Position numbers and translations under genes: made by a program | Part shown: one piece after another, positions 1-64,000 of the stretch | Numbering within the stretch: the stretch's first letter is position 1 | How the letters are laid out: each line of letters begins with the position of its first letter | Notes under the pieces: generated by a model | The model's input: the letters and a program-made list of their open reading frames with translations, nothing else | What the model was told of the DNA's origin: nothing | Database searches by the model: none | From: Microbotryum violaceum | Lineage: Eukaryota | Reading direction: 5' to 3' | DNA: 64,000 bases | Assembly: GCA_001244265.2 (NCBI GenBank) | Contig: CDLV01000006.1 | Coordinates: 1,860,001 to 1,924,000, forward strand

Positions 1-330
1 GCTTCTGGACGAGCGAGGTGAGCTCGCGGATGCGACGTCCCTTCTCGCCGAGGACCTCCTGGGTGTGGGTCGCGCGGATGATGATCTCGGTGCGGGCGTG
101 AGTGACACGGACCTCGCATCCCGAGTAACCCTCGGACGAGAGCGATCGAGTGAAGAACTCGGAGAGCTCGGCGCTGCGGATTGGAAAGAGAGAGGAGTAG
201 CGCGAGCCAAGACGCGGGGTCAGCCACGGCGTCCTGGGGTGTAGTTTCTCGAGGTGGTGGACGCTCGAACTTACTTGAAGACACCGTCAGCCACGAACTT
301 TCTTCGCTTGGAGATGTTGGTCGAGGCCAT
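1..330 (-). CDS. RPS3: 40S ribosomal protein S3 (5' part; runs off the window edge)
   Basis: Manual translation: exon 275-330 gives [22 protein letters not shown] intron 174-274; then [58 protein letters not shown]. Probable 5'UTR intron at 332-1051. Confidence 0.97.
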
Positions 331-2012
331 GCTGTAGTGTGAGGTAAGCGAGAGAGAGAGGCAGCGGAGTGGTCAGCGAACGCGGCCTGCGGAGAGCGCG
401 AGCCCGACTCGAGAGCCAAAGCGGGACAGTGAGCGCAGGCGTGGCCGTGGGCCGTGGGTGTGCGGCGGGCTGGGCTGCGAGCGAGCGTGGAGCGTGGGAG
501 GGGCGAGGGGCGATCGGCGGCTTCGATAGGTCGAATACGTAGTGATGATGGTGCCCGTGATCGAGCCAACGGATCAATGACAACCCCGGCACTCCACAAG
601 TAGCATCTCGCTAGCCATAACAGCGTCATGCTACTGGGTTGGGAGATGCGTCCTGCTGCCTAGTTGGTGCTGATCTGGCATGCCGTCGCGTGGGTGCGTG
701 ACACACCGAGCTACGACACCCCCAGCCCCAGCCCTCATCTTTTACATCCTGTTCTACTGTCCACTTGTGCCCACTGGCCTCCACGAACGTCACCAGCCGT
801 GAGTGGCGGTCGGCGCAGTTCGCCGTCGGGTTCCTCGCCGCGGCGGGGGTCGTCGTTGCCGCCGTCGTCGTCGAGCTCGCGGCGAGCGGGGTGGACGAAA
901 TTCTGCCCGTCGCAAGGGCCAGCCTCGAGCGGGGCGAGTCGTCGAGGTCGTTCGGCGTGGGTCGAGGGGTGTACGCTGATCTCGTCGGATTCGGATGGTT
1001 GTCTCCACAACGGCACTCGGCACGGTAGGGTAGGGCGCAGGCTATACTCACATGTTGTCGATGGGTAGGAGGCTGAGCAAAACTCGAGGCGAGGCGCAGG
1101 CTTGACCCTAGCCTCTCAGCGCTCTCAGCCTCCGCCTTTGCCTTTTTGCCCCGGCGCATTGCCCCCTCCAGCCCAGCCCACCCGCCCAGCACCAACTCGT
1201 CGAGAAGCAAAATTGTTAGCCGCCCCCTCGCGGTCCTTACCGCCAGGCTCAAAACGCAAGAAGTAGCGTTGCAGCAAACTTCATACATCGTTCTGGGAGA
1301 TTTTTGAAAGGGTCCATAAATACATTGAAAATTCTGCTTCACAAGGCTCGTAAAAAGCCTACAATTTTTCGCCTGTATGGTGAGACGCAGGCAAACTTGA
1401 AGCCTTGAAGCGAATCGGCCGCAGGGAGGAAAACTGCAGGATCCTGGTTCGTTCCCGTTTGCTTCCCATCCCTCCACCTCCACGCTCCACGCTGATTCTA
1501 CTCTGGAATCCCCAACTCCTTAATTTCTCTCTCCTCCGCCATGCTCGTACTTCAGTACCCATCTTGAGTTCCCTCTTTCTGCACCACCGCCCTCGAGGTG
1601 CAACAGCCTCTCTTAAAGCCGCCGATGCAGCTGCGAAGCTTTTCCTTCGAGTTTCTTCACGTCAGCCCGTTTTCGATCACAGGCCTCGTCGATTTGTCTG
1701 CTACCGCCAGCACGAACAGATGTATTGCCGATGATACCACAGGATCTGACCACCTCTTCGTGACTGTGACCACTGGGGCACGGGAGGAAACGGCTTTCCC
1801 TTTTCCTCGCGAAGGAGCTCGAGATCGTGAGAGTCGACCCGGAAGGAGGGGGGGACCTTGCGGTCTCGGCTGTTACCACGTGAGCAAATTTTTCATACAT
1901 TTCCTTTCTTCCCAAGCCTTTGTCTCGTGCTCGTCCGGTCTCGATTATATCTACCTGAGCCGCTTTCGACAATCAAGTCCTCTTTGGCTTTTCCCCTTCC
2001 TCTTTTCCAAAC

Positions 2013-2214
2013 ATGATGATACGGAGCTTGGTACTCCTATTCTATAACTGGCACCTCTTATTCTAGGGGTCGGACAGATTCGCCCTTGCCTCCTCTTGTG
2101 GGCCCCTTTTTCTTCTCAAAGCATCCCGTAAGATCTGCTTTGTGGAGAGGGAAGGGTTCTCGAGGAGGCTCGAGTTTGAGCAGCTCCTTCTTCGATGAGT
2201 TCAACTTGTTCTGA
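2013..2214 (+). ncRNA. Candidate intronic box C/D snoRNA, snR48/SNORD60-like guide
   Basis: Box C ATGATGA at 2013-2019. CTGGCACCTCT at 2048-2058 is complementary to the conserved LSU rRNA segment AGAGGUGCCAG (recalled). D'-like CTTA 2057-2060, C'-like TCGATGA 2192-2198, box D CTGA 2211-2214. Lies about 70 nt upstream of a branch site (GCTGAC 2286-2291) and acceptor (AG 2319-2320). Confidence 0.55.
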
Positions 2215-2667
2215 TCCAAACTATACACATACGACTCTCCAATTCCATCACTTTCCGAAACCTACATTGATGACGATGGACTTGTGCTGACTGTTTGGAA
2301 ATCGCTCTGCTTCGTTACAGATCTCGTTTACTCGGCTCGACTCTCATTACGTCTTGGACGGGCGTAACGGAATTGCTCTGAAGCATCTCTGCTCAAAGCT
2401 CCATCTTCGCAATTTGAACATGCACATTTGCTCTTTACACTACGTGACCTCTTTGCATTTTGATCTTGTCCTTCCGGGAAAGCCCATCGTTTTCAGCGTA
2501 GTCGGCAGCTCTGCTCGAATCTCGCAACGAGGACAATCCTCTCCTCACGCCTCATCCTGACCACACCGGATCCAGCTATTGCAAACAAGAAGAGAAACGA
2601 TCTACGTCATCTACGAAGCACGCTCTCTCTCGCTTTCCCCTTATACGGGAAGTTTTGATGTAATGTT

Positions 2668-3404
2668 TTAAGCCTCCTCTCCGTCGTTCAATGCCTCGGA
2701 AGCGAAGAATTTGAGGGTGAAGGTGTCGGGGCTTGTCGAGACGACGCGGAGCCATTCTCGGACTGTGCGAACGTGGAAAGGTGGAGCGATGGCAGAGAGG
2801 GGTCAGTTTCACAGGGACACGATTGCTCAAGGGGGAATCGCGATCTCTCCCAGAAATCCTCTCCAACAAGAGGTCCTCAATGAAAAAGAGATTCCCTGAA
2901 AGTCCAACGTACGCATGTTCTTCTTGAGGAACTTCTTGGTCAAGTACTTGATGTACCTCTTGCTCATCGGGACGGAGCTGGTGATGGCGATCTTGCCCGC
3001 GCCGGCACTTTGGACCGAGATGACGTCGCCGAGTTGACCGGTCTTGCCCTCGTGTTTGATCGAGTTGGTCAGGAATTGCTTGTACGCCTCGGCATCGAAC
3101 TGAGAGAAGAAAGGTGGAAGGGTGATTAAACGGAGAGCGTAGGGGAAAAGGGATGGAGGAGCGACCCCGAGTTCCGATGAGACGAGAACTGACGATCTTG
3201 TTGTCGGCCGGGGCTGCGAAGTCGACGATGAACGTGTGCGAGCTGGTGGCGGTGGCCTTCTTCTTGTTCTGGTGCATATGAGAAACCCAATGGGGAGAGC
3301 GAAGCAAGGCCCGGAAGTCAGAGGAGAGTCAGCATTGTCATACGCGCGTAGGCGAGGAGGTGGTGGTGCTGCACCAAAGGACTGACAGCAGCGATGGGAG
3401 CCAT
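2668..3404 (-). CDS. RPL22: 60S ribosomal protein L22 (eL22), 4 coding exons
   Basis: MAPIAA|NKKKATATSSHTFIVDFAAPADNKI|FDAEAYKQFLTNSIKHEGKTGQLGD...SKRYIKYLTKKFLKKNM|LREWLRVVSTSPDTFTLKFF. Canonical GT-AG introns; probable 5'UTR intron at 3417-3891. Confidence 0.96.
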
Positions 3405-4234
3405 TTTTGAGTAGAACTGCGGGCACGTAGAAAGAACAGATCAGCCCAACTGTCCCTGCGACTTGAAGATGGTCGATCCATTGTTGGTTTTAGCAGCTGT
3501 CCCTCCCAGCGGACCATGACCACGAGCGGCGACGATCGCGCGAAAAAAAGCCACCACGCCGCGACGAGCCACGGTAGGTGCGATCGGATCAGGGCCCGGG
3601 ACGAGGCTGGGGGCGGGGGTGCAGTGATGGGGTGTGCAAGTAGCCACGAACGAGTGCATGCAGCGACGTACGTTTTGAACAGGGACGACGATCAGGACGC
3701 AACCTCCCTTCTCCACGCTCGTGTGCCACTTTGATCCTCCCTGGCCCCGGGCCATTTCCTCCGCGCCGCGAAGTCGCTCGTGCGCCGCGTCGCCTCAGCC
3801 AAAGCGCCGGCGCGCCACTTGAACTGCAGTGGGGCGAGATATAACTAAGCTCTGCCCGGCAAGAATTTTCTGGTGTTGTTGCTCTACTCACGAAACAAGT
3901 AGCTTATCTTCTTCTTTTCATCCTGGAGACATGAGAAAAGAGTACCCGCGACGTGACTGAATGCTGCACAAACTTGCTGCAGTGGCGGGTCACGGGCGTA
4001 CGTACGTGCGTGTCCGTGCGCAAGCGCGGGTAGTTGCGCTCCGGCCCGGTGCATATTGCTTCCTCTGCACATCCTTCTCTCGGGCTCCTAGGGGGCCACT
4101 CAAGCCGCCAAGTGTCGACCCGCTGCCGGACCATCGCGCTCTTGAGCAATTGGTCGTGGCACTCACCCACAACATACGCATCCATCACCTGCCTGAGCGC
4201 CACCACCATCACCACCACTCCAAGACGGGCGCTG

Positions 4235-5362
4235 ATGGCTCTGAGCTCCACTTCGGCCTTGGCCTTGATGAAGCCGAAGGGGAAAGCGCTCGTCGGCGCG
4301 ATCGCCCTCGGTTCGCTCGTGTTCCATCTCGTACTGTCGTCCAAGCTCGGCTGGGTCTCGTCCCATCTGGCGAGTGATCGCGAGGAAGAAGACTGGAGGA
4401 GGCTCGAAGGCATCCGTGCCGTGGTCGGGGTCGGGAGAGCCGTGTCGCTCGCTTCCGGCGCGGTCGCCGCGCTCGGGCTCTACGGCATCGTCAAGGACCA
4501 TCTCCCTTTCCTACGCCTCTTTACGCTCAACTCGTTCATCTCGCTCGGTGGAGAACTCGGTCTGCTGCTGGTCATCGTCTTTCTCGCGTCGTTGTCCTCG
4601 TCGAGCTCGGTCACGTCGTCCATGTGCGCGTCCGTCTCCAACTCGGACATCTCGCTCGAACTCTTTGGCTGGTCCCAAGAGACATGCGAGGAGCGCTTTA
4701 GCTCGTTGCTGCTCACCTTCCTCGGGTTCGCCGCGACCGTCTCGTTGCTTCGAGCGTGGTGCTCGGTCCAGGTGCTCGGGTACTACACCAACCTGTCCAA
4801 ACGACTGCAGCGTCGACCCCACCTCTCGATCAACGTCCGAAGTGCGACGGCGTCCAACGCGGGCGGCTACTACGATCGAGAACCCGATTCGGCCGGAGGC
4901 GGATATGCAGGATCTTTGTCGTCCAAACGTCAACGCATCTTTCTCCTACCTCAACCGATCGATCGACAACGTGATGGCTTGGGTGTCAATGTCCCCTTGC
5001 TGTCCTTCACCTCCAGTACACCGGATACAACCTCGTTCCCTCCGACAAGCTTCCCTCCTACGACGGGGCACACGACTCTTACCCCGATTGAAGAGACGCC
5101 CAAGTATCTCGTGTACGCGCCAGTGATGATGACGGCCGAAGAAGCACGCACCATTGGAGCTCGTGAGCTCGTGCTTGGTAGTGGGAATTGGCGGACGAAA
5201 TCTCGTTCGAATCCGAACAACAACCATTCAGTGTCGACACCGCTGAGTGCGCACCCCGTCTCTGGTCTCGATTCGCCAACACCGACGCCGACGGCTTACA
5301 TTCCCTCTTTACTGTTGCCGACAACGGACGAAGCTCCGAACGTGAAAGGCAAAGTAGCCTGA
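4235..5362 (+). CDS. Uncharacterised membrane protein with about 4 TM helices (tetraspanin-like topology) and a Ser/Pro/Thr-rich tail
   Basis: Intronless ORF from MALSSTSALALM; four hydrophobic segments with two Cys in the loop between TM3 and TM4; low-complexity C-terminus. Confidence 0.7.
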   Translation: MALSSTSALALMKPKGKALVGAIALGSLVFHLVLSSKLGWVSSHLASDREEEDWRRLEGIRAVVGVGRAVSLASGAVAALGLYGIVKDHLPFLRLFTLNSFISLGGELGLLLVIVFLASLSSSSSVTSSMCASVSNSDISLELFGWSQETCEERFSSLLLTFLGFAATVSLLRAWCSVQVLGYYTNLSKRLQRRPHLSINVRSATASNAGGYYDREPDSAGGGYAGSLSSKRQRIFLLPQPIDRQRDGLGVNVPLLSFTSSTPDTTSFPPTSFPPTTGHTTLTPIEETPKYLVYAPVMMTAEEARTIGARELVLGSGNWRTKSRSNPNNNHSVSTPLSAHPVSGLDSPTPTPTAYIPSLLLPTTDEAPNVKGKVA

Positions 5363-5838
5363 GTCGTAGGATTTCCAAGAGGTAGAGGTGGGTGGCCGGT
5401 CTCTCTCGCTTTTAGTGGGGTCCGATTCTTCCATCAATCTTAGCATGCCATCATTTCGTAGTGTCCCCGTCATGTCGTCTTCATGTCTGTTCTTTGTTCC
5501 ATTAAGTCTTCTGTCAACCCTTGCCGCGTATCCACATCTCTCTGTCTTCATTGACAATCGATGAACCACCAATCAGTACTTGAAACCCAGTTCGTCAGTC
5601 TATTATTCGATCGACGTATAGGAACTTTATACGAAGTAACAATTTTGTTACTTGTGAGCTTCGTTAGCTTCACTCGAGGTCCAACGCCTGAAATTTTCGG
5701 CTCTTTCTGTGTAGACCAGTCGGAATTAATTCTCATTCCCATTCGACATCTTCGGCCCGGCGCCGAGGGTAAGCGATAACTCGTGGAGCTCGACTCTTTC
5801 TACTCTTGACCGTATACTCCCTGGATAAAAGTAGCGCC

Positions 5839-6757
5839 ATGGCACCACCTGCACCTTATCAGATCTTTCTGTGCGAGACGCCAGAGGAAGAGAAGCGATG
5901 CTTGGATATCAGGATGTACGTCACTTGCTCGAAATAGTCGTCGAGACGGGGTTACACTGCAGCCGAAGCTCGCGGCGGTCCATTGACGAAACGATCGAGC
6001 TGATCGCTGACCTTTTGCTATGCATTCACCACCGCCGAGCAGAGAAGTCTTCATCGACGAACAAGGCTTCTCAATGGAAGATGAACTGGACGCAAAAGAC
6101 CCCGGATCGGATCACCTCATCTTGGTCGATACGGAGACGGAGCAAGACATCGGGACGATCCGTTGGTATCCCCCGATGGGGAAATTGGGTCGGCTGGCGG
6201 TGAGGAAGAACTATAGGGGGATTGGGGCTGGTCAGTTGAAAGCTTTCGACGTAGGGGAATGAATTTGATGTGGGGTAACCGACTGAGAGGGTCCTGTGTG
6301 GGCAGGTAAATGGCTCGTCGAAGCCTTGGAAGATCATTTACGATCGAGGAGGGGTAAAGGCGGGATCGCGAACGAGGATAAAAGCAAGGTTTTGATTGTA
6401 GCAAATGCTCAGATCTATGCCGATAAGTTTTATATCAAGGTAAGTGGTACACTCGCCATAGGAGCCGGCGAGAATACTGTTGTTGTAGCTGGTTCGAAGA
6501 TGCAAAATCTGATCTGTGGGGAATCAGATGTGGGCTCACTTTGCTGAGGTGGGGATGAGTTTACGTGCAGTGCGGATACGAGGCGGAAGGAGTTCCATTC
6601 CAAGAGGTGAGATCTCTGGAACATATTGTGGAAGATACGATCGAGGATGCTGACGGGGTAATCTATTATCTCGGTCGACGTCGTTGGTCACGCTTTTGAT
6701 TTGTTTTCACAGGACGGTGCACCGCATTTGAGGATGGTCAAGACGTTGAAGATCTAA
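5839..6757 (+). CDS. GNAT-family acetyltransferase (YjcF/ElaA-like), multi-exon
   Basis: Spliced motifs IREVFIDEQGFSMEDELD, KLGRLAVRKNYRGIGAG, NAQIYADKFY, CGYEAEGVPFQE|DGAPHLRM; acetyl-CoA binding motif RGxGxG. Confidence 0.9.
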
Positions 6758-6993
6758 TGTAATATCATAGAGTATTTTATTGCGATTCGCACCGGGTTCA
6801 GACTCGTAGTTCTTCGCGCATTGGGCCGAACTTACAAAGTGACATCCCCGAAAATTAAATCACACGAAAGCCGAGTGCGCGTGCCAGACCGACGCTCCGG
6901 GACCGCGTCCCTCCTCTGGCTTCCGCGAACATCGATCTCGCCACGTGCTATTCCCGCAGGTGGTGCACACTCCCATCCGCACGCGGTCCAAAA

Positions 6994-9900
6994 ATGGGCT
7001 TCTGTCAACGATGTGGCGAAGTCACGGTCACCCCTCGATGCAAATGCGGTGGAACTGCTAAAGGTAAGATCAGCGAACCAGTCCGGGACTGAGACTGATG
7101 CGACCGCGACGAACTCGGCGACGATGCGATGTCGATCGCTCGCTCAACATCGCCGAGCATCGACGGGACGGACTGCTGAATCCGTATCCGTCACTAATCA
7201 CTGACAAGGGTCGTCTGCGATCAACAGAGACTTCGACGCAACTCCTTTTCAGAGGAGCGTCGGGGGATAAGTGGAGCCAGAGGTGAGTGACTGATCGTGT
7301 GCTCAAGCTAGGAGTCTGAGCTCGCACCTACCGCCCGTTGTGGCCTGTTGTGGCCTGTTGTGGCCTGATTGCGACGTCATGGACTCATCGTGGCTCGAGC
7401 GGAGGTGGAGGCAGTCGAGCCTGCGCATCATTAGCCTGGACGTAGAGCTGATCCACACAGCCTTTCTTGTGCTTTAGATATGTGGCCAAGGCCACCAGCC
7501 CCTCAGCGGCATCCCTCTTCGCGCCAGCGCCAATCTCGTCGGCGGCGGCGACAACCTCGTCAGCCTCAAAGCTGGGCCCCACCTCGACGAGTTCTCCGAG
7601 TGCCACCCCTCACGGCGGAGCTCACCTTCCAGCATCTACCACCTCCGGTACGCCCGTTCGACCACCGATCAAAAGAAATCCTACTACTTTTGAGAATCAC
7701 GAATTGTCGAGTGTTTTCGGGAGCGTGCTCAGCCCTAAGGATCAGTGGGAGTGCGCCGCGTGCCAACATCGCTTCGTCCAGGTTCGTCTCAACGGGTGCT
7801 TGCGTGGGTGCTCCTGTCTTGGGGTCCTCGGGTCAGCCCAGAACTCATGAGGGGCCCTCTCTAACGCCGTATCGGGTATCATGTTGTGTTGTCCAGGAAG
7901 AGGTCATCTACCCCCACCCCAACGCCAAGGTGGACGCGCAGCTCTCCGAGCTCTACTTTTGCCGCGAATGTTTCGCCGAAAGATTCAGCAAAGGCACTTG
8001 GTTCGTTCTCAATTTTCGAAAAGGATGTGCTGTTGACTTCTTCTTCCACCTGCTGACCCAAAGTCATTATTGTATCTCTATCATAGCAAGAAGTGCAAGT
8101 GTGCGGTCCTGTCAGATGCTCCGTTCATCAGGCATGATGACCGACTATGGCACGAAGTGAGCAACAGAGTTGTCGCTTTCGATCATTGAGGCTGACGAGT
8201 GCACTTTCCTGTAGTCGTGCTACACCTGCTCCTATTGCTCGGTTAGCTTTTCAACTGCCGTGAGAATCCGGTTCGTGCACCGAAACTGACTCAATCGGGT
8301 GCTGCACCGAATTGTCCATCTCAGGATCCGCAAACCGGTCCAGTCATCGACTTCGCAGGAAACCCAAGCTGTGAGGCCTGCTTCGATAGCGAAGCGTACA
8401 AGACGAAAGGTGTTCCACCGTCCCCCCATTTAGCCCAAAAAGGGTTCGACATGGGTCCAGTCAAGGCGAATTTGCGACCTGCGCCGAGCAAATGGGGCGG
8501 CTCGAAAGCGAAACTCAACCTCTCTCCGGCAGTGAAGCCGACAACTCAGACGAGATATGGTCAGGATCACAGCAACACCCCCGCAGGGAATAGGAACCGT
8601 GCTCTGTTGGCGGGAAACGATCGAGCGGTTCCGGGTTGGCGACTTCGGAATGAAAGGGAGAAGAGCCCGATCGTAGCATCTTTGGACGAAATGGGCAACA
8701 CGTTTCGGCGACTGGGGTTGGAGCGGAGCGAATCGCCTCTTGCGTCGTCGAAGCGGACCGATATCGCTGCACAGTCGACACCAGTGTCTTTGCCGGCCTC
8801 TTCAACGTACGGCCGCGACGTGACTGGCACCCCCGCGGTTGGGAACACCACATCGCGCACCGCCCCTGTTTGGAGCCAGGTGCCGCCCATGACCAAATCT
8901 ATCCAAGCGAAGGAGGGATCCTCGGCAACAGAATTGACACATTGTTCGGTGTGCGATCTCGTACTCGGATATGGGGAGTTTGTACAGCTTCAAGGAAAAG
9001 CTAGTGTCATGCACAAAGCGTGCTTCCTCTGCGGTGGGTGTCGCAAACCTCTCGATCAGGGAAGACATGTTGAGGCGGAGGGTCATATTTGGCATCGAGA
9101 CGTAAGAAGCGCAGGGAGGATCCCACATGCGTTCTTCGCCGTGAAATGCTGAACCGTATTGCAACCCGACAGTGCGCTCCACCTCCCAAAATGTTTCGAA
9201 CCATCGAAACCTCTCTCGCCGAACCGCAGCTAGGCCAGCCGCGCAAGCCATACGTACCCACAAGCCCCGTACAGGACCCGTGCTGCCGAAGTTGTCGGCT
9301 CGTACTCGGCCTTGGATACAACATCAGCACGTCGGGGGGTACCGTGAACTACTGTGCTCAATGCTTCAAGTGCGCAGCATGCTCGCAACCCTTTGGAAGG
9401 GTCCCTAGTCATCGATCGTTCATTGAAGTAGCAGGCGTGCCGTACCATACCAGAGTGCGTCGAATAATCCGTCTCTCGTCTTATGTGTGCTTACATCTGC
9501 TACTACTCTTTCCTTCTAGTGCGCGCCTCCTCCATCCCCCCAAAGGGCCGAAGAGAACCCATCGACCCCTCTTCGAGCCTCGACATCACGGGCTCCATCC
9601 TCGTTACCTCTGGCGCCTTCGCAAACCAAGATCTTCCACACTCCACCCAGCATCAATTCGGCAGAGAAACCTAGATCCATCTTTGCGACGCGCGAGCGCC
9701 CTCCCGAAAACCTCGGTGGACTGCTCGTGTGTGCGGGCTGCAGTGTTCGAGCGACGGAGCGCGAGACCAAGTCGGGGCCTTTGGGTAAGAGATATCACCC
9801 ACGCTGTCTCAAGTGTGGATTGTGCAGTCGTACGGTAGACTCGGAGAGTCGGATCGGTGCGAATGGAGAGCTACGGTGCGAAAGTTGTAGGGTAAGTCAG

Positions 9901-10044
9901 GCCAGGGGAGGGGAAAACCTTGATTGAGAAGTTTCTGACGCGACGTTGCGCATTCAACAGAAAATCGAGGCAAGACGATCGACCAATCCTCGGTCAAGCT
10001 TTATACATGTACCCTCTGTAGATGCGACACCACCGAGATACTAG
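6994..10044 (+). CDS. Multi-LIM zinc-finger protein
   Basis: Starts MGFCQRCGEVTVTPRCKCGG. Several LIM-type C-x2-C...H-x2-C-x2-C-x2-C arrays (CSVC...HKACFLCGGC; CAGC...HPRCLKCGLC...CESC) joined by GT-AG introns. Confidence 0.85.
7337..7366. repeat. Short tandem repeat (GTTGTGGCCT) x3 in an intron of the LIM gene
   Basis: Read directly from the sequence. Confidence 0.85.
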
Positions 10045-11889
10045 TCACTGTACATCGATTTGAGCCGACCGGAGGACCGATGGTCTCGGCGCAGCTTGCG
10101 TCCTCTTCAGTACGAACCAGGGGACAGCTCCAGATGTCTCGATAGCCAGGGGTGTAGCTGAATGTGCAGACAGCGTTGATACACATTGGTATTATAAGTG
10201 CTAAGAATATGTCTGATCCTGCACCTAGTGCGGCGACCGATCACTTGGGATCCAAGTGAGAGCCGAAGATCTCGAGGCAAGTTCGGCTCGAATCGCGACG
10301 ACTGCAAAGGCAGGGAGGGTAACGTATGCCCGTTCAGAGTTCAAGGATGCGACTCGTAGGTAGGGCAACCATCTACTCAGGCACTGTACGTTCTGAAACC
10401 GCTGGTCACTGGAGCTCGATGTACACTCGCGCCGCCACAAGGTCCGCTCGGCATTCCAGTACGGTAATGACAGACTCTGTCTACCCAAATAATGAGAAAA
10501 CAAAGAACGGAGCCACTGTGCAACGCGGCCTGATGCGTGCACGTGAGGAAAAGGAAAAGGAAGCAAACACCATGAACATCAACAACACATCCCCACTTCT
10601 TCTCCATCCTCGAAGCCGGACGCATCCACCTCGTGATCCTCTTCGATAATGCCGTGGCTCGTCCCACCCTGAAGGCCCGCATCCTCACTTCGAGAGACAA
10701 CGGGAACGGCGTCCGGTGCTCGCCCCAAGTCTGTCCCACCACTTTCCAAACGAGACGCTCCGACGGGCAAACCGATCGCATGACTGAAGGGGACATGTGC
10801 GCATGCAGCTTGAGGAAACGCAAGGTGCCAACCGGGGTTTGGGATCGGATGCGGCCGTTGTGGGGCCATGTACCGGCTGAGGGAGAGTATAGTGGTATGT
10901 TTGTGGGTGTCAAGATGGACCTATATGGCTCCCGGGGCGTTCGTATTACTCTCTGCTTACGGGGAACTCTTTGATCTACGACTGAGAGCCGTGTCCCTCT
11001 CCAAGTCATAATCGGGGAGGCTCCCCCGCCGAGCGCTCGATGTAGTGCAGTGTAGACTCTTCTTCTATGTAAGATGTAGATTTCTGTGCGAAGGCGGTGC
11101 AGATTGTATTGCGCGATTAAACGGCTCATCTAACTAAGCCACCGTCAACTGTTTCTTGGGTGCGGGCTCGTAGACATGATTGGCACGAAGTATGTTGCAA
11201 AGTCGTGCACGGTCGAATCGTGGTGGGAGGAAGAGGGCCTAGATCAATGCGGGCTCAGCCCGAGCAAGGCCCTGCGCCCTGGGCGGCCGCGGCCGCGTCC
11301 GTTGTCATTTATTTAGCGAGACCATTGCCCTCCGCTTGAGGGTAGATGATGAAGGCGGTCTCACCGCTTCATTAACGAATCCAAATTCCGATGTTTGTCG
11401 GGCAGGTCCCACCTTGACACATATCTACGTGCGCTGAGTAAAAGTGGCACCGACCCGAGCAGCATCTAGGTACTCGCCTAGAAGTGGACTCTTAGCGATT
11501 TGCCCCACCTTGCCGATGAGTACGATGAGTGGTGAGAACAGCTTCGGTACCGCTGGCATAATCGAAGCACTCTACCACGTGTACCACTTCGCATGACCCG
11601 AGGTTGTATCGGCGTAGCTAGTGCGCATGCAGGTGGTAATGGAAGCGAAAAATTCCACCTACTTAGCTCGCCCAATGGGAGATGGCTCCCACTCGATCGA
11701 GCTAGGTAATACATGTTTCGTTCGACGTTACAGCAGGAGAGATGGTACACGAAAAGAGAAAATAAATCGAGCCTGACTTCTGCTCGAAACCTTGGAGCAC
11801 CGAGGACCGTTCATTTCGAGGTCATTGAGCATGGCAAGCGCTGTTCTCTGTGTACACTGTATGCTATTTAAGTCCACAGCGAGGTTCCA

Positions 11890-14243
11890 TCATCGCGGAT
11901 GCGAGTTTGACGACCAGCCCCATGAAGACGACTCCGGAGCCGAGGACCCCGGTTTGCCGAAACGCCGGTCGTCAACATGTCGAGCGTCCCCGTATTCAAG
12001 CGGTGCTTGGTCATCTTTCACAGTGTCTTGGTCGCGCGACCCAAGTGACTTGCTGTAAATGCTTTGAGGTGGGGTTGGTGATGCACCGGAATGCAATCCG
12101 AGCCCACGACGGCCGCGCGTGTCCTCATCGAGTCCAGACGCGAGCCCCATGACCATCCCACTTGGCTTTCGCTCCGCCGATCCACCGCCGTTCTCACCAA
12201 TAGAGGTGTTTGTGAACGCGTAGGAGCTCGGTCCTCCTGTGGACCGTGGCGGTAATGCTGGTGCGGAGCGACCGGGCCCTCCGGCCGATCCGGGAGGAGC
12301 CGTGTGCGGAGAACCAGAGCTCGCGCTGTCGAAGCTCGAATACTGCGAGCGTTGCGGTTGGTAGGAGTGGTATCGTGATGCAAGAGTCGATGGTGCGTAC
12401 TCGAGCGAGGGGCGGACGTCGGAGTACGACGACGGCGGGCGGGCCCCGTTCGGGCCAGCCATGTTCGAAATTGGCCCACTGCCGCTCGTGCTGTTACGAC
12501 TCGATGGTCGATCATACTCTCCGGTAAACGCGATGGGTGCACCAAAGGAGTAGTACTGCTGCGATGTAGGATGGTGCGACGATGCGAAAGGCGGCCGGTG
12601 CGTCGAAGAGGGTCCTCCGGCATAAGTCGACGACGCCAGACTCGCGGCCGTCAGCGGTGCCGAATATGAGGGATAGTCCGGTGCCGTCGAGGGGTGATGG
12701 CTGCTGCCTTGTTCAGGTCGACGCATCTGCTGATGCTGGCTCGATGCGGTGCCGGAGTGCGGAGGCGGTGGATCGTACTGGAAAATCGCGCTCGAACTGG
12801 GACCAGAAACTGAGACGGGCTCGGTAGGCGAGTAGGGAGTGGGATGACGAGGCTGGTAAAACTGGCTTTGGTGCTGGTATTGTGAGAACTGCTGAGAAGA
12901 TGCTGTGTGCTGGCTGGTGGATGCGGACATATGGTATGGATGCGCAGTCGATGGCGGCCGATGTTGCGAGTGGTGCGCATGCAGGTGCGAAGTAGGAGTT
13001 GACCATGAGTGGTCATCGCCCGGTGACGCACTCAGCGAATTAAGGGCGGGAGATAATCCTGTTGACGCCTCGTTCATCTTGAACGACTCCCCAACGCCAG
13101 AAAGACCCGAGAGGCCGACATGCCCCGCTGAGGCACGCCGGTGGCTTTCTCCCTCGTGGAGGGGCAGCGGGAGTGGGAAAGCACCGGAGCCGGAGGACGG
13201 CCGCGCTAGGGTCGGCGGTTGGCGCTGCACAGTGTAAGGGTCGAATCGGTTCGAAGTACGTAGAGCCGAGACAATGCCACGCTGCGGCGAGTTGGGCGGC
13301 CCGTCCCGCTGCGACGAAGGACCGGCGTTGCTAAGTTGAAGAGTGGGTAGTCGCGGCGAAATGCGCGAGCCGATCGAGTCGGAAGACGGCACCCTCGACA
13401 GGCCCTACGATTTATTGAAGAAGAGGCGCATGGCATACCAGCAGCAATCAGTTACAGTTTCGTTGTTGTGCTCGGAAGTGCCCCTCGACGTAGACTCACG
13501 TTAGGAGTGTTGCTGCCATGCAAGGACGAGCTTGCGCGAGGCACAGGAGATAGCGGCGCATCGGCCGCCTCGCCCTTGTACCGCAATCGCCCGTCGGCTC
13601 CCACTTCTACCAACGGCGGAGCTCGGAAGTGGGATGCCGACAGGAAGTCTTGATGAATTTCCATAGCGGCGAGCTCGGCGTGCGATGATGGAGTGCGCAG
13701 GCGGCCAGAGGTCACATCGTCGATCCGATAGTACCCAATCATGTGCAGACCAGATAGCGATATTGTCTTCTTAACCAGTCCATCGGTCCTGAAACTGTAG
13801 CTTGCCGTCAGACTACCAACGAGAGCACGCTCCCTGGCTTTGTCGAGTGTCCCGGAGCTTGCTTCGTCACTGACGCTCTTTCGTCGCGCCGACGGAGGTA
13901 TGAGAACGGGTCGCGTGGACACAGGTGTAGCACTGGATCCTTCCTCGCCTTCACCATCAACGGAAGCGGCGGCGGCGGCCGAGTTTGCCTTCTTGTCCAG
14001 TTCGCGATAAATGAGGAAGTTGCCCAGCGTTCGCGATGGGCTCCAGGTCAAACCATCAGTCCACCGTTTGATGCCCGTGTCCTCCTCGTCGAACACGAAG
14101 ATCGCGCCCGAAGTAATAAGGTCGCGTTTTTCGTTCTCCGACAAACGTCGCGATATCTGAGTCAGCTGCTGGCGACGACACCCCTCGAAGATGAGGAGCG
14201 CATCCAGCGTTGTCTCGATGAAGCCCCGGTACGCTGGCTCCAT
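11890..14243 (-). CDS. Gti1/Pac2 (WOPR, Wor1/Ryp1-like) transcription factor
   Basis: YRGFIETTLDALLIFEGC, IKRWTDGLTWSPSRTLGNFLIYREL and GLVKKTIS motifs. A phase-0 intron at 13405-13499 joins to a long Ser/Pro/His/Gln-rich C-terminal exon. Confidence 0.93.
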
Positions 14244-17200
14244 GGCGTGCCGGTGACGCGAGGTGTAGCGACTACGCCGAAGCTAGTACTCCTCGGACCC
14301 AGTGGTGTCGAGGCGACCGAACAGCTGTAAGCATGGTTGTGGAAAACATGCATAGCCAGCGCGGGGAGGAGCGAACGTCAGCTTTGACCGACGTGGACCT
14401 TTTTCTGGAGCCTGGGAGCACGAGCTGAACGCACGCGTCAGTCGCCGAGGGAATATGCCGACTACGACGGCCAAAGACTGTGGAGTGGACATTGTTTGTT
14501 GTCAAGCACGTGCAACAAGCTGTCAGCTTTGGTCTCGTACCCCGACAGATGTGTTCGCAGTCTTGACGATGTTGTAGATTGTGCCTCACCACTTGGGGCG
14601 CGTTGGCCAGGAATCGATCTCAGCGCTGCCGCTGGTTGGTGCCCCACAAGGAACTCGGTGACGCCGCTTCGAGCTATTTCCGACTAGCTTCCCGGTCTGC
14701 TAATCGCGGTACCGCACGTGGACCTGAAAGGCAGATAGGAATCTGTGACGGGCGAGCATGAGTCAACAAATGATGTACAGCAATCTGGAGTGACTTGGGG
14801 CCGTGAGCGCGCGCATCGTCGGAGCCTGTCTTACCCGGGGTAGAGGTGGAGTTTGTCCGATGGGGGATGACCACGATCGAGGACGCGACAATGAATCGCC
14901 CTACGGGCACGGGATCTTCACCGGGAGCTGTCGAGCCTAGCCGGTGCGGACCGACGGAGTTAAAGCACGAGCCGGGTTGAGGGTTCTATGATGAATGATT
15001 GAATTCAACCTGACGGATAATCGTCAAATTAGACGCCGGGGTCGAGAAGACCGGCTCAAGCAGAAGGCTGTCGACTGCGCCGCCACACGAGGGGGCGACG
15101 TGCACTCGGTCGTGACGAGGGAAGCCGACTGATGAAGCCAGTCGATGCAAGAGGGCGGTCGGCGATCGTGAGCTGTGAACGTCCAAGCCGGGGGATCAAA
15201 TTAGCAAGCTTAGTCCTGAAGAGGTGAAGAGGTGAAGAGGATTGCTGGGGCCGCACACCAAGGGTCGGAAGGCGCACCGATCAGTACAGGTCGTGTCGGG
15301 ATGCCCGTGCTCGATTGGAACTGGGAGAGCAGCCGGACCGGGGCCTTGTAAGCGCTCTTCGCAAATGTGCACGAGGCGTGGGCCTCAGCTGGCTTCCTCC
15401 ACAAATCGAGGGAGAAGTAATATAGGCGTTTGAGTGAGCAATCAGCAACGCCAAGTCGTTGCAGTGGGCGTGGCTAAGATACACCGAAGGGGGACGTCGT
15501 CGGTTGAAAGGAGGTTGAGGGAGGCCCCCTCAGCCGACAGTCAGGCTGCGCCAATGGTTCCTAGCGCTCTAGCCTGCTCTAGCTCGCCTTTGCGCGGGTC
15601 CGGCGCAGAGCCGGGCGGGCATGAGTCGTCGGTCGCTGCTCCCAGAACGCTCGCACGCCGCCGCTGCCGAGCTTTTTCTTCAGCGCCGTGTGTGGGTGGG
15701 TGGGAGTGGTGCCTGGCGAGCCCCGCGGCCCCGCGGTACCACCGCCTGGTGGACACCCACTGCCAGCTTTCACTTCTCGATCAGTAAGTCTCGCAATGCT
15801 CAGCGGTCGTCTTCGCCGTACAGTCTTCGTCCGGCATTGCACGATCGCTCGCGCATTACGCGTGAATGGATGCTGCATGCACCTAACGCGAGCTTCAAGA
15901 GCCTGCTAACGACGGCTTTCTTTTGTTTCAAGGGCACGTAAGCAAGTATGGTGGCATTCACAACATACTACCAGGGGGTCAATACTTGGCATTTTTCGTC
16001 GTGCCCTTGAAGATGCCCCGTGATCAGGAAAAGATAAGAGACAGGAAAAGTCGAAGAAATTCAGGACTCAGGATCGGCACTGCGGGCGTTCTTGAAGCAA
16101 GGTTTCGCGCTAGTTCGCAATTTGATGTAGCGAATTCGACGTGGGGCTGCTGCCCACACCCGTCACCGCAAAGGCCCAAACTCGGACTCTATCGTCGGTG
16201 AATCAGTGTTCTGCATTCGCCATTGCGCGTGTCTTCGATAGGGTAGGCCCGTACCTGGCAGTCCACGGCTGTCCCGCTTCACTATAAGGTTTCGCTTGGA
16301 TCTCACCGGAATCCCCTTTTGCAAGAACGGGTGGCATTGCGGTCCGCTGCCGGAGACCGCGCTTCTTCGACCTGGGTGCCATGGCAGGCAGTAAGAGAAA
16401 CCGATCGCCCAGGCTGCACTGCGTAGGCCTTCTGCGATATTGTTGAAGCACTCTGCCGAGTTTACCGCTCTGTCGACTTTGAATCCTCAGGGGCGATAGA
16501 GCTGGGTTCCCGTCGGTATTTGTGGATTTTCACTGCCGATTTTGGCTTCGTTGTCACCCTTCCTCCAGGAAAACCGAGAGAATTGAGACTCGTGATCGTC
16601 AATAACCCTTGAGTGGTCGATGGCTGTGGCATTAATATGGCATTCTCACACGTGCGTCGCTAGTACCGTATCTCTGCGGCGAATCTCGCGCGTCAAGTTG
16701 CGAGCAAACTTGAAGAGACTTCCAGCCGCTTGGCACCGAAAGCGCAGAGCGCCGCCAGCCCCTGTCTCGATTCACCGACAGCAAAAACAAGAGGAGATCG
16801 AAGTTGGGGGCCCTACTTTCTGCTCTGCGCTACAATATTGAGAGCTGGCGGTATGTTCGCATCTGGAGATTATGGCCAACATGAACAGGGATTCTGCCCA
16901 ACGAGATGATGACATCGACGTCGACGGAGTCGGCACATTGACTGTCGTGTTCCGCGAATAATAGCACCATTTCCATCGCTACGATCGATCTAACAAAGTT
17001 ACTTTGCCCTCGACAATGTTGAGCGCGGCCGACTTCGTCCACTGGCTGGAGTAAGATTACTTGAAGGTAGGTAACATCTATGAGGCCACAAAAGCGCGAG
17101 CGGACCGCGTGCGGTGCCGTCCTCATCGCTCACGTTACTCGGTAGTAGTAGTTACGGTTTCAAACACTACAAAAGTATTTAAAAAGGTGACATGTACTTG

Positions 17201-18035
17201 ACATGGGTCAGGAAAGACATGAGTAGTGACCCAATTAGAATTCGTGCGCTCACGTTGGAATAAATACCAACCGGACGGCGTACGCTCTTCACGACTCGGC
17301 ACAACGTGCCAGGTGGTTCTCTATCCACAGCTGGGTACACTCGATCTACAAGTCACACGTAAGTAATACTATTGAGTTCACCGGAGAATTCGTTGGTCGC
17401 ATTGGCTCCGCTGCCTTTTTTAACAGTCCCCTTCGTGGAATCGCCTACTAGTAGAGTCGGAAACCGGAACACTGCCGCAAGTTCAAAACATGCTCGTCGG
17501 ACTTACATGGGAACCCGGCCCTAGCAACCATTTACATCCTACTCATGGAGAAACTACTAGTAGGGAGGCAGGAATGGTATACGCTCCACCAATGAAGGCT
17601 GCACAATGCGTCCAGGGCCCGGCCCCCACACGCCGGATGCACACCGGGCATCCGCGTCGCGCACACATACGGGCGAGACACCGCTCGCTGTTCCCAACAA
17701 TTGCAAGGGTTCCGGTGGACCGGTGGTGCCGGCCGCTGTGCGGCAGAGTTGTGCTCGACTCCCCCCCCCCCTTTTTTCTTTTCGTGAATTAAGCATCACC
17801 CGAGCTGCGATGCACCTCATTCTGAAATCGGTATGGGCGAAAACTCATCAATCACGTGACACGAGGTCATCTGGAGTCGGAGTCTTTCGCGCGCACGGAC
17901 CCGGCATAGAGAGCCTTCGCAACCCAAGGGAGCGGAGGGCACATCGCGCCTCGGCTGCGAGCGCGTGCATTTGGCCTCTCGGCCTCTCGTCGTCCCCCCA
18001 TATTCCCCCCAATCGCCCACCCAAGACGATTCAGG

Positions 18036-21000
18036 ATGGCTCCAAATCCATACATCAAAGCCGTCGCGGGCACGAACGGGACGAGCACGACCAAGAAGGC
18101 GAAAAAGCCCAAATCGACCCAGACCAAACCAGCCCATGGCGCACCTGCCGTAGGCTCCTCCACGACGACGAACGACCCGACACGGGATGCCCTGCGCAGG
18201 GAAGTGTTGGCTCTGGGTGGGGACGAGGACGAGTTGAAGATGCTCCTCGCTGTCGACAGCGAGAGTGAGGTCGAGGGCGAGGATATCGCCGTCAATGGTG
18301 CGAAGGCCGGCAAAGGCAAAGGCAAGGGCAAAGACGTCGTCGATGTGAGTTGTGCATGCGATCTAATCTCGCACGATAAGTTAGTGTAGATAGTCGATGT
18401 CTGACCGCGTATTCTTGATTATACGCCACCTTCAGCCCGCACTGTCGAAAGAGTTGCGCTCGCTCTTCAAGACTCTGGACTTTGGCTCAGTCGGTGGGCC
18501 AGACGCTGCCGAGGAGGCAGAAGAAGCGGCAGAGGAAGAGGACGTTGATCAAGAAAGCGACGAAAACGAGGACGATGACGAGGAATCGAGCTCAGACTCA
18601 GATGAGGAGAGGGATGAGGATGAGGATGAAGCCGCCGCTCCCGAGCCAGAGGCCAAGTCCAAATCTTCGACCACGGCACAGAGCAAGGTCGCTGCCGATC
18701 CTGCCGCTGCTGCGACGAAGAAGGAGTTTAAGTACGAACGGGAAGAACGAAGGAAAATCGAGCGAGAGGCTGAGAAGGAACGCGAGAAGGCAGAGAAGCT
18801 CGTCGAACGGGAAGCCAAGCACTCCGCGGCCTTGACGCCCACGATCAAGAGTCCCTGGGTAAGGACCATTACCGTCTTACCATCTATCATCTAATGCAAG
18901 ACTGAACATATCTTCATCATTCTCTATAGCTCGTCGATCCAACACCGCAATGGTACGCCGTACCGCTCGCCGCGATTCAACCGTTGACGACCAAACCTTC
19001 GCGCGAGACGATTACCGCCTTGGCCTCTCGTGGTGAAGCCCTACTCGCACGCGAAAACGAGATCTACTCTTCGTCTCTGTCACCCAGCAGCAAAGGATCG
19101 GCATTGCCCCCGCCGAACGGCCTCTCGAAAGCTGATCAAGTCTTCATCCAGCAGATTTTGACGTCTGGTACCTCGTCGGATAAGGTCTCGGCGCTGTTGC
19201 TGCTGGTCTCATCGTCGCCGCTGCACACTATGTCGTATCTCGAACAACTCGCGACACTGTGCAAGAAGAAGAGTCGTGACGAAAGTGGTCGCGCGGTGCG
19301 CGGCATCGTAGAATGGTGGCGAGGAGATGGTGGCGATGGTGGAGGGAGTCCCAGTCGCAAGCTGCGAACGTTCGCCGACCAGCCATTGCTCGACGCCGTA
19401 GCCCGAGCCCTCGATGCCTCCGAATCGGGAAAAAGGAATGCTCCGCTTCCCCAAGGCGTGACGAAGCAAGATCTCGAACGGACTCTAGCCCTCTTCGCCT
19501 TCGAGGATTGGCTGAAGAAATGGTTCTTCTCGATCCTGCAAGCGCTCGAACAAATGTCGACGGACCCCTTGCCGCACCCTCGTTCGCTCGCTGTCGTTCA
19601 TATCGCCAACTTGCTGCGCGACAAGCCCGAACAGGAAGGCAATCTGTTGCGCTTGCTCGTCAACAAGCTCGGTGATTCGCAGCGCGGGATCGCTTCCAAG
19701 ACGTCGCACCACCTGTTGCAGATCTTGCAGGTTCACCCGGGCATGACACCCATCATGGTTCGAGAAGTGTCGGGTCTCATCCTCCGACCCAACACCCCCG
19801 CTGCCCCACCTGTGGCCGATTCGAGCAAGAAACATCTTCGTTTCGATTCGGGCGACAAGACTGCTGCGGCGCCTGCGGTCAAGTCCAAGGCCAAGGACAA
19901 TGGGCATGACCACGCGAGGTACTACGGTGTCATCACGCTTAACCAGATCATGCTTAAGAAGGACCAAAGCGAAGTCGCGGGAAGGATGATCGAGGTTTAC
20001 TTTGCCATCTTTGGTGACGTGCTCGGTCGTGTCACGGAAGACAACGAGGAAGGTGCTGAGGTGGACAAGACGACGAAGGCGCTTCAAGGGCAGAAGAGGA
20101 AACGCGGTGCCACGGGGATGGAGGCAGCAGTAGTCCAAGCCGAGGGCGAAGTTGATGAGACGGATTCCAAGTTGATCGCCGCGGTTCTGACTGGGGTCAA
20201 TCGCGCATTCCCCTTCGCCAAGATCGAGGACGACGCTTTCAAGAAGCGTCTCGACACCTTGTTCCGCATCACGCATTCAGGCACGTTCAACGTGTCGATC
20301 CAAGCGCTCTTGTTGATTTACCACGTCTCAGCGGCCAAGAAGGCCGTCAGCGATCGCTTTTACCGCGCCTTGTACGCATCCTTGTACGACCACCGCTTGG
20401 CCGGGTCGAACAAGCATGCGTTGTATCTCAACCTCGTCTTCAAGGCGTTGAAGCAGGACCCGAATCGCGAACGCGTCATGGCCGTGATCAAACGCCTCGT
20501 ACAGCTCGTGCTCTTGATGGACGTGACCTTCATCCTGGGCGCCTTATTCATCGTCGGCGAAATGATGGCCACTACCCCCGGACTACGCAAGATGTTGGCC
20601 GAGCCCGAGAATCTCCCTAGCAAGTTGGAAGAAGCCAAGAAGACGCCCCAGTCCGAGACTGCTCCTGCACTCACTCTCGAATCGATCGCTTACGACGGCA
20701 GGAAGCGCGAGCCCCAGTTCGCGCACGCCGAAAACTCGTGCCTGTGGGAACTCGTGCCCTTGTTGAACCACTTCCACCCGACCGTCGCCTTGCACGCATC
20801 GATGGTCTTGTCGGGAGAACCTCTCTCTGCGTCGGACGAACTGGAGCAGTACTCTTTGACTCACTTCCTCGATCGATTCGTCTACCGAGATGCGAAGAAG
20901 ACGGCTTCGACCAAGGGTGCTTCGATGATGCAGCCTGGTTTGGCCAGTCAGGACAAGAGTGGGAGGATCATCATGCGCAAGGGTACTGGAGTCGTCGAGA

Positions 21001-22011
21001 TCAATTCGGACAAGTTCAAGAGGCTCAACAAGCACAGCGTCCCTGCCGATCAGGTAAGTGTTTTTTCCTTCCACTCTTCGTGCACCCGTCTCCGGGCCGC
21101 TAGCTGATCTCAGGCTTCTCTTTTGATCGATGCAGCTCTTTTTCCACACCTACTTTACCCAAAAAGCCTCTCTGGACGCGCTCAAATCGTCGCTCTCGTC
21201 GAAACGCAAGTCCAAGCCGAGCCGCGGTTCCGATTCGGAAGAAGCCAACGACTCGGACAACGAATCCATCAACGACCTCGGGTTCTCCGACATCGCCGAC
21301 GATGACGACGATGACCAAATCGAGGCTTTGGGTCGCGCGATGGACGAGGAGGATCAGGCGTTGGTCGATTTGGACGACGCGGACAGTGAGATGGAGGCGG
21401 AGATTTGGAAGGCGATGAAGGCGTCGTTGCCAAGACGGGACGAGGAGGATGCGGCTTCGGATGGGGTCGATGAGGATGATGATGAAGAGTTTGATATGGA
21501 CGGGTATGACGATTCGGACGAGGAGGGCAAGGCTGCGGCGATCGATATCGATTCGGACTCGGAGTTGGGCGTCGATGAGGACTTTGACATGGGCGAGGTC
21601 GAACGGGGTCAGCGTGCCGCCTTTGCTGCAGCTGAGGATTCTGATGAGGAGGTCGAAGCAGAAGGGGACGAGAAGATGTTCGCTTCGGAAGACGACGAGG
21701 CCGAGGAAGCGGCTTCGGCCGACGAAGAAGTCGAGGAGGACGAAGAGGAGAATGCTCCGTTCAAGTCTGCCTTTGACGACCTCTCTGCGGACGAAGACGA
21801 CGAGGATCTCGGTCTGGCCGAGGACGAAGACGATCTCATCGGATCGGACGAAGACGCACCCGAGTTGTTGCCACCGCCTTCGAAGAAGCAGAAGAAGGAC
21901 GAGCGCAAGGCCAAGAAAGAGAAGGTCAAGAACATGCCCATGTTTGCGACCGCCGAGGACTATGCTCATTTGTTGGGTGACTCGGACGATGATGGGAACC
22001 GATCTTGTTGA
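18036..22011 (+). CDS. MAK21: Ribosome biogenesis protein Mak21/Noc1 (CBF/CEBPZ family)
   Basis: SGTSSDKVSAL, KPEQEGNLLRLLVNKLGD, YDGRKREPQFAHA, HFHPTV, HFLDRFVYR; acidic tail ending in PMFATAEDYAHLL; 3 introns. Confidence 0.95.
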
Positions 22012-22301
22012 GGGAGTTTCTTTGTACTGCAATTGTGATGGTTGGTTTTGCTCTGGATAAGTGCGCGTGTCTCGCCGTTCCTTACACTGGCCCACACTGG
22101 CCCGGATTGCACGACATCTGAACGCTTTTATAACAATGAAAAGCTGGTATTGCGTTTTTCAGATTCACACATAAGATTACAAGATCGTATCTCGAAAGAA
22201 CGATTGGAGCCAAGGAACGACGCTCGTGCCGATCCTGGCTTCGGGGTTGGTTTTTGCTTCAAAAGGCTCGTCAGGACCCGCGCGCACGTCGAACGCGCTT
22301 T

Positions 22302-23188
22302 TTACGTATTCCTCAACACTGTAGATTGATCGAACGATCTCAGCAAGAGTGAGCCGAATGAGGTTCTTTCCCACGTGTGCCGAACTGACCCAGTACGACA
22401 GAATCCCCTCGGAGGACTGTGGTGGGTCGAGGGCGAGGAAAGATCAGCTACCCACCCGAACTGCATGAACGCGAAGATCTTTGCAGCCACGTACACATCT
22501 TGGAAACGAAGCGGTCCTTGTTGATGGGTTTCTTGCCCTTGCCCTTGGGTGCCTCGGTCCTGTTCGAGAGCCAAGGAGCAAGGCGAGTCAGCCTTTGCGT
22601 AAGGCGAGTCAGCACTGCAAAGTCACGCACCACATCTCCTTGACATTCTCCAACACCTGCGTAAGAACAAGAGCTGTGGTCAGATCGGGCCAGGAACTGT
22701 GAGGCCGCTGGAGGGGACAGGTCGTACCATGTTGGCGTGCCTGTCGAACGCCTTGACCTTGCCCAACAGCTTTCGGTTGTTGCGCAATGCGACGAGAATC
22801 TGGGTCCCCGATCGAACGGAGGTTTGGAGTACAGAGAGGGGGCTGTCGCATCGGACAAGTGCAGGTGAGGGTCAGCCGGGATGGGATGGGATGGGATGGG
22901 ATGGTGCGGTGACGGGGTGCGACGGCGCGACGGGTGACTGGACTGACCCCTGGCTGATCTCGTGTTCCTCGAGCGCCTTGATCTGCGTCTCGTCTAGTTC
23001 CGACTTGGCGGTGTGTTGGTTTTCACTGCACAGGGTGAGAGCACATGCAGCGCAGAGCGCGATGAGGTGCGGTCGACGAAGCGATCGACACCCAAAGCGC
23101 GAGCGCGTGTGGGAATAGGCATGGCATGGCCTGGCCTGGTCAGCTCCAGTACGCTCTCGTGCTCGAATCTGTCGCCTACTGACCTCAT
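22302..23188 (-). CDS. SMD2: Small nuclear ribonucleoprotein Sm D2
   Basis: [62 protein letters not shown] spread over short exons. Confidence 0.93.
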
Positions 23189-23259
23189 GTTGCAGTGCGT
23201 TCGAAGCGGTGGTGCAGTGGGTAGGAGTGATGAGCCAAGCGAAGAGCAACGGAGAGCGA

Positions 23260-23413
23260 CGGGAAGAGCGCCGGGAAGAGCGCCGGGAAGAGCGCCTCGG
23301 CCAGTCAGTCAGTCAGTCACGGCCAGGCTCGGCCAGGCTCGTTCAGGCTCGCTCCGCCGGTTTCAAATGCGTTTCAAATCGCTCCGCCGATTTCAAATGC
23401 AGATTTCAAATGC
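23260..23413. repeat. Tandem repeats (CGGGAAGAGCGC x3; TTTCAAAT x4) in the SMD2/BUD32 divergent intergenic region
   Basis: Read directly from the sequence between the two divergent start codons. Confidence 0.8.
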
Positions 23414-23561
23414 GTTCAGGCTCGTTCGGGCTCGTTCCTTCGCGCGTCGCTTGCCTCGGCTGTCTCGATCCGACGATGATCGTTCGAGTTTCGCTCTGGC
23501 CATCCTTCCTGGCCATCACGAGCGCGCTCTGCCCTCACCACCCGCCCACAACCTCCGTAGC

Positions 23562-24721
23562 ATGGCCTCTCTCTCGTCAAAGCAAGCCGAAGCGGATCCC
23601 ATCACCAATCCCACCCCTACCCCTCGAGCAGCCCATCCGATCCAACACCTGCTCCAATCCGGTCGGCTCATCAAGCAAGGCGCCGAAGCGGTCAGTCACT
23701 GTCGCTAGTCCGTGAAGCTTCATCCACCACTGATACAAACTAGCTTTCACATCCACAGAAAGTCTACAAGACCATCCTCTTTCCCACACCCACCGTGACC
23801 CAACCGTTGTCCTCCTCATCGGACTCGATCACCGACCCAACACTCTCCCACCTCGAACCAACCTCGGTCCTCCTCAAGCACCGCTTCCCCAAGCAGTACC
23901 GTCACCCGACCCTCGATCTCCAGCTGACCCGAACGCGTCTGACCGCCGAAGCGAGGTCGCTCGTACGCTGTCTCAAGGCCGGTGTCGTCGTGCCTGCGCT
24001 CAGGTTGGTCGATACGAACCAGGGCGTGCTCGGCCTCGAATGGATCGAAGGTAACAGCATCAGGGAGGTGTTGGGCGGATCAAAGGAGGAGGATCAGATT
24101 ATGCAAGATGACGAGCATGCACAACACGACTCGATCGAAGAGCTGTGGAGGCAGAGAGGTCTCGATCAAGGCAAATATATGCCAGGGTGAAGATTCTGAT
24201 CACTTCCAGTCGCTGACCTTCGCCCCTTTACGATCACAGCCCTTCTTTTGACCATGATTGGAGAGAACCTCGCGGCAATGCATCTCGCCAACATCATCCA
24301 CGGCGATCTTACGACCTCCAACATGATGGTGCGCCAAGTCGAGACCCTCGCCGAGAACGATCCGCCTTACCAAGTCGTAAGTGCCGCCGCGGGCGTTCTT
24401 GGCTTAGACATCGCTAGCGCGGCTCTGATCGAAGACGTCGACTCTTTCTTTCAGGTCCTCATCGACTTTGGCCTCTCCTCCGTCTCGCCCCTTCCCGAAG
24501 ATCGAGCCGTGGACCTCTACGTCCTCGAACGAGCTTTCACCTCGACCCACCCCGTTCCCTTGCTCGAATCAGGCCAAGAAGGCGAACCCCATTTTACGCG
24601 CGTCTTGCAAGCTTACATGGCCAAAATGAAGAAGGATGGCAAGAAGGATGAGGGTTTGAGAGTCGAGAAGAGGTTGAACGAGGTGAGGATGCGAGGGAGG
24701 AAGAGAAGTATGGTTGGTTGA
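23562..24721 (+). CDS. BUD32: KEOPS/EKC complex kinase Bud32 (TP53RK/PRPK)
   Basis: [54 protein letters not shown], and C-terminal [12 protein letters not shown]. Confidence 0.96.
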
Positions 24722-25516
24722 GCGCCGAGCCGGATCGGGGTGGAGGGGACGATCTGTTAGTTGGGAGACAGAGATATTTCTGTACCAGTACACATCGTCG
24801 AGACAAAATCACGGGGCCGCGCTCGATTCACGTTGTTCGCCGACGTCGACGCCTACCGGCATTCAAGCATGGGACAGCAGGGCCAGCGAATTTCAATTGT
24901 CTGGCTACTCGAGCCACTCGAGCCGGTCCGCACCCACTCCACCCCGGCCGCACCACGTCGTACGTCACACGCCGACTGTCTGAAAGCTGGGGTATCATTC
25001 GCGGTGCCCAGTAAACAGCACATCTGGGACTGGAATGCAATACGCATATCAACTTTGCTGGACGTGTCGGCACTTTTTGTAGTAAGCCCTGAGGGATCGT
25101 GCGCAATGCGGCAGGTGGGGGTGCGTACTACGAATGTGGGGCCACTCCAACTTTCGAGCCACTGCTGAAGCTGTCAGGGTCTGAGGGGTGCATGATCGTC
25201 CCCGACCTGTCTTGATACGAATTAAGGTTCAAAGAGGACTATAAACGATGAAATTCGCAGTCCGTGGGTCCTCGAGAGATCGGCAGCCACAGCGAGATGT
25301 TGCTCCAACCCGATCTTTCGCCCAAGTTCTTTCGCCCAACCGGATTTCGGACCGCCGGGTCGCGTGACACCCCACAACCGAACGTGTTCCTTTCTTGCTC
25401 CCTCCCTCACCATCCTCATTGAACCTACAATCCTCTTCCCCCAAAAAACTCCGCCTCTACCGCGTTCACACACTCTCCCTTCATCAAAAACAAGCCCTAC
25501 CCCCTCTCTGCCTACC

Positions 25517-26181
25517 ATGTCCTCACACCAGGTGCACCAACCCCAAGCGCTCCGTCCCGCCACTCCCACCGGCGCGCACTTGGTCCGACCGAGCTCCAAG
25601 CCCAATTCGAGGCCCGGCACACCTTCAAGACGTGCTGGTACGCCTTCGAGGGTTGTCGTGTGAGTTCTTTCGTGGGTCGATTGAGATCGCTTGTGTTTCG
25701 GGGCACGTGGTGGCGCCGGGGCTTTCTGAGGCGGGTGACGTGGGAGGCGGGGGGGAAAGGGATGGCGCGGGCTGATGACGATGGTTCCAAGTGGGGTCCC
25801 ACCTGGTCTTCGCTCTGTCGATGGTCGGCTGACTCGGGATAGGCTGGTCGCTGATGAAGCCACAACGCGGCCCCAGCTTCATTCGACTGACCTCATTGGT
25901 TGGTTCGAATCCACAGTAACATGGCCGACGAATTCATGAAACGTCAGTACTGCCCGCTGGTCCCTGTGGACGAGTGTGCCTCGAAGCGGTGGTCACCCGA
26001 GCTCACCGCGACGACAAGATCCGATCCGTCATCCGAGCAGATCCTCCCAACAATCTCAACCTCGCCGATCCAAGGGAACAAGATCGAGCATCGGATCTCA
26101 TCGGGGCTCGCAACACCGAACCTGTGGGTTTCGAGGGTCAAGTGCGCCATCGTGCACCCGCCGAAGGAAAGTCCTGACTAA
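25517..26181 (+). CDS. Small hypothetical protein (about 137 aa, 2 exons)
   Basis: ATG after a pyrimidine-rich leader. Intron GTGAGT(25659)...CACAG(25916) joins MSSHQVHQPQALRP...PSRVV to NMADEFMKRQYCPL...ESPD in frame. Confidence 0.5.
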
Positions 26182-26734
26182 GAGTACCTCCTCTTCGTCC
26201 ACGCCGAACTTAGGTGAACAACGATCCGCCAAGCGAGGAGGAGATGAGACGCGTCCAAGAGATGGCAAACAGGCTCAACAAGTAATGATTGAACGCCGTA
26301 ATCGGAGGTGTACACGATTCACCCTTCGGTTCTCCAAGGTCCATGTTCCTCACTGCCGCATCAACCAAGTTCTCCAGATCGGTCAAACTCTCGTGTTTGA
26401 TCTTGCGCATTCTGCCCATCTCGCCATCTCACTCTCTATGATCAGTGTGTTTCGCAACGTAAGAAAACCCTTTCGACGTATTTGCAATACGAAACTCTAC
26501 TGCACAAGTGAAAGAACCCCGCCAGACAAGAACCGCAGAAGAAAATTAACGATGTTCGTAGAGAGGGGCGTCGAAGAAGGTTAAAGGCTAGATTCTTAAC
26601 CGAAAGAAAAGAGAAAGGGGTCGACTCTATAACCGAAAAACAGACACACGAGAACGCACACTATTCCGGGAAACTGAGCAAGAAACGCAAGAACCAAGCG
26701 GGATGTCCGTCGTAAAGGACGAGAGGAGGGCAAA

Positions 26735-28140
26735 TCAACTACAAGTGGCCGTTATGAGACCGAGGGTTGTATTTGAACATTTGAAGCGCGGGTCTAGGGA
26801 ATGAAAAAAGAAATGTGCGAAAGGGAGGCGAGAGGTGTCCGGAATGCGAGAAACACAACGACGATGATGCGACGAGTCGCAACAAAGTGCGCGGCTCGAA
26901 TCGTTGCGGCGAGGTTGAATGCGCCGAAGACAGGAAAGGGTAGCCTTCGCGCTCACCATACGCACAGATCGCCATCCTGGTCCTCGGCTTCCTTGAGCAA
27001 TTTTTTGTGCGCTTTCGATAACTCGAACTCTTGTTGAAGCATTCTGAGGGAGGAGAACGGTGAACCGAGGTCAGTCTCCACCGTCAGATCCTGTGTTCGA
27101 TCTACTCACGTGAGTAGTACGAGTTCGACGAATCCAATGACCTGGGTCGAAATGACTATCCGTGTGCACCTGGGTTGCCGAATAATGTGGTGGATGTCAA
27201 GGTCAGTGTCCGCAGCTCGGGAGTTCTACTCGGTTGATTACAGAGCCGAGCTGGACTTACCCGTTCCCAACATCGGTTGCACTGACGACCGCAGAATGTG
27301 TCTTATTTTGCGTGAGCTATAAACGATCAAAGAAGCGGAGAACAGGACGTGTCAGTTTCAACGTTCAATTCCTCGATCCCATCGGCGTCGATCAGACTAA
27401 CTCTCAGGCTGCCATCCTCGCCCGTCAACCAAGAGTATTTGAGGCCATCCGGCGCTTTCCATGATCTTGTTCTGCATCAGCCGGTGAATAAACAGTCAAT
27501 TAGAGACTCTAGGCCAGTAAATAATTTCGTGACGAATCACGAGATCAGATGCACGTGCTCACTTGTTGGAGAAGAAACCCGACTTGTACAACTTCTGCGA
27601 TGACACGGTGATGTCCCTGAACTCGAGATCCTCTTCCGAACATTGTCCGATCTGGAATCAAAGCAGTCATACGACGTTTTACCGGAGGATCAGCTTACAC
27701 GATGAAAGGAACCGGGTCCGTGCACGGCGTCCAGGTTGATCTGTCGATGCTCGGCGATTCGAACTTAGGAGCACGCGCATTTCTCGTAGCGCCGATGACG
27801 GCAGCCCCTTGTATGCAGTGCTCGGTGTAACGCAAATGACCAGAAACGATCGCGGCGGCACACCGGAATCAAAGCTCACCTTTTCTCGACCCATGAACAA
27901 GGCGGCCTCGTAAACGGTTGTACGGTGCTGGGTGAAGTAGATCGCTCGTCCTGTCTGTTCGTCGACGAGCTTGGCGTGGACGCGGCGCGCGTGCGGGACC
28001 TCGAACGGCTCGCGTAACAGGACCATGCCGATGTTGCGGATCCCGTACGACGCAAAGGGGACCGATGGTCGGGAGGATGACGAGTGCATCGACGCCATCG
28101 ACGAGGGGAGACTGGATGACGATCCCGAGGAGGACGCCAT
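26735..28140 (-). CDS. Hypothetical multi-exon protein; 3' end uncertain
   Basis: First exon MASSSGSSSS...LVDEQTGRAIYFTQHRTTVYEAALFMGREK ends at a GTGAGC donor; further splice-like signals downstream; no family recognised. Confidence 0.45.
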
Positions 28141-29510
28141 GGGTGGAGTCCCTTTTCCGGATTCGATCAGGGGCAGGCCTCCGAGGAGACGGTTTGGACG
28201 CGTGTAAGGGGCGGCGAGGGCTAGGGCTTTGTTTTGGGGAGAGCGACGACGCGCGCGCGCGTGAAGAGCACGAGACGACGGTCGGGAGACTGAGAGTGTA
28301 GATCGCAAAGTCGGCACGGGTTCGCAGTCGCTGGGACTCGAGTCGACGGGTCGATTGATCAGAGGGCGGGCGCAACGGGACCAGAGAAGCAAAGGACAAG
28401 CGGTCGTTAGATCAACGAGATTCGAATAGCTGCGTGTAGGGGTATGATGGGAGAAGCTAGAGAGATATCACCGTCAAAGTCGCAGGCCGGTCGGTAGGAG
28501 GGGCCCTGAGAGGCCCCCGCAAAAACCCGCAAGCGCCAAACTTGAAATAGCTCCGAGCTGGGTCGAGTACAGCATGCACAGCAGCCTCGCACGGGCCATA
28601 CGACCGGAGTACCGCTGATCGATGGTTCATCTTGGCTTACTCACATCTCCGACGACTGGGTCGATCGCATCTTCCTCCCGATGACGATTACTTGACTTGA
28701 TGGTGAGCACTACTGCAAAATGGTCACCGATGGCGCTCCCGCCCGCGAGAGTAGTGGCCCGGGGACAGACCTAAAACAAGTTGATCGTGCTAGGTACCGT
28801 ACAGGAGGGCTGATGTTCCCGTTGATTCCTCGGGACTGGGGAGGTTTGGGGAGTTGGCGACCGCTCCTCGGAACTTGAAACTTGGGTGATCTGCTTCTCA
28901 CGCCTTGACCTCCTGTTCTTCGATCACTGCACTACTTCACTAGAGTCCCAAAAATAGACGGGTTCAGGTTTTGCCCCAACCTCAGCACGTTTCTTGGGGT
29001 GCTGTGTAAATTGTGTTCAACGAGACTCGACATGCCTGGGGTTCGATCAACCTGGCAGCTTTCGAGGTGGGCGCGTCGGCGGCGGTGCCAACCGCCAAGG
29101 ATTTCCTTCATGCCGATCCTTCGACGCAGTTTATTTTTAGTTTCAGCGCATCACCAGTGGTTTACTTCGCTGTTGCAGACGTGCAGTGAGAAGCGACTGA
29201 GCATCACCAACAAAGGAGTCCCGATGTTCCTTATTCGGGGGTTCAGATCCGTCGTGGGGTGAACAGGAGTCACTTTTGAAAGCTCTCCGGCATGCGCTCG
29301 GACCTCTCCTCCTCGATCGTTCGTTTTCAAGACCATATGCATCCATTTGCGACGTGATCTGCATTGCGACTCGAGGTCTAGTTACAAAAAAAAAGAAAAA
29401 GAGCCAGTATATCGCGAGAACGAACGAAAGACTTAGCATGTTGGAATTGGGAAGAGGAAGACCGATACTGCTACAGATAGATGATCCTGGCGCGCCAAAA
29501 CAAAACCGGT

Positions 29511-32377
29511 TCAGAGCAGCTTCTCGGACCCAGCCTCGATACCCTTGGGTTCAGGAACGGGAACACCGTGCCCGCCTTCGATACCACCTCCCAATGGCCC
29601 GTCACCGGATGGCTTGTCGGCGAGAGCTCCACCTGATGGCGGTACACCGCCCATGGCCTCGTCGTAAGGATCGGCCTTCTCAAACGGCCGCCTGCCGAGC
29701 AGATTAATCATGTCATCCCTGCACATTGTTCATTCGCAGAGGCTTTCGTCAGCACAGAAAAACCTTCAAGCGAGACTAATCGACAAATGACTCACCTCGA
29801 CAGCACCTCCTTTCGCAACAACAGCTGAGCAACCTGCTCGACCTGCTCCCTCTTCTCCGTCAAGAGGTCCGTTGTGCGCTTGTGCGCGTCGTTGACCATC
29901 TTGCGCACCTCGTCATCAAGGAGCTGCGCCGTCTTTTCTGAGAAAGGCTTCTGGAACGAGTCGTTGTCCTGGCGGTACGACAAGGGGCCGACAGCCAAGT
30001 TCATGCCGTAGTTGGCGCACACCTCGAAGGCCATGCGGGTGATCTTTTGCAGATCGTCTTGCGCGCCCGTGGTGATGCGACCAAAGAAGATCTCCTCGGA
30101 CACCCGACCTCCCAAAGTCATACACATGCGGTCCATCAATTGCCCTGTCGTGTAGAGGTATCGCTCCTTGGGCAAGTACTGGGCGTAACCGAGAGCGCCA
30201 ACACCTCGGGGAACAATGGAGACCTGCCAAAGAGAAGGACGGGAGGTCAGCCACTGAAATCGAGATACTTTCAATGACCTCGCTCGGCGTTTGAACTGAC
30301 CTTAAGCAACGGATCGGCGTACTCCAAGAACCATCCGCAAACGGCGTGACCAGCCTCGTGGTAAGCGACCGTCTCCTTCTCCTCCGGACTGAGCACCCTC
30401 GACTTGCGTTCCATGCCGGCAATGACTCGCTCGATCGCCATCTCAAAGTGCTGCTCGGTCACAAAGTCGGCGCCGAGTCGGGCCGCGACGAGCGCGGCTT
30501 CGTTGCACACATTGGCGATGTCGGCACCCGAGAAGCCAGGGGTGAGAGCGGCGAGCTTGCGAGCGAGTCGTGATGGGGCCGTGTTGTCATCGGCGTCGTC
30601 CTTGAAGGTGTACATTGACTGGAAGTTGGAGCCCTCCTTCGTCGGCTTCGCGTTCGGGTTCGAGGCCGCGCTGCTAGTGGGAGAGGCCTTCTTGGTCGCG
30701 GAGGTGGAAGACTTTTTGGGCGATTGAGACGGTGTACCAGAAGGGGTCGGGGCGGCTGAAGCGAGGTCAATCGAGGTCGAGTGCGACCACTGGATGTTGG
30801 AGCCCAAAGCGGTCAAGATCGGGCTGGGGGAGTTGCCCGACGAGTGCTCAATGTGACCCTCCTCGAGTGGCGAGGTGTCCTGCGCCTCCTTGCCCTCTGC
30901 AGGCGTCTCAAGCACGAGATTCTTGAGGTGGACCTTGAAAATCTGTCGTCGACCCGAAACGTCGGGGTTCGAGACGGCGATGTGTCGATCGAAGCGACCG
31001 GGACGCATCAAAGCGGGGTCGAGCACATCCGATCGATTGGTACCGGCGAGCATGACGATGTGGTCCTTGGTGCCGAAACCATCCATCTCGACGAGCAGCT
31101 GGTTCAATGTCGACTCGCGCTCGTCGTTGCCACCAAACTGTCCGCCCTTGCCACGACTCTTGCCGATGGCGTCGATTTCGTCGATGAAGATGATGCACGG
31201 CGCGTTCTTCTTGGCGGTCGCAAACAAGTCGCGCACTCGAGAGGGACCGACACCGACGAACATCTCGACAAACTCGGATCCCGAGACAGACAAAAAGGGC
31301 ACGCCGGCCTCACCGGCGGTCGCCTTGGCGAGCAAGGTTTTACCCGTTCCCGGAGGACCAGAAAGCATCGCACCGCGAGGGATCTTGGCACCGAGCCGTT
31401 CGTACTTTGCGGGCTCCTTGAGGAACTTGACAAACTCCATGATCTCTTCCTTGGCCTCGTCCATGCCGGCAACGTCGTTGAACTTGACCTTGAGGTCGGT
31501 CTCGGGGTTGAACATCTTGGCCTTGCTCTTGCCGACGCCAAAGATGCCACCCGGTCCACCACCTCCGCCACCTCCCATTGCGGACATGCCTCCCGCAGCT
31601 CGCTTCGAGATCCAGAAGAGTAGACCGGCGAGGATGAGCGTTGGAGCAAAGTGCAGCACGGTCTGGCCGAGCGGTGTCTCCTCGTGGTAGGCGACGGGGA
31701 CGCGCTCGCTCAAGGGAATGCCGAGTTCGTTCTGCGCCTCGTCGAGCTTGCGTTCGAATGCCTCGACACTACCGATCGAAAAGTAGTAGCTGCCTGCCGA
31801 GGATGCCGGTGCGCCGGCGCCAGAGCCGCTCGAGGGCAGCATGGTGCCGGTCGCGTTCGAGTGCAGGTTGACGCGCACCTTGGCTCGGTTGATGACGGTG
31901 AGTTTGTCAACAAGTCCCTTGGAGAGGAAGGCCGAGTTGAACTCTTGCCAGGTGATCTCGCGGCTGGCCGGGTCGTAGGACGAGGTGAGGCGGTAGATGA
32001 GGTAAAAAGCCAAGGTGGTGGCGAGGATGCCGGTCGATGACGGATTGCCCGGGGGTGTGGGGTCGCCGTTGTTCTTGTTGTTGTTGTTACCGTTACCGCC
32101 TGGCCCACGGGTCTTGGGTGTGACCTTGCTGAGAAAGTCCTTGAGCGGGTCCTTGGGTGCGGCCGGGATCGCGGTGCCGCCCGCGGCAGCATCCTTGGTC
32201 CGCTTACCGAGCATACCACCGAAGAAATCCTCGAGTCCAACTGGGGCATCCTGGGAAGGCTTCGGTGGTGGCGGATTAGAGGGCGAGGTATTGTCGTGCT
32301 GGTGCTGACTCTGAGGCGCGGAGGACCGGCGATCGGGTGAGGAGGGGGAGGATGACGACGCCGAAACCGGAGGGGAC

Positions 32378-32409
<32 letters not shown>

Positions 32410-32727
32410 CGACGAATTCGCGGCCGACGAACCCGTGGGGGCAGGTCGTGTCGATGAGCTGCCAGTCGGCTTGGCAGCGAGTACCGATGGGTACAGTGTG
32501 GAGCTCTGTCTCAAGCTGAGGCCGGAGAAGGATCGGGCCGACGCTGGAGCGAATGCAGCCCGCGATGGTGAAGCGCGTAATGTGCGCCTATACGGGTAGG
32601 CCGATGATCGCCAACCCGACGGGCTCGACGCTGCAAAGGACGACACGGGGATGGTGGGGTGGGTTGAAGCAGCCACCAGAGAGGATGTGCTCGAGCTCGT
32701 AGCTCTTCGTGCGGCCCGGGGCAACAT
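29511..32727 (-). CDS. AFG3: Mitochondrial m-AAA protease subunit (Afg3/Yta12/AFG3L2-like FtsH protease)
   Basis: Arg/Ser-rich presequence, two TM segments, Walker A GPPGTGKT, Walker [12 protein letters not shown] region [15 protein letters not shown] zinc motif, ITTGAQDDL; 2 introns near the 3' end. Confidence 0.95.
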
Positions 32728-33005
32728 CGTGGGCGACAGGAACGCGGTCGATCGGGAAGGGTCACCAGGGGCCGTTAGTGGAGGGAGAGTTGTCAAGAGC
32801 AGCTGGGCCACCGCAACGCTGCTCGCCCGTGCATCGCGCATCCTCAAAAGGCTCATTAAGAAATCCTTGCCGGCACAAAGCCCATGAGTGTTATAATGAA
32901 GCTTTAGCGCCAGCGCGCGAGAGGCGCCTGGCAACCCGTCGTCATCTCACCGTCTACATACACTCCTTTCGCCAGACACTCGCCTTACTAGAATTCGCCG
33001 CAAAT

Positions 33006-34537
33006 ATGGTGAGCGCACACACTCGATTCTCGATCCCTCAAAGTGAACCCATGTCACTGACCCGACGCCATGCCCGACTCGCCGACAGGGAGAGTCGCGT
33101 ACGGAACTGATCGCCTGGCTCAACGACCTGCTGCAAATCCAATACACCAAAGTCGAACAATGCGGCAAGTCTTTTTGATCAGATCAGGCTTCAATCGACG
33201 GGACAGTCTTCCCTCCGTGCTTTGTGTTTGCGAGTACAAAGCCCTCGTACAGCCAGCTGCTTGCTGACGATGATGTGTTCGTTCTTCACTCATCCCCGTC
33301 TCGCGTCATTTCGCGCTCGCTCGGCTCCCTGGATCTCCACAGGCACCGGAGCGGCGTATTGCCAGGTCATCGACAGCATTTTCGGCGATGTGCCCATGAA
33401 GAAGGTCAAGATGAGCTCGAGGTCAGTCTCGCTTCGACCCACAGCACGCCGTGGACGACGCGTAGAGCGGCGACTGAAACTACGTTCCGGACCGTTTCGC
33501 AGAGGTGAACACGAACATGTTCTGAACTACAAGGTCCTACAAAACTCATTCAAATCCCACAACATCGACAAGGTGCGTCTTACTTCACCGTCCTGCGCAT
33601 CGTCCGCGCTCTTCCAGCTCGTCCTTTAGTTTCGCTCAACCCCCTGTCTTCGACGACGGCCCCATAACCCCAAAATCTAGCCTATCCCCGTCGACCGCTT
33701 GATCAAATGCAAGATGCAAGACAACCTCGAGTTCTTGCAATGGCTCAAAAAGTTCTGGGACCAAAGCTTCCCCGGCGGCGAATACGATCCGATCGGGAGG
33801 CGACAAGGTTTGGGCATCGAGCCGCCGCCCATGCTTGGAGGTGGGTCCACTTCAGCAGGTGCGTCAAAAGCTGAGCTTCGGTAAGAAGAAACGAAGGGAA
33901 GGGTCGGAATTTCTCAATGTGGGAACTTTCATGTACAGCCCGTGGGAGAACGCCCGTGAACGCGCCTGCTCCGGCACCTGTGAGGAGGGCAGGGACTTCG
34001 TCGGGCCCTACAGGCGCGGCGAGACGACCCGTCGGAGTAGCATCCGCAGGTGAGTCGCACAACCGGGTCGACACCTTCCCTCCCTGAGTGTCCGACGAAC
34101 GATTTGTCCTTGCAACGACTCCACACAGGGCGGCCAGCATCGACAACATCCTCGGCTCGATCCGGCCCCAGCGCGACCGAGATCGCGGCGTTGAACGCAC
34201 AGATGGAGGACATGAAAATCACCGTCGACTCGATGGAGAAGGAGCGATCGTTTTACTACGAAAAGTTGAGGTCGATAGAGATCCTCATCGGGGCGCGTCT
34301 GGAGTCGGAGGACGAGACCATCACTGAAAGCGAGATGGAGACCTTGAAGGCGATCGAGACCGTCTTGTATTCGACAGAGGTACGTTGCACCGACCTGGGA
34401 ACCATACGAATTGAGGGATGATTGATTTGATTTTTATTACGTTTGTGTGTAACGTACAGGAGGGTTTTGAGGTGCCGGAGGACGAAGGAGAAGAGTTGGT
34501 CGAAGGGGTCGAAGGCGATGAAGAGGAGACATTCTAG
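33006..34537 (+). CDS. BIM1: Microtubule plus-end tracking protein EB1/Bim1/Mal3
   Basis: M|GESRTELIAWLNDLL..KVEQCGTGAAYCQ, KCKMQDNLEFLQWLKKFW, EKERSFYYEKLRSIE, C-terminal EETF. First coding exon is the ATG alone; one GC-AG intron. Confidence 0.97.
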
Positions 34538-34721
34538 ACGTCTTCCCGTTCCATCCCGTTCCATCCACCACCTATATCTTCCATTGCTTTGGTCTTTTAT
34601 CTTTCACCGTTCGCATCCCCACCCATTTCATTGCTGCTTTGTATAATTCAGTCATCTATCAAAGCGCAGAAACATCGATAACAGTCGCGATGAGGCCGAG
34701 AGACATGATTGAAGTTGCAAC

Positions 34722-36720
34722 TCAATGTTCGCTGATCTCAACTTCGATGGCATCCTTTGCTTTCGACACCTCCTCAGCCGCTGGCTTCTCAGGAGAAATT
34801 TGATCATCCTCTTTACGGCCCCGTTCATCGAGCTGCCCCTCCAGGGGGAACTCAGTGTCCTCTTCGACCATCTGCTCGCCAACCCCATCTTCCACGACGC
34901 CCATCTGCACCTCCTCAATCCCACCCTGTTCCTCAATTTCCCCCCTCCTCATCTCCACCCCCTTCAACCATTTATTATCAGCTAAAAACTGCACGACCTG
35001 CAACACGTCCGAGACGAGGTGCTTCCAATCCCTTTCAGCGAGTTGGGCGAACGGGTCCGAGCGAGCAAAGGGGTTGTAGGGTGTGGAAGAGGCGGGGTGG
35101 GGTCGTTTGCGGGTGATTCTCGGAGGGGGTGGCGGTGCGGTGCCTTCGGGTGGGGTCTGAGGCGTGACGGTGGAGATAAGATGAGCAGTATTCAAGGCTC
35201 AAGAATATCGATCAAGGATGAGCTTACGGCATGCAAGAAAGTGCAGGCATCACCTGCTGCGCACCTCCCCTTCAGGAAATGCCGACACGGGATTCGAGGC
35301 ACGAATTCTCTCCGTGCCGCTTTCTCCTCTCCGTCCTTACCCTTCTTGGGCCCCGTGGTCGACATCTCCTCTGGAGGTCCATCATCGACCTCGTCACCGC
35401 TCGTTTCTTCGTCCGAGTTGCTCGTCGAGCCCGACGAATCACTGCCACTATCACTCGACGATGATCCCTCAGATCCATCCCTCTTGAGCCTCTTGGCGTC
35501 ATTCCGATCCTGCGCTCCCCTGACCCCACCTCGCCCCATCCCGTTCGGACCCCCCCTCCCCCTCCCTCGTTCAGCTCCTCTCCCTCTCCCTCTCCCCCCT
35601 CTGCCCCCCGCACCATATTCGTTCCGAGGTCGCTCCAATCCACCCTTGATGCGTTCGTCGCGTTGCTTTTCCTTTTCCTCAACGACTTTACTCGATGGCC
35701 AACGTTGCTTGCGCTGCTCGATCCACGCCGCGACGGCTTCCGGTGAGTCGAGCGAGAGGGAAGTTCCTTCGATCCTGGCCCTGTATGGGTAACAAAATGC
35801 AGCCACATTAGCTTGAGGTCAGATGCTGCCTTCCCCCCCCCCCCCCCCCCCGCTCTGTAGACTAACCCAGATTGATATGTCCCTTTCCACGGCTTGGGTT
35901 CCCTCCCCTTTTCAAACATGAGATGGCGATCTTCTTCGTGTTCGCGCGTGACCTTACGAGTGTTGGATTTGAAGGAACAACCTTCCAGTCCACATGGGTA
36001 GGAGGATTGAGCTGAAGGATGGGACGGAGCGAGTGGGCGAGTTGGGGCTGGTCGAGGGGGTGGTGGTCCCGCTCCGTTTGATGCTCGGGATGAAGAATTT
36101 GCTGGTGGTCTTGGGTTGGGGTGCGGGATGAAATGACTCGATGTCGGAGGTCGCTGAATGGGTTTCGAGGTCGAAGAAAGAGGGGTAGGTGCTTGATACG
36201 TCGACGAAATAGTGTAACCGTCATTCGTTGTCCTCGGCCGAGGGCCTTGAGCAGAACGACCCGAGTAATTCGCAGGCTGGTTTGAAGGAGGCGGTGGGGG
36301 CTGTTGGTGGTACCATTGCGGGTTCATGGGTAGAGGATGATGATTCGGATGTATTGGAGGTGCAGGCAAAGATCCGTAGTGGGCCTGTGGAGCATATCCG
36401 TATGGAGCTTGCGGATGTGGTGGGTAATGAGAGGCCATAGGAAGGCCAGCCGGGTAAGGCATCCCCATCATTCCCATTGGCATAGGTACTGGCACGGCCA
36501 TCGGAATTGGGATGGGCATCGACGGTTGTGAAGGAAGTTCAAGTGGGGTTGTTCGATATCCCATGCCACCCAATGCGCCGTGTATCGCATGGCTCAACGG
36601 CGAGACGGCGAACCCGGGTCGAGCAGCGTTAGAACCCGTGTTCGTGTTGGCCTGGCGAGGTCGTTGGATCAGCGGTCGACTGGGGCCTGCCTGAGCCTTG
36701 TTGGGCCGTTGTTGAGACAT
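34722..36720 (-). CDS. NUFIP1/Rsa1-like snoRNP assembly factor with CCCH zinc finger
   Basis: C2H2-like CGLEGC...HEEDRH; SLDSPEAVAAWIEQRKQRWPS (NUFIP1-type motif); CRHFLKGRCAAGDACTFLH; LQVVQFLADNKWL; 2 introns. Confidence 0.85.
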
Positions 36721-37014
36721 TACGCTCTAGACCAGGGATGTGGTCCTCGTGGTGGAGGAAGCGGAGACCAAAGAGTTCAGGAGCTCTCGGGCGCTTGTGT
36801 GGTGCGAAGCTCGGTGGGAGATGACGACACGATGGTGATAGCTAATGATTGCTAATGCAGAATTCGAATTGAGCTTTAGAGCGAGCGCGATGACGTGAAG
36901 CGCGGGGCGGCTTGTTCCCTCTCCCCACACGCGCGATCAGATTCCAACTGCCAAGCTCAGCTTGCTCTCGAATTCTCCAGTCACCGTCATCCACCACGCG
37001 AGTGTATCCACAGC

Positions 37015-38625
37015 ATGTCATCGCTGGACCCATCCGAGACGAGTCGTTCGACACTCAGGCAACGAACAACGCACAGTACCGCACTCGATGAGGGTTCTAG
37101 GCTCGGACACGTCGACAACTCCGGCGTGGAGCTGTCCGCGGTTCAGCAGCCGCACCCTCTGTTCGATCGATCAAAACCATTCATGGTCAAGGGGAGACCA
37201 ACCACCAAAGTCGCCGAGACGGAGACTCACACCGCGACGCAGTGGGACATGTTGCAGCACATCCCAGCCGTCCCCCTCACGCCCGTCGCACCCGGTCCGG
37301 ATGATACCGCTCTGCTCGGTGGGGAACGCCGAACGCCGAACGAGGCCATCGGAGGCGCCAAGGTGGACAACGACCATGACCATGAACAGGGAGACGAGGA
37401 CAACAACTTTGTGCATGAGTACTTGACCGGTCGACGATCACCGACTACAAACCCCGATACCAACCTCGACTGCACCGCCGTCGACCCCACCGTTCCAACG
37501 CCGACACCGACCGAGACATCAACCTCGGACGAATCGAAGCCGAAGCCAATCGGCGAGGCCACCGCAGATCGTCCGTCTCAACCCACAACTCCGGTCGCCG
37601 AGGAGGAAAAAATCTGCCGCATCTGTTTTGACGGCGAAGATCCGGATCTGGGTCGTCTCTTCAGCCCCTGCAAGTGTCGTGGCACATCGAAACATGTACA
37701 CCTCTCGTGTCTCTCAACTTGGCGCGCTCGATCGGCCCGCACCTCGTGCGAACAATGCCAGTACCAGTACAAGTTTCGCCGCACCGCCATGGCCAGTGTT
37801 ATCTCTCATCGCGCGACCTTGATGTCCCTGACCGTCGTCATCTTCATCCTCCTTGTCTGGATCGCCGGCTATGGCGCCAACTTCATCATCCGCTCCGCAG
37901 AGAACCGTCGTTCCCAGCTCTCGGGTTCTTTGTTCGAAGACCTGTGGATTTCGGACCATGTCATCCTCGGTGAAGGTGTCAAAGAAGCCATCGATTTTTT
38001 CGGCAACAAGATTGAGACGACCAAATGGGCCAAAGAGGTCCTGCGCAAGCCTTTGGATCATGACGGCCAGGCGCCGCCACTGAGGGAGATAGGTATCTTG
38101 TCGGGAGCTGACGGCAAGGAGGCATACAGGGTATGGTTCGTCCACGCCATTCTTCACTTCTTCAAGGGGCTGTCCCTCGTCGGCCTCTTAAGCTCGTTTC
38201 ACACCTTTATCGGTAAGTCCGCGCCAACGCCTTGAGCCCCTGTCTTTATCGCGTCTTGCCCTGCCTGACCCGACTGTCACATCCTGCTCCCTCGCAGCCA
38301 CCTCATTCATCTCACCCGTGGGGCGCGGCTTGTTCCGTTTCCTCCGTCCCGCGGTAAGGCACAACAATACTCGCAATCGACCCGGGCAGAGAGACGGTAA
38401 CGGTAACCTGTCTCAAGTTGTCGTCGTCATCGTAAGTCTACTCCCGCATCACTAGCGCTCTCAAGAGGGGTGTCACCTCCGTATGTTCTTATTCTTATCT
38501 CGCCTCGTTCCACATAGTTCGTTCTCGTCGGCGCAGTCAAAGCAGTCGCTCACACGTATCAAACCGTTAAATGGGTTGCTAAGAAAGCCCTTACGAAGGT
38601 TGAAGACCTCGTTCTTGACATCTGA
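37015..38625 (+). CDS. RING-CH (RINGv/MARCH-like) membrane E3 ubiquitin ligase
   Basis: CRICF...LFSPCKCRGTSKHVHLSCLSTW...CEQC followed by TM segments; 2 introns; ends in VEDLVLDI. Confidence 0.9.
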
Positions 38626-39188
38626 ACACCAGCACGATCTTTCTCCGTTCTCCACTCCAGTATGTGTTGTATATCTTTTTGCACTTGTCTTTTTCTCTGG
38701 CTCCTCGTAACTTGCAAACCTCGGTTCGGATCTTCTAACGCATGTTGGGTTTTCGCAACTTTTCCTTTTCCGCAGAAAACGACAGGATAGTCCAATTGCG
38801 GTGCGATGCTACATCTATCCTATTTGCGATGGGTCGGAAAAAGAGATTCAGTAATAGGGTACAGACCACTTGCACGAATAATGCTGCGTACCTATCTTGA
38901 AGCCTTGCTGGACTTCCTCGAGGGGAGAAAAGGGTGCCGAGCGCATCAGAAAGCACCTAACGTATCCGATTTAGCATGCTGGGACGAAACGGGCTGGGCG
39001 AATGGGAGGTGCGGAGAGGCTCTGAGCGCTGCGGAGCGCAGGAAGTTGGGCGCCACATGTGCAAAGGCGCGCGCAGTCCTAGATTGTGAATAGTGGATTC
39101 CGATGACACCATTGCAACGAGCAAAACTCAAAATCGCAAGAAAAAGAAACGACGAAGGAACAGGTAAGAGAAAAAGAATTTGCTGCAT

Positions 39189-42100
39189 CTATTTGTAACG
39201 AATCAAGAGGTATGGGACCTTTTCAAGCAATCGGTTCAGAGGGGAGCTGTCAGTCACGGGAAACAGAGAGCTTAGCTCGCGAATTAGAGACTCACCTCGA
39301 CATCCTCCCCTGTGTCGTCGTCGCACATCATCTCGAACGTGAGCGAATTGCCCGGCGGCAAAGGCTTCTTGGACACGCTCTCGACCAATTGACTCATCCT
39401 GCGTCAACACCTCATACGATCAGTTCTTGTTCATCGCTTGACCCCCAACATGCTCTTGAGCGAGCTCACCTCATCGGCAACCTCTCCTCCAGCTTCTTCT
39501 TGGGCATGAATCCACTGTAGAGCATCGACACACCACTCGACAGCATGGTAATCTCGAGGCGGTGTTTCGACTTCATGTGCTCCATCAAGTCCTTCAAGGT
39601 GACGTCGCCTTCGAGGAAGAATCGATCCCAGATCGTCCACTCGACATCGTAGTACTGCATATTGAAGACACTTCAGCCACTGATCATGCCAGAGCATTCA
39701 GAAACGCGACTCACCTTGTTCTTGGCCATCGCAATCGGTTCCGAAAAGCCGAAGAAGGGCAATGCGAGATTGAAGAACCCGTTTTTGTACTGCTCAATAT
39801 CCTTCTTGCCGTCGATGATCTTGTACAACTCGAGGCAGACTAATCCGGTCGCAAGGCAAGTCGTCGTCGCGATCGCAGGGATAATCTTGCCGGCGATTTG
39901 CTTCGTGTGGTGACGGTCGGCGGTCTGGATGCCGTAGTTCATCGCGCGCAAGTTGCTCGCGCTCGTGATGAAGTCCATGTGGAAGTTTGTGTCGTCGTCC
40001 TTCTCGAATTCAGCGGGTCGCATGCGGTACCCAGCGAGGGTGGTGGGCTTCGGCAGCGCATCAACGATCGTAGCGAGGTCATCGTCGTCCGACGAGGGGG
40101 CACCAGCGGCATTGTTGACGGGTTCGTCGTCTTTGATCTGCACCTGGACGCCCGACTTGGGGACGAACTCGGGCAGGACGACCTCATCGAGCGTGCGCAT
40201 GACCTCATCGAGCGTGCGCATGAACATCTCGCGGTCGGTCTCCCCCTTGAGGCCGTAGTTGAAGGCGTGCAGATTCGCCGCAGAAACGATGAAGTCCATG
40301 TGGGCCTGGTCACGCGGGTCAAAGGTCAAAGGCTTGGGGGCTCGTTTCGGTCCGGACCAGAAGGGTGCGCCTTCCTTTGTCAACTGGGGAGCGTGGAGGC
40401 AATCATGATCATCAGCTGAGAGCGAGACCGACAGCGGGCCACAAAAAGAGGACAAACCAAGTCTTTTGGCAGCGAGTGCAAAAGCTGTCGAATCTCGTTG
40501 TTGTACTCGGTCTCGAACTGCTGCCTCGCCCACACGATGCACTCTGCGAACCCAAGCGGCTTGTTGTCGACGAGGTAGCTTCGGATCTTGAGCAGTTGAC
40601 CCGTCTCGCCCGAGGCCTTGGCCGCCTCGACGAAGTTGGCTTGGCTGAGGTACGAGTTGACGACCTCGGCCGGCTTCTCGAACAGGCCCTCGAAGCGTTC
40701 CTTGGCCCATGCGATCGTGTGCTCGATCTGGTTGGGGAAGTTCTTGATCGTGCAACTCGGGTGACTCTTTTCGGGCGGGTCCTGCGACGACGAGTACGAC
40801 TCGGTCACATGCGGTAACACGACCTGCACGTTCGCCTTGGTGCCGAGCGTGCCCGATTCGAGTAGAGGCTTCTCGTAAAAGACGCAGCGTTGATCCATGT
40901 ACTGACGAGCGGCGACGTTGTCGAGCGCGTTCGTGACCACGTCGATACCATCGAAGAAATCGTCGCCGAACGTTCCTTCGGTCTCTCCACCGACGGCGAG
41001 CTTGAACACCTCGATCTTGTCGTTGAGGCTTAGGTTCATCTCGGTCACGGCTCGTCGTCCGGCCTCGGATTTGAACGAGCCGACGTCGCGCGGTCGGAAC
41101 AAGAACTGTCGGTTCAAGTTGCTCTTCTCGATCGTGTCCAAGTCGGTGACGTAGATTCTGCCCTTTTCACCCGTCGCGAGACCCATCATGGCCCAGTTTT
41201 TGAGCATCTCGCATCCAATCGCACCCGCCCCGACGAGGAATTGGCGCTGGTTCTCGATCTTGGCTTGGAACGCTCGGCCAAAGACGGCGATCTGTCCATC
41301 GTACCTCGAAGGCGGGTTCGAAGGCGCACAGTCCTCCTTCGTCGGCTTCGTGTCGGGTAAGGCCTCGAGTGCGTCAAAGTAGACGTGTTGGAACAAGGGT
41401 CCGAATTTGCCCGAGCAAGCCTTCAAGACTTCTTGAGCGACGAACCCACCCATCACGGCGTTGATCGGGGCCAAGCTACCTGTGGCCTGGTACGAGAGCT
41501 CGGTAAGGACCTGGTCATCAACATCATCGGTGAACCCGGCCTTGCTCGCGACGTCCTTGGACAATTGGAGGAAGGTTTGGGCGTCCGAGTCGTCGCGGGG
41601 TGCGGGTAAGCGACCGTGACCGGCTTTGAAGGCCGAGAGCGCCTGGAAGCCGATGTGGAGCGTCGCGGGTCGGTTCCACTTGGCAAAATCCGAGATGAGG
41701 TATTCGGGCGCGGCGATGGACTCGCGCAGGGGCTTAAAATCGAGCAGCTTGGGCATTTTCACCTGGTGGAACCAACCGCCCTTCTTGTATTGGCCCAGGC
41801 CTCGGGTGTCGCCGATCGTGAAGGTGTAGGGGCCTTTGACGACCACCTTGCGCGCGCCGTCGACGCCTTCCGAGTTGATGTCGAGACCCTCGACCTCGGA
41901 GAAGCGCACATAGTCGCCATCCTCGAGGCCGTGCCGTGTCTCGTCGAGGCAAGTGACGAGCGCGTCCTCGGCCTCCTCGATCTCGACAACCATGCCGGAC
42001 AGCGGTGTCTCGCCGGTCTGGTCAACGACGGGGAACTGCTTGCCAAAGTCGCAGAAAGCCGAGGCAAAGAGACCATACGACTCGGCGGCGATGAACTTTA

Positions 42101-42928
42101 TGCCGTTGGCGTGGGCAAAGTCGTTGAGCTTGAGCTGCTCGTCGGTGGTGGCGTTGACGAGCACGATGACGGTGAAGCGCTTGAGCTGGTCCTCGTCGAG
42201 CTGCTCGAGCACGGATACGGGCGTGTAGGCGTTGAGTTCGGCGAGGCGGGGTCGTGTGGCCTCGTCGCGACGTTTGCCGACGTCTTGGTGTCGAAGGAAG
42301 AACTGGGTGCCTAGATCGGGCACCGAGGCTGGGGTCGGATCCGAAACGGTGACGGACTTGACCCCGGCTAGGCATACGTTCTTGGCAATTTCGACACCGA
42401 GTCCGTCAAGCCCGATGATGAGCACGTCGGATGCGGCCATGCGTTTCATGGCTGTGGCGAGAGGGGAGCGGGGCCAGGGTGGCGGCGGTGTGGGGGCTAA
42501 AGGTCAGCGTCGAGCTGATGCGCAGCCGCGTGATGTCGATCTAGAGCCACCCCTTACCTTCGTGTCCGAGAACGTAGCTGTGAAGGGCAAGGAGTGAGCC
42601 TGGTCAGTTTGATGCAATGCATTCAGCGAACAGGGGGTGTGGGCAGCAGGTCGTGGCTGTCGTGTGACTGTGCGCGAGGCGACGGGGCCCGAGCCTAGCC
42701 GAAGCCTTGGCAGAGTCGCCACGCATGGCTGAGCCTCGTGCGATTTGATTGATGCTCGGTACGATGCGCACCGCACTGTCTCTCGGGTCGACGTCGCTCC
42801 GTGGCCGAGGCGGTGGATGAGGTCAGCGCCAGGGGGTCGAGCAGTTGCACCACTCACAGCTGGCGAGAGTAGAGCGCTTCATCCAGATGGGGCGCGGCGA
42901 CACCACCGATGACTTGATCGACCTCCAT
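39189..42928 (-). CDS. UBA1: Ubiquitin-activating enzyme E1
   Basis: [47 protein letters not shown], catalytic [30 protein letters not shown]. Confidence 0.98.
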
Positions 42929-43479
42929 GTTGCGTTGCGGTGTGGGGCGGGGGAAGGAAAGGGAAAGGGAGGAAGCGACGTAAAGCAGCAAGCAGCCCGA
43001 CTCGAATGTCAGCAGCTGTCAGCGAACGCTCCCAAGTTGGCGCGCGCTTGGCTGCACCTGGGCGCCTGGGCTGCAAGCTGGCCAAAGTACTGCCAAAGTG
43101 CCGTGCTTTCACGGCACGCGGCACGCGGCAGCACGCGCAAGGGTGCAGTGCCGCTTGACTTTGGGCCGTTCAGTATTCAGTCGTCAGTACGTCAGTGCAC
43201 GGCGCGCAGGGCTCGGCATAGCAACAGAGCGGACTGAATCTGCGCTCGCTCGCAACACGCAACAGAGCCGCAGTACGTCAGCATCATCGCCAGCCTGGGC
43301 CTTCCAGCCGAAAGTAACTAATCGTAATTTGCACCTTCACAGTCCTCATATCGCATTCACACAACATACACGCGCTGCGCGGGATCCAGCCTCTGCGAAT
43401 CTCCACCTCGTCTCCACCTCAGCTCCGAGTGCGATTCGCGCCATGACTCGCTAGAGAGTCCGTCCTGGCCCACCACACC

Positions 43480-45372
43480 ATGGCAGATATAATCTCTTCT
43501 GCTGCATCCTCGATGCCAAGTGGCAGTGCAAGTGGCTCCATCGGCGGCGATCCGGCCCCACTCTCCGCAAGCGCCGTCGCAGCCCCCTCAGCCCCCTCAG
43601 CCCCCTCAGCGGCCTGGCGTGCCATCGACTGCAACTGCCCGCCGATACCCCGATGGTCCTTCACCCAAGGCTTCCTCCTCGGTCAATTCTCAATGTAAGC
43701 AGCGTCCCACTCCGAGTTCGGGAGAGCAGCATCGCTCACACCCGCCGTTCTCTCCACAGTCTGCTCCTCGTCGCACTCTTTCTCAAATACGTCGTATTTG
43801 AGCACCGACCACCCTCAACCGCTCCACGCTCGACCACGACTAGATCCAAAGTAGGTGGCCAAGCGCACTGCCCTGTTCTTCGTGTCCACATGTTGACCCA
43901 ATCCACCTCTCCTACGCGACACCCTCCCAAAGCGGCGAACAGCAACCTCGGCGACGTCATCGACCCCGTCCTCATCCGCTTTGGCCTCGGCCTCGACGTC
44001 CCAGATCCTCTCCTCCTTGGCCTACGACCTCTCCTCCCACGCACCCGAAACCCTCGACTGGCTCAACGTGCTCCTCGGCCAGACTCTCTCCGCCTACCGA
44101 GGCCTCATCGCCTCCTCATCGCCTCAAGGCCCCAAGGGGCTCTTTGAGAGCATCCTTAATCGCAGCTCGCCTAACCCGGCTGAGAAAGGCCTCGTTTCGG
44201 TCGATTACATCAGCGTCGATGACGTGCACGTCGGCCAGGCTTACCCCTTTCTTGGCGATGCGAGAGTCCGGCCATCTGGAGCCGAAGGAGGAGCCGTGGT
44301 GAGTGTGGTTCGCAAAGCGCTCAGTGATGCATGTGCCTTGACTGACATAGGGAGCGTCCCCTCCCTCTCTCTTCTCCAGCGGGTGGAGTTTGACATTGAT
44401 TACGTCGACCAAGTATCCTTATCTATCTCGACTTCGGTCCTCTTCAACTTCCCGCGCCCCAGTTTCGCCGTCCTCCCGGTCTCGCTCGGCCTGACCCTCG
44501 AGCGCTTCTCGGGCACCTTGTCCGTCGAACTCCCCTCCCCTACCTCAAACCACCCCAATCCCAGTCTCCACCTCTCCCTCCACCCCGACTTTGAACTCCA
44601 CCTCTCCACGACCTCATTACTAGGTGCACGAGCCAAACTACACGATGTGCCCAAGATCGAGCAATTGATCCGGGAACGACTGCGATCCTTCATCGTCGAA
44701 AAGGTCGTTTGGCCAGGAAGGGTCTCGATCGCTTTACCCGCTCCCATCGCACCACCTTTAGAAGACAACGTGGCCAACGCTTCGACATCGTCTTCTTCCT
44801 CCGCCTTGGGGGAGAATGATATCGAGAATGGATTCGACGATTTCCCTTCCAACATTTCCACGTTGAATCCTTTCCTCTCGGACCAAGAGGACCTATCCCT
44901 AGACGAACAAGACGACAATGCGCCCCTATTCAAGACCGACCGATCCCCATTCATACGCCCTTCTTTCCCCGGGGCCCCAGTCGTCGATCTGGAGAACCCG
45001 AAAGGCCCTTCGGTACTCCTCCACCCCCGTCTAGATCGAAAGACGTCCAGATTATCGACGGCGAACAACTCGCCTACGAAGAAGAAAGCGACGACGACTG
45101 CTACCACACTAGGCGACACGACTTCCCCGTCCAGACGCAACAACCTCCATCCTTCTGCTGGCCTACCTTTGGGAGCTTCCAGTCGAGGCGCAGCATCTGC
45201 ATCTGGATCAACATTACCTAGTCCAAGTCCGACTGAATTCCTTCCGGGGTATTCCGGCTCGTTCAATACGGACGGAATACGACAGAGGGGTCATCCTTCA
45301 ACGGCTTCGGCGTTGTTCGTAGGCAGTAGTCGGAATCAGAATGCGGCAACCTCGGTCTTGGAACGGAGATAG
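43480..45372 (+). CDS. MMM1: ERMES complex subunit Mmm1 (SMP domain)
   Basis: WSFTQGFLLGQ followed by a TM segment, ETLDWLNVLLGQ, LFNFPRPSFAVLPVSL, SLLGARAKLHDVPKIEQLI. Confidence 0.92.
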
Positions 45373-45418
45373 TGCGTTTTTCTTCTTCTCCTCCCCGAGA
45401 TTGACCACCCACCACTCC

Positions 45419-45452
<34 letters not shown>

Positions 45453-45683
45453 AAAGCATATCAATACAGTGTTGGAATTTTATCTTCGAAGCTTCGTAAG
45501 ACGAACGCGTACACGCACAAGTCGGTGTGGTGCGGTGGAGGTGAAACCTCGTAGAACCGCATTCCAAAGTACCTTCCCCTCATAAAATTCATTATCGGGA
45601 ATCTGTGATACACACAAAACAAACCACCCACTGCGCCCTTCCCACCAACAAGACCCAAATCCAGAATTAGCTCGTTCCCCTCC

Positions 45684-46926
45684 CTAGTCCTTCTGCTCGG
45701 CATCACGCTTGGCCGCGGCTTTGGCCCTCGCAGCCAAAGCCTTTTTCTTCTGCTGCGTGTTGATGAAGGTGCCCGCGGTGGCGCCGACCAAAGTGAAGAA
45801 CGGGACCCAGGTCGAAGGGTCCAAAAAGCGTTGCGCGATCATCAACCTATGGAAAAAGAGACAGAGGGAGGGGAGGGGAAGCGAGTTTAGAGCTGGGTTT
45901 GAACCTTCCGAGGCTGTTGTGGCTTACGATAGGGTGGAGATGACCCAAGTGAGACGAAGGATCGGCATGATGCTCATCTTCCATGTCTTGATGATACCTT
46001 CGATCGACTCGACGCCGTTGATGTAGGCCATCGCGGCGATCTAGCAGCGCACAAGGACGAATCGCAGATAAGCTTTCCCGAACATCCTGAACATGTTCAA
46101 AACGACGAGCGAAGAGGAAAACGGACGTAGACGGATTGCTGGATCGGCGAGATGAAGAGATTGGAGCAAAGGATCATGCCCAACTTGGCTCGACCCGAGG
46201 TCTTGCCCGCGAACGCCTTTTGCAGGATGTTCATCAAGGTGTGGCCGAGCGGCGCCGAGATGAAGAAGCCTGCACGAGGGGGACGGGTGATCGTCAGTCT
46301 GAGAAGCTCGGAAACACGAAGATGTAGTGCGCGGTCAAGAGTCTCGCTGTGCACACCATATGCAGCGAGCTTAAGCGCCTTCTTGTTCTGCTTGAGCAGG
46401 TCAATCGGGAAGACACCGGTGCGCTCGTACTTGGCGAGAGGAGCGGGCAAGGCACCGGACGCATGACCGGCGATGATCTCGGAGACGAAGCTGGTAACAG
46501 GAAAACAGAAACATGGGGTCAGATCGGTAGATGGGTAGATCATTTGCCTGTCGCATGCCTGGGACCTTGCGTGAACCCGTCGCGTCGTCTCGTGCGGGGT
46601 ACGCGGCTCAGCATCGACAGAGTGGGGTGGGGCAGGCACTGGAGAAGGGCGACTGACGAGAGCACGGCCGAGGTGGACGACTTGGTCAACACGGGACGTG
46701 TCGCCAGTGATTGCAGGTACGCTGTTGGATAAATAATTGCCAAGGCAACGTCGGTGCGTCAGCCTCACCGAAGTACGCCGAGCCGCATCAGGTGGGTTTG
46801 AACTTGCAAGCGAGCAGCGGGTGCATCGCCTTGGCTTGCACGGTCACAGACACTGTGGGCGACGGGTGGCAGGGTCGGTCAGTTCTCTTTTTTTGCTTGA
46901 AAAACCATCATCGAACGCGGCATACT
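45684..46926 (-). CDS. Mpv17/PMP22 (PXMP2-like) peroxisomal membrane protein
   Basis: YLQSLATRPVLTKSSTSAVL, KLAAYG, FFISAPLGH, SNLFISPIQ, WVPFFTLVGATAGTFIN. The start ATG is inferred to be split by intron 46853-46925. Confidence 0.9.
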
Positions 46927-47350
46927 TTTCGGCTTCTTGTTTCGTTGTGTAGGGGAGTGTGGGTGAAACGAGTGCCAAGCGAGATGGACTCGATGCGCGC
47001 TGAGCCAACCAGCCCAAACTGTGATACCGAAAGAGCCGAACCCTCCTTCCGGGTAAAGTTCGTTGCCGCGCCGGGCCGCATCGGAACCACACATTTACGC
47101 CGACATGCATATGCACATTCGGCGCAAGGACGGCAGGCAAGGACGACTGGTCCTTGGGACAACGTGCTGGGCGGTGACAGGCCCCGTAAATAAATACTCC
47201 CAATACACATAGCGTGATCACAACAACACAAAAAACCAACAAAGGGGGCACTGATCCACACCAATACGAGCCCCCTCGAGCATCTAAGACCACCCACCAC
47301 CGCCGGGTCTGCGAGTCAAGCCTTCGGTGCCAAAGGCTCCCCCGTCGTCA

Positions 47351-49980
47351 TCAACTAGTTGGAAAAGGCATCGCCGTCGACATGATAGTCCTCCTCATTG
47401 CTTCCTCTAATAGCAGATCGGGCCGATCTTGTGTCGCCCTTGACGGTGCGCTATCCCGTCTCGGCGGTCTCCGAATCGACTGCATTTCGACCAACCGCCG
47501 CTCCGCGACGGGGTGGTAGTAAGCCGCGACGCGCAACCCCTTTTCGATCCAGTCTAGCTCAGTCTCCGTCAGCTCGTCGTCCGGCGTGATCGGACCGCCT
47601 TCCTCGCCATAGCGTTGCACGGCAATCGACGTTCATCGTGGCATCAACTCAAGCTGCCAGCACAGGTACCACGTTTGGTTCGGGCTGACCGAGATCGAAT
47701 AGAGCTCAAAGTAGAACGCAGCGAGCTTGAGGCCTCTCCGCACACGGCGCTCGCTTTCGAGAAGCCACTCGCCGGAGAGGTCGTCGTGTGATCCGTGGTG
47801 GCCTTGCATTCGCTCCGAAATGAGCGATTGGATGAGCCACGTCAGGTCGTCGACTTCACGGTCGAGTCGAGTCACGTAGCGTAGGTGCATCGAAGAGCAC
47901 CCATCGGCCTCGCAGCCGGGAGGCAGGCCGCGGAGCCCCATCAATAAACTCTGGAAATCCTGGATGGCCGAGTGGATTTGATCCAATGCCGTCCAGATCA
48001 TCATGATCTCGGAAGTAATCATCGAGTAGTGAACGGTATGCACTGATGACGATAAGGAAGGGGTCGTACGTCAGTGTGAACCGACGGCGCAAAAGGGATA
48101 GCCCGTTCATGCGTGACTTACAAGAAGCAATTCGATTGAACTCGCGTTGACACGCTATTAGCCATCTCCAGATTACCATGCTGGCGCTCGAAAGCTGCAT
48201 ATGATTGGGCTCTTCTCCAGGACGCAGGTGGACAGCGATCATCGACTGCAGCTGGTCGTATTCGAGATCGGGGAGGACCAAGCCCGAAAAGTACTCGCTG
48301 AGGTCCGCCTCGGTCACAAGACATGCGCGTCGACCGTAAGCCGAAGTTATCGCATCTCCAGCGAGCAGCGGTAAACCTATGCTCTTGACCAGCGCGGCCC
48401 GTTGCTCTCCGAGATCCTTGAACATGCCGAGCGCGCTGCGCACCATGCTCTTCGATCGCCGCGGAATCAGTTCTTGCCACATCAGCGCCTGCATCTGCAC
48501 CATCAACGCCTCGAGGGCTGGCTGGCTCGGATCGTGTGCGATCTCGAGTCGATCCGAAAGTTCCATCGCTTCGGCATGCAGCGCCTTGTACGTCTGCTCG
48601 CGTCGCACTCCAGAAAAGATCATCGCGCGAGAGTCGGAGGGATCCACCTCAGGAATACCGAGCAGACCTGAATGCGGTGTTGCTCTGACCCCAAGGGCAC
48701 AGAACGTAGCGACCGCTACTCGCGAAGGGGGGTCGAGGTTGTCAATCTGGCGGTACAGATGCGATTTTCGAATCAAGAATGGTCGAAAAATGGGCAGATT
48801 CGAACAGCAAGAGCCGAAAAAGGCGTCGAGGAGATGCAGTGCGAAAGATCGCTGCAGAGTTGGCTTCGCTAGCCGCACTTCGAGGCTGAGCGAGCCCGGA
48901 GTAGGGCCGTTGTCCAGGTCCGAGTGATCGTCGAACGCGGTACCGCTCTTGCGCTTGAGCTTGGCGAGTCGCTCCTCGTCCTCTTCTCTTTGCGAGAGAA
49001 AGCGCAATGCAACCTCAGGGGATGCGGCACCGGCAGCGAATGTTGTGGAGATGCTGGAACACAGATCGGCTGCCGCAGGGAGAAAGAACCTCTGCGCCAC
49101 CAACTCGGACTCGAGGGATTCTGCGCGGTGTTAGGTAGAGTCAGGGATTGATCGGTGGTGTACGAAAACGCCGGCGGGCCTTATGTGGCTCACGAATCCG
49201 CTTTTCGAGTTGGGAAACCAGGGCATCACGGTCGATCGTTCGTGCGAAGTTCACTGTAACAAACAAATGAAACCGTAGAACTGTGGCATGAGTTGGCCTT
49301 CCGCCTCGTGCGTTGTCCGTGCCTGGCCTACTCATTACCTGGAACGAGGTTGCTGAATTGACAATCGAGGGCTCGCTCTGTGCGGTAAATTGGTGCCGTG
49401 CCCCGTGCCCCGTGAGCAGTCAGCCGCGCACAGGCATCTTACAGCAAGCGTGAACAGCAGCTATCAATTACCTGTACATCTCCCGCATTTGGGCCACTGT
49501 CGGTCACACTGTCGTTCGCGTGCAATGCCGGGGTTAGATTTTGCAGGGCGGACCAGCGCAGACATCCGTAGGAACAAACGCTACGATCACGCCGTCCTAA
49601 GGCTCCCTTCCATCTTGAAAAGAAGTAATGAAAAGGCAGGTGTCCTGGCGATATACTCACCTTAACTTTGCGTTGGCTTTGCGAAAGTGGGCATTAACGC
49701 GGCTCAGCGATAACTCGCAGCCGTGCGCGTGCGCTTAAATTGACATGGCGACGGCTTGCGGGACTAGGGCACCCGCGCACCTTCTCAGCCTTCGGGGTTT
49801 CCTGGGCGGCGTCCGCGCCGGCTTTGAGCTGGGCCGGGGCGCCGCATGCACCGCTGCTGGAATGGAATGTTGAGAAACTGGCGGATTGGAGGAGCTGTAA
49901 GATGACAAAGCTGACAGTGCCGTCGAGTTGGGTGCAGCTTGGGTCCTTGTATTCGAGCCCTCGGGACCTGGCCTGACCAT
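47351..49980 (-). CDS. Fungal Zn(II)2Cys6-type transcription factor; first two Cys not found
   Basis: Micro-exons splice to QRKVK|CDRQWPKCGRCT|ERALDCQF, followed by a LVSQLEKRI coiled coil and a large C-terminal region (ORFs 47856-49103, 47633-48043, 47351-47620). Confidence 0.75.
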
Positions 49981-51079
49981 CGGCTCGTGGTGAGTCTGGT
50001 TGCGCTGCATCAGGTGACCGCGACCGTGCAATCGATCAGTCGCCGCTATTATGGTGGTAAATGGGCGTTCGAGCTCGTCGAGGGCAATGGACGAAAAGGT
50101 GGAGGAAATTAGATGTGACGCTTGATAGGTGGGATGTCCAAGACTAGAATCCAGGGCTGCTGACGTTGCGGTGTTACTTGATGCGGCTTCCGGACGAATA
50201 GGCGAGATAAATTACAGGCGGGTCACTTTACAGTCCTCACAAGCTGCGCCCTCGGCACGTCCGGGCGCCATTATTACGTAATCGCTACAACTAATCAGTA
50301 CTTTTTGCCATAGTCCACTCGAGTCTCCCGACGATCTTAGCTAGGCGATCTTCAGTCAAGGCTCCCAGGGATCACGGCGGCACGAGCTAGACATCATGAT
50401 GCTATCGTCCCTGATCTAGAATTTTGGTCTCATTCGAGTAGCTCAATGCGTTAGAACTCTCAGTTAACTAATGCAATGCCACCGCGAATATTAGTGACCT
50501 GATTCGAAGCAGTTCAATACGTTAGAACGCTCGAATCAGAAGGAAGCTAAGAGAAAGCCCGCGCGCGCGCTCGCGCTCAGGGAGCCTGCAGTGTATTCCT
50601 CAAGTGTCAACTCAAGACCTGACGCTTTAACCCTCTGTCGCTAGATCTAACAATGTTCACGTCTCTTCGCAGCGTGCGGGACAGCGTCATGCTCCGTCGG
50701 ACCGACAAGCAATATCGGTCGCTTGGAGCAGTCTTGTCCGAACTCCGCAGACTCGGAGGAGCTTCGTCGACTTGACTGGGGACTTCCAAACGCATGCTCA
50801 TACGATTCAGATAATAGTCAAGCCCCTGACGCGGAACGAGAATGGGAGGGTAAGCTTGTTGTTTCAAACAAGATCTAGTGGCCAAAGGCCCGTCGCCAGG
50901 TAGACTCCTAACTTTGCCCTAAAAGCCGACACCAAGTTAGAGGGTGTAACGGAAAGTGGATGATCCTTCGACTTCGGTCCCATTGCGGTCGGCGGCTGCA
51001 TTAGCACGGCCGAAGGCGATTGTCATACCGACGAGCAACACAAATAAGAACCCTTCCTGCCCAGTGACCTGGGGAAGGA

Positions 51080-51420
51080 CCCAGTTCATTACATTGTCTT
51101 CTGTATGTTCTGTTGAAAACTTTTCTAAAAATCTAAGTAAAGAATTGTCTAGTTTCTTAAGTGTAGTTTCAGGTTCCTTTTTTTTGCCCTTTTTTTTGTC
51201 TAGACAAAAAAGACAAAACGTAAAAAAAAGCTGGGCGCTTCATAAATGTCAGGAGGTTAAGGTGTATTCTAATGGTTCTACAAAAGTGGAATATCAAGGT
51301 CAAATCCTTAAGCGCCCTGGACAAAAAAGACAAAAGGAGTAAATTTTATGTTCACTTTTACTAAAATACATTTAAAAAGGATTAACCAGTTAATTTGTAT
51401 TTTCTAGGGCTTGTTTACTT
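51080..51420. mobile_element. AT-rich, CpG-depleted probable transposon-end relic
   Basis: Sharp drop in GC, only about 3 CpG, A/T tracts, direct repeat GACAAAAAAGACAAAA, 20-bp palindrome at 51192-51211, and patchy resemblance to the subterminal region of the element at 60690-60810. Confidence 0.4.
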
Positions 51421-52473
51421 GCATGAGAATTGCCCCTTGGCAGCCCATCGCGGCACTCAGATCTGATGGCAGCGCGTAGTTTTGAGTGGGCGCGGGGCGA
51501 GCTCGTCTGCCGGATCACGTGACTCTGGCCGTGCATGAGCTTGACGTCAGACGCTGAACCCTCCGCGAACAGTGCAACACTCAGTGCAGTGGTTGGCTAA
51601 CAGCTGAGCGTTGTACGCGGAGGCGATCTACTAAAGAAGTATACAGTACCCATGACCATCGGTAATACTAATCTAGATGCAGTGAGAGCGTGTAAGCAGG
51701 ACGCAGGACCGCAGATGTGACATCGCTTGAGGACATCGCACCGACAAAAGGTACTATATTTGACCGAACCAATTTGTCCCTGCGAAACACTGGGCGATCG
51801 ACCTCAAGACATGGCTACATCGTAAGTGCCTGTTTATCTACATACTGACAATTTTGAGAGGCTGAAGGGAGCTGGTCCACTGGATTGGTCCGAGCTGGCT
51901 ACCGTGAGCTTGGGAGACGAAAGCCTATCGTATGAGTCTTGGACGGATCGTGAGGCCAACTCCAAAATCACCGACCTGCGAGCGTCGCGCGCGAGCGCCG
52001 CAAGCTTGGAGATGAACTGGCGATTGGCGCGATCGCCGGGCGAAGCGAAGAAAAGGGGGTGCGCATCTCCGACCGATCTCGCGGCAAAGTCCGCGCGGGC
52101 CACTGCAGGGCCTCCGCAGCCGGTCGCACGATTTGTCAAGGTACGACCAGGTATTTTCTCAACCGCACATCTCTTCTTCTCACGATCTTGAAGTCGAAAC
52201 CACAACTGAACCACGAGCGCCCGAGGTTAACTACATCTAGTCGGGATAGACTTCAACCAATTTCAGCTGTAGAAACCGAGGGCGCTAAGCGCCGGCGACG
52301 CCCCTTGAGGTGCATGACGCGTTTCGCGGGCCACGAGCTCAGCGGATCATCCACAAACTGACCCACTGTCTCACACCTCGTACCTCTTGTGTTTCCATCC
52401 CTTCCTTCTTGTGGATTAATCCCTCATGTTCGAGTAGCCAACTTCGTCTACTCAACAACATCCTAGTTCGACC

Positions 52474-53808
52474 ATGTATGGCTTGACCCCGCCGGCTTCT
52501 GCGGCCGGAGCGTGGGCCCCGTCAGTGACCGAAACATGGGACACGACCCGCAATGACCAGCATCACGAGCCAGCCCACTACGTGCCTCACCTCGACAGCA
52601 CCATGTATCAATCCGAATGGGAGCCGCACCATGGGCATTATGAAACCTATTCGGCACCCCAACATTCTCACCCTCACCATCAGCACCACCTTTCCGTCGG
52701 CCCTTTCGCCGAAGCTCCGGCCGGACCCCCTGTGACGGCACCAATAGCTCGAGCGTCATCAGCTGGCGTCGATCACCACCGTTCGACCTCTTCGCCGTCG
52801 CACTTTTACGATCGCCATGACGTTAGTCGCATGTCTTCTACCCCGATGATATCTCACCCTTCCGATCCCCCTTGGTCGGACCCTTCGCCATTGCAAGATC
52901 CTCATCTGGCCGCCGCTCGTCATTCTCCCGCTCTCGTTTCGGCCCACCCTTCGGGCGCGCCGTACGCCACTTCGAGCTCGACGAGCTACCGCACCGCGGC
53001 CATGTCGCACCCGCCTCCGCGTCCCACTGCCTCCGCTCTGGCATCAAACCCTCCCAATCACGTGCGCGTCGGTAGCAATGCATCCACGAGTGCGGTGTCC
53101 TATGGCAGTGAACGCCTTTCGTCGATCAGCCCTCCTGTCAGAGGTAGCGACGGCACCCTGAGCCCGCCAACGACGGTCCGATCTGACTCGAGCTCTGACG
53201 AAGCCCTCAAACAAGACAAGACTCCGGCTTCGTCTTTCTTCGACTTAAGTCCGTCGAGTTTGTTGGCGATGGCCAAGAATCCCACGGTGAACGCTACTGC
53301 GCCGGGAAGGGGAAGTTCGACCCTCGTCGCTGCGGAATCCCCTAAGCGCTCTTACCCGGGCGCCAAACGAGGCCGCAAGCCCAAACCTCCGCCTTCGTCC
53401 GAGGAAGCCAAACGAAACCGCGAGATCTGCCTCAAAAAGAATCGGATCGCTGCTCTGCAGTCGCGACGACGGAAGAAGATTAAAAACGGACAACTCGAAA
53501 ACCGTACGTTGCTAGGCCAACGATTCTTCTGCTCGCCCGAGACGTACCTGCTGATCGGTTGATCTGTCCTGATCAACCCATTAGAAGCAAACGAGCTCAT
53601 GTTGCGCAACAAGTCTCTGCAAATCTTTGCGCGGGATCTTCACGTCGAATTGATGCAATTGCGCGCGCTCCTGGCTCGACTGCCCGGCGGCTTTCCCGAC
53701 GTCAACGCCTATCTCGATCGCGAGGCTCAGGGCGGCGGTATTCCCACCATCATGAGGATTGCGGGACCCACGCTGGAGCGTGACTATACACCACCATCAG
53801 ATATCTGA
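52474..53808 (+). CDS. bZIP transcription factor (ATF/CREB-like)
   Basis: Basic region KRNREICLKKNRIAALQSRRRKK; after one intron a leucine zipper QLENQANELMLRNKSLQIFARDLHVELMQLRALL. Confidence 0.88.
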
Positions 53809-54147
53809 TCGAGTCGGCTTCCTCCTCCTTCAACTGCGGTACACCACCGCCCTGGTGCCCCAGGGCTTGAGGGTCCATCATCGACCTCACCCAAATCCCT
53901 CTCGAAACGCCAATCATACTGTAGCATCTAGTCGTTTTATCGACTGCATAATTCGCATTGTACTCACTGTTGCCCTGTCCATTTTCGGAGACTTCCCTCG
54001 CATCCTCAGACTCCATTATACATAGCTGCTTCTTTCCCTATACCTCGTTTACATACATTGTTGTTTTTTTCAAGTCGCCCATTACTGTCAACGCTTTGGG
54101 CCTGTTGCAAATCTAATTACATAGCAACATTTCAGTGGTGTGTTGTT

Positions 54148-54180
<33 letters not shown>

Positions 54181-55289
54181 AGCAGTCGCTTGCAAGCTGT
54201 TCAGAGGTTGAGCATAATAGCATGATACCACGACTGGGCGGGCCGTGTAACCCACAGGCGCCGCGATGGCCTCGATAGGACCCCCGAAAGCCCAGCCGGA
54301 GGCGCATTTTTTTTTGTTGACATTTTGAGGACCCAAAATCCTGAAAATCGTCGAGGCGCATTGCATAAAATTGACTTTTTGGGACGAAACACACGTTTCG
54401 CCCCCGAGGCGCATGCCCAGATTTTGACATTTTCCCGTGAGTCGGCCCAATCTTGGCCTACCCTGAGCAGCCTACGGCATGGCTTTGGGCCCGTTTGCCT
54501 TCGCTTCGAAACGCGCTTCGCGATGCTCGCGCTTGAACAAGTCACTAGCCATTTTCGCTAATCACTTTAGTTCAGTGGCTGTTAGAGAATATTAGGGATT
54601 AGGTACCCCTATCAAGTAAAATAAAAATGACGGGGCCCCTGAGGTTCCGTTCCGCTTCACTTCGTTCTGACACTGGAGCATAGCACGACGAAATGATTCC
54701 ATGCTTTGTTTCTCGACGAAGATCAGGACTACTATTTGCACGACGATGACTTTGATCGATTATCGCCGCTCACCAACATGACGGTTGCCGAGCTCCTCGC
54801 CTTCGATGTCGCTCCCGCCGACGCGTCTCTTCACATCGAGTTGTCCAAAAACAAGCCCACCCAGTATTCAAACTTACCCTACCCGACTCTTCAGACCAGA
54901 GACGCGTTTCTTGCTACCGATGCTCTGATCAATGCACGCAAGCCAGGATATCGATCTTTGGCCGTCGGGTCGACGTGTTTGCCGCTCGGCGCCGATCGGC
55001 TATGGTCAGAGTACGAGCGAGCAAAAGACGTTCAAAGCTGGGCGCTGCGAGCTCAACGATGGATGGACAAAATTATCGTTATCAACGAAATTGACCGCAA
55101 CCGTATCGCTGTCGCACGTCGCATACTGAACGGATTGCGATGGCAAGAGCACTAGACGGGCTTCTACCATTGCCTCTTCTTGCAAGTGGAACGAGTTTGG
55201 TTTATCTCCTGAGATTCTTAAGTCAGTACACCAATCCTTCAGCTGGCCACTCGTATTCATCTCGTATCTGAGGCAACTTGCTTATTCGC

Positions 55290-55880
55290 GTCTCTACCCA
55301 GGTCATGATTGGCTCGGTGAAGCCGCGGTGAACTTGTCAATTGAAAGCGTCCTTCGAGCTGGACGAGTGCAGAATCCCGATTTCGAAACATCGTGTGGAC
55401 TTATACCCTCCATCGTCATCTCCTTGGTAATGGCTCGCCCTCCCGACTCGGATCCTCATTCGATCTTCAAAGCCTGTTTTTTCGGCCCGCCAAACCAGTA
55501 TCGGAATCTCATCGAGCTAAGCGATTGCATGCGCAACACGCCGACCTCAAAGTCAATCTGGTTTCTACCCCTCTGCTCCGACAGCCATTGGGTCCTGGCC
55601 CGCATCAACATGCACAAGCGGACGTGGTCTGTGATCAACTCACTCTCCGCCACTCCGATCACCGCGGCTACTCGGACGGCCGTCCTTACGCTGTTCAAAT
55701 TTCTGAAGCTGGACATCAAAAATGAGTTCCCTCATACTCCTAAGGCGGAACAACAGGAAGACAGCTACTCGTGCGGGCCGGCTACGATCAATGCAGTGGA
55801 GACGGAGGTGCTCGGGATTGGGTCATTCAACGCAGCGCGCGCTCACATGTCACGGCTCCGTCAATTCTGTCGTTTATCCT
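55290..55880 (+). CDS. Ulp1/SENP-like (peptidase C48) cysteine protease domain inside the transposon
   Basis: RLYPGHDWLGEAAVN (WLxDxxIN-like), FLPLCSDSHWVLARI (His), VINSL (Asn at the usual Asp position), QQEDSYSCG (oxyanion Gln and catalytic Cys). Confidence 0.8.
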
Positions 55881-56019
55881 CTCTGGTTGGTGCTGTCGAG
55901 GATCCCAAAGAAATCGAATCCATCGTTGCCACGGGCGCAAAATCAAAGGCAAAGTCTGGGAGGGGATCCGCTGCCGGAACACTGAGCAGCAAGAGCACGT
56001 CGGCAGAGTCCGGCATGGC

Positions 56020-59000
56020 AGCGACAATCAAGCCAACAAATCAACGAGTGCATCATCCTCAAAGAACCCGCCAACTTCTCGACTCCAAACGACCTTCACC
56101 AAAGCATCGAAGCCGACGAAAGCTCGAGAGCTCACACCCGAGGAGCATACGACGTGGGCTCGCGACCATCCGCCTCTTTTCAGGAGGCTTGCTGAAAAAG
56201 TCAAAGATCTTTGCCCGGGATCGAATGTCGACGTCAACAATCCAAAATACGTGCGGTGTGGACGATGTTATGTCTTGGTGCCAATGGCGGCCTTGCTGTG
56301 CAAGGCACGATTTGAATTACATCTCGGCAATAAGAAGTGTGTCAACCTCCAACCCATCAGCAATTTCTTCAGACCTATCGCCTCTGGCTCAACTGCTCCC
56401 AGCCCCTCGCTAGGACCGTGCCCCGGCCTTACGTCTGAAACGGCGATACATTATCTTTCATCAACTGCGGCGCAGGGTGGCGGGGCCCCTCCTCGACGGA
56501 CGCTTTGTTTGCGCCTCTATCCCAAAATTGGTAAACGACCAATGACGGAGTTCGAGAGGAAGGAGGTGGACAAATTGGAAGCAAATGAATGGAAGTGGCG
56601 CAACGATCATCGAGCACCGCGCATCATCAGTGTGAATTGTCGCAAGTATAGCGCTCGAGATTCGATCAACAAGGACGGACCAAGCTTACCGTGTGAAGAA
56701 TGCGCGAAGCTTCCTAAGAATTCATCCTGTCGAGCAGCTCTTCGACGTCAATATGCTGCTGGCGCAACTCGCAAATACACCAACAAGAAATATGTCGCGG
56801 GCGATACACTTCTCTCGGCCATCTACCGGCGACATCATGGACTAGAAGAGATCCTGGATGACAACAGTCAAGGGAACGTGTATCTACGATTCGCGCAAGG
56901 TGTGACCTCAGGAGAATTTGACGGAGCGAACATCTTGGAGGGATTGGTGAAAGCGGCTACGGTCAAGCACGATCGGATGGTCAAGGGCAAATCAATGCGA
57001 GGCTTTGTGCGGTCCGAAGCGCTGCGTAACTTCGAGCAAGCCATGGCGCTGGCGTCTCCGATGGCTCTGAGAGTACTGCAGGCTACAATCGGCGCATCCA
57101 CAAGCCGAAAACTGCAGTGAGTACCGTCATTCTTTCGTTCTTCCAATTCAATCTCATACTGAATGATCGAGGTGCTTGCAGAATGGACCGAGCGACATCA
57201 GGCAGGATGCGCCTCGGCCTCGACAAGTCCAACATGGATCGTGTCTGCGCCAAACTCGAAGCAGACGACCTAACGTTCAATTTACACGTAGACGACACGA
57301 AGTGTCGATCCAGGATGCGAACCACTCCATACTACTCAGAAGACCTCAGTTTAGAGCGCGAACTACGTACGAAGGGCATATTCCGCCACGAGCTGATCGG
57401 ATCAATTGGTCCGCCACGCATCTACGAAACTCCGGGTGAACTCCCTGATATGTTCAGCGGACCTGACCCCCCGGTTGCTGGAACCAAAGTGAGTGACAAT
57501 GATTCTTTTAAGTTTGTACTTCATTTCCACGAGGCTTTAACATGTGTCGCCTCTTCATTCAGATCCGAGCTTACATGATAGCACCGAACGATGTTGGCTC
57601 CCCAGCACAGGTGTTTGCCGCTTTTGTGATCGGCGAAACTACGAACGCGGAGGACGCGACCGAGACAGTTACATTCAGTGATACAAGAGTTAATAAAACG
57701 TTGCGTCGCACACCTTCTGGTATCCATCTCCGCAGATGGTGCGGCAAGCGAAGGTGTGCTGCAATGTAATGTTGCCGTCCTTCTGCGCGATCAGGGTGGC
57801 GCTGTTGCTCAAACCGGATCAAGGAACGCGTCATCATACACCCTCCCCTCCCCAGATCTGGACGGAGTGTTTCCTGAGATCATTATATCGACCGTCAACG
57901 TCGCGGGAACGCCGATAGTCTTCTGTCGGGACGAAATACACCTGGCCAAATGTCTGAGGAACGCTATCGACTCTGGAGCAAGATTGCTGTTCGGCGGTCT
58001 CGGATGCATTGCCTACCAGGATATGCTCACCATCCTGGGCGGACTGGAGTCGCGTCGTACTCTGTCTCGTCGTGATGTGGTCGGGCGTGATCGTCAAGAC
58101 GACAATGCAACACATCGGGCATTCTCCAAGGCGACGCTCGAACTCGTAACCGAACTCGCTGAAGACAAAAAACTCGACCCCGATGCGGTCGTATATCTCT
58201 TCCTATGTGGCGAGTTACACGATGCCATCCAGAACCGGTCGCTTCAGCCCCTTGAACGTATCAGGATGTTGCTCGTTGTCAGATATACGTTCGAGGCGTG
58301 GTATGACTTTGTCCGAAGTCGCCCCGGATCTAGCTCTCACTCGTTCCTCGCCAAAGAAACGCTTGATGGGGTCAGGAAGATGGTTGACTCAACGATTGCT
58401 CTCGTCCGCAACTACCGAGATTTTTGGCCAAAGGGATCGTTCATTCCCTGGCGGCATGGCACAGAAATGGTGGAGCACTTCTTCGGGGGTATACGCCAGA
58501 TTGTAAAGGAGTTCGATGCTCTAGAGTTCTTGCAGGTGCGTTCTTCATGAATCAATCTAATCTATACAGTAGTTAACCCGGCTAGAATCCGACAGGCAAC
58601 TGGCAAAGTCACTGCACTCTTGGAGCTCATGAGGAAGTTTAAGACCGAGGCGGCGGGATCACGTCAAGGCTACCATCATACCTACAACGACCTCGACGAT
58701 CTTGACCTTGTTGCGATGCGAACGTACCCCAGTGATGGCGACATCTCTCTCACCAGTTTTGCAGCGGCAAATACTGCGCGTGAACTGCTTTCAGGTTTAC
58801 GCATGTGGGAGCCTGTGCAACGCATCGCGTCCAACAGACGCAACCAAGGTCCGCAACCTGACATATTCGTCGAGGACGTACTCGCCCGTGGCACAACAGT
58901 TCAAGGTATGGAGTTGCGAACGACTTGGTCTATAAGTGATGCGTATCTGACACGGCATACCATGCCCACTTGAAGTAGATCTTGACGACCATCATCCTAC

Positions 59001-60576
59001 CAAGGAAGATCAAGGTCTGCTCCGCACCGAATTGCTGGATTCTGCTCTTGATGGCATGCGGCGTAGCACGTGCCAAGGTGTTGTGAAACCGGACCCAAAC
59101 GAGCGAGAAGCTGTCGACCGTGCAATTCGATCGCTTGCAGCTCTGGACTTTGACGTTGAGGCAGCCTTGTGAGTGGACACTTCTCTGTGCCACGTGCGCT
59201 GAAGCGTTCTTCTACCTTTTAATCCGGACCTCATATTGCTCTCCTTTCTCATTGGCCAGATTCGACGTGCAAATCGCTTACGACGAAGCTGATAGACAAG
59301 CTGAGGAACGCTACGTACTCGAGACCATTGAGAAGGCAAACAGCTCATTACGTCCAATCGTGCGTCTACCAAGCTCAACTAGCGTAATTTCGATCTGAGC
59401 TCATGCATCTTCGGTACTATACAGCCTACACACTTGAGACTTCCGCCTCTTGTTGATGCTCGCGATACCAGTTTCTCGCTGAACTGGGCCAGCTTGATTG
59501 CCCATCGAGCTGCTCATGAGTGTAGCCACCTCAGAGCTGTTCTACTCAAAGGGAGGCCAATGTAATTGAGCGACACAAGTCGCGGAGAGGCAGGCTTAAA
59601 GATTAGCAATACAGAGCAAGGACGCAGTGCAGTACATTCACGCGTCTTGAAAGGGTTGGTGCAGTCCATGGGACCATCTCGCTTCGAAGACATTGCGGGC
59701 ACCGCAAGGAGCTTTCGCTGGACTGGAGGTGGCCAGGTGGCCCGAGCGCTCACAACAAACGAGATTCAGAAGAACGCCTATATTGAGGATGGCCGCATTA
59801 AGTGAGTTGTTGCTGAATTTAGGAACGAAGGCAACTGGATCTAATGTTTTGCCGGTCCTATACTTTTAGGAAAAGCTCCCGGAGAGAGACAAGCAGTATG
59901 GAGCGCTAGCACAACGCTGTCCTCATTTTGGATCGCTTGACGGAGCTGTAACCGCTGCCACACCATTGGAGATTAGATCCCTGATCTGCTTTGGCCTCAA
60001 GTGTGGCATGCATTCACTCAGCGGCGATCAAACTGTTTATGGAGAAGAAGCGCTGTCTATCGGAATTGGTACGTTGTTTTGAGTGGCAGTTGAGGAAGTT
60101 CTCGTTTGACACAAGTCTTGTGTCCTACAGTGCGACACATCTACAGCAAAGTGTCAATAAACCACTGCAACCAAGACACGCTTGCCTTGTTGGTTCTACT
60201 CTCAAATGTCGTCGTACAGGAGCTTCGCCTCATCAAGAAAACATGCTATTCCACACACCTCATTGATGGCACTATGCCGTTCCGCATGATTGATGGTCGA
60301 CAGGTCATCGAGTCATTAGGCCCGTCAACGACTACATATCGTTCAACCACGGACCTTACCTCATGTTACCCGGACGAGCGCCTAATCAGCACGAGCGCAC
60401 ATGCCGAGCAAAGGTTTGCCGCCCTTCGGAGCGTGCCCGGCCTGCGAGACGCCGCCGGCAGAACCTCTACAAGCCGCACAAATGCCACCGCGGAAACAAG
60501 GAGCTCAACTTCAGCAAAAAGGAAGTCTGACAACGAAGCAGCGAGCCAGCCAGCAAAGCAAGGAAGGCTTGTTTGA
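56020..60576 (+). pseudogene. P-element/THAP9-like DDE transposase, multi-exon, apparently frameshifted
   Basis: LHVDDTK (57291), ISADGA (57735), RDEIHLAKCLRN (DxxH, 57930), DRQD, TEMVEHFFGGIRQ (E at 58473). Introns include 57116-57181, 57489-57562 and 58536-58594. Frame discontinuity near 57665; basic NLS-like C-terminus KRKSD...KQGRLV. Confidence 0.8.
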
Positions 60577-60982
60577 AGCGTGGAGCCACGCGCAACACCA
60601 GCCGAAGCGACGCGCGCCACAAGCCACTTTCGATAGGCCGCCGCGCGTCCGCAAACGCTCGGAACGCGTTTTCGAGGACTTTTGAGCGATTTTTGGAGCA
60701 TGTAGAACAAATTTTGATAATATTTCCGAGGCGCATGCGAAATTTTGACATTTCGGGGCCAAAATAGGGTAAAAAAACTTTGACAAAAAGGCAAAAAAAG
60801 TGCGTTTTTCCGCATGCACCTCTGGCTGGGCTTTCGGGGGTCCTGCCTCGATCCTGGTGACGTCAGGCCGGAACCAAGCTCCACCTCGTCACTCGCCTTG
60901 ATCTTCCTCCCTCCCCTACCCTCCTGCTCTCCCCACCCGCTTCCTTCAGCTATCCACCACCGACTAGCTTAAACTTTCCAAC

Positions 60983-62517
60983 ATGCAATCCCCCATTCTC
61001 AGAACCCGCCTCACAGCTGCTCAGGTCAGTGCACACCTCGACCATCCTCGTGTCATTTCAGAGCTCAGCTGACGCTGTCGAAACAGAACGTCTCGCGTCG
61101 TACGCTCTCTACCCAGAGGGCGACACAAGTCCCTCCTGTGGCCGGCCAACGGCCCATCATCGTCAACACCGGCCGCCCGGTTGTCGGTGCTCCGCAACCC
61201 CACCCGGTGCCCAACCCTCCGAGGGCGGCGCCCGGTGGAAGCGGACCTAACGTCCCGTGAGCCAACTTGTCGTCGGCGCAAGCCCTCGTTCAGATCCTGC
61301 CATTTAGCATTTTGAATCCCGCCTCTGTCCTCCATAGCGTGATCATCGGCATCGTTGCGGTCGGCGGCGGCCTAATTTGGTATTTCAACAAACCCGCTGA
61401 GGCGAAGCGCGAGATCCGCCAGCTGGAGAACAAGGCCGAAACTGCTTTCGACGCTACGAAGGACAAGACCGAAGCTGCTTTGGAGAAGACGAAGTACAAG
61501 GTCGAGTCCGTTCTCGACTCGGCAAAGGACAAGCTCCCGGCGGATCGCTCGACCCAGAGCCAAGCCAAGGCCGATGAGGTCAAGAGCAAGGCTTCGGGTT
61601 GGTTCAGCAGCGCCGAGTCGGACGCCGAGAAGGCAAAGCGAGAAGCGACGGCGGCCTACCAGGACACCAAGAGCGTCGTCGGGAAAAAAGTTGAGGAGGT
61701 CAAGCAAGAGGGACAATCGTGGCTCTCGTGGGGAGGTGACAAGGCCGCCGAAGCCAAGTCCACAGCCAAAGAACAAGTCAGTCGCTGGTATCGATGTCCA
61801 GCCGTCCGTCACTTTTCGGCGACTGAGCCCTGTTGACCTGGCCTCTTGTAGGTCGCCGATGCCAAGTACTCTGCGAAGCAAAACGGCGAAGGTATCAAAG
61901 CTGAGGTGAATATCTCGCAACGCAGCTTCCGAAGCCCAACTTTGTTGCAGTGTTCTGATCCATTCTCTCCGCTTTGTTCTGTACAACAGAGCAAGTCGTG
62001 GTTCAGCTGGGGATCCGCCAAGGCCGATGATGCCGAGAAAGCGACCAAGTCGGCCGCTCGTGATGCCGAGTACAAGATCCAGTCCGCCGCCGATTCCGCG
62101 AACCGAACTGCACAGGAAGCGGCCAATGCTACCAAACGCGGCTACTACGAAGCCAAAGACTCGGCGGAGCGTGAGCTCGATGCGACGCGCAGGTCTGCTC
62201 GCGACGTTGCACAGTATGCCGAGGATGGCGCGAGGGACACGGCGAACGCCGTGAAGCGAGGTGCCGAGGATGCGGGCCGTGTCGCACAGGAGAAGGCCGA
62301 GGAGGCCAAGCAAGCGGCTTCGTCGTGGTTCTCGTGGGGGTCAAAGAAGGCCGACGAGGCCGCTGATGTCGCTGCCACCAAGGCCAACGAGACTAAGGAC
62401 GCCGCCGTCGGTGCCGGGCAGGGCGTCAAGGACAACGTCAAGGATGGACTCCTGTGGGCCGAGAACAAGGTCGAGTCCGGAGCCCAATGGGCACAGCACG
62501 AGACGAAGAAGCTTTAA
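60983..62517 (+). CDS. LEA-like (hydrophilin) protein with putative mitochondrial presequence and one TM segment
   Basis: Arg/Ser/Thr-rich N-terminus, TM VIIGIVAVGGGLIWYF, Ala/Lys/Glu-rich amphipathic repeats with recurring SWFSWG motifs. Confidence 0.8.
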
Positions 62518-62893
62518 AAGCACAAATCATAGTTCAATATACTCGATGAGTCGGTGCAATGTAAAATAAGATGTCATGTTATTGTTCCGAGACCGGATAC
62601 GCAGCTCGCGGGCACGGAAGTGAAACGCCGTCACCACGCAGAAAAGTAGGGAATTCGTAGAGCCCATTGCTCCATGCATGACAAGTACGGTGTGATACTG
62701 CCTTGACAGGCTCGTTGTGCTCCTGATTCTAACATGAAATGACACAACCGATGATTTTCAAGGCCGAGTTGGCACCCCCGAGCTGAGAGCTTGGACCACC
62801 TGGACCTTGCGATGATTCGACCGGGAGACCCTTCTCCCTCTTCTCACTCAGGGCGTCTACGCACCAGCACTACGGCCACTGGGACAACACAGC

Positions 62894-64000
62894 ATGGCCG
62901 ACTTTCTCGAGGAGCTGATCGAGTCCAAATTGTCAAAATTACACCTGGATCAAGATAATGAAGAGTTGTCGTCGTTCGTGATCGGGATTGTCAAAGAGGA
63001 TTCCTTTGAGCGTGAGGTGGGTCTACCGGACGTGTAGTGGAAGTAGGACGGGACTGATTCGGTTAATATGATGTAGGACAAGAAGAGTGCTATCCTCGGG
63101 TACCTGGAGAAAGAGGAAGACGGCAAGTCGGATTCAGTTCGCAGCTTCGCACGTCGATTGTCTGGCTGCTGACTTGAAGTTCATGGGGTGCTACAGATGC
63201 GATGGGCGCCTCGATAGACGACCTTCTGGATGTCACAGGCGAGCTCCAGGATCAAGAACGAGCTCGAGAAGCCGAGGAAGCACAACGGATCGCGGAAGAG
63301 AAGAGTGAGTCCCCAGCTCGATACTGGCGTTCAGCTGCTGGGTGCCACATGATTGACCTGACCACCACTTGTATTGCTCTCTATTTGGGATAGAAGAACA
63401 AAATGCGGGGAAGAAGAAGCTCACCCCTGAACAGGAGGCGGCGAAGCAGCAAGAATTCGTGCAGGTCAGTCAGTCAGGACCATTCCGGCGCCAGCCGATC
63501 AGGGGACCCACTCGCAATCAGATCTTGGGCTCACGATGCTACCTTCTTTCTCGCAGGCATATGGTTACGTGGAGGAAGAAGAGGATGCACCCGCCGATGA
63601 AGTCGACCAAGCCTCCGATGCGGTTTTCATCGACCCGCGAGCGCTCAGCAAGAAGGCGAGGAAGAAGGCCGAGCAAAAGCAACTCGCGGCCGGTGTCGGT
63701 GAGTTGCCACCCCGTATTGTTACGTTGTGAAACAACCACCTGATGACCTATCTCTGTGGCTAGATCTACTCATGCTTCCCAACATGAACGCGGCGATTGT
63801 CAAAGGTGCCGAGCTTCAGAGGCGGAAGGAAGATTCTGCCAAAGCGTCGGCCAAGCGGGAAAAGGACAAGGCCGATCTGAAGAAACAAAAGTGGGCAGCA
63901 TAGACCGGGAGCTTGTGAGGACTGCTTACTGACCCCTTCTACCGCCATTCGCTGCCTTGGGAGAATGTTTCAGGGATGACGCCGCCAAGAAGCTCCTGGA
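62894..64000 (+). CDS. CCDC43-like coiled-coil protein (partial; runs off the window edge)
   Basis: MADFLEELIESKLSKL...FVIGIVKEDSFERE|DKKSAILGYL, QAYGYVEEEE, LPNMNAAIV...KREKDKADLKKQK; several introns, one GC-AG. Confidence 0.7.

What the first reader, a model, noticed from the sequence alone, without database searches (positions are those of the whole stretch)
54269..60852. Complete P-element-like DNA transposon with intact ends in a basidiomycete yeast-like genome
Seen: 31-bp TIRs (29/31), a perfect 8-bp TSD (GCCTCGAT) and a spliced ORF with D..D..DxxH..E motifs (VDDTK / SADGA / DEIHLAKCLRN / TEMVEHFFGGIRQ). Established: Drosophila P elements have 31-bp TIRs and 8-bp TSDs, and their transposase has the motifs DxxHLxKxxRN and ENFFGxxR. 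Atypical here: the TIRs begin AGG rather than CA, no THAP domain is visible, and Cys-rich modules (CGRC..H..C, PCPGL, VNC..PCEEC) occupy the N-terminal part. Inference: a divergent, possibly undescribed fungal P-like family, defined here with both ends.
Basis: partly seen in the sequence, partly recalled or inferred. Interest (0 to 1): 0.85.

Follow-up and report, generated by a model that had tools for sequence, protein, structure and literature searches.

The report
Broken fungal P-like transposon with protease
This is a full-length but mutationally broken copy of a cut-and-paste DNA transposon from an anther-smut fungus, belonging to a large, apparently undescribed basidiomycete branch of the P-element group whose giant transposase carries a SUMO-protease-like domain.

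Summary
The ends are real: 31-nt inverted repeats (29/31) at 54277-54307 and 60814-60844, flanked by a perfect 8-bp duplication, GCCTCGAT. The element holds one 11-exon gene on the + strand. It encodes about 1,790 residues: a Ulp1/C48 protease domain, Cys-rich modules, a helix-turn-helix, and an RNase H core with an insertion domain.

An AlphaFold model of a 63%-identical Microbotryum paralog matches the Drosophila P transposase far better than any other transposase (Foldseek E 9.5e-13; VIA Z 25.9; next Transib 11.4, Hermes 9.8). Protein-language features of the window's own core point to P-type GTP-binding insertion domains. Sequence profiles barely see the link.

The family is large: 576 clusters at 50% identity. 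Metagenome relatives share the 5'-AGGACCC terminus. Five of 13 have perfect 8-bp duplications, and two near-identical copies sit at different sites.

The window's copy is not coding-intact. Against the majority copies and close proteins it has four frameshifts and one stop codon.

No description of a P-like transposase with Ulp1 turned up in the papers searched. Repbase could not be checked.

The parts
54269..54276 (.). Left target-site duplication, GCCTCGAT
   Evidence: Read directly. Identical to 60845-60852.
54277..54307 (+). Left terminal inverted repeat, beginning 5'-AGGACCCCC
   Evidence: (I1, 31 nt, 29/31). Seven contigs diverge exactly at 54277 in run X10. The same AGGACCC terminus is found in 15 metagenome elements.
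54299..54434 (+). Three subterminal direct repeats of the form GAGGCGCAT...TTGAC(A/T)TTTT, spaced 53-54 bp. Candidate transposase-binding sites (inferred).
   Evidence: family D1. Related GAGGTGCAT and TGTCAA motifs sit near the right end. The 9-mer alone is not enriched in the window (24 matches against 20 expected).
54479..60579 (+). Transposase pseudogene with 11 exons: 54479-54580, 54684-55110, 55187-57116, 57182-57488, 57563-58535, 58596-58905, 58979-59168, 59260-59359, 59425-59801, 59870-60068, 60131-60579. All 10 introns are GT-AG, 60-103 nt.
   Evidence: Read-through gives about 1,786 codons, 86.6-89.6% identical to four Microbotryum silenes-dioicae proteins. The first exon and the 3' end rest on automatic gene models of those proteins only.
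54705..54705 (+). Frameshift 1: the window has one extra base
   Evidence: table 4: left out in all covering depth of X1, X10 and X15, and in part of X3. tblastn frame switch at 54703-54707.
55541..55864 (+). Ulp1/SENP-like C48 cysteine protease core. His (SDSHW), Gln and Cys (QQEDSYSCG) are kept. The catalytic Asp position reads Asn (VINSL).
   Evidence: Pfam PF02902 E 9e-6. 6dg4 Ulp1-like protease E 3.2e-5, with the aligned residues shown. Family profile against yeast Ulp1 1euv E 3.3e-18.
56049..56050 (+). Frameshift 2: the window lacks a C, in the linker between the protease and the zinc modules
   Evidence: table 4 (all depth, 4 of 4 runs). P0003 residues 588/589 abut at 56050 in different frames.
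56155..56900 (+). Cys-rich modules: C-x2-C...H-x5-C (CGRC..H..C), PCPGL, and C...PCEEC. Presumed zinc-binding DNA-recognition region. No THAP signature.
   Evidence: Model pLDDT 86.7. No solved fold matched above Z 4.5.
56900..57116 (+). Helix-turn-helix region preceding the catalytic core
   Evidence: Window model residues 241-321 align to P transposase 128-193 only weakly (Z 4.3, rmsd 3.0, 63 residues). PF12017 hits 7 of 40 relatives.
57182..57488 (+). RNase H N-terminal part with the first catalytic Asp (HVDDTK)
   Evidence: DDTK is conserved in the family consensus.
57665..57665 (+). Frameshift 3: one extra A between the first and second catalytic Asp
   Evidence: DNA read against close proteins ...ATEQLHS.... 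table 4, place 57664.
57666..58535 (+). Second catalytic Asp (SADGA), D-x2-H-x2-K-x2-RN motif, insertion domain with invariant RDV..DRQDDNA, and catalytic Glu (TEMVEHFFGGIR)
   Evidence: invariant columns; nearest named clusters carry PF21788 TNP-like_GBD, score 0.95. The paralog model matches 6pe2 residues 125-564.
59563..59565 (+). Premature stop codon. The window has T where the majority has G (Glu).
   Evidence: table 3: G in all depth of X1, X10 and X15; X3 shares the window's T. P0003 reads ...GRPMELSD.... Internal stop at codon 1493.
59799..59801 (+). Frameshift 4: the window lacks a C just before the donor site (majority GRIQ|gtgagt; window GRIK-stop)
   Evidence: table 4.
60814..60844 (-). 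Right terminal inverted repeat
60845..60852 (.). Right target-site duplication, GCCTCGAT
   Evidence: Contigs at single-copy depth bridge this junction in 4 of 4 runs (records 8, 16, 24, 32).

Best explanation
The 6,568-bp stretch 54277-60844 is a full-length, non-autonomous (pseudogenised) copy of a multicopy cut-and-paste DNA transposon in a Microbotryum genome. It lies between a bZIP-like gene and a hydrophilic-repeat gene.

The family's single gene encodes a giant fusion protein of about 1,700-1,900 aa. Its parts, in order, are a conserved N-terminal region, a Ulp1/SENP-type cysteine protease domain, a low-complexity linker, Cys-rich (C2HC-type) modules, a helix-turn-helix, a DDE RNase H core split by an insertion domain of the P-transposase (GTP-binding domain) type, and a long C-terminal region.

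Mechanism, inferred from the P superfamily: the transposase binds the AGGACCC termini or the subterminal repeats, excises the element by DDE chemistry, and reinserts it with cuts staggered by 8 bp, which gives the 8-bp duplication.

What is shown: the ends, the TSD, the domain content, the P-like fold of a close paralog, the multicopy state, internally deleted derivatives, and recent transposition of relatives elsewhere.

What is inferred: the catalytic mechanism, any GTP dependence, the role of the zinc modules as the DNA-binding part, and the role of the protease. The protease could be a deSUMOylase acting on host chromatin or repair factors, or on the transposase itself.

This copy cannot make the protein, because it carries four frameshifts and one stop. 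At best it could be mobilised in trans through its intact ends.
For: Ends and TSD.

Organism and family:
- The closest proteins are from Microbotryum silenes-dioicae (94-97% identity over the matched half) and M. lychnidis-dioicae. More distant ones are from Agaricomycetes.
- 576 representative clusters reach E<=1e-3, and 355 reach E<=1e-10.

Protease: Pfam C48 in the window and in 12 of 40 relatives. Family profile against Ulp1 1euv E 3.3e-18. Catalytic His, Gln and Cys are aligned.

P-type core:
- The model of P0002 has pLDDT >85 over most of about 40-530.
- Foldseek: 6p5a E 9.5e-13, prob 1.00, TM(target) 0.70. The next hit is Hermes, E 4.7e-4, TM 0.24.
- VIA: 6pe2 Z 25.9, rmsd 3.3, 403 of 456 residues aligned. 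Then Transib 11.4, Tn5 10.3, RAG1 9.9, Hermes 9.8.
- The window's own residues 57666-58535 are nearest to clusters carrying PF21788 TNP-like_GBD (0.95, 204 of 256 features; all ten best named hits share the family or clan).
- PF12017 (P-transposase HTH) hits 7 of 40 relatives. One hit is above Pfam's cut-off (25.2 against 23 bits).

Family-wide anatomy:
- Among 39 metagenome loci of >=5.5 kb, 15 candidate elements have both termini, which begin 5'-AGGAC(C/A)C. Fourteen span 6.2-7.3 kb; one, L074, spans 8.7 kb.
- 13 of them have both flanks. Of these, 5 have perfect 8-bp TSDs and one has 6 of 8.
- L030 and L036 hold the same 6,280-bp element with 9 differences, at different sites and with different TSDs.
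- The protease-to-C-terminus coding region is collinear inside the TIRs.

Multicopy state and derivatives: interior depth is about 10-15 times flank depth in three DNA runs. Internal-deletion joints 54931->59888 and 54339->60623 appear in 3 of 4 runs.

Broken state.
Against: - The fold evidence rests on a predicted model of a paralog, not on the window's protein.
- Sequence-only tests do not link the core to P. Two family profiles found no P transposase in the PDB at E<=10.
- Pfam's P-type RNase H model hits only 1 of 40 and 3 of 57 members, all weakly (best E 0.017). The GBD model hits none.
- No THAP domain was detected (0 of 40; no fold match).
- The termini are AGG, not CA.
- 7 of the 13 metagenome elements with both flanks show no TSD. 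I attribute this to chimeric assembly of repeats, which is untested.
- The tool warns that depth ratios from contigs are not copy numbers.
- The window-specific indels at 56049 and 57664 were not seen in other contigs, apart from a small residual depth in X3. An assembly error at those two places therefore cannot be excluded.
- There is no RNA evidence for any intron.
Confidence: 0.85

Rival explanations
1. It is a Zisupton/KDZ-type element. These fungal transposons also make 8-bp TSDs, and Zisupton is (from recall) associated with a SUMO-protease domain.
For: Zisupton generates 8-bp TSDs and occurs in Pucciniomycotina and Agaricomycetes (passages of PMC12730594). A Ulp1 domain is present here. 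No KDZ structure is in the PDB, so the fold search could not rank it.
Against: No Pfam KDZ or CxC model appears among the families hit by the 40 members at E<=0.1, whereas the P-transposase HTH model hits 7. The protein-language neighbours are all P-type GBD clusters. Z 25.9 to P transposase covers the HTH, RNase H and insertion domain together.
Confidence: 0.05
2. It is a divergent hAT element, given the 8-bp TSD, short TIRs and a BED-like C2HC finger.
For: 8-bp TSD. The first Cys module has a C-x2-C...H...C spacing reminiscent of BED fingers (the resemblance is recalled, not tested). Hermes appears among the fold matches.
Against: Hermes scores E 4.7e-4 with TM 0.24, and Z 9.8 at rmsd 7.4. 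P transposase scores E 9.5e-13 with TM 0.70, and Z 25.9 at rmsd 3.3. No hAT dimerisation or BED Pfam model hits any of 40 members.
Confidence: 0.03
3. The window's copy is in fact intact and autonomous, and the apparent frameshifts are assembly errors or real programmed events.
For: Read-through restores one frame of about 1,786 codons. The window-specific states at 56049 and 57664 were not found in other contigs, apart from a small residual depth in X3. Both TIRs and the TSD are intact.
Against: There are five independent defects, accompanied by about 1.5% substitutions against the majority contigs (52 of 3,410; 78 of 4,957). The window's states at 54705, 59799 and 59563 are shared by part or all of the depth in other runs, so they are real alleles. 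The single-copy flanks match the runs perfectly (0 differences over 242-438 nt), which argues for good assembly quality.
Confidence: 0.05
4. It is a domesticated host gene (Ulp1-like protease fused to a transposase-derived domain), not a mobile element.
For: Databases name the relatives 'ubiquitin-like protease family profile domain-containing protein' or 'hypothetical protein'.
Against: TIRs and a TSD are present. Depth is multicopy and deletion derivatives exist. Near-identical copies sit at different sites with different TSDs. This copy is a pseudogene.
Confidence: 0.02

Closest known systems
Drosophila P element transposase and vertebrate THAP9 (P superfamily)
   Same: The predicted fold of the HTH, the RNase H core and the insertion domain matches 6pe2 residues 125-564 (Z 25.9). 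The D, D, E motifs and the D-x2-H-x2-K-x2-RN motif are present. The TSD is 8 bp, TIRs are short, and internally deleted derivatives exist. That P elements also form such derivatives is recalled.
   Different: No THAP domain was detected; Cys-rich C2HC-type modules stand in its place. A Ulp1 protease domain and about 500 further residues precede the transposase, and about 600 residues follow it, which doubles the protein's size. The termini are AGGACCC, not CATG. Identity to the Drosophila protein is only 13-14%, and sequence profiles fail to connect the two. GTP use is unknown.
P-superfamily entries reported from fungi (Repbase: 'only Pucciniales & Allomyces')
   Same: The same superfamily is reported in the same subphylum, Pucciniomycotina (table passage of PMC5751038).
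   Different: That survey counted 17 Repbase entries and found 11 transposase-bearing copies across fungi with Pfam P models ('single occurrences'). This family has 576 clusters at 50% identity and is almost invisible to those models.
Zisupton / KDZ transposons of fungi
   Same: 8-bp TSD (passages of PMC12730594). Basidiomycete hosts. Large multi-domain proteins with Cys clusters. The protease association of Zisupton is recalled only.
   Different: No Pfam KDZ or CxC hit in 40 members. The fold and the language-model neighbours are P-type.
Ulp1-carrying transposases of other superfamilies (Mutator/KI-MULEs, Ginger1)
   Same: A C48 Ulp1 domain fused to, or encoded with, a DDE transposase (passages of PMC2836005).
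   Different: There the partner is a Mutator or a Gypsy-integrase-like transposase, and in Ginger1 the protease is C-terminal. Here the partner is P-like and the protease is N-terminal. In Microbotryum copies the catalytic Asp position is Asn.
hAT elements (Hermes)
   Same: 8-bp TSD, and an RNase H core interrupted by an insertion domain.
   Different: Much weaker structural match (Z 9.8 at rmsd 7.4). No hAT dimerisation domain.

Membership tests
P superfamily (P element / THAP9-like transposases) | RNase H-like DDE core whose fold, with its insertion (GTP-binding) domain, matches P transposase better than any other transposase | tested here: met
   Paralog P0002 (63% identical to the window core): Foldseek 6p5a E 9.5e-13, TM 0.70; VIA 6pe2 Z 25.9, rmsd 3.3, 403 residues; the next family scores Z 11.4. 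The window's own 290 aa are nearest to named clusters carrying PF21788 TNP-like_GBD, score 0.95. This is not a direct model of the window's protein.
P superfamily (P element / THAP9-like transposases) | Significant sequence similarity of the catalytic core to known P transposases (Pfam PF21787/PF21788/PF21789, or the PDB P transposase) | tested here: inconclusive
   PF21787 hits 1 of 40 (E 0.035) and 3 of 57 (best E 0.017). PF21788 and PF21789 hit none. Two family profiles found no P transposase in the PDB at E<=10.
P superfamily (P element / THAP9-like transposases) | P-type helix-turn-helix (PF12017) before the catalytic core | tested here: met
   7 of 40 relatives, best E 1.4e-5. P0018 scores 25.2 bits against a cut-off of 23. 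The paralog model aligns from residue 125 of 6pe2. The window's own model is weak (Z 4.3 to residues 128-193).
P superfamily (P element / THAP9-like transposases) | N-terminal THAP (C2CH) DNA-binding domain. It is typical of known members; I treat it as accessory, not as defining the superfamily. | tested here: not met
   No THAP Pfam hit in the window pieces or in 0 of 40 relatives. The Cys spacing is C-x2-C...H-x3-5-C. The fold search of the window's N-terminal model gave nothing above Z 4.5, which by itself is inconclusive.
P superfamily (P element / THAP9-like transposases) | 8-bp target-site duplication | tested here: met
   Window GCCTCGAT. Among the 13 related metagenome elements with both flanks, 5 have perfect 8-bp TSDs, one has 6 of 8, and 7 have none.
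P superfamily (P element / THAP9-like transposases) | GTP as cofactor; staggered 17-nt cleavage at the ends | not testable with these tools
   Biochemical properties of the Drosophila enzyme (recalled). No residue-level alignment of the GTP site was available.
hAT superfamily | hAT C-terminal dimerisation domain, with a Hermes-like fold as best match | tested here: not met
   No hAT Pfam model among the hits of 40 members. Hermes scores Z 9.8 against 25.9 for P transposase.
KDZ (Kyakuja-Dileera-Zisupton) | KDZ transposase domain and associated CxC clusters (Pfam models) | tested here: not met
   None among the families hit by 40 members at E<=0.1. No solved KDZ structure exists to compare, so a structural relationship remains untested.
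Peptidase C48 (Ulp1/SENP) | Catalytic His, Asp and Cys, with the oxyanion Gln, in the C48 fold | tested here: inconclusive
   The domain is recognised. His, Gln and Cys align with 6dg4 and 1euv. The Asp position is Asn in the window and in both Microbotryum subfamilies, but Asp in Agaricomycete relatives. Activity is unknown.

The most novel reading that the evidence does not exclude
This element is a member of a previously unrecognised clade of the P superfamily that spans Basidiomycota. The clade has conserved AGGACCC termini, 8-bp TSDs and elements of mostly 6.2-6.7 kb. In it, the THAP DNA-binding domain has been replaced by C2HC/Cys-cluster modules, and a Ulp1-type deSUMOylase has been fused to the transposase as a working part of transposition.

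If so, P-type transposons are common rather than nearly absent in fungi. They were missed because standard profiles cannot see them. Repeated, independent capture of Ulp1 by Mutator, Ginger and now P transposases would point to a general need of cut-and-paste transposons to manipulate host SUMO signalling.
Probability: 0.35. Interest if true: 0.7.

Novelty: new variant of a known kind. Interest (0 to 1): 0.55.

Why it matters
A published survey of fungal cut-and-paste transposons lists P elements as 'only Pucciniales & Allomyces', with 11 transposase-bearing copies found using Pfam P models (PMC5751038, passages seen). The family here has hundreds of diverged clusters in Agaricomycetes and Microbotryum. 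Pfam does not recognise its catalytic core, and source databases label its members only as hypothetical or 'ubiquitin-like protease' proteins. So the P superfamily may be much commoner in fungi than annotation suggests.

The family also adds a third transposase superfamily fused to a Ulp1 protease, which sharpens the open question of what deSUMOylation does for transposition.

In practice, defined termini (AGGACCC), the TSD length and the exon structure would let TE annotators of basidiomycete genomes classify a block of currently 'TIR/unknown' repeats. They would also help correct gene models. The four M. silenes-dioicae models seen here skip the invariant DRQDDNA-to-Glu segment by a frame jump.

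The particular copy in this window is a dead one and matters only as the exemplar.

Tried and rejected
- **Whole-genome search of the window's assembly.** No genome is held, so copy census, TSDs of sister copies and MITE counts in the source genome could not be done.
- **Sequence profiles against solved structures.** A full-length family profile and a core-only profile found no transposase at E<=10. Only Ulp1/SENP proteases came up.
- **Pfam on the nine window ORF pieces.** Only C48 was found.
- **Profile search of the 5.8-billion protein set with A3.** It returned only 12 close Microbotryum-type proteins, because candidates were capped at 8,000. No bridge to canonical P or THAP9 proteins came out of it.
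- **Fold searches of the window's N-terminal Cys-rich model.** Foldseek gave no match at E<=0.001. VIA-wide gave a best Z of 4.5, with weak resemblances to C2H2-type fingers of TUT4 and spliceosomal proteins. The zinc modules stay unassigned.
- **RNA evidence.** No RNA holder is listed. The one run guessed as RNA (X15) gave an unspliced, collinear contig, so no intron is confirmed.
- **Empty site.** No contig joined 54276 to 60853 in the four runs laid. The right junction is present in 4 of 4.
- **RIP-like mutation.** Only 3 of the 40 listed differences fit TCG->TTG in the window copy (133 further differences were not listed by the tool). I rejected RIP-like mutation as the cause of decay.
- **The 9-mer GAGGCGCAT.** It is not enriched in the window as a whole (24 matches against 20.1 expected). 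Only its local 53-54 bp spacing at the left end is notable.
- **Earlier notes of this scan.** Three look-ups returned nothing.
- **Supplementary tables of the Microbotryum TE papers.** They may list this family under 'TIR'.

Full report
**1. The observation**

Positions 54277-54307 and 60814-60844 are inverted repeats of 31 nt with 29 matches. The octamer GCCTCGAT abuts both arms on the outside, at 54269-54276 and 60845-60852. The first 21 nt of the terminus occur nowhere else in the 64 kb, and none of 100 shuffles gave a match.

Independent support for the exact boundary comes from public runs. I laid contigs of four runs on 53700-61400. Depth rises about ten-fold between the flanks and the element: X1 77-80 against about 1,000, X10 24-29 against 271, X3 about 4 against about 60. 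In X10, seven contigs with differing outside sequence end exactly at 54277. The tool warns that contig depth is not a copy number.

**2. What is encoded**

It is a Ulp1/C48 protease domain in ORF 55130-56413 (E 9e-6, 26.1 bits against a cut-off of 20.7). Its His, Gln and Cys align with solved Ulp1-like proteases. The catalytic Asp position reads Asn. The same holds in both Microbotryum subfamilies, whereas Agaricomycete relatives keep Asp.

The 306-aa core ORF finds proteins of 1,500-1,900 aa:
- Microbotryum silenes-dioicae, 94-97% identity over the matched half;
- M. lychnidis-dioicae, 63%;
- many Agaricomycetes, 26-41%, several with a precomputed C48 domain.

An exhaustive HMMER search counts 576 representative clusters (50% identity) at E<=1e-3 and 355 at E<=1e-10. 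Eight of ten representatives looked up carry names. All eight are basidiomycete 'hypothetical' or 'ubiquitin-like protease' proteins.

Family alignments show these invariant or near-invariant motifs:
- CDDTK;
- S..DG...E;
- D..H..K..RN;
- RDV..DRQDDNA;
- W.HSTE..EH.FG..R.

**3. Which superfamily**

Sequence profiles are nearly blind.
- A full-length family profile and a core-only profile find no transposase among PDB sequences at E<=10.
- Pfam's P-type RNase H N-terminal model gives weak hits in 1 of 40 and 3 of 57 members. The GBD model gives none.
- The P-transposase HTH model PF12017 does hit 7 of 40, once above its curated cut-off.
- No hAT, MULE, KDZ or THAP model appears.

Structure decides. 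I used an AlphaFold2 model of the 862-aa M. lychnidis-dioicae paralog P0002. It is 63% identical to the window's core, was built on a 61-sequence alignment, and has pLDDT >85 over most of residues 40-530.
- Foldseek matches it to the Drosophila P element transposase at E 9.5e-13 with TM 0.70. The next family is Hermes at E 4.7e-4 with TM 0.24.
- VIA-align gives Z 25.9, rmsd 3.3 Å, with 403 of 456 residues aligned, covering chain residues 125-564. Lower scores are 11.4 for Transib, 10.3 for Tn5, 9.9 for RAG1 and 9.8 for Hermes.

For the window's own sequence (57666-58535), the protein-language search puts it nearest to clusters annotated 'P transposase-like GTP-binding insertion domain'. The score is 0.95 with 204 of 256 shared features, and all ten best named hits fall in the same family or clan.

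I therefore file the transposase in the P superfamily on fold. Sequence-level membership remains unproven.

The N-terminal Cys-rich region of the window models confidently (pLDDT 86.7). It matches no solved fold above Z 4.5. Only its last 80 residues resemble the P transposase HTH region, and weakly (Z 4.3). No THAP domain was detected by any test.

**4. The family's anatomy elsewhere**

One scan of metagenome contigs returned 80 loci encoding relatives. Thirty-nine loci are 5.5 kb or longer.

- Fifteen candidate elements have both termini. The termini begin 5'-AGGAC(C/A)C, as in the window, with TIRs of 21-35 bp or more. Fourteen span 6.2-7.3 kb, and one (L074) spans 8.7 kb.
- Thirteen of them have both flanks. 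Five have perfect 8-bp duplications (AGCTGACC, GTGCCCCT, GGCCAATC, GGGGAAAT, AAGTGAAC), one has 6 of 8, and seven have none. L002 and L003 are near-duplicates.
- I suspect that chimeric assembly across repeat copies explains the seven without a TSD, but I did not test this.
- L030 and L036 carry the same 6,280-bp element, differing at 9 positions. Their flanks are unrelated and their TSDs differ. That is the signature of recent transposition.
- The protease-to-C-terminus coding region is collinear within the TIRs in all eight elements checked.

The conserved terminus is AGGACCC. The 31-bp arm length shared with Drosophila P is a coincidence.

**5. State of the window's copy**

I mapped four near-identical M. 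silenes-dioicae proteins and the more distant P0001 and P0002 onto the window. Reading the junctions gives 11 exons and 10 GT-AG introns of 60-103 nt.

Four frame changes have no intron. They coincide with indels relative to the majority contigs in the runs:

| Place | Window against majority | Where it falls |
|---|---|---|
| 54705 | one base extra | N-terminal exon |
| 56049 | one C missing | linker between protease and zinc modules |
| 57664/5 | one A extra | between the first and second catalytic Asp |
| 59799 | one C missing | just before a donor site |

A T at 59563 makes a stop where the majority has G (Glu).

Two further indels, 4 nt at 58908 and CTGT at 60094, fall in introns and are harmless.

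Reading through the four shifts gives about 1,786 codons with a single internal stop, 86.6-89.6% identical to the four close proteins. Without read-through, the first stop comes at codon 56.

The copy differs from the collapsed majority by about 1.5% substitutions (52 of 3,410; 78 of 4,957). The single-copy flanks are identical to the runs. There is no marked RIP-like bias: 3 of the 40 listed differences fit.

The window's states at 54705, 59799 and 59563 are shared by some depth in other runs, so they are real alleles. Those at 56049 and 57664 could not be confirmed independently.

Contigs at single-copy depth bridge the right junction in all four runs, and no empty site was seen. The insertion is therefore shared among these closely related genomes and is probably old. 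This fits a dead copy with intact ends.

**6. Derivatives and activity in Microbotryum**

- Joints 54931->59888 (with 26 nt of filler) and 54339->60623 occur in three of four runs.
- Joint 54769->60194 occurs in the fourth.
- Terminal bins reach 4-10 times the interior depth in X1.

These observations fit internally deleted, non-autonomous derivatives that share the termini. That such derivatives are known for P and hAT elements is recalled. No run on record as RNA holds the element. The one run guessed as RNA gave an unspliced contig.

**7. Mechanism**

Shown:
- a TIR-bounded element with an 8-bp duplication;
- a gene for a protein with a P-type HTH, DDE and insertion-domain core whose catalytic motifs are conserved family-wide;
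- a fused C48 protease;
- multicopy state;
- new insertions of relatives.

Inferred:
- DDE-catalysed excision, and integration with an 8-bp stagger;
- DNA recognition by the Cys modules or the HTH, either at the AGGACCC termini or at the three left subterminal repeats GAGGCGCAT...TTGAC(A/T)TTTT spaced 53-54 bp (related motifs at the right end);
- possible GTP dependence, as in Drosophila P (recalled; untested);
- a protease role in deSUMOylating host or transposase targets. Passages of PMC2836005 report Ulp1 domains in Mutator and Ginger1 transposases and speculate about such a role.

**8. Comparison with the literature, and novelty**

From PMC5751038 I saw passages and a table row. Repbase P entries from fungi are listed as 'only Pucciniales & Allomyces' (17 entries). 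The survey found 11 transposase-bearing P copies using Pfam P models.

From PMC12730594 I saw passages. Zisupton makes 8-bp TSDs, so the TSD alone does not discriminate. The paper does not mention Ulp1, THAP or the P superfamily.

From two Microbotryum genome and TE papers, PMC4469406 and PMC10502011, I saw passages. TIR elements are lumped without superfamily detail in the main text. Their supplements, which I could not see, may list this family.

Full-text searches found no paper describing a P-like transposase with a Ulp1 domain. The terms combined were P element or P superfamily, Ulp1, THAP, transposase, fungi, Tnp_P_element, Repbase, Basidiomycota, THAP9 and Puccinia. Repbase Reports and Dfam are outside the library, so 'undescribed' is not established.

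My rating is a new variant of a known kind: a P-superfamily clade with a new domain architecture and a wide, overlooked distribution.

**9. Verdict**

- The P-like interpretation is supported by fold, by language-model neighbours, by the HTH profile, and by the TSD rule across the family.
- The copy in the window is a pseudogene.
- Interest is moderate (0.55). The value lies in the family, not in this copy.

Noticed in passing
window 58083-58164 (and P0003, P0004, P0006, P0007): All four M. silenes-dioicae gene models jump from frame 0 to frame 1 at 58082->58165 and back at about 58515->58587. This replaces the family's invariant DRQDDNA-to-catalytic-Glu segment with a low-complexity peptide, although frame 0 is open in the window and conserved in distant relatives. 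It is probably an annotation error. A real alternative splice that makes a truncated protein is not excluded.
   Followed up: partly
window 60845 -> 54276 (run X15, table 5c): One contig at about single-copy depth joins the right end of the element to the left end with 11 other letters between. This could be two copies lying tail-to-head, or a circular excision product.
   Followed up: no
window 55541-55864: The Ulp1 catalytic Asp position is Asn in the window and in both Microbotryum subfamilies (P0003 type and P0009 type), but Asp in Agaricomycete relatives. His, Gln and Cys are kept.
   Followed up: partly
window 54138-54188: A long G/C homopolymer-like tract, about 90 bp outside the left end, reads as poly-Pro or poly-Gly in ORFs. 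The read-laying tool skipped it as a repeat, and listed contigs stop at 54137, so no listed contig bridges the left junction.
   Followed up: no
window 52438-53562 (+) and 61261-62517 (+): The flanking genes are a Ser/Pro-rich protein ending in a bZIP-like basic region upstream, and a protein of repeated charged, LEA-like helices (KDK..AE.. repeats) downstream. The element is intergenic between them.
   Followed up: no
L030 224-6503 and L036 6430-12709: Two metagenome contigs carry the same 6,280-bp family member (9 differences) at unrelated sites, with TSDs GGGGAAAT and AAGTGAAC. This is a candidate recently active, possibly autonomous element.
   Followed up: partly
window 51000-51499: G+C drops to 0.40, against 0.50-0.65 in neighbouring 500-bp windows.
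   Followed up: no
window 54931->59888 and 54339->60623 (table 5): Internal-deletion joints are seen in 3 of 4 runs. The first carries 26 nt of filler sequence. They indicate shorter non-autonomous derivatives elsewhere in these genomes.
   Followed up: partly

Follow-up and report, generated by a model that had tools for sequence, protein, structure and literature searches.

The stretch of Microbotryum violaceum DNA analysed here, a window of 64,000 nucleotides, carries motifs of an Ulp1/SENP-like protease just upstream of a transposase, and the question it raises is whether the two belong to one gene and, if so, what such a protease would do for the element that encodes it. An earlier note on this DNA had placed the motifs inside terminal inverted repeats, on the transposase strand and in a frame overlapping the one that leads into the transposase. 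This description was borne out. The motifs lie on the + strand in a single open reading frame (55130-56413; WLGEAAVN at 55310, HWVL at 55586, INSL at 55634 and QQEDSYSCG at 55751), which overlaps the frame 55744-57120 leading into the transposase, and the whole is bounded by 31-nt inverted repeats (54277-54307 and 60814-60844) that are 94% complementary. The element, a P-superfamily cut-and-paste transposon of a basidiomycete type, spans 54277-60844 (6,568 bp) and has at least 14 near-full copies in the genome.

P-superfamily termini read 5'-CA...TG-3', and the ends of the P element start with CA. Unlike these, the copies of the present element start with AGG and finish with CCT, and we took AGG...CCT as the true ends because the 8-bp target-site duplication fits no other ends. 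The duplication around the window copy is perfect. Among ten copies with both ends, five have a perfect duplication, two match at 7/8 positions, one has no match and the remaining two carry each other's 8-mer; perfect 8-bp duplications likewise flank the sister-family copies L075, L087, L088 and L118. The flanks of copy L008 gave only partial matches to those of L009 and L011, in repeat-rich DNA. A fourth exact copy of the GAGGCGCAT repeat stands at 60728, near the right end, and the subterminal repeats (three left, one right) are candidate transposase-binding sites.

The single gene of the element is predicted to comprise ten exons encoding 1,747 amino acids. The protein runs from an N-terminal extension through the C48 protease, a linker and a Cys-rich putative DNA-binding region to a P-type RNase H core and a C-terminal region (Table 1). 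The N-terminal extension, which found no match in a Pfam search, also stands ahead of the protease in relatives. The earlier note had assigned 54706-56040 to the protease; this span contains the domain but also takes in the N-terminal extension of exon 1, the predicted intron at 55222-55301 and the linker. The intron 1 region is spliced variously in the annotated relatives P0004-P0007, and the stretch matching intron 2 is in frame and stop-free in copies L075 and L077 of the sister family, family B. Contigs from run X3, run X7 or both contained joints that match introns 4-9, while introns 1-3 had no match among the 15 joints listed from contigs; the alignment of one run-X3 contig ends at 57116.

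Table 1. Coordinates of the element and its predicted gene in the window
Feature	Position	Strand	Basis
Left target-site duplication copy, 8 bp	54269..54276	+	same letters as 60845-60852
Left terminal inverted repeat, 31 bp, starts AGG	54277..54307	+	inverted-repeat search; genomic copies start at same base
Three subterminal GAGGCGCAT repeats (54299, 54353, 54406)	54299..54434	+	repeat search
Predicted exon 1, N-terminal extension (~170 aa)	54693..55221	+	gene model; matches annotated Microbotryum proteins
Predicted intron 1, GT..AG, 80 nt	55222..55301	+	boundaries picked by homology
C48 / CE-clan protease domain	~55302..55890	+	Pfam PF02902, motifs, Ulp1/SENP fold
Key protease residues	Trp 55310, His 55586, Trp 55589, Asn 55637, Gln 55754, Cys 55772	+	
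Low-complexity linker	55891..56120	+	pLDDT <50; dN/dS 0.66
Transposase N-terminal region	56121..57116	+	Cys/His motifs, structure prediction
Predicted intron 2, 65 nt, between protease-bearing exon and catalytic exons	57117..57181	+	gene model
P-type DDE catalytic core, two exons	57182..58535	+	fold match to 6P5A; gene model
Core motifs	VDDTK 57288, DGAASE 57735, HLAK 57939, RQDD 58092, EHFF 58473	+	
Predicted intron 3	57489-57562	+	gene model
C-terminal exons 5-10	58596..60576	+	gene model
Right terminal inverted repeat	60814..60844	-	inverted-repeat search
Right target-site duplication copy, 8 bp	60845..60852	+	matches 54269-54276

The window copy is dead. It carries six lesions and is unable to make the protein: insertions at 54705 and 55152-55153 in exon 1, a one-base deletion near 56049 in the linker, a one-base insertion at 57664 in the catalytic core, and a stop at 59563 and a one-base deletion at 59799 in the C-terminal exons. 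None of the 14 copies with the full coding span is intact; one-base deletions within homopolymers recur among the copies.

The assignment of the upstream domain to C48 was upheld. Pfam Peptidase_C48 (PF02902) matched with 26.1 bits (E 9e-6; gathering cut-off 20.7 bits), and a search of solved structures with the family profile was headed by Ulp1 (5.5e-18) and SENP1 (1e-16), while a single-sequence search matched two Ulp1 proteins only. The predicted fold aligned with Ulp1/SENP structures at Z 14-17, best with SENP3 (Z 16.7, rmsd 2.9, 181 aligned), and Ulp1 entries headed the Foldseek list. The catalytic His and Cys, the oxyanion Gln and the two Trp residues of C48 are all present, and among the copies spanning each site WLGEAAVN is retained in 18/20, HWVL in 20/21, INSL in 22/22 and QQEDSYSCG in 20/22.

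The Asp expected in a C48 triad is absent from the window family. INSL aligns with VDSL, so that Asn occupies the Asp position of yeast Ulp1. A mutation private to the window copy was ruled out as the source, since all 22 family copies share the Asn. The His-Asn-Cys triad suggested in the earlier note stands for the Microbotryomycetes lineage but is not family-wide: 87 of the 101 protease-bearing relatives, drawn from the best 120 of 266 proteins selected on the transposase core, have Asp. His-Asn-Cys is the mark of a Microbotryomycetes clade, the mushroom relatives being mostly His-Asp-Cys. A long branch (1.1 changes per column) leads to the Asn clade, and an Asp pair is nested within this clade in the tree; of four rows added to the tree, three carry Asn and one, P0168, carries Asp.

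We classed the transposase core by fold alone, because sequence searches left it unclassified. The core had no Pfam match, phmmer found no solved structure, and the P transposase, with which it shares 12-13% identity (under Pfam and phmmer detection), was absent from 39 profile matches (E up to 1) to solved structures. The core model nevertheless matched Drosophila P transposase 6P5A (Foldseek 6.1e-11; Z 25.7, rmsd 4.4, 355 aligned), its insertion domain included in the overall alignment, whereas RAG, the next structure, reached Z 9.4, Hermes 8.7, integrases at most 8.4 and ISCth4 7.6. No match to the Mutator, hAT, Transib/RAG or Ginger transposase families of Pfam occurred in the proteins scanned. 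The three core acidic residues are kept in 42, 42 and 33 of 43 rows, the third being mostly gapped in the remaining rows. The P-type HTH family PF12017 exceeded its cut-off in two relatives, and TNP-like families were seen in ESM Atlas neighbours scoring 0.90-0.92. The predicted structure hence identifies the core as a P-type DDE transposase. Upstream of it, the N-terminal region consists of a C-x2-C...H-x3-C finger, a four-Cys domain containing a conserved GGG motif (56476-56484) and a helical region, and matched no Pfam family; an ESM Atlas search of named clusters with the Cys-rich region (P0001 residues 345-600) gave no usable match, from which neither novelty nor absence follows. Pfam scans of 16 and of 13 proteins gave no THAP match, and a THAP-like pattern was found in 0/124; fungi are said to be without THAP (PMC7776569).

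Could the protease derive from a captured piece of host sequence or from a nested insertion, or be an independent gene within the element, in each case unlinked to the transposase? In the window copy the two frames overlap without joining, no spliced contig crosses introns 1-3 among the 15 joints listed, and the genome holds stand-alone relatives of the protease; related protease genes were found inside other repeats, where the surrounding 9.5 kb contain no P transposase. However, the frame overlap results from the one-base deletion near 56049, which is private to this copy (1/22). In copies L006 and L013 a single frame of 674 codons covers both the protease and the transposase N-terminal region, and in the family-B copies L075 and L077 stop-free frames of 752 and 758 codons run from the protease to VDDTK, the first catalytic Asp. 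The host has an Ulp1-like gene of its own, L089, which differs from the element protease and encodes a His-Asp-Cys triad. Of the 266 core-selected matches (967-3,079 aa), the best 120 are all Agaricomycetes. The choice rested solely on the core, and 101 of the 120 have the protease, always upstream, with Cys and Gln in 100/101 and His in 98/101. The 19 without it have cores starting by residue 579 (against a median of 855), which fits truncated gene models without proving them. Protease distances track those of the core (rho 0.86, 0/999 permutations as high), and of 14 supported protease splits 11 are shared with the core tree and two conflict with it, indicating that the two halves were inherited together. 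An unlinked protease is therefore extremely improbable. The protease-transposase fusion proposed in the earlier note was upheld, with a C48 match in hand and the domain present in other family members, and it is a genuine gene design.

Between subfamilies, two comparisons gave protease dN/dS values of 0.26 (0.14-0.47) and 0.23 (0.13-0.41), computed without transition correction and with one of the comparisons resting on a single copy. Transposase regions gave 0.14-0.43 and the linker 0.66 (0.30-1.54), an interval that overlaps that of the protease. These estimates, about 0.25, point to purifying selection on the protease, with the caveat that private variants in this domain already reach 0.51. 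Shared versus private variants inside family A were discarded as a selection test owing to small, inconsistent counts, and dN/dS across families A, B and C was dropped, synonymous sites being mostly saturated.

Given a fused protease, its activity and substrate have to be considered. The domain might be a non-enzymatic SUMO/ubiquitin-binding module that the Asn clade retained for targeting, as the exchange of the triad Asp and the long branch would allow. Papain-type proteases, however, normally use Asn as their third catalytic residue, an Asp pair is nested in the Asn clade, and four Microbotryum families, which share 40-46% identity in the comparisons made, all retain Cys, His, the oxyanion Gln and the two Trp residues; together this makes a mere binding module very improbable. 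The earlier note had also suggested self-processing. On this reading the protease would cut the precursor of about 1,750 amino acids at Gly-Gly and free the transposase. Viral CE-clan proteases process polyproteins, the protease here is N-terminal to a long flexible linker, and the downstream GGG is present in 79/100 aligned rows, its third Gly in 95/95 rows with a residue. This idea was weakened by the position of the motif, the sole conserved Gly-Gly: it lies between Cys442 and Cys515/533/536 of P0001 (kept in 91-95 rows), within a block that is predicted at pLDDT 96 and contains beta-bridges, so that cleavage would split a folded domain. We rejected the GGG as a cleavage site; it is likely structural. 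Moreover, the linker has no Gly-Gly in either family consensus, the related protease genes of other repeats have no P transposase within 9.5 kb, and viral proteases fit worse (I7L Z 10.5, pS273R 9.7, adenain 8.6). Self-processing is thus quite improbable.

It is less easy to say which tag would be cut. Fold does not tell SUMO from NEDD8 proteases, because SENP3 (Z 16.7), SENP5 (16.6) and the NEDD8 protease (15.9; 191 aligned, 20% identity) are nearly equal; de-sumoylating 5LNB lies within the same Z unit, with SENP1 and Ulp1 just behind. XopD, NopD, OtDUB and ChlaDUB match too, and members of clan CE can accept more than one tag, NopD acting on SUMO, ubiquitin and NEDD8 (PMC11130253). The fusion would be unchanged if the enzyme were a deubiquitinase, a deNEDDylase or of broad spectrum, for example shielding the transposase from degradation or acting on cullin ligases. 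Against this, profile scores favour Ulp1 (67 bits) and SENP1 (63) over bacterial deubiquitinases (at most 41), the NEDD8 protease is missing from the 39 profile matches at E up to 1, and the single-sequence search returned Ulp1 proteins alone; we regard it as unlikely. SUMO is the likeliest tag, with a slightly better than even chance, ubiquitin or NEDD8 being the alternatives.

Taken as a whole, the locus is probably best explained by an element-encoded fusion in which an active tag-removing protease is tethered to the transposase. We infer that in intact elements the protease would be an active enzyme, Asn replacing Asp in the Microbotryomycetes clade. It would cleave behind the Gly-Gly motif of ubiquitin-like tags, and tethering by the transposase at the element ends would make tag stripping local to the element. 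Either the transposase or the chromatin and repair proteins present where the element is excised or inserted would lose their tags, to the benefit of transposition. A more far-reaching version seems to us possible but doubtful: an obligate, active deSUMOylase, delivered by the transposase to its own chromatin, would lift SUMO-dependent silencing or reset the transpososome, within a large, unnamed, THAP-less basidiomycete P branch with an undescribed Cys-rich DNA-binding region, with natural His-Asn-Cys Ulp1-family enzymes in Microbotryomycetes and with the module having also given rise to stand-alone genes of other repeats. If true, the element would possess an enzymatic counter-defence acting in cis.

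Among known systems, Drosophila P transposase and THAP9 (6P5A, 6PE2; PF12017, PF21787-PF21789) share the split RNase H core with helical insertion, and the P element shares the 8-bp target duplication, 31-bp inverted ends and subterminal repeats (PMC7776569). In contrast to P/THAP9, we found no THAP here, its place being taken by the protease and by Cys-rich domains that fall into none of the known families, and the protein (about 1,750 aa) and element (6.6 kb) differ from those of P. Ulp1-bearing Mutator and Ginger1 elements also encode a PF02902 domain in a cut-and-paste transposon, and Ginger1 fuses it to the transposase (PMC2836005), but their transposase superfamilies are unrelated and the protease is C-terminal in Ginger1 (PMC2836005) and N-terminal here. 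Yeast Ulp1, human SENP1/3/5 and NEDP1 (C48, clan CE) resemble the element protease in fold, in how His, Asp/Asn, Gln and Cys follow one another, and in the two Trp positions; the element protease differs in its 13-20% identity to them, the Asn of the Microbotryomycetes clade and the fusion to a transposase. Fungal Repbase P elements (Pucciniales, Allomyces) belong to the same superfamily and kingdom (PMC5751038).

Both parts being of known kinds, what is new is confined to the pairing, its range and the Asn variant. The literature searched, which did not cover Repbase, yielded no paper on a C48 domain paired with a P-type transposase and none on an active CE-clan enzyme with Asn. P-superfamily elements have been counted rare in fungi, with 11 transposase-bearing elements as single occurrences in one survey (PMC5751038), whereas the present lineage has 266 matches. 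These elements are common in basidiomycetes; they escape Pfam and are annotated as hypothetical or ubiquitin-like protease. Ulp1-type domains recur across unrelated transposon groups with a job that is still only suggested, a role in transposition or DNA repair being the suggestion for Ginger1 (PMC2836005). Here the protease is fused in at least 101 relatives, appears to be selected as strongly as the transposase and is joined to an enzyme whose structural relative has been solved, which makes a catalytic-Cys test of its role feasible. The conserved pairing thereby offers a route to testing why transposons carry SUMO-protease-like domains.

In an earlier note on this DNA, a Ulp1/SENP-like protease domain was proposed upstream of the transposase. 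The four motifs on which this proposal rested (WLGEAAVN, HWVL, INSL and QQEDSYSCG) all lie in one forward-strand frame that overlaps the frame leading toward the transposase, as the note had stated, and a Pfam search of the former with Peptidase_C48 returned 26.1 bits (E 9e-6) over a cut-off of 20.7, so that the C48 assignment stands. A Pfam scan of nine other frames found no family above cut-off. When solved sequences were searched with the protease domain as a single sequence, two Ulp1 proteins were the sole matches. The domain model (pLDDT about 90) adopts a CE-clan fold and matched SENP3 (Z 16.7), SENP5 (16.6), a NEDD8 protease (15.9), the de-sumoylating protease 5LNB (15.9), SENP1 (15.3) and Ulp1 (14.7). 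Since a family profile search favoured Ulp1 and SENP1 and did not return the NEDD8 protease among its matches, SUMO is the best guess for the substrate, though only slightly preferred. The CE enzyme NopD accepts three tags (PMC11130253).

Features of the window in and around the element
Feature	Position	Remarks
Gene with bZIP-like basic region	52438-53808	weak Pfam matches, E 0.1; ends about 470 bp left of element
Run of 30 C	54150-54179	90 bp left of element
Element (family A copy)	54277-60844	6,568 bp; 31-nt inverted repeats at both ends; perfect 8-bp duplication on flanks
ORF with the four protease motifs	55130-56413	+ strand
Protease domain	about 55302-55890	
ORF toward transposase	55744-57120	
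Gene with Lys/Ala/Glu-rich repeats (33-nt and longer)	61000-62517	recurring SWFSWG motifs; directly right of element; presumably LEA-like

The Cys and Gln are retained in 100 of 101 protease-bearing relatives and the His in 98, which argues for catalysis, and the protease of intact elements is quite probably active. INSL pairs in alignment with VDSL of yeast Ulp1, the Asp of which we take to be catalytic. The His-Asn-Cys triad read from the window is not peculiar to this copy: Asn occupies the third position in all 22 family-A copies, in 11 of 12 copies of the sister family B and also in families C and D. A host Ulp1-like gene (L089) carries Asp, as do 87 of the 101 protease-bearing mushroom relatives; three of the 101 have Asn. 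A tree built from 66 protease domains grouped the Microbotryum and Phenoliferia rows into one clade of 10 (support 99/96), made up of eight Asn rows and one nested Asp pair; two mushroom rows with Asn were placed outside this clade and separately. The third position appears to toggle between Asp and Asn, as would be expected if both function.

The transposase was left unplaced by sequence-based tools. A model of a natural catalytic-region frame (P0003, pLDDT 83.8) matched Drosophila P transposase with a Foldseek E of 6.1e-11, 6P5A and 6PE2 being the sole entries below 0.001, and aligned with it over 355 residues (Z 25.7, rmsd 4.4), the next family reaching Z 9.4. Its ESM Atlas neighbours with an assigned family were P/TNP-like, and the P-type HTH family PF12017 exceeded its cut-off in two relatives. 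We assign the element to the P superfamily; 31-bp ends and an 8-bp duplication are features it shares with the P element as described in the consulted part of PMC7776569. In contrast to animal P-superfamily members, relatives scanned by Pfam and by pattern yielded no THAP domain. The stretch that separates the protease from the catalytic core holds a C-x2-C...H-x3-C finger together with a four-Cys domain, both without a Pfam family.

At least 14 near-full copies, the window included, share 96-98% identity in the genome, a lower bound with 25 of 227 candidates scored, and additional partial copies occur. Named relatives, at 83-94% identity, are from Microbotryum, which suggests an anther smut as host. 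Sister families B (12 copies sampled), C (L087, L090) and D (L118-L120) have ends and protease in common with family A, and one copy of each (L075, L087, L118) is flanked by perfect 8-bp duplications. Among ten copies with both ends, the duplications were perfect in five, matched at 7/8 in two and unmatched in one; the remaining two carry each other's 8-mer. These two, L009 (G000:C2:2087866-2094422) and L011 (G000:C2:2141354-2147897), are inverted and 47 kb apart, as inversion by recombination between both copies would leave them, and in an oppositely oriented copy on contig C1 (L008) one of the two 8-mers recurs as its reverse complement. Most copies sit on contigs C1 and C2, alongside matching ubiquitin-like hits; these may be the two mating-type chromosomes. 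Terminal repeats of families B (L075-L086), C and D are nearly identical to that of family A (for B, 96% over 29 bp versus about 67% DNA identity internally), so cross-mobilisation between the P-like families A-D is possible. Internally deleted derivatives with both ends, in which window 54876 is joined to about 59316 (runs X1 and X7) or which are represented by L091, L088 and L087, are likely non-autonomous. C-to-T changes among family-A copies peak at TCG (65 of 321 sites, 0.20; other contexts 0.05-0.15), a context reported for hypermutation in Pucciniomycotina in the part of PMC12730594 consulted.

The window copy has six lesions in its coding span, and of the 14 copies whose coding span is complete none is intact. 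At positions equivalent to window 56135, 57467 (12 of 23) and 58489, many copies have lost a single base in a homopolymer; either defective copies have spread or the long-read assembly is in error there, and some of these losses may be of the latter kind. In an alignment of 23 copies the window misses one base near 56049 that is present in 21 of 22 copies, and in two of these (L006, L013) a single frame of 674 codons spans the protease and the N-region of the transposase. The strongest evidence for fusion, splicing not being needed, comes from family B, where in two of 12 copies (L075, L077) the reading frame stays free of stops for 752 and 758 codons, starting with the protease, its His, Asn and Cys included, and reaching VDDTK, the first catalytic motif. 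The gene model has ten exons, nine GT..AG introns and 1,747 codons without internal stops. Contigs from relatives, presumed to be RNA and taken from two studies, join across introns 4, 6, 7 and 9 in runs X3 and X7 and across introns 5 and 8 in X3 only; introns 1-3 had no joint among the matches listed (15 of 25), and the alignment of one X3 contig ends at 57116, the final base ahead of intron 2. The suspected fusion is thus almost certainly real and conserved, and the window copy is dead.

A search with nothing but the transposase core returned 266 proteins, the best 120 of which are all from Agaricomycetes. The protease was present in 101 of these 120, always upstream of the core. In the other 19 the core begins at or before residue 579, against a median of 855 in the protease-bearing proteins; such late starts are what truncated gene models would give. 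Both parts were found in 58 of 63 proteins of at least 1,100 aa in a second set, which includes profile seeds and was partly retrieved with a protease-bearing query. Among 43 proteins (46 minus three near-duplicates), protease and core distances correlated with rho 0.86, a value reached in none of 999 permutations; the protease tree has 14 supported splits, of which 11 are also found in the core tree and two contradict it, and 24 of the 43 have the same nearest neighbour in both. The two halves have therefore mostly been inherited together.

Between subfamilies about 90% alike, protease dN/dS was 0.26 (bootstrap 0.14-0.47) when family A was compared with L088, a single copy, and 0.23 (0.13-0.41) for B1 against B2. 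In these two comparisons the transposase regions ranged over 0.21-0.43 and 0.14-0.25; the value for the linker was 0.66 (0.30-1.54). As private variants yield 0.45-1.53 by region (protease 0.51) and transitions are uncorrected, the neutral baseline lies below 1, and the direction of the protease contrast suggests purifying selection.

Ulp1 domains are known in Mutator and Ginger1 elements, their role merely suggested; in Ginger1 the protease is C-terminal, as against upstream of the core here (PMC2836005, in part). The consulted part of a fungal survey counts 11 P elements, all single occurrences, and has C48 solely as a filter term (PMC5751038), that of a Microbotryum transposon study mentions neither P element nor protease (PMC10502011), and term searches of PMC12730594, PMC5718144 and PMC6416283, again in part, gave nothing relevant. 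No paper on the pairing was found in a search of openly accessible literature; Repbase, outside that search, contains fungal P families.

The protease might alternatively process its own precursor, as the earlier note had also suggested. A search for a conserved Gly-Gly speaks against this: the sole candidate, a GGG in 79 of 100 rows, has conserved Cys residues on either side and falls within a block of pLDDT 96, and so appears structural. Moreover, 9 of 12 loci chosen for matches to related protease genes in other repeats have no P transposase within 9.5 kb, the remaining three being family D, and such stand-alone proteases fit a role other than precursor cutting. They share with the fused proteins the N-terminal extension and the protease, and AGG-type ends are likewise absent within 9.5 kb. 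Three protein types occur, P0167 (L111, L113-L115, L121) and P0093 (L116, L117, L122) in multi-copy repeats of 3-5 kb and P0168 (L112) singly; P0167 and P0168 nest within the Microbotryum clade of fused proteases.

We conclude that intact elements probably encode one protein, the protease of which strips ubiquitin-like tags near the transposon ends, and removal of these tags might counter silencing, free the transposase or steer repair.
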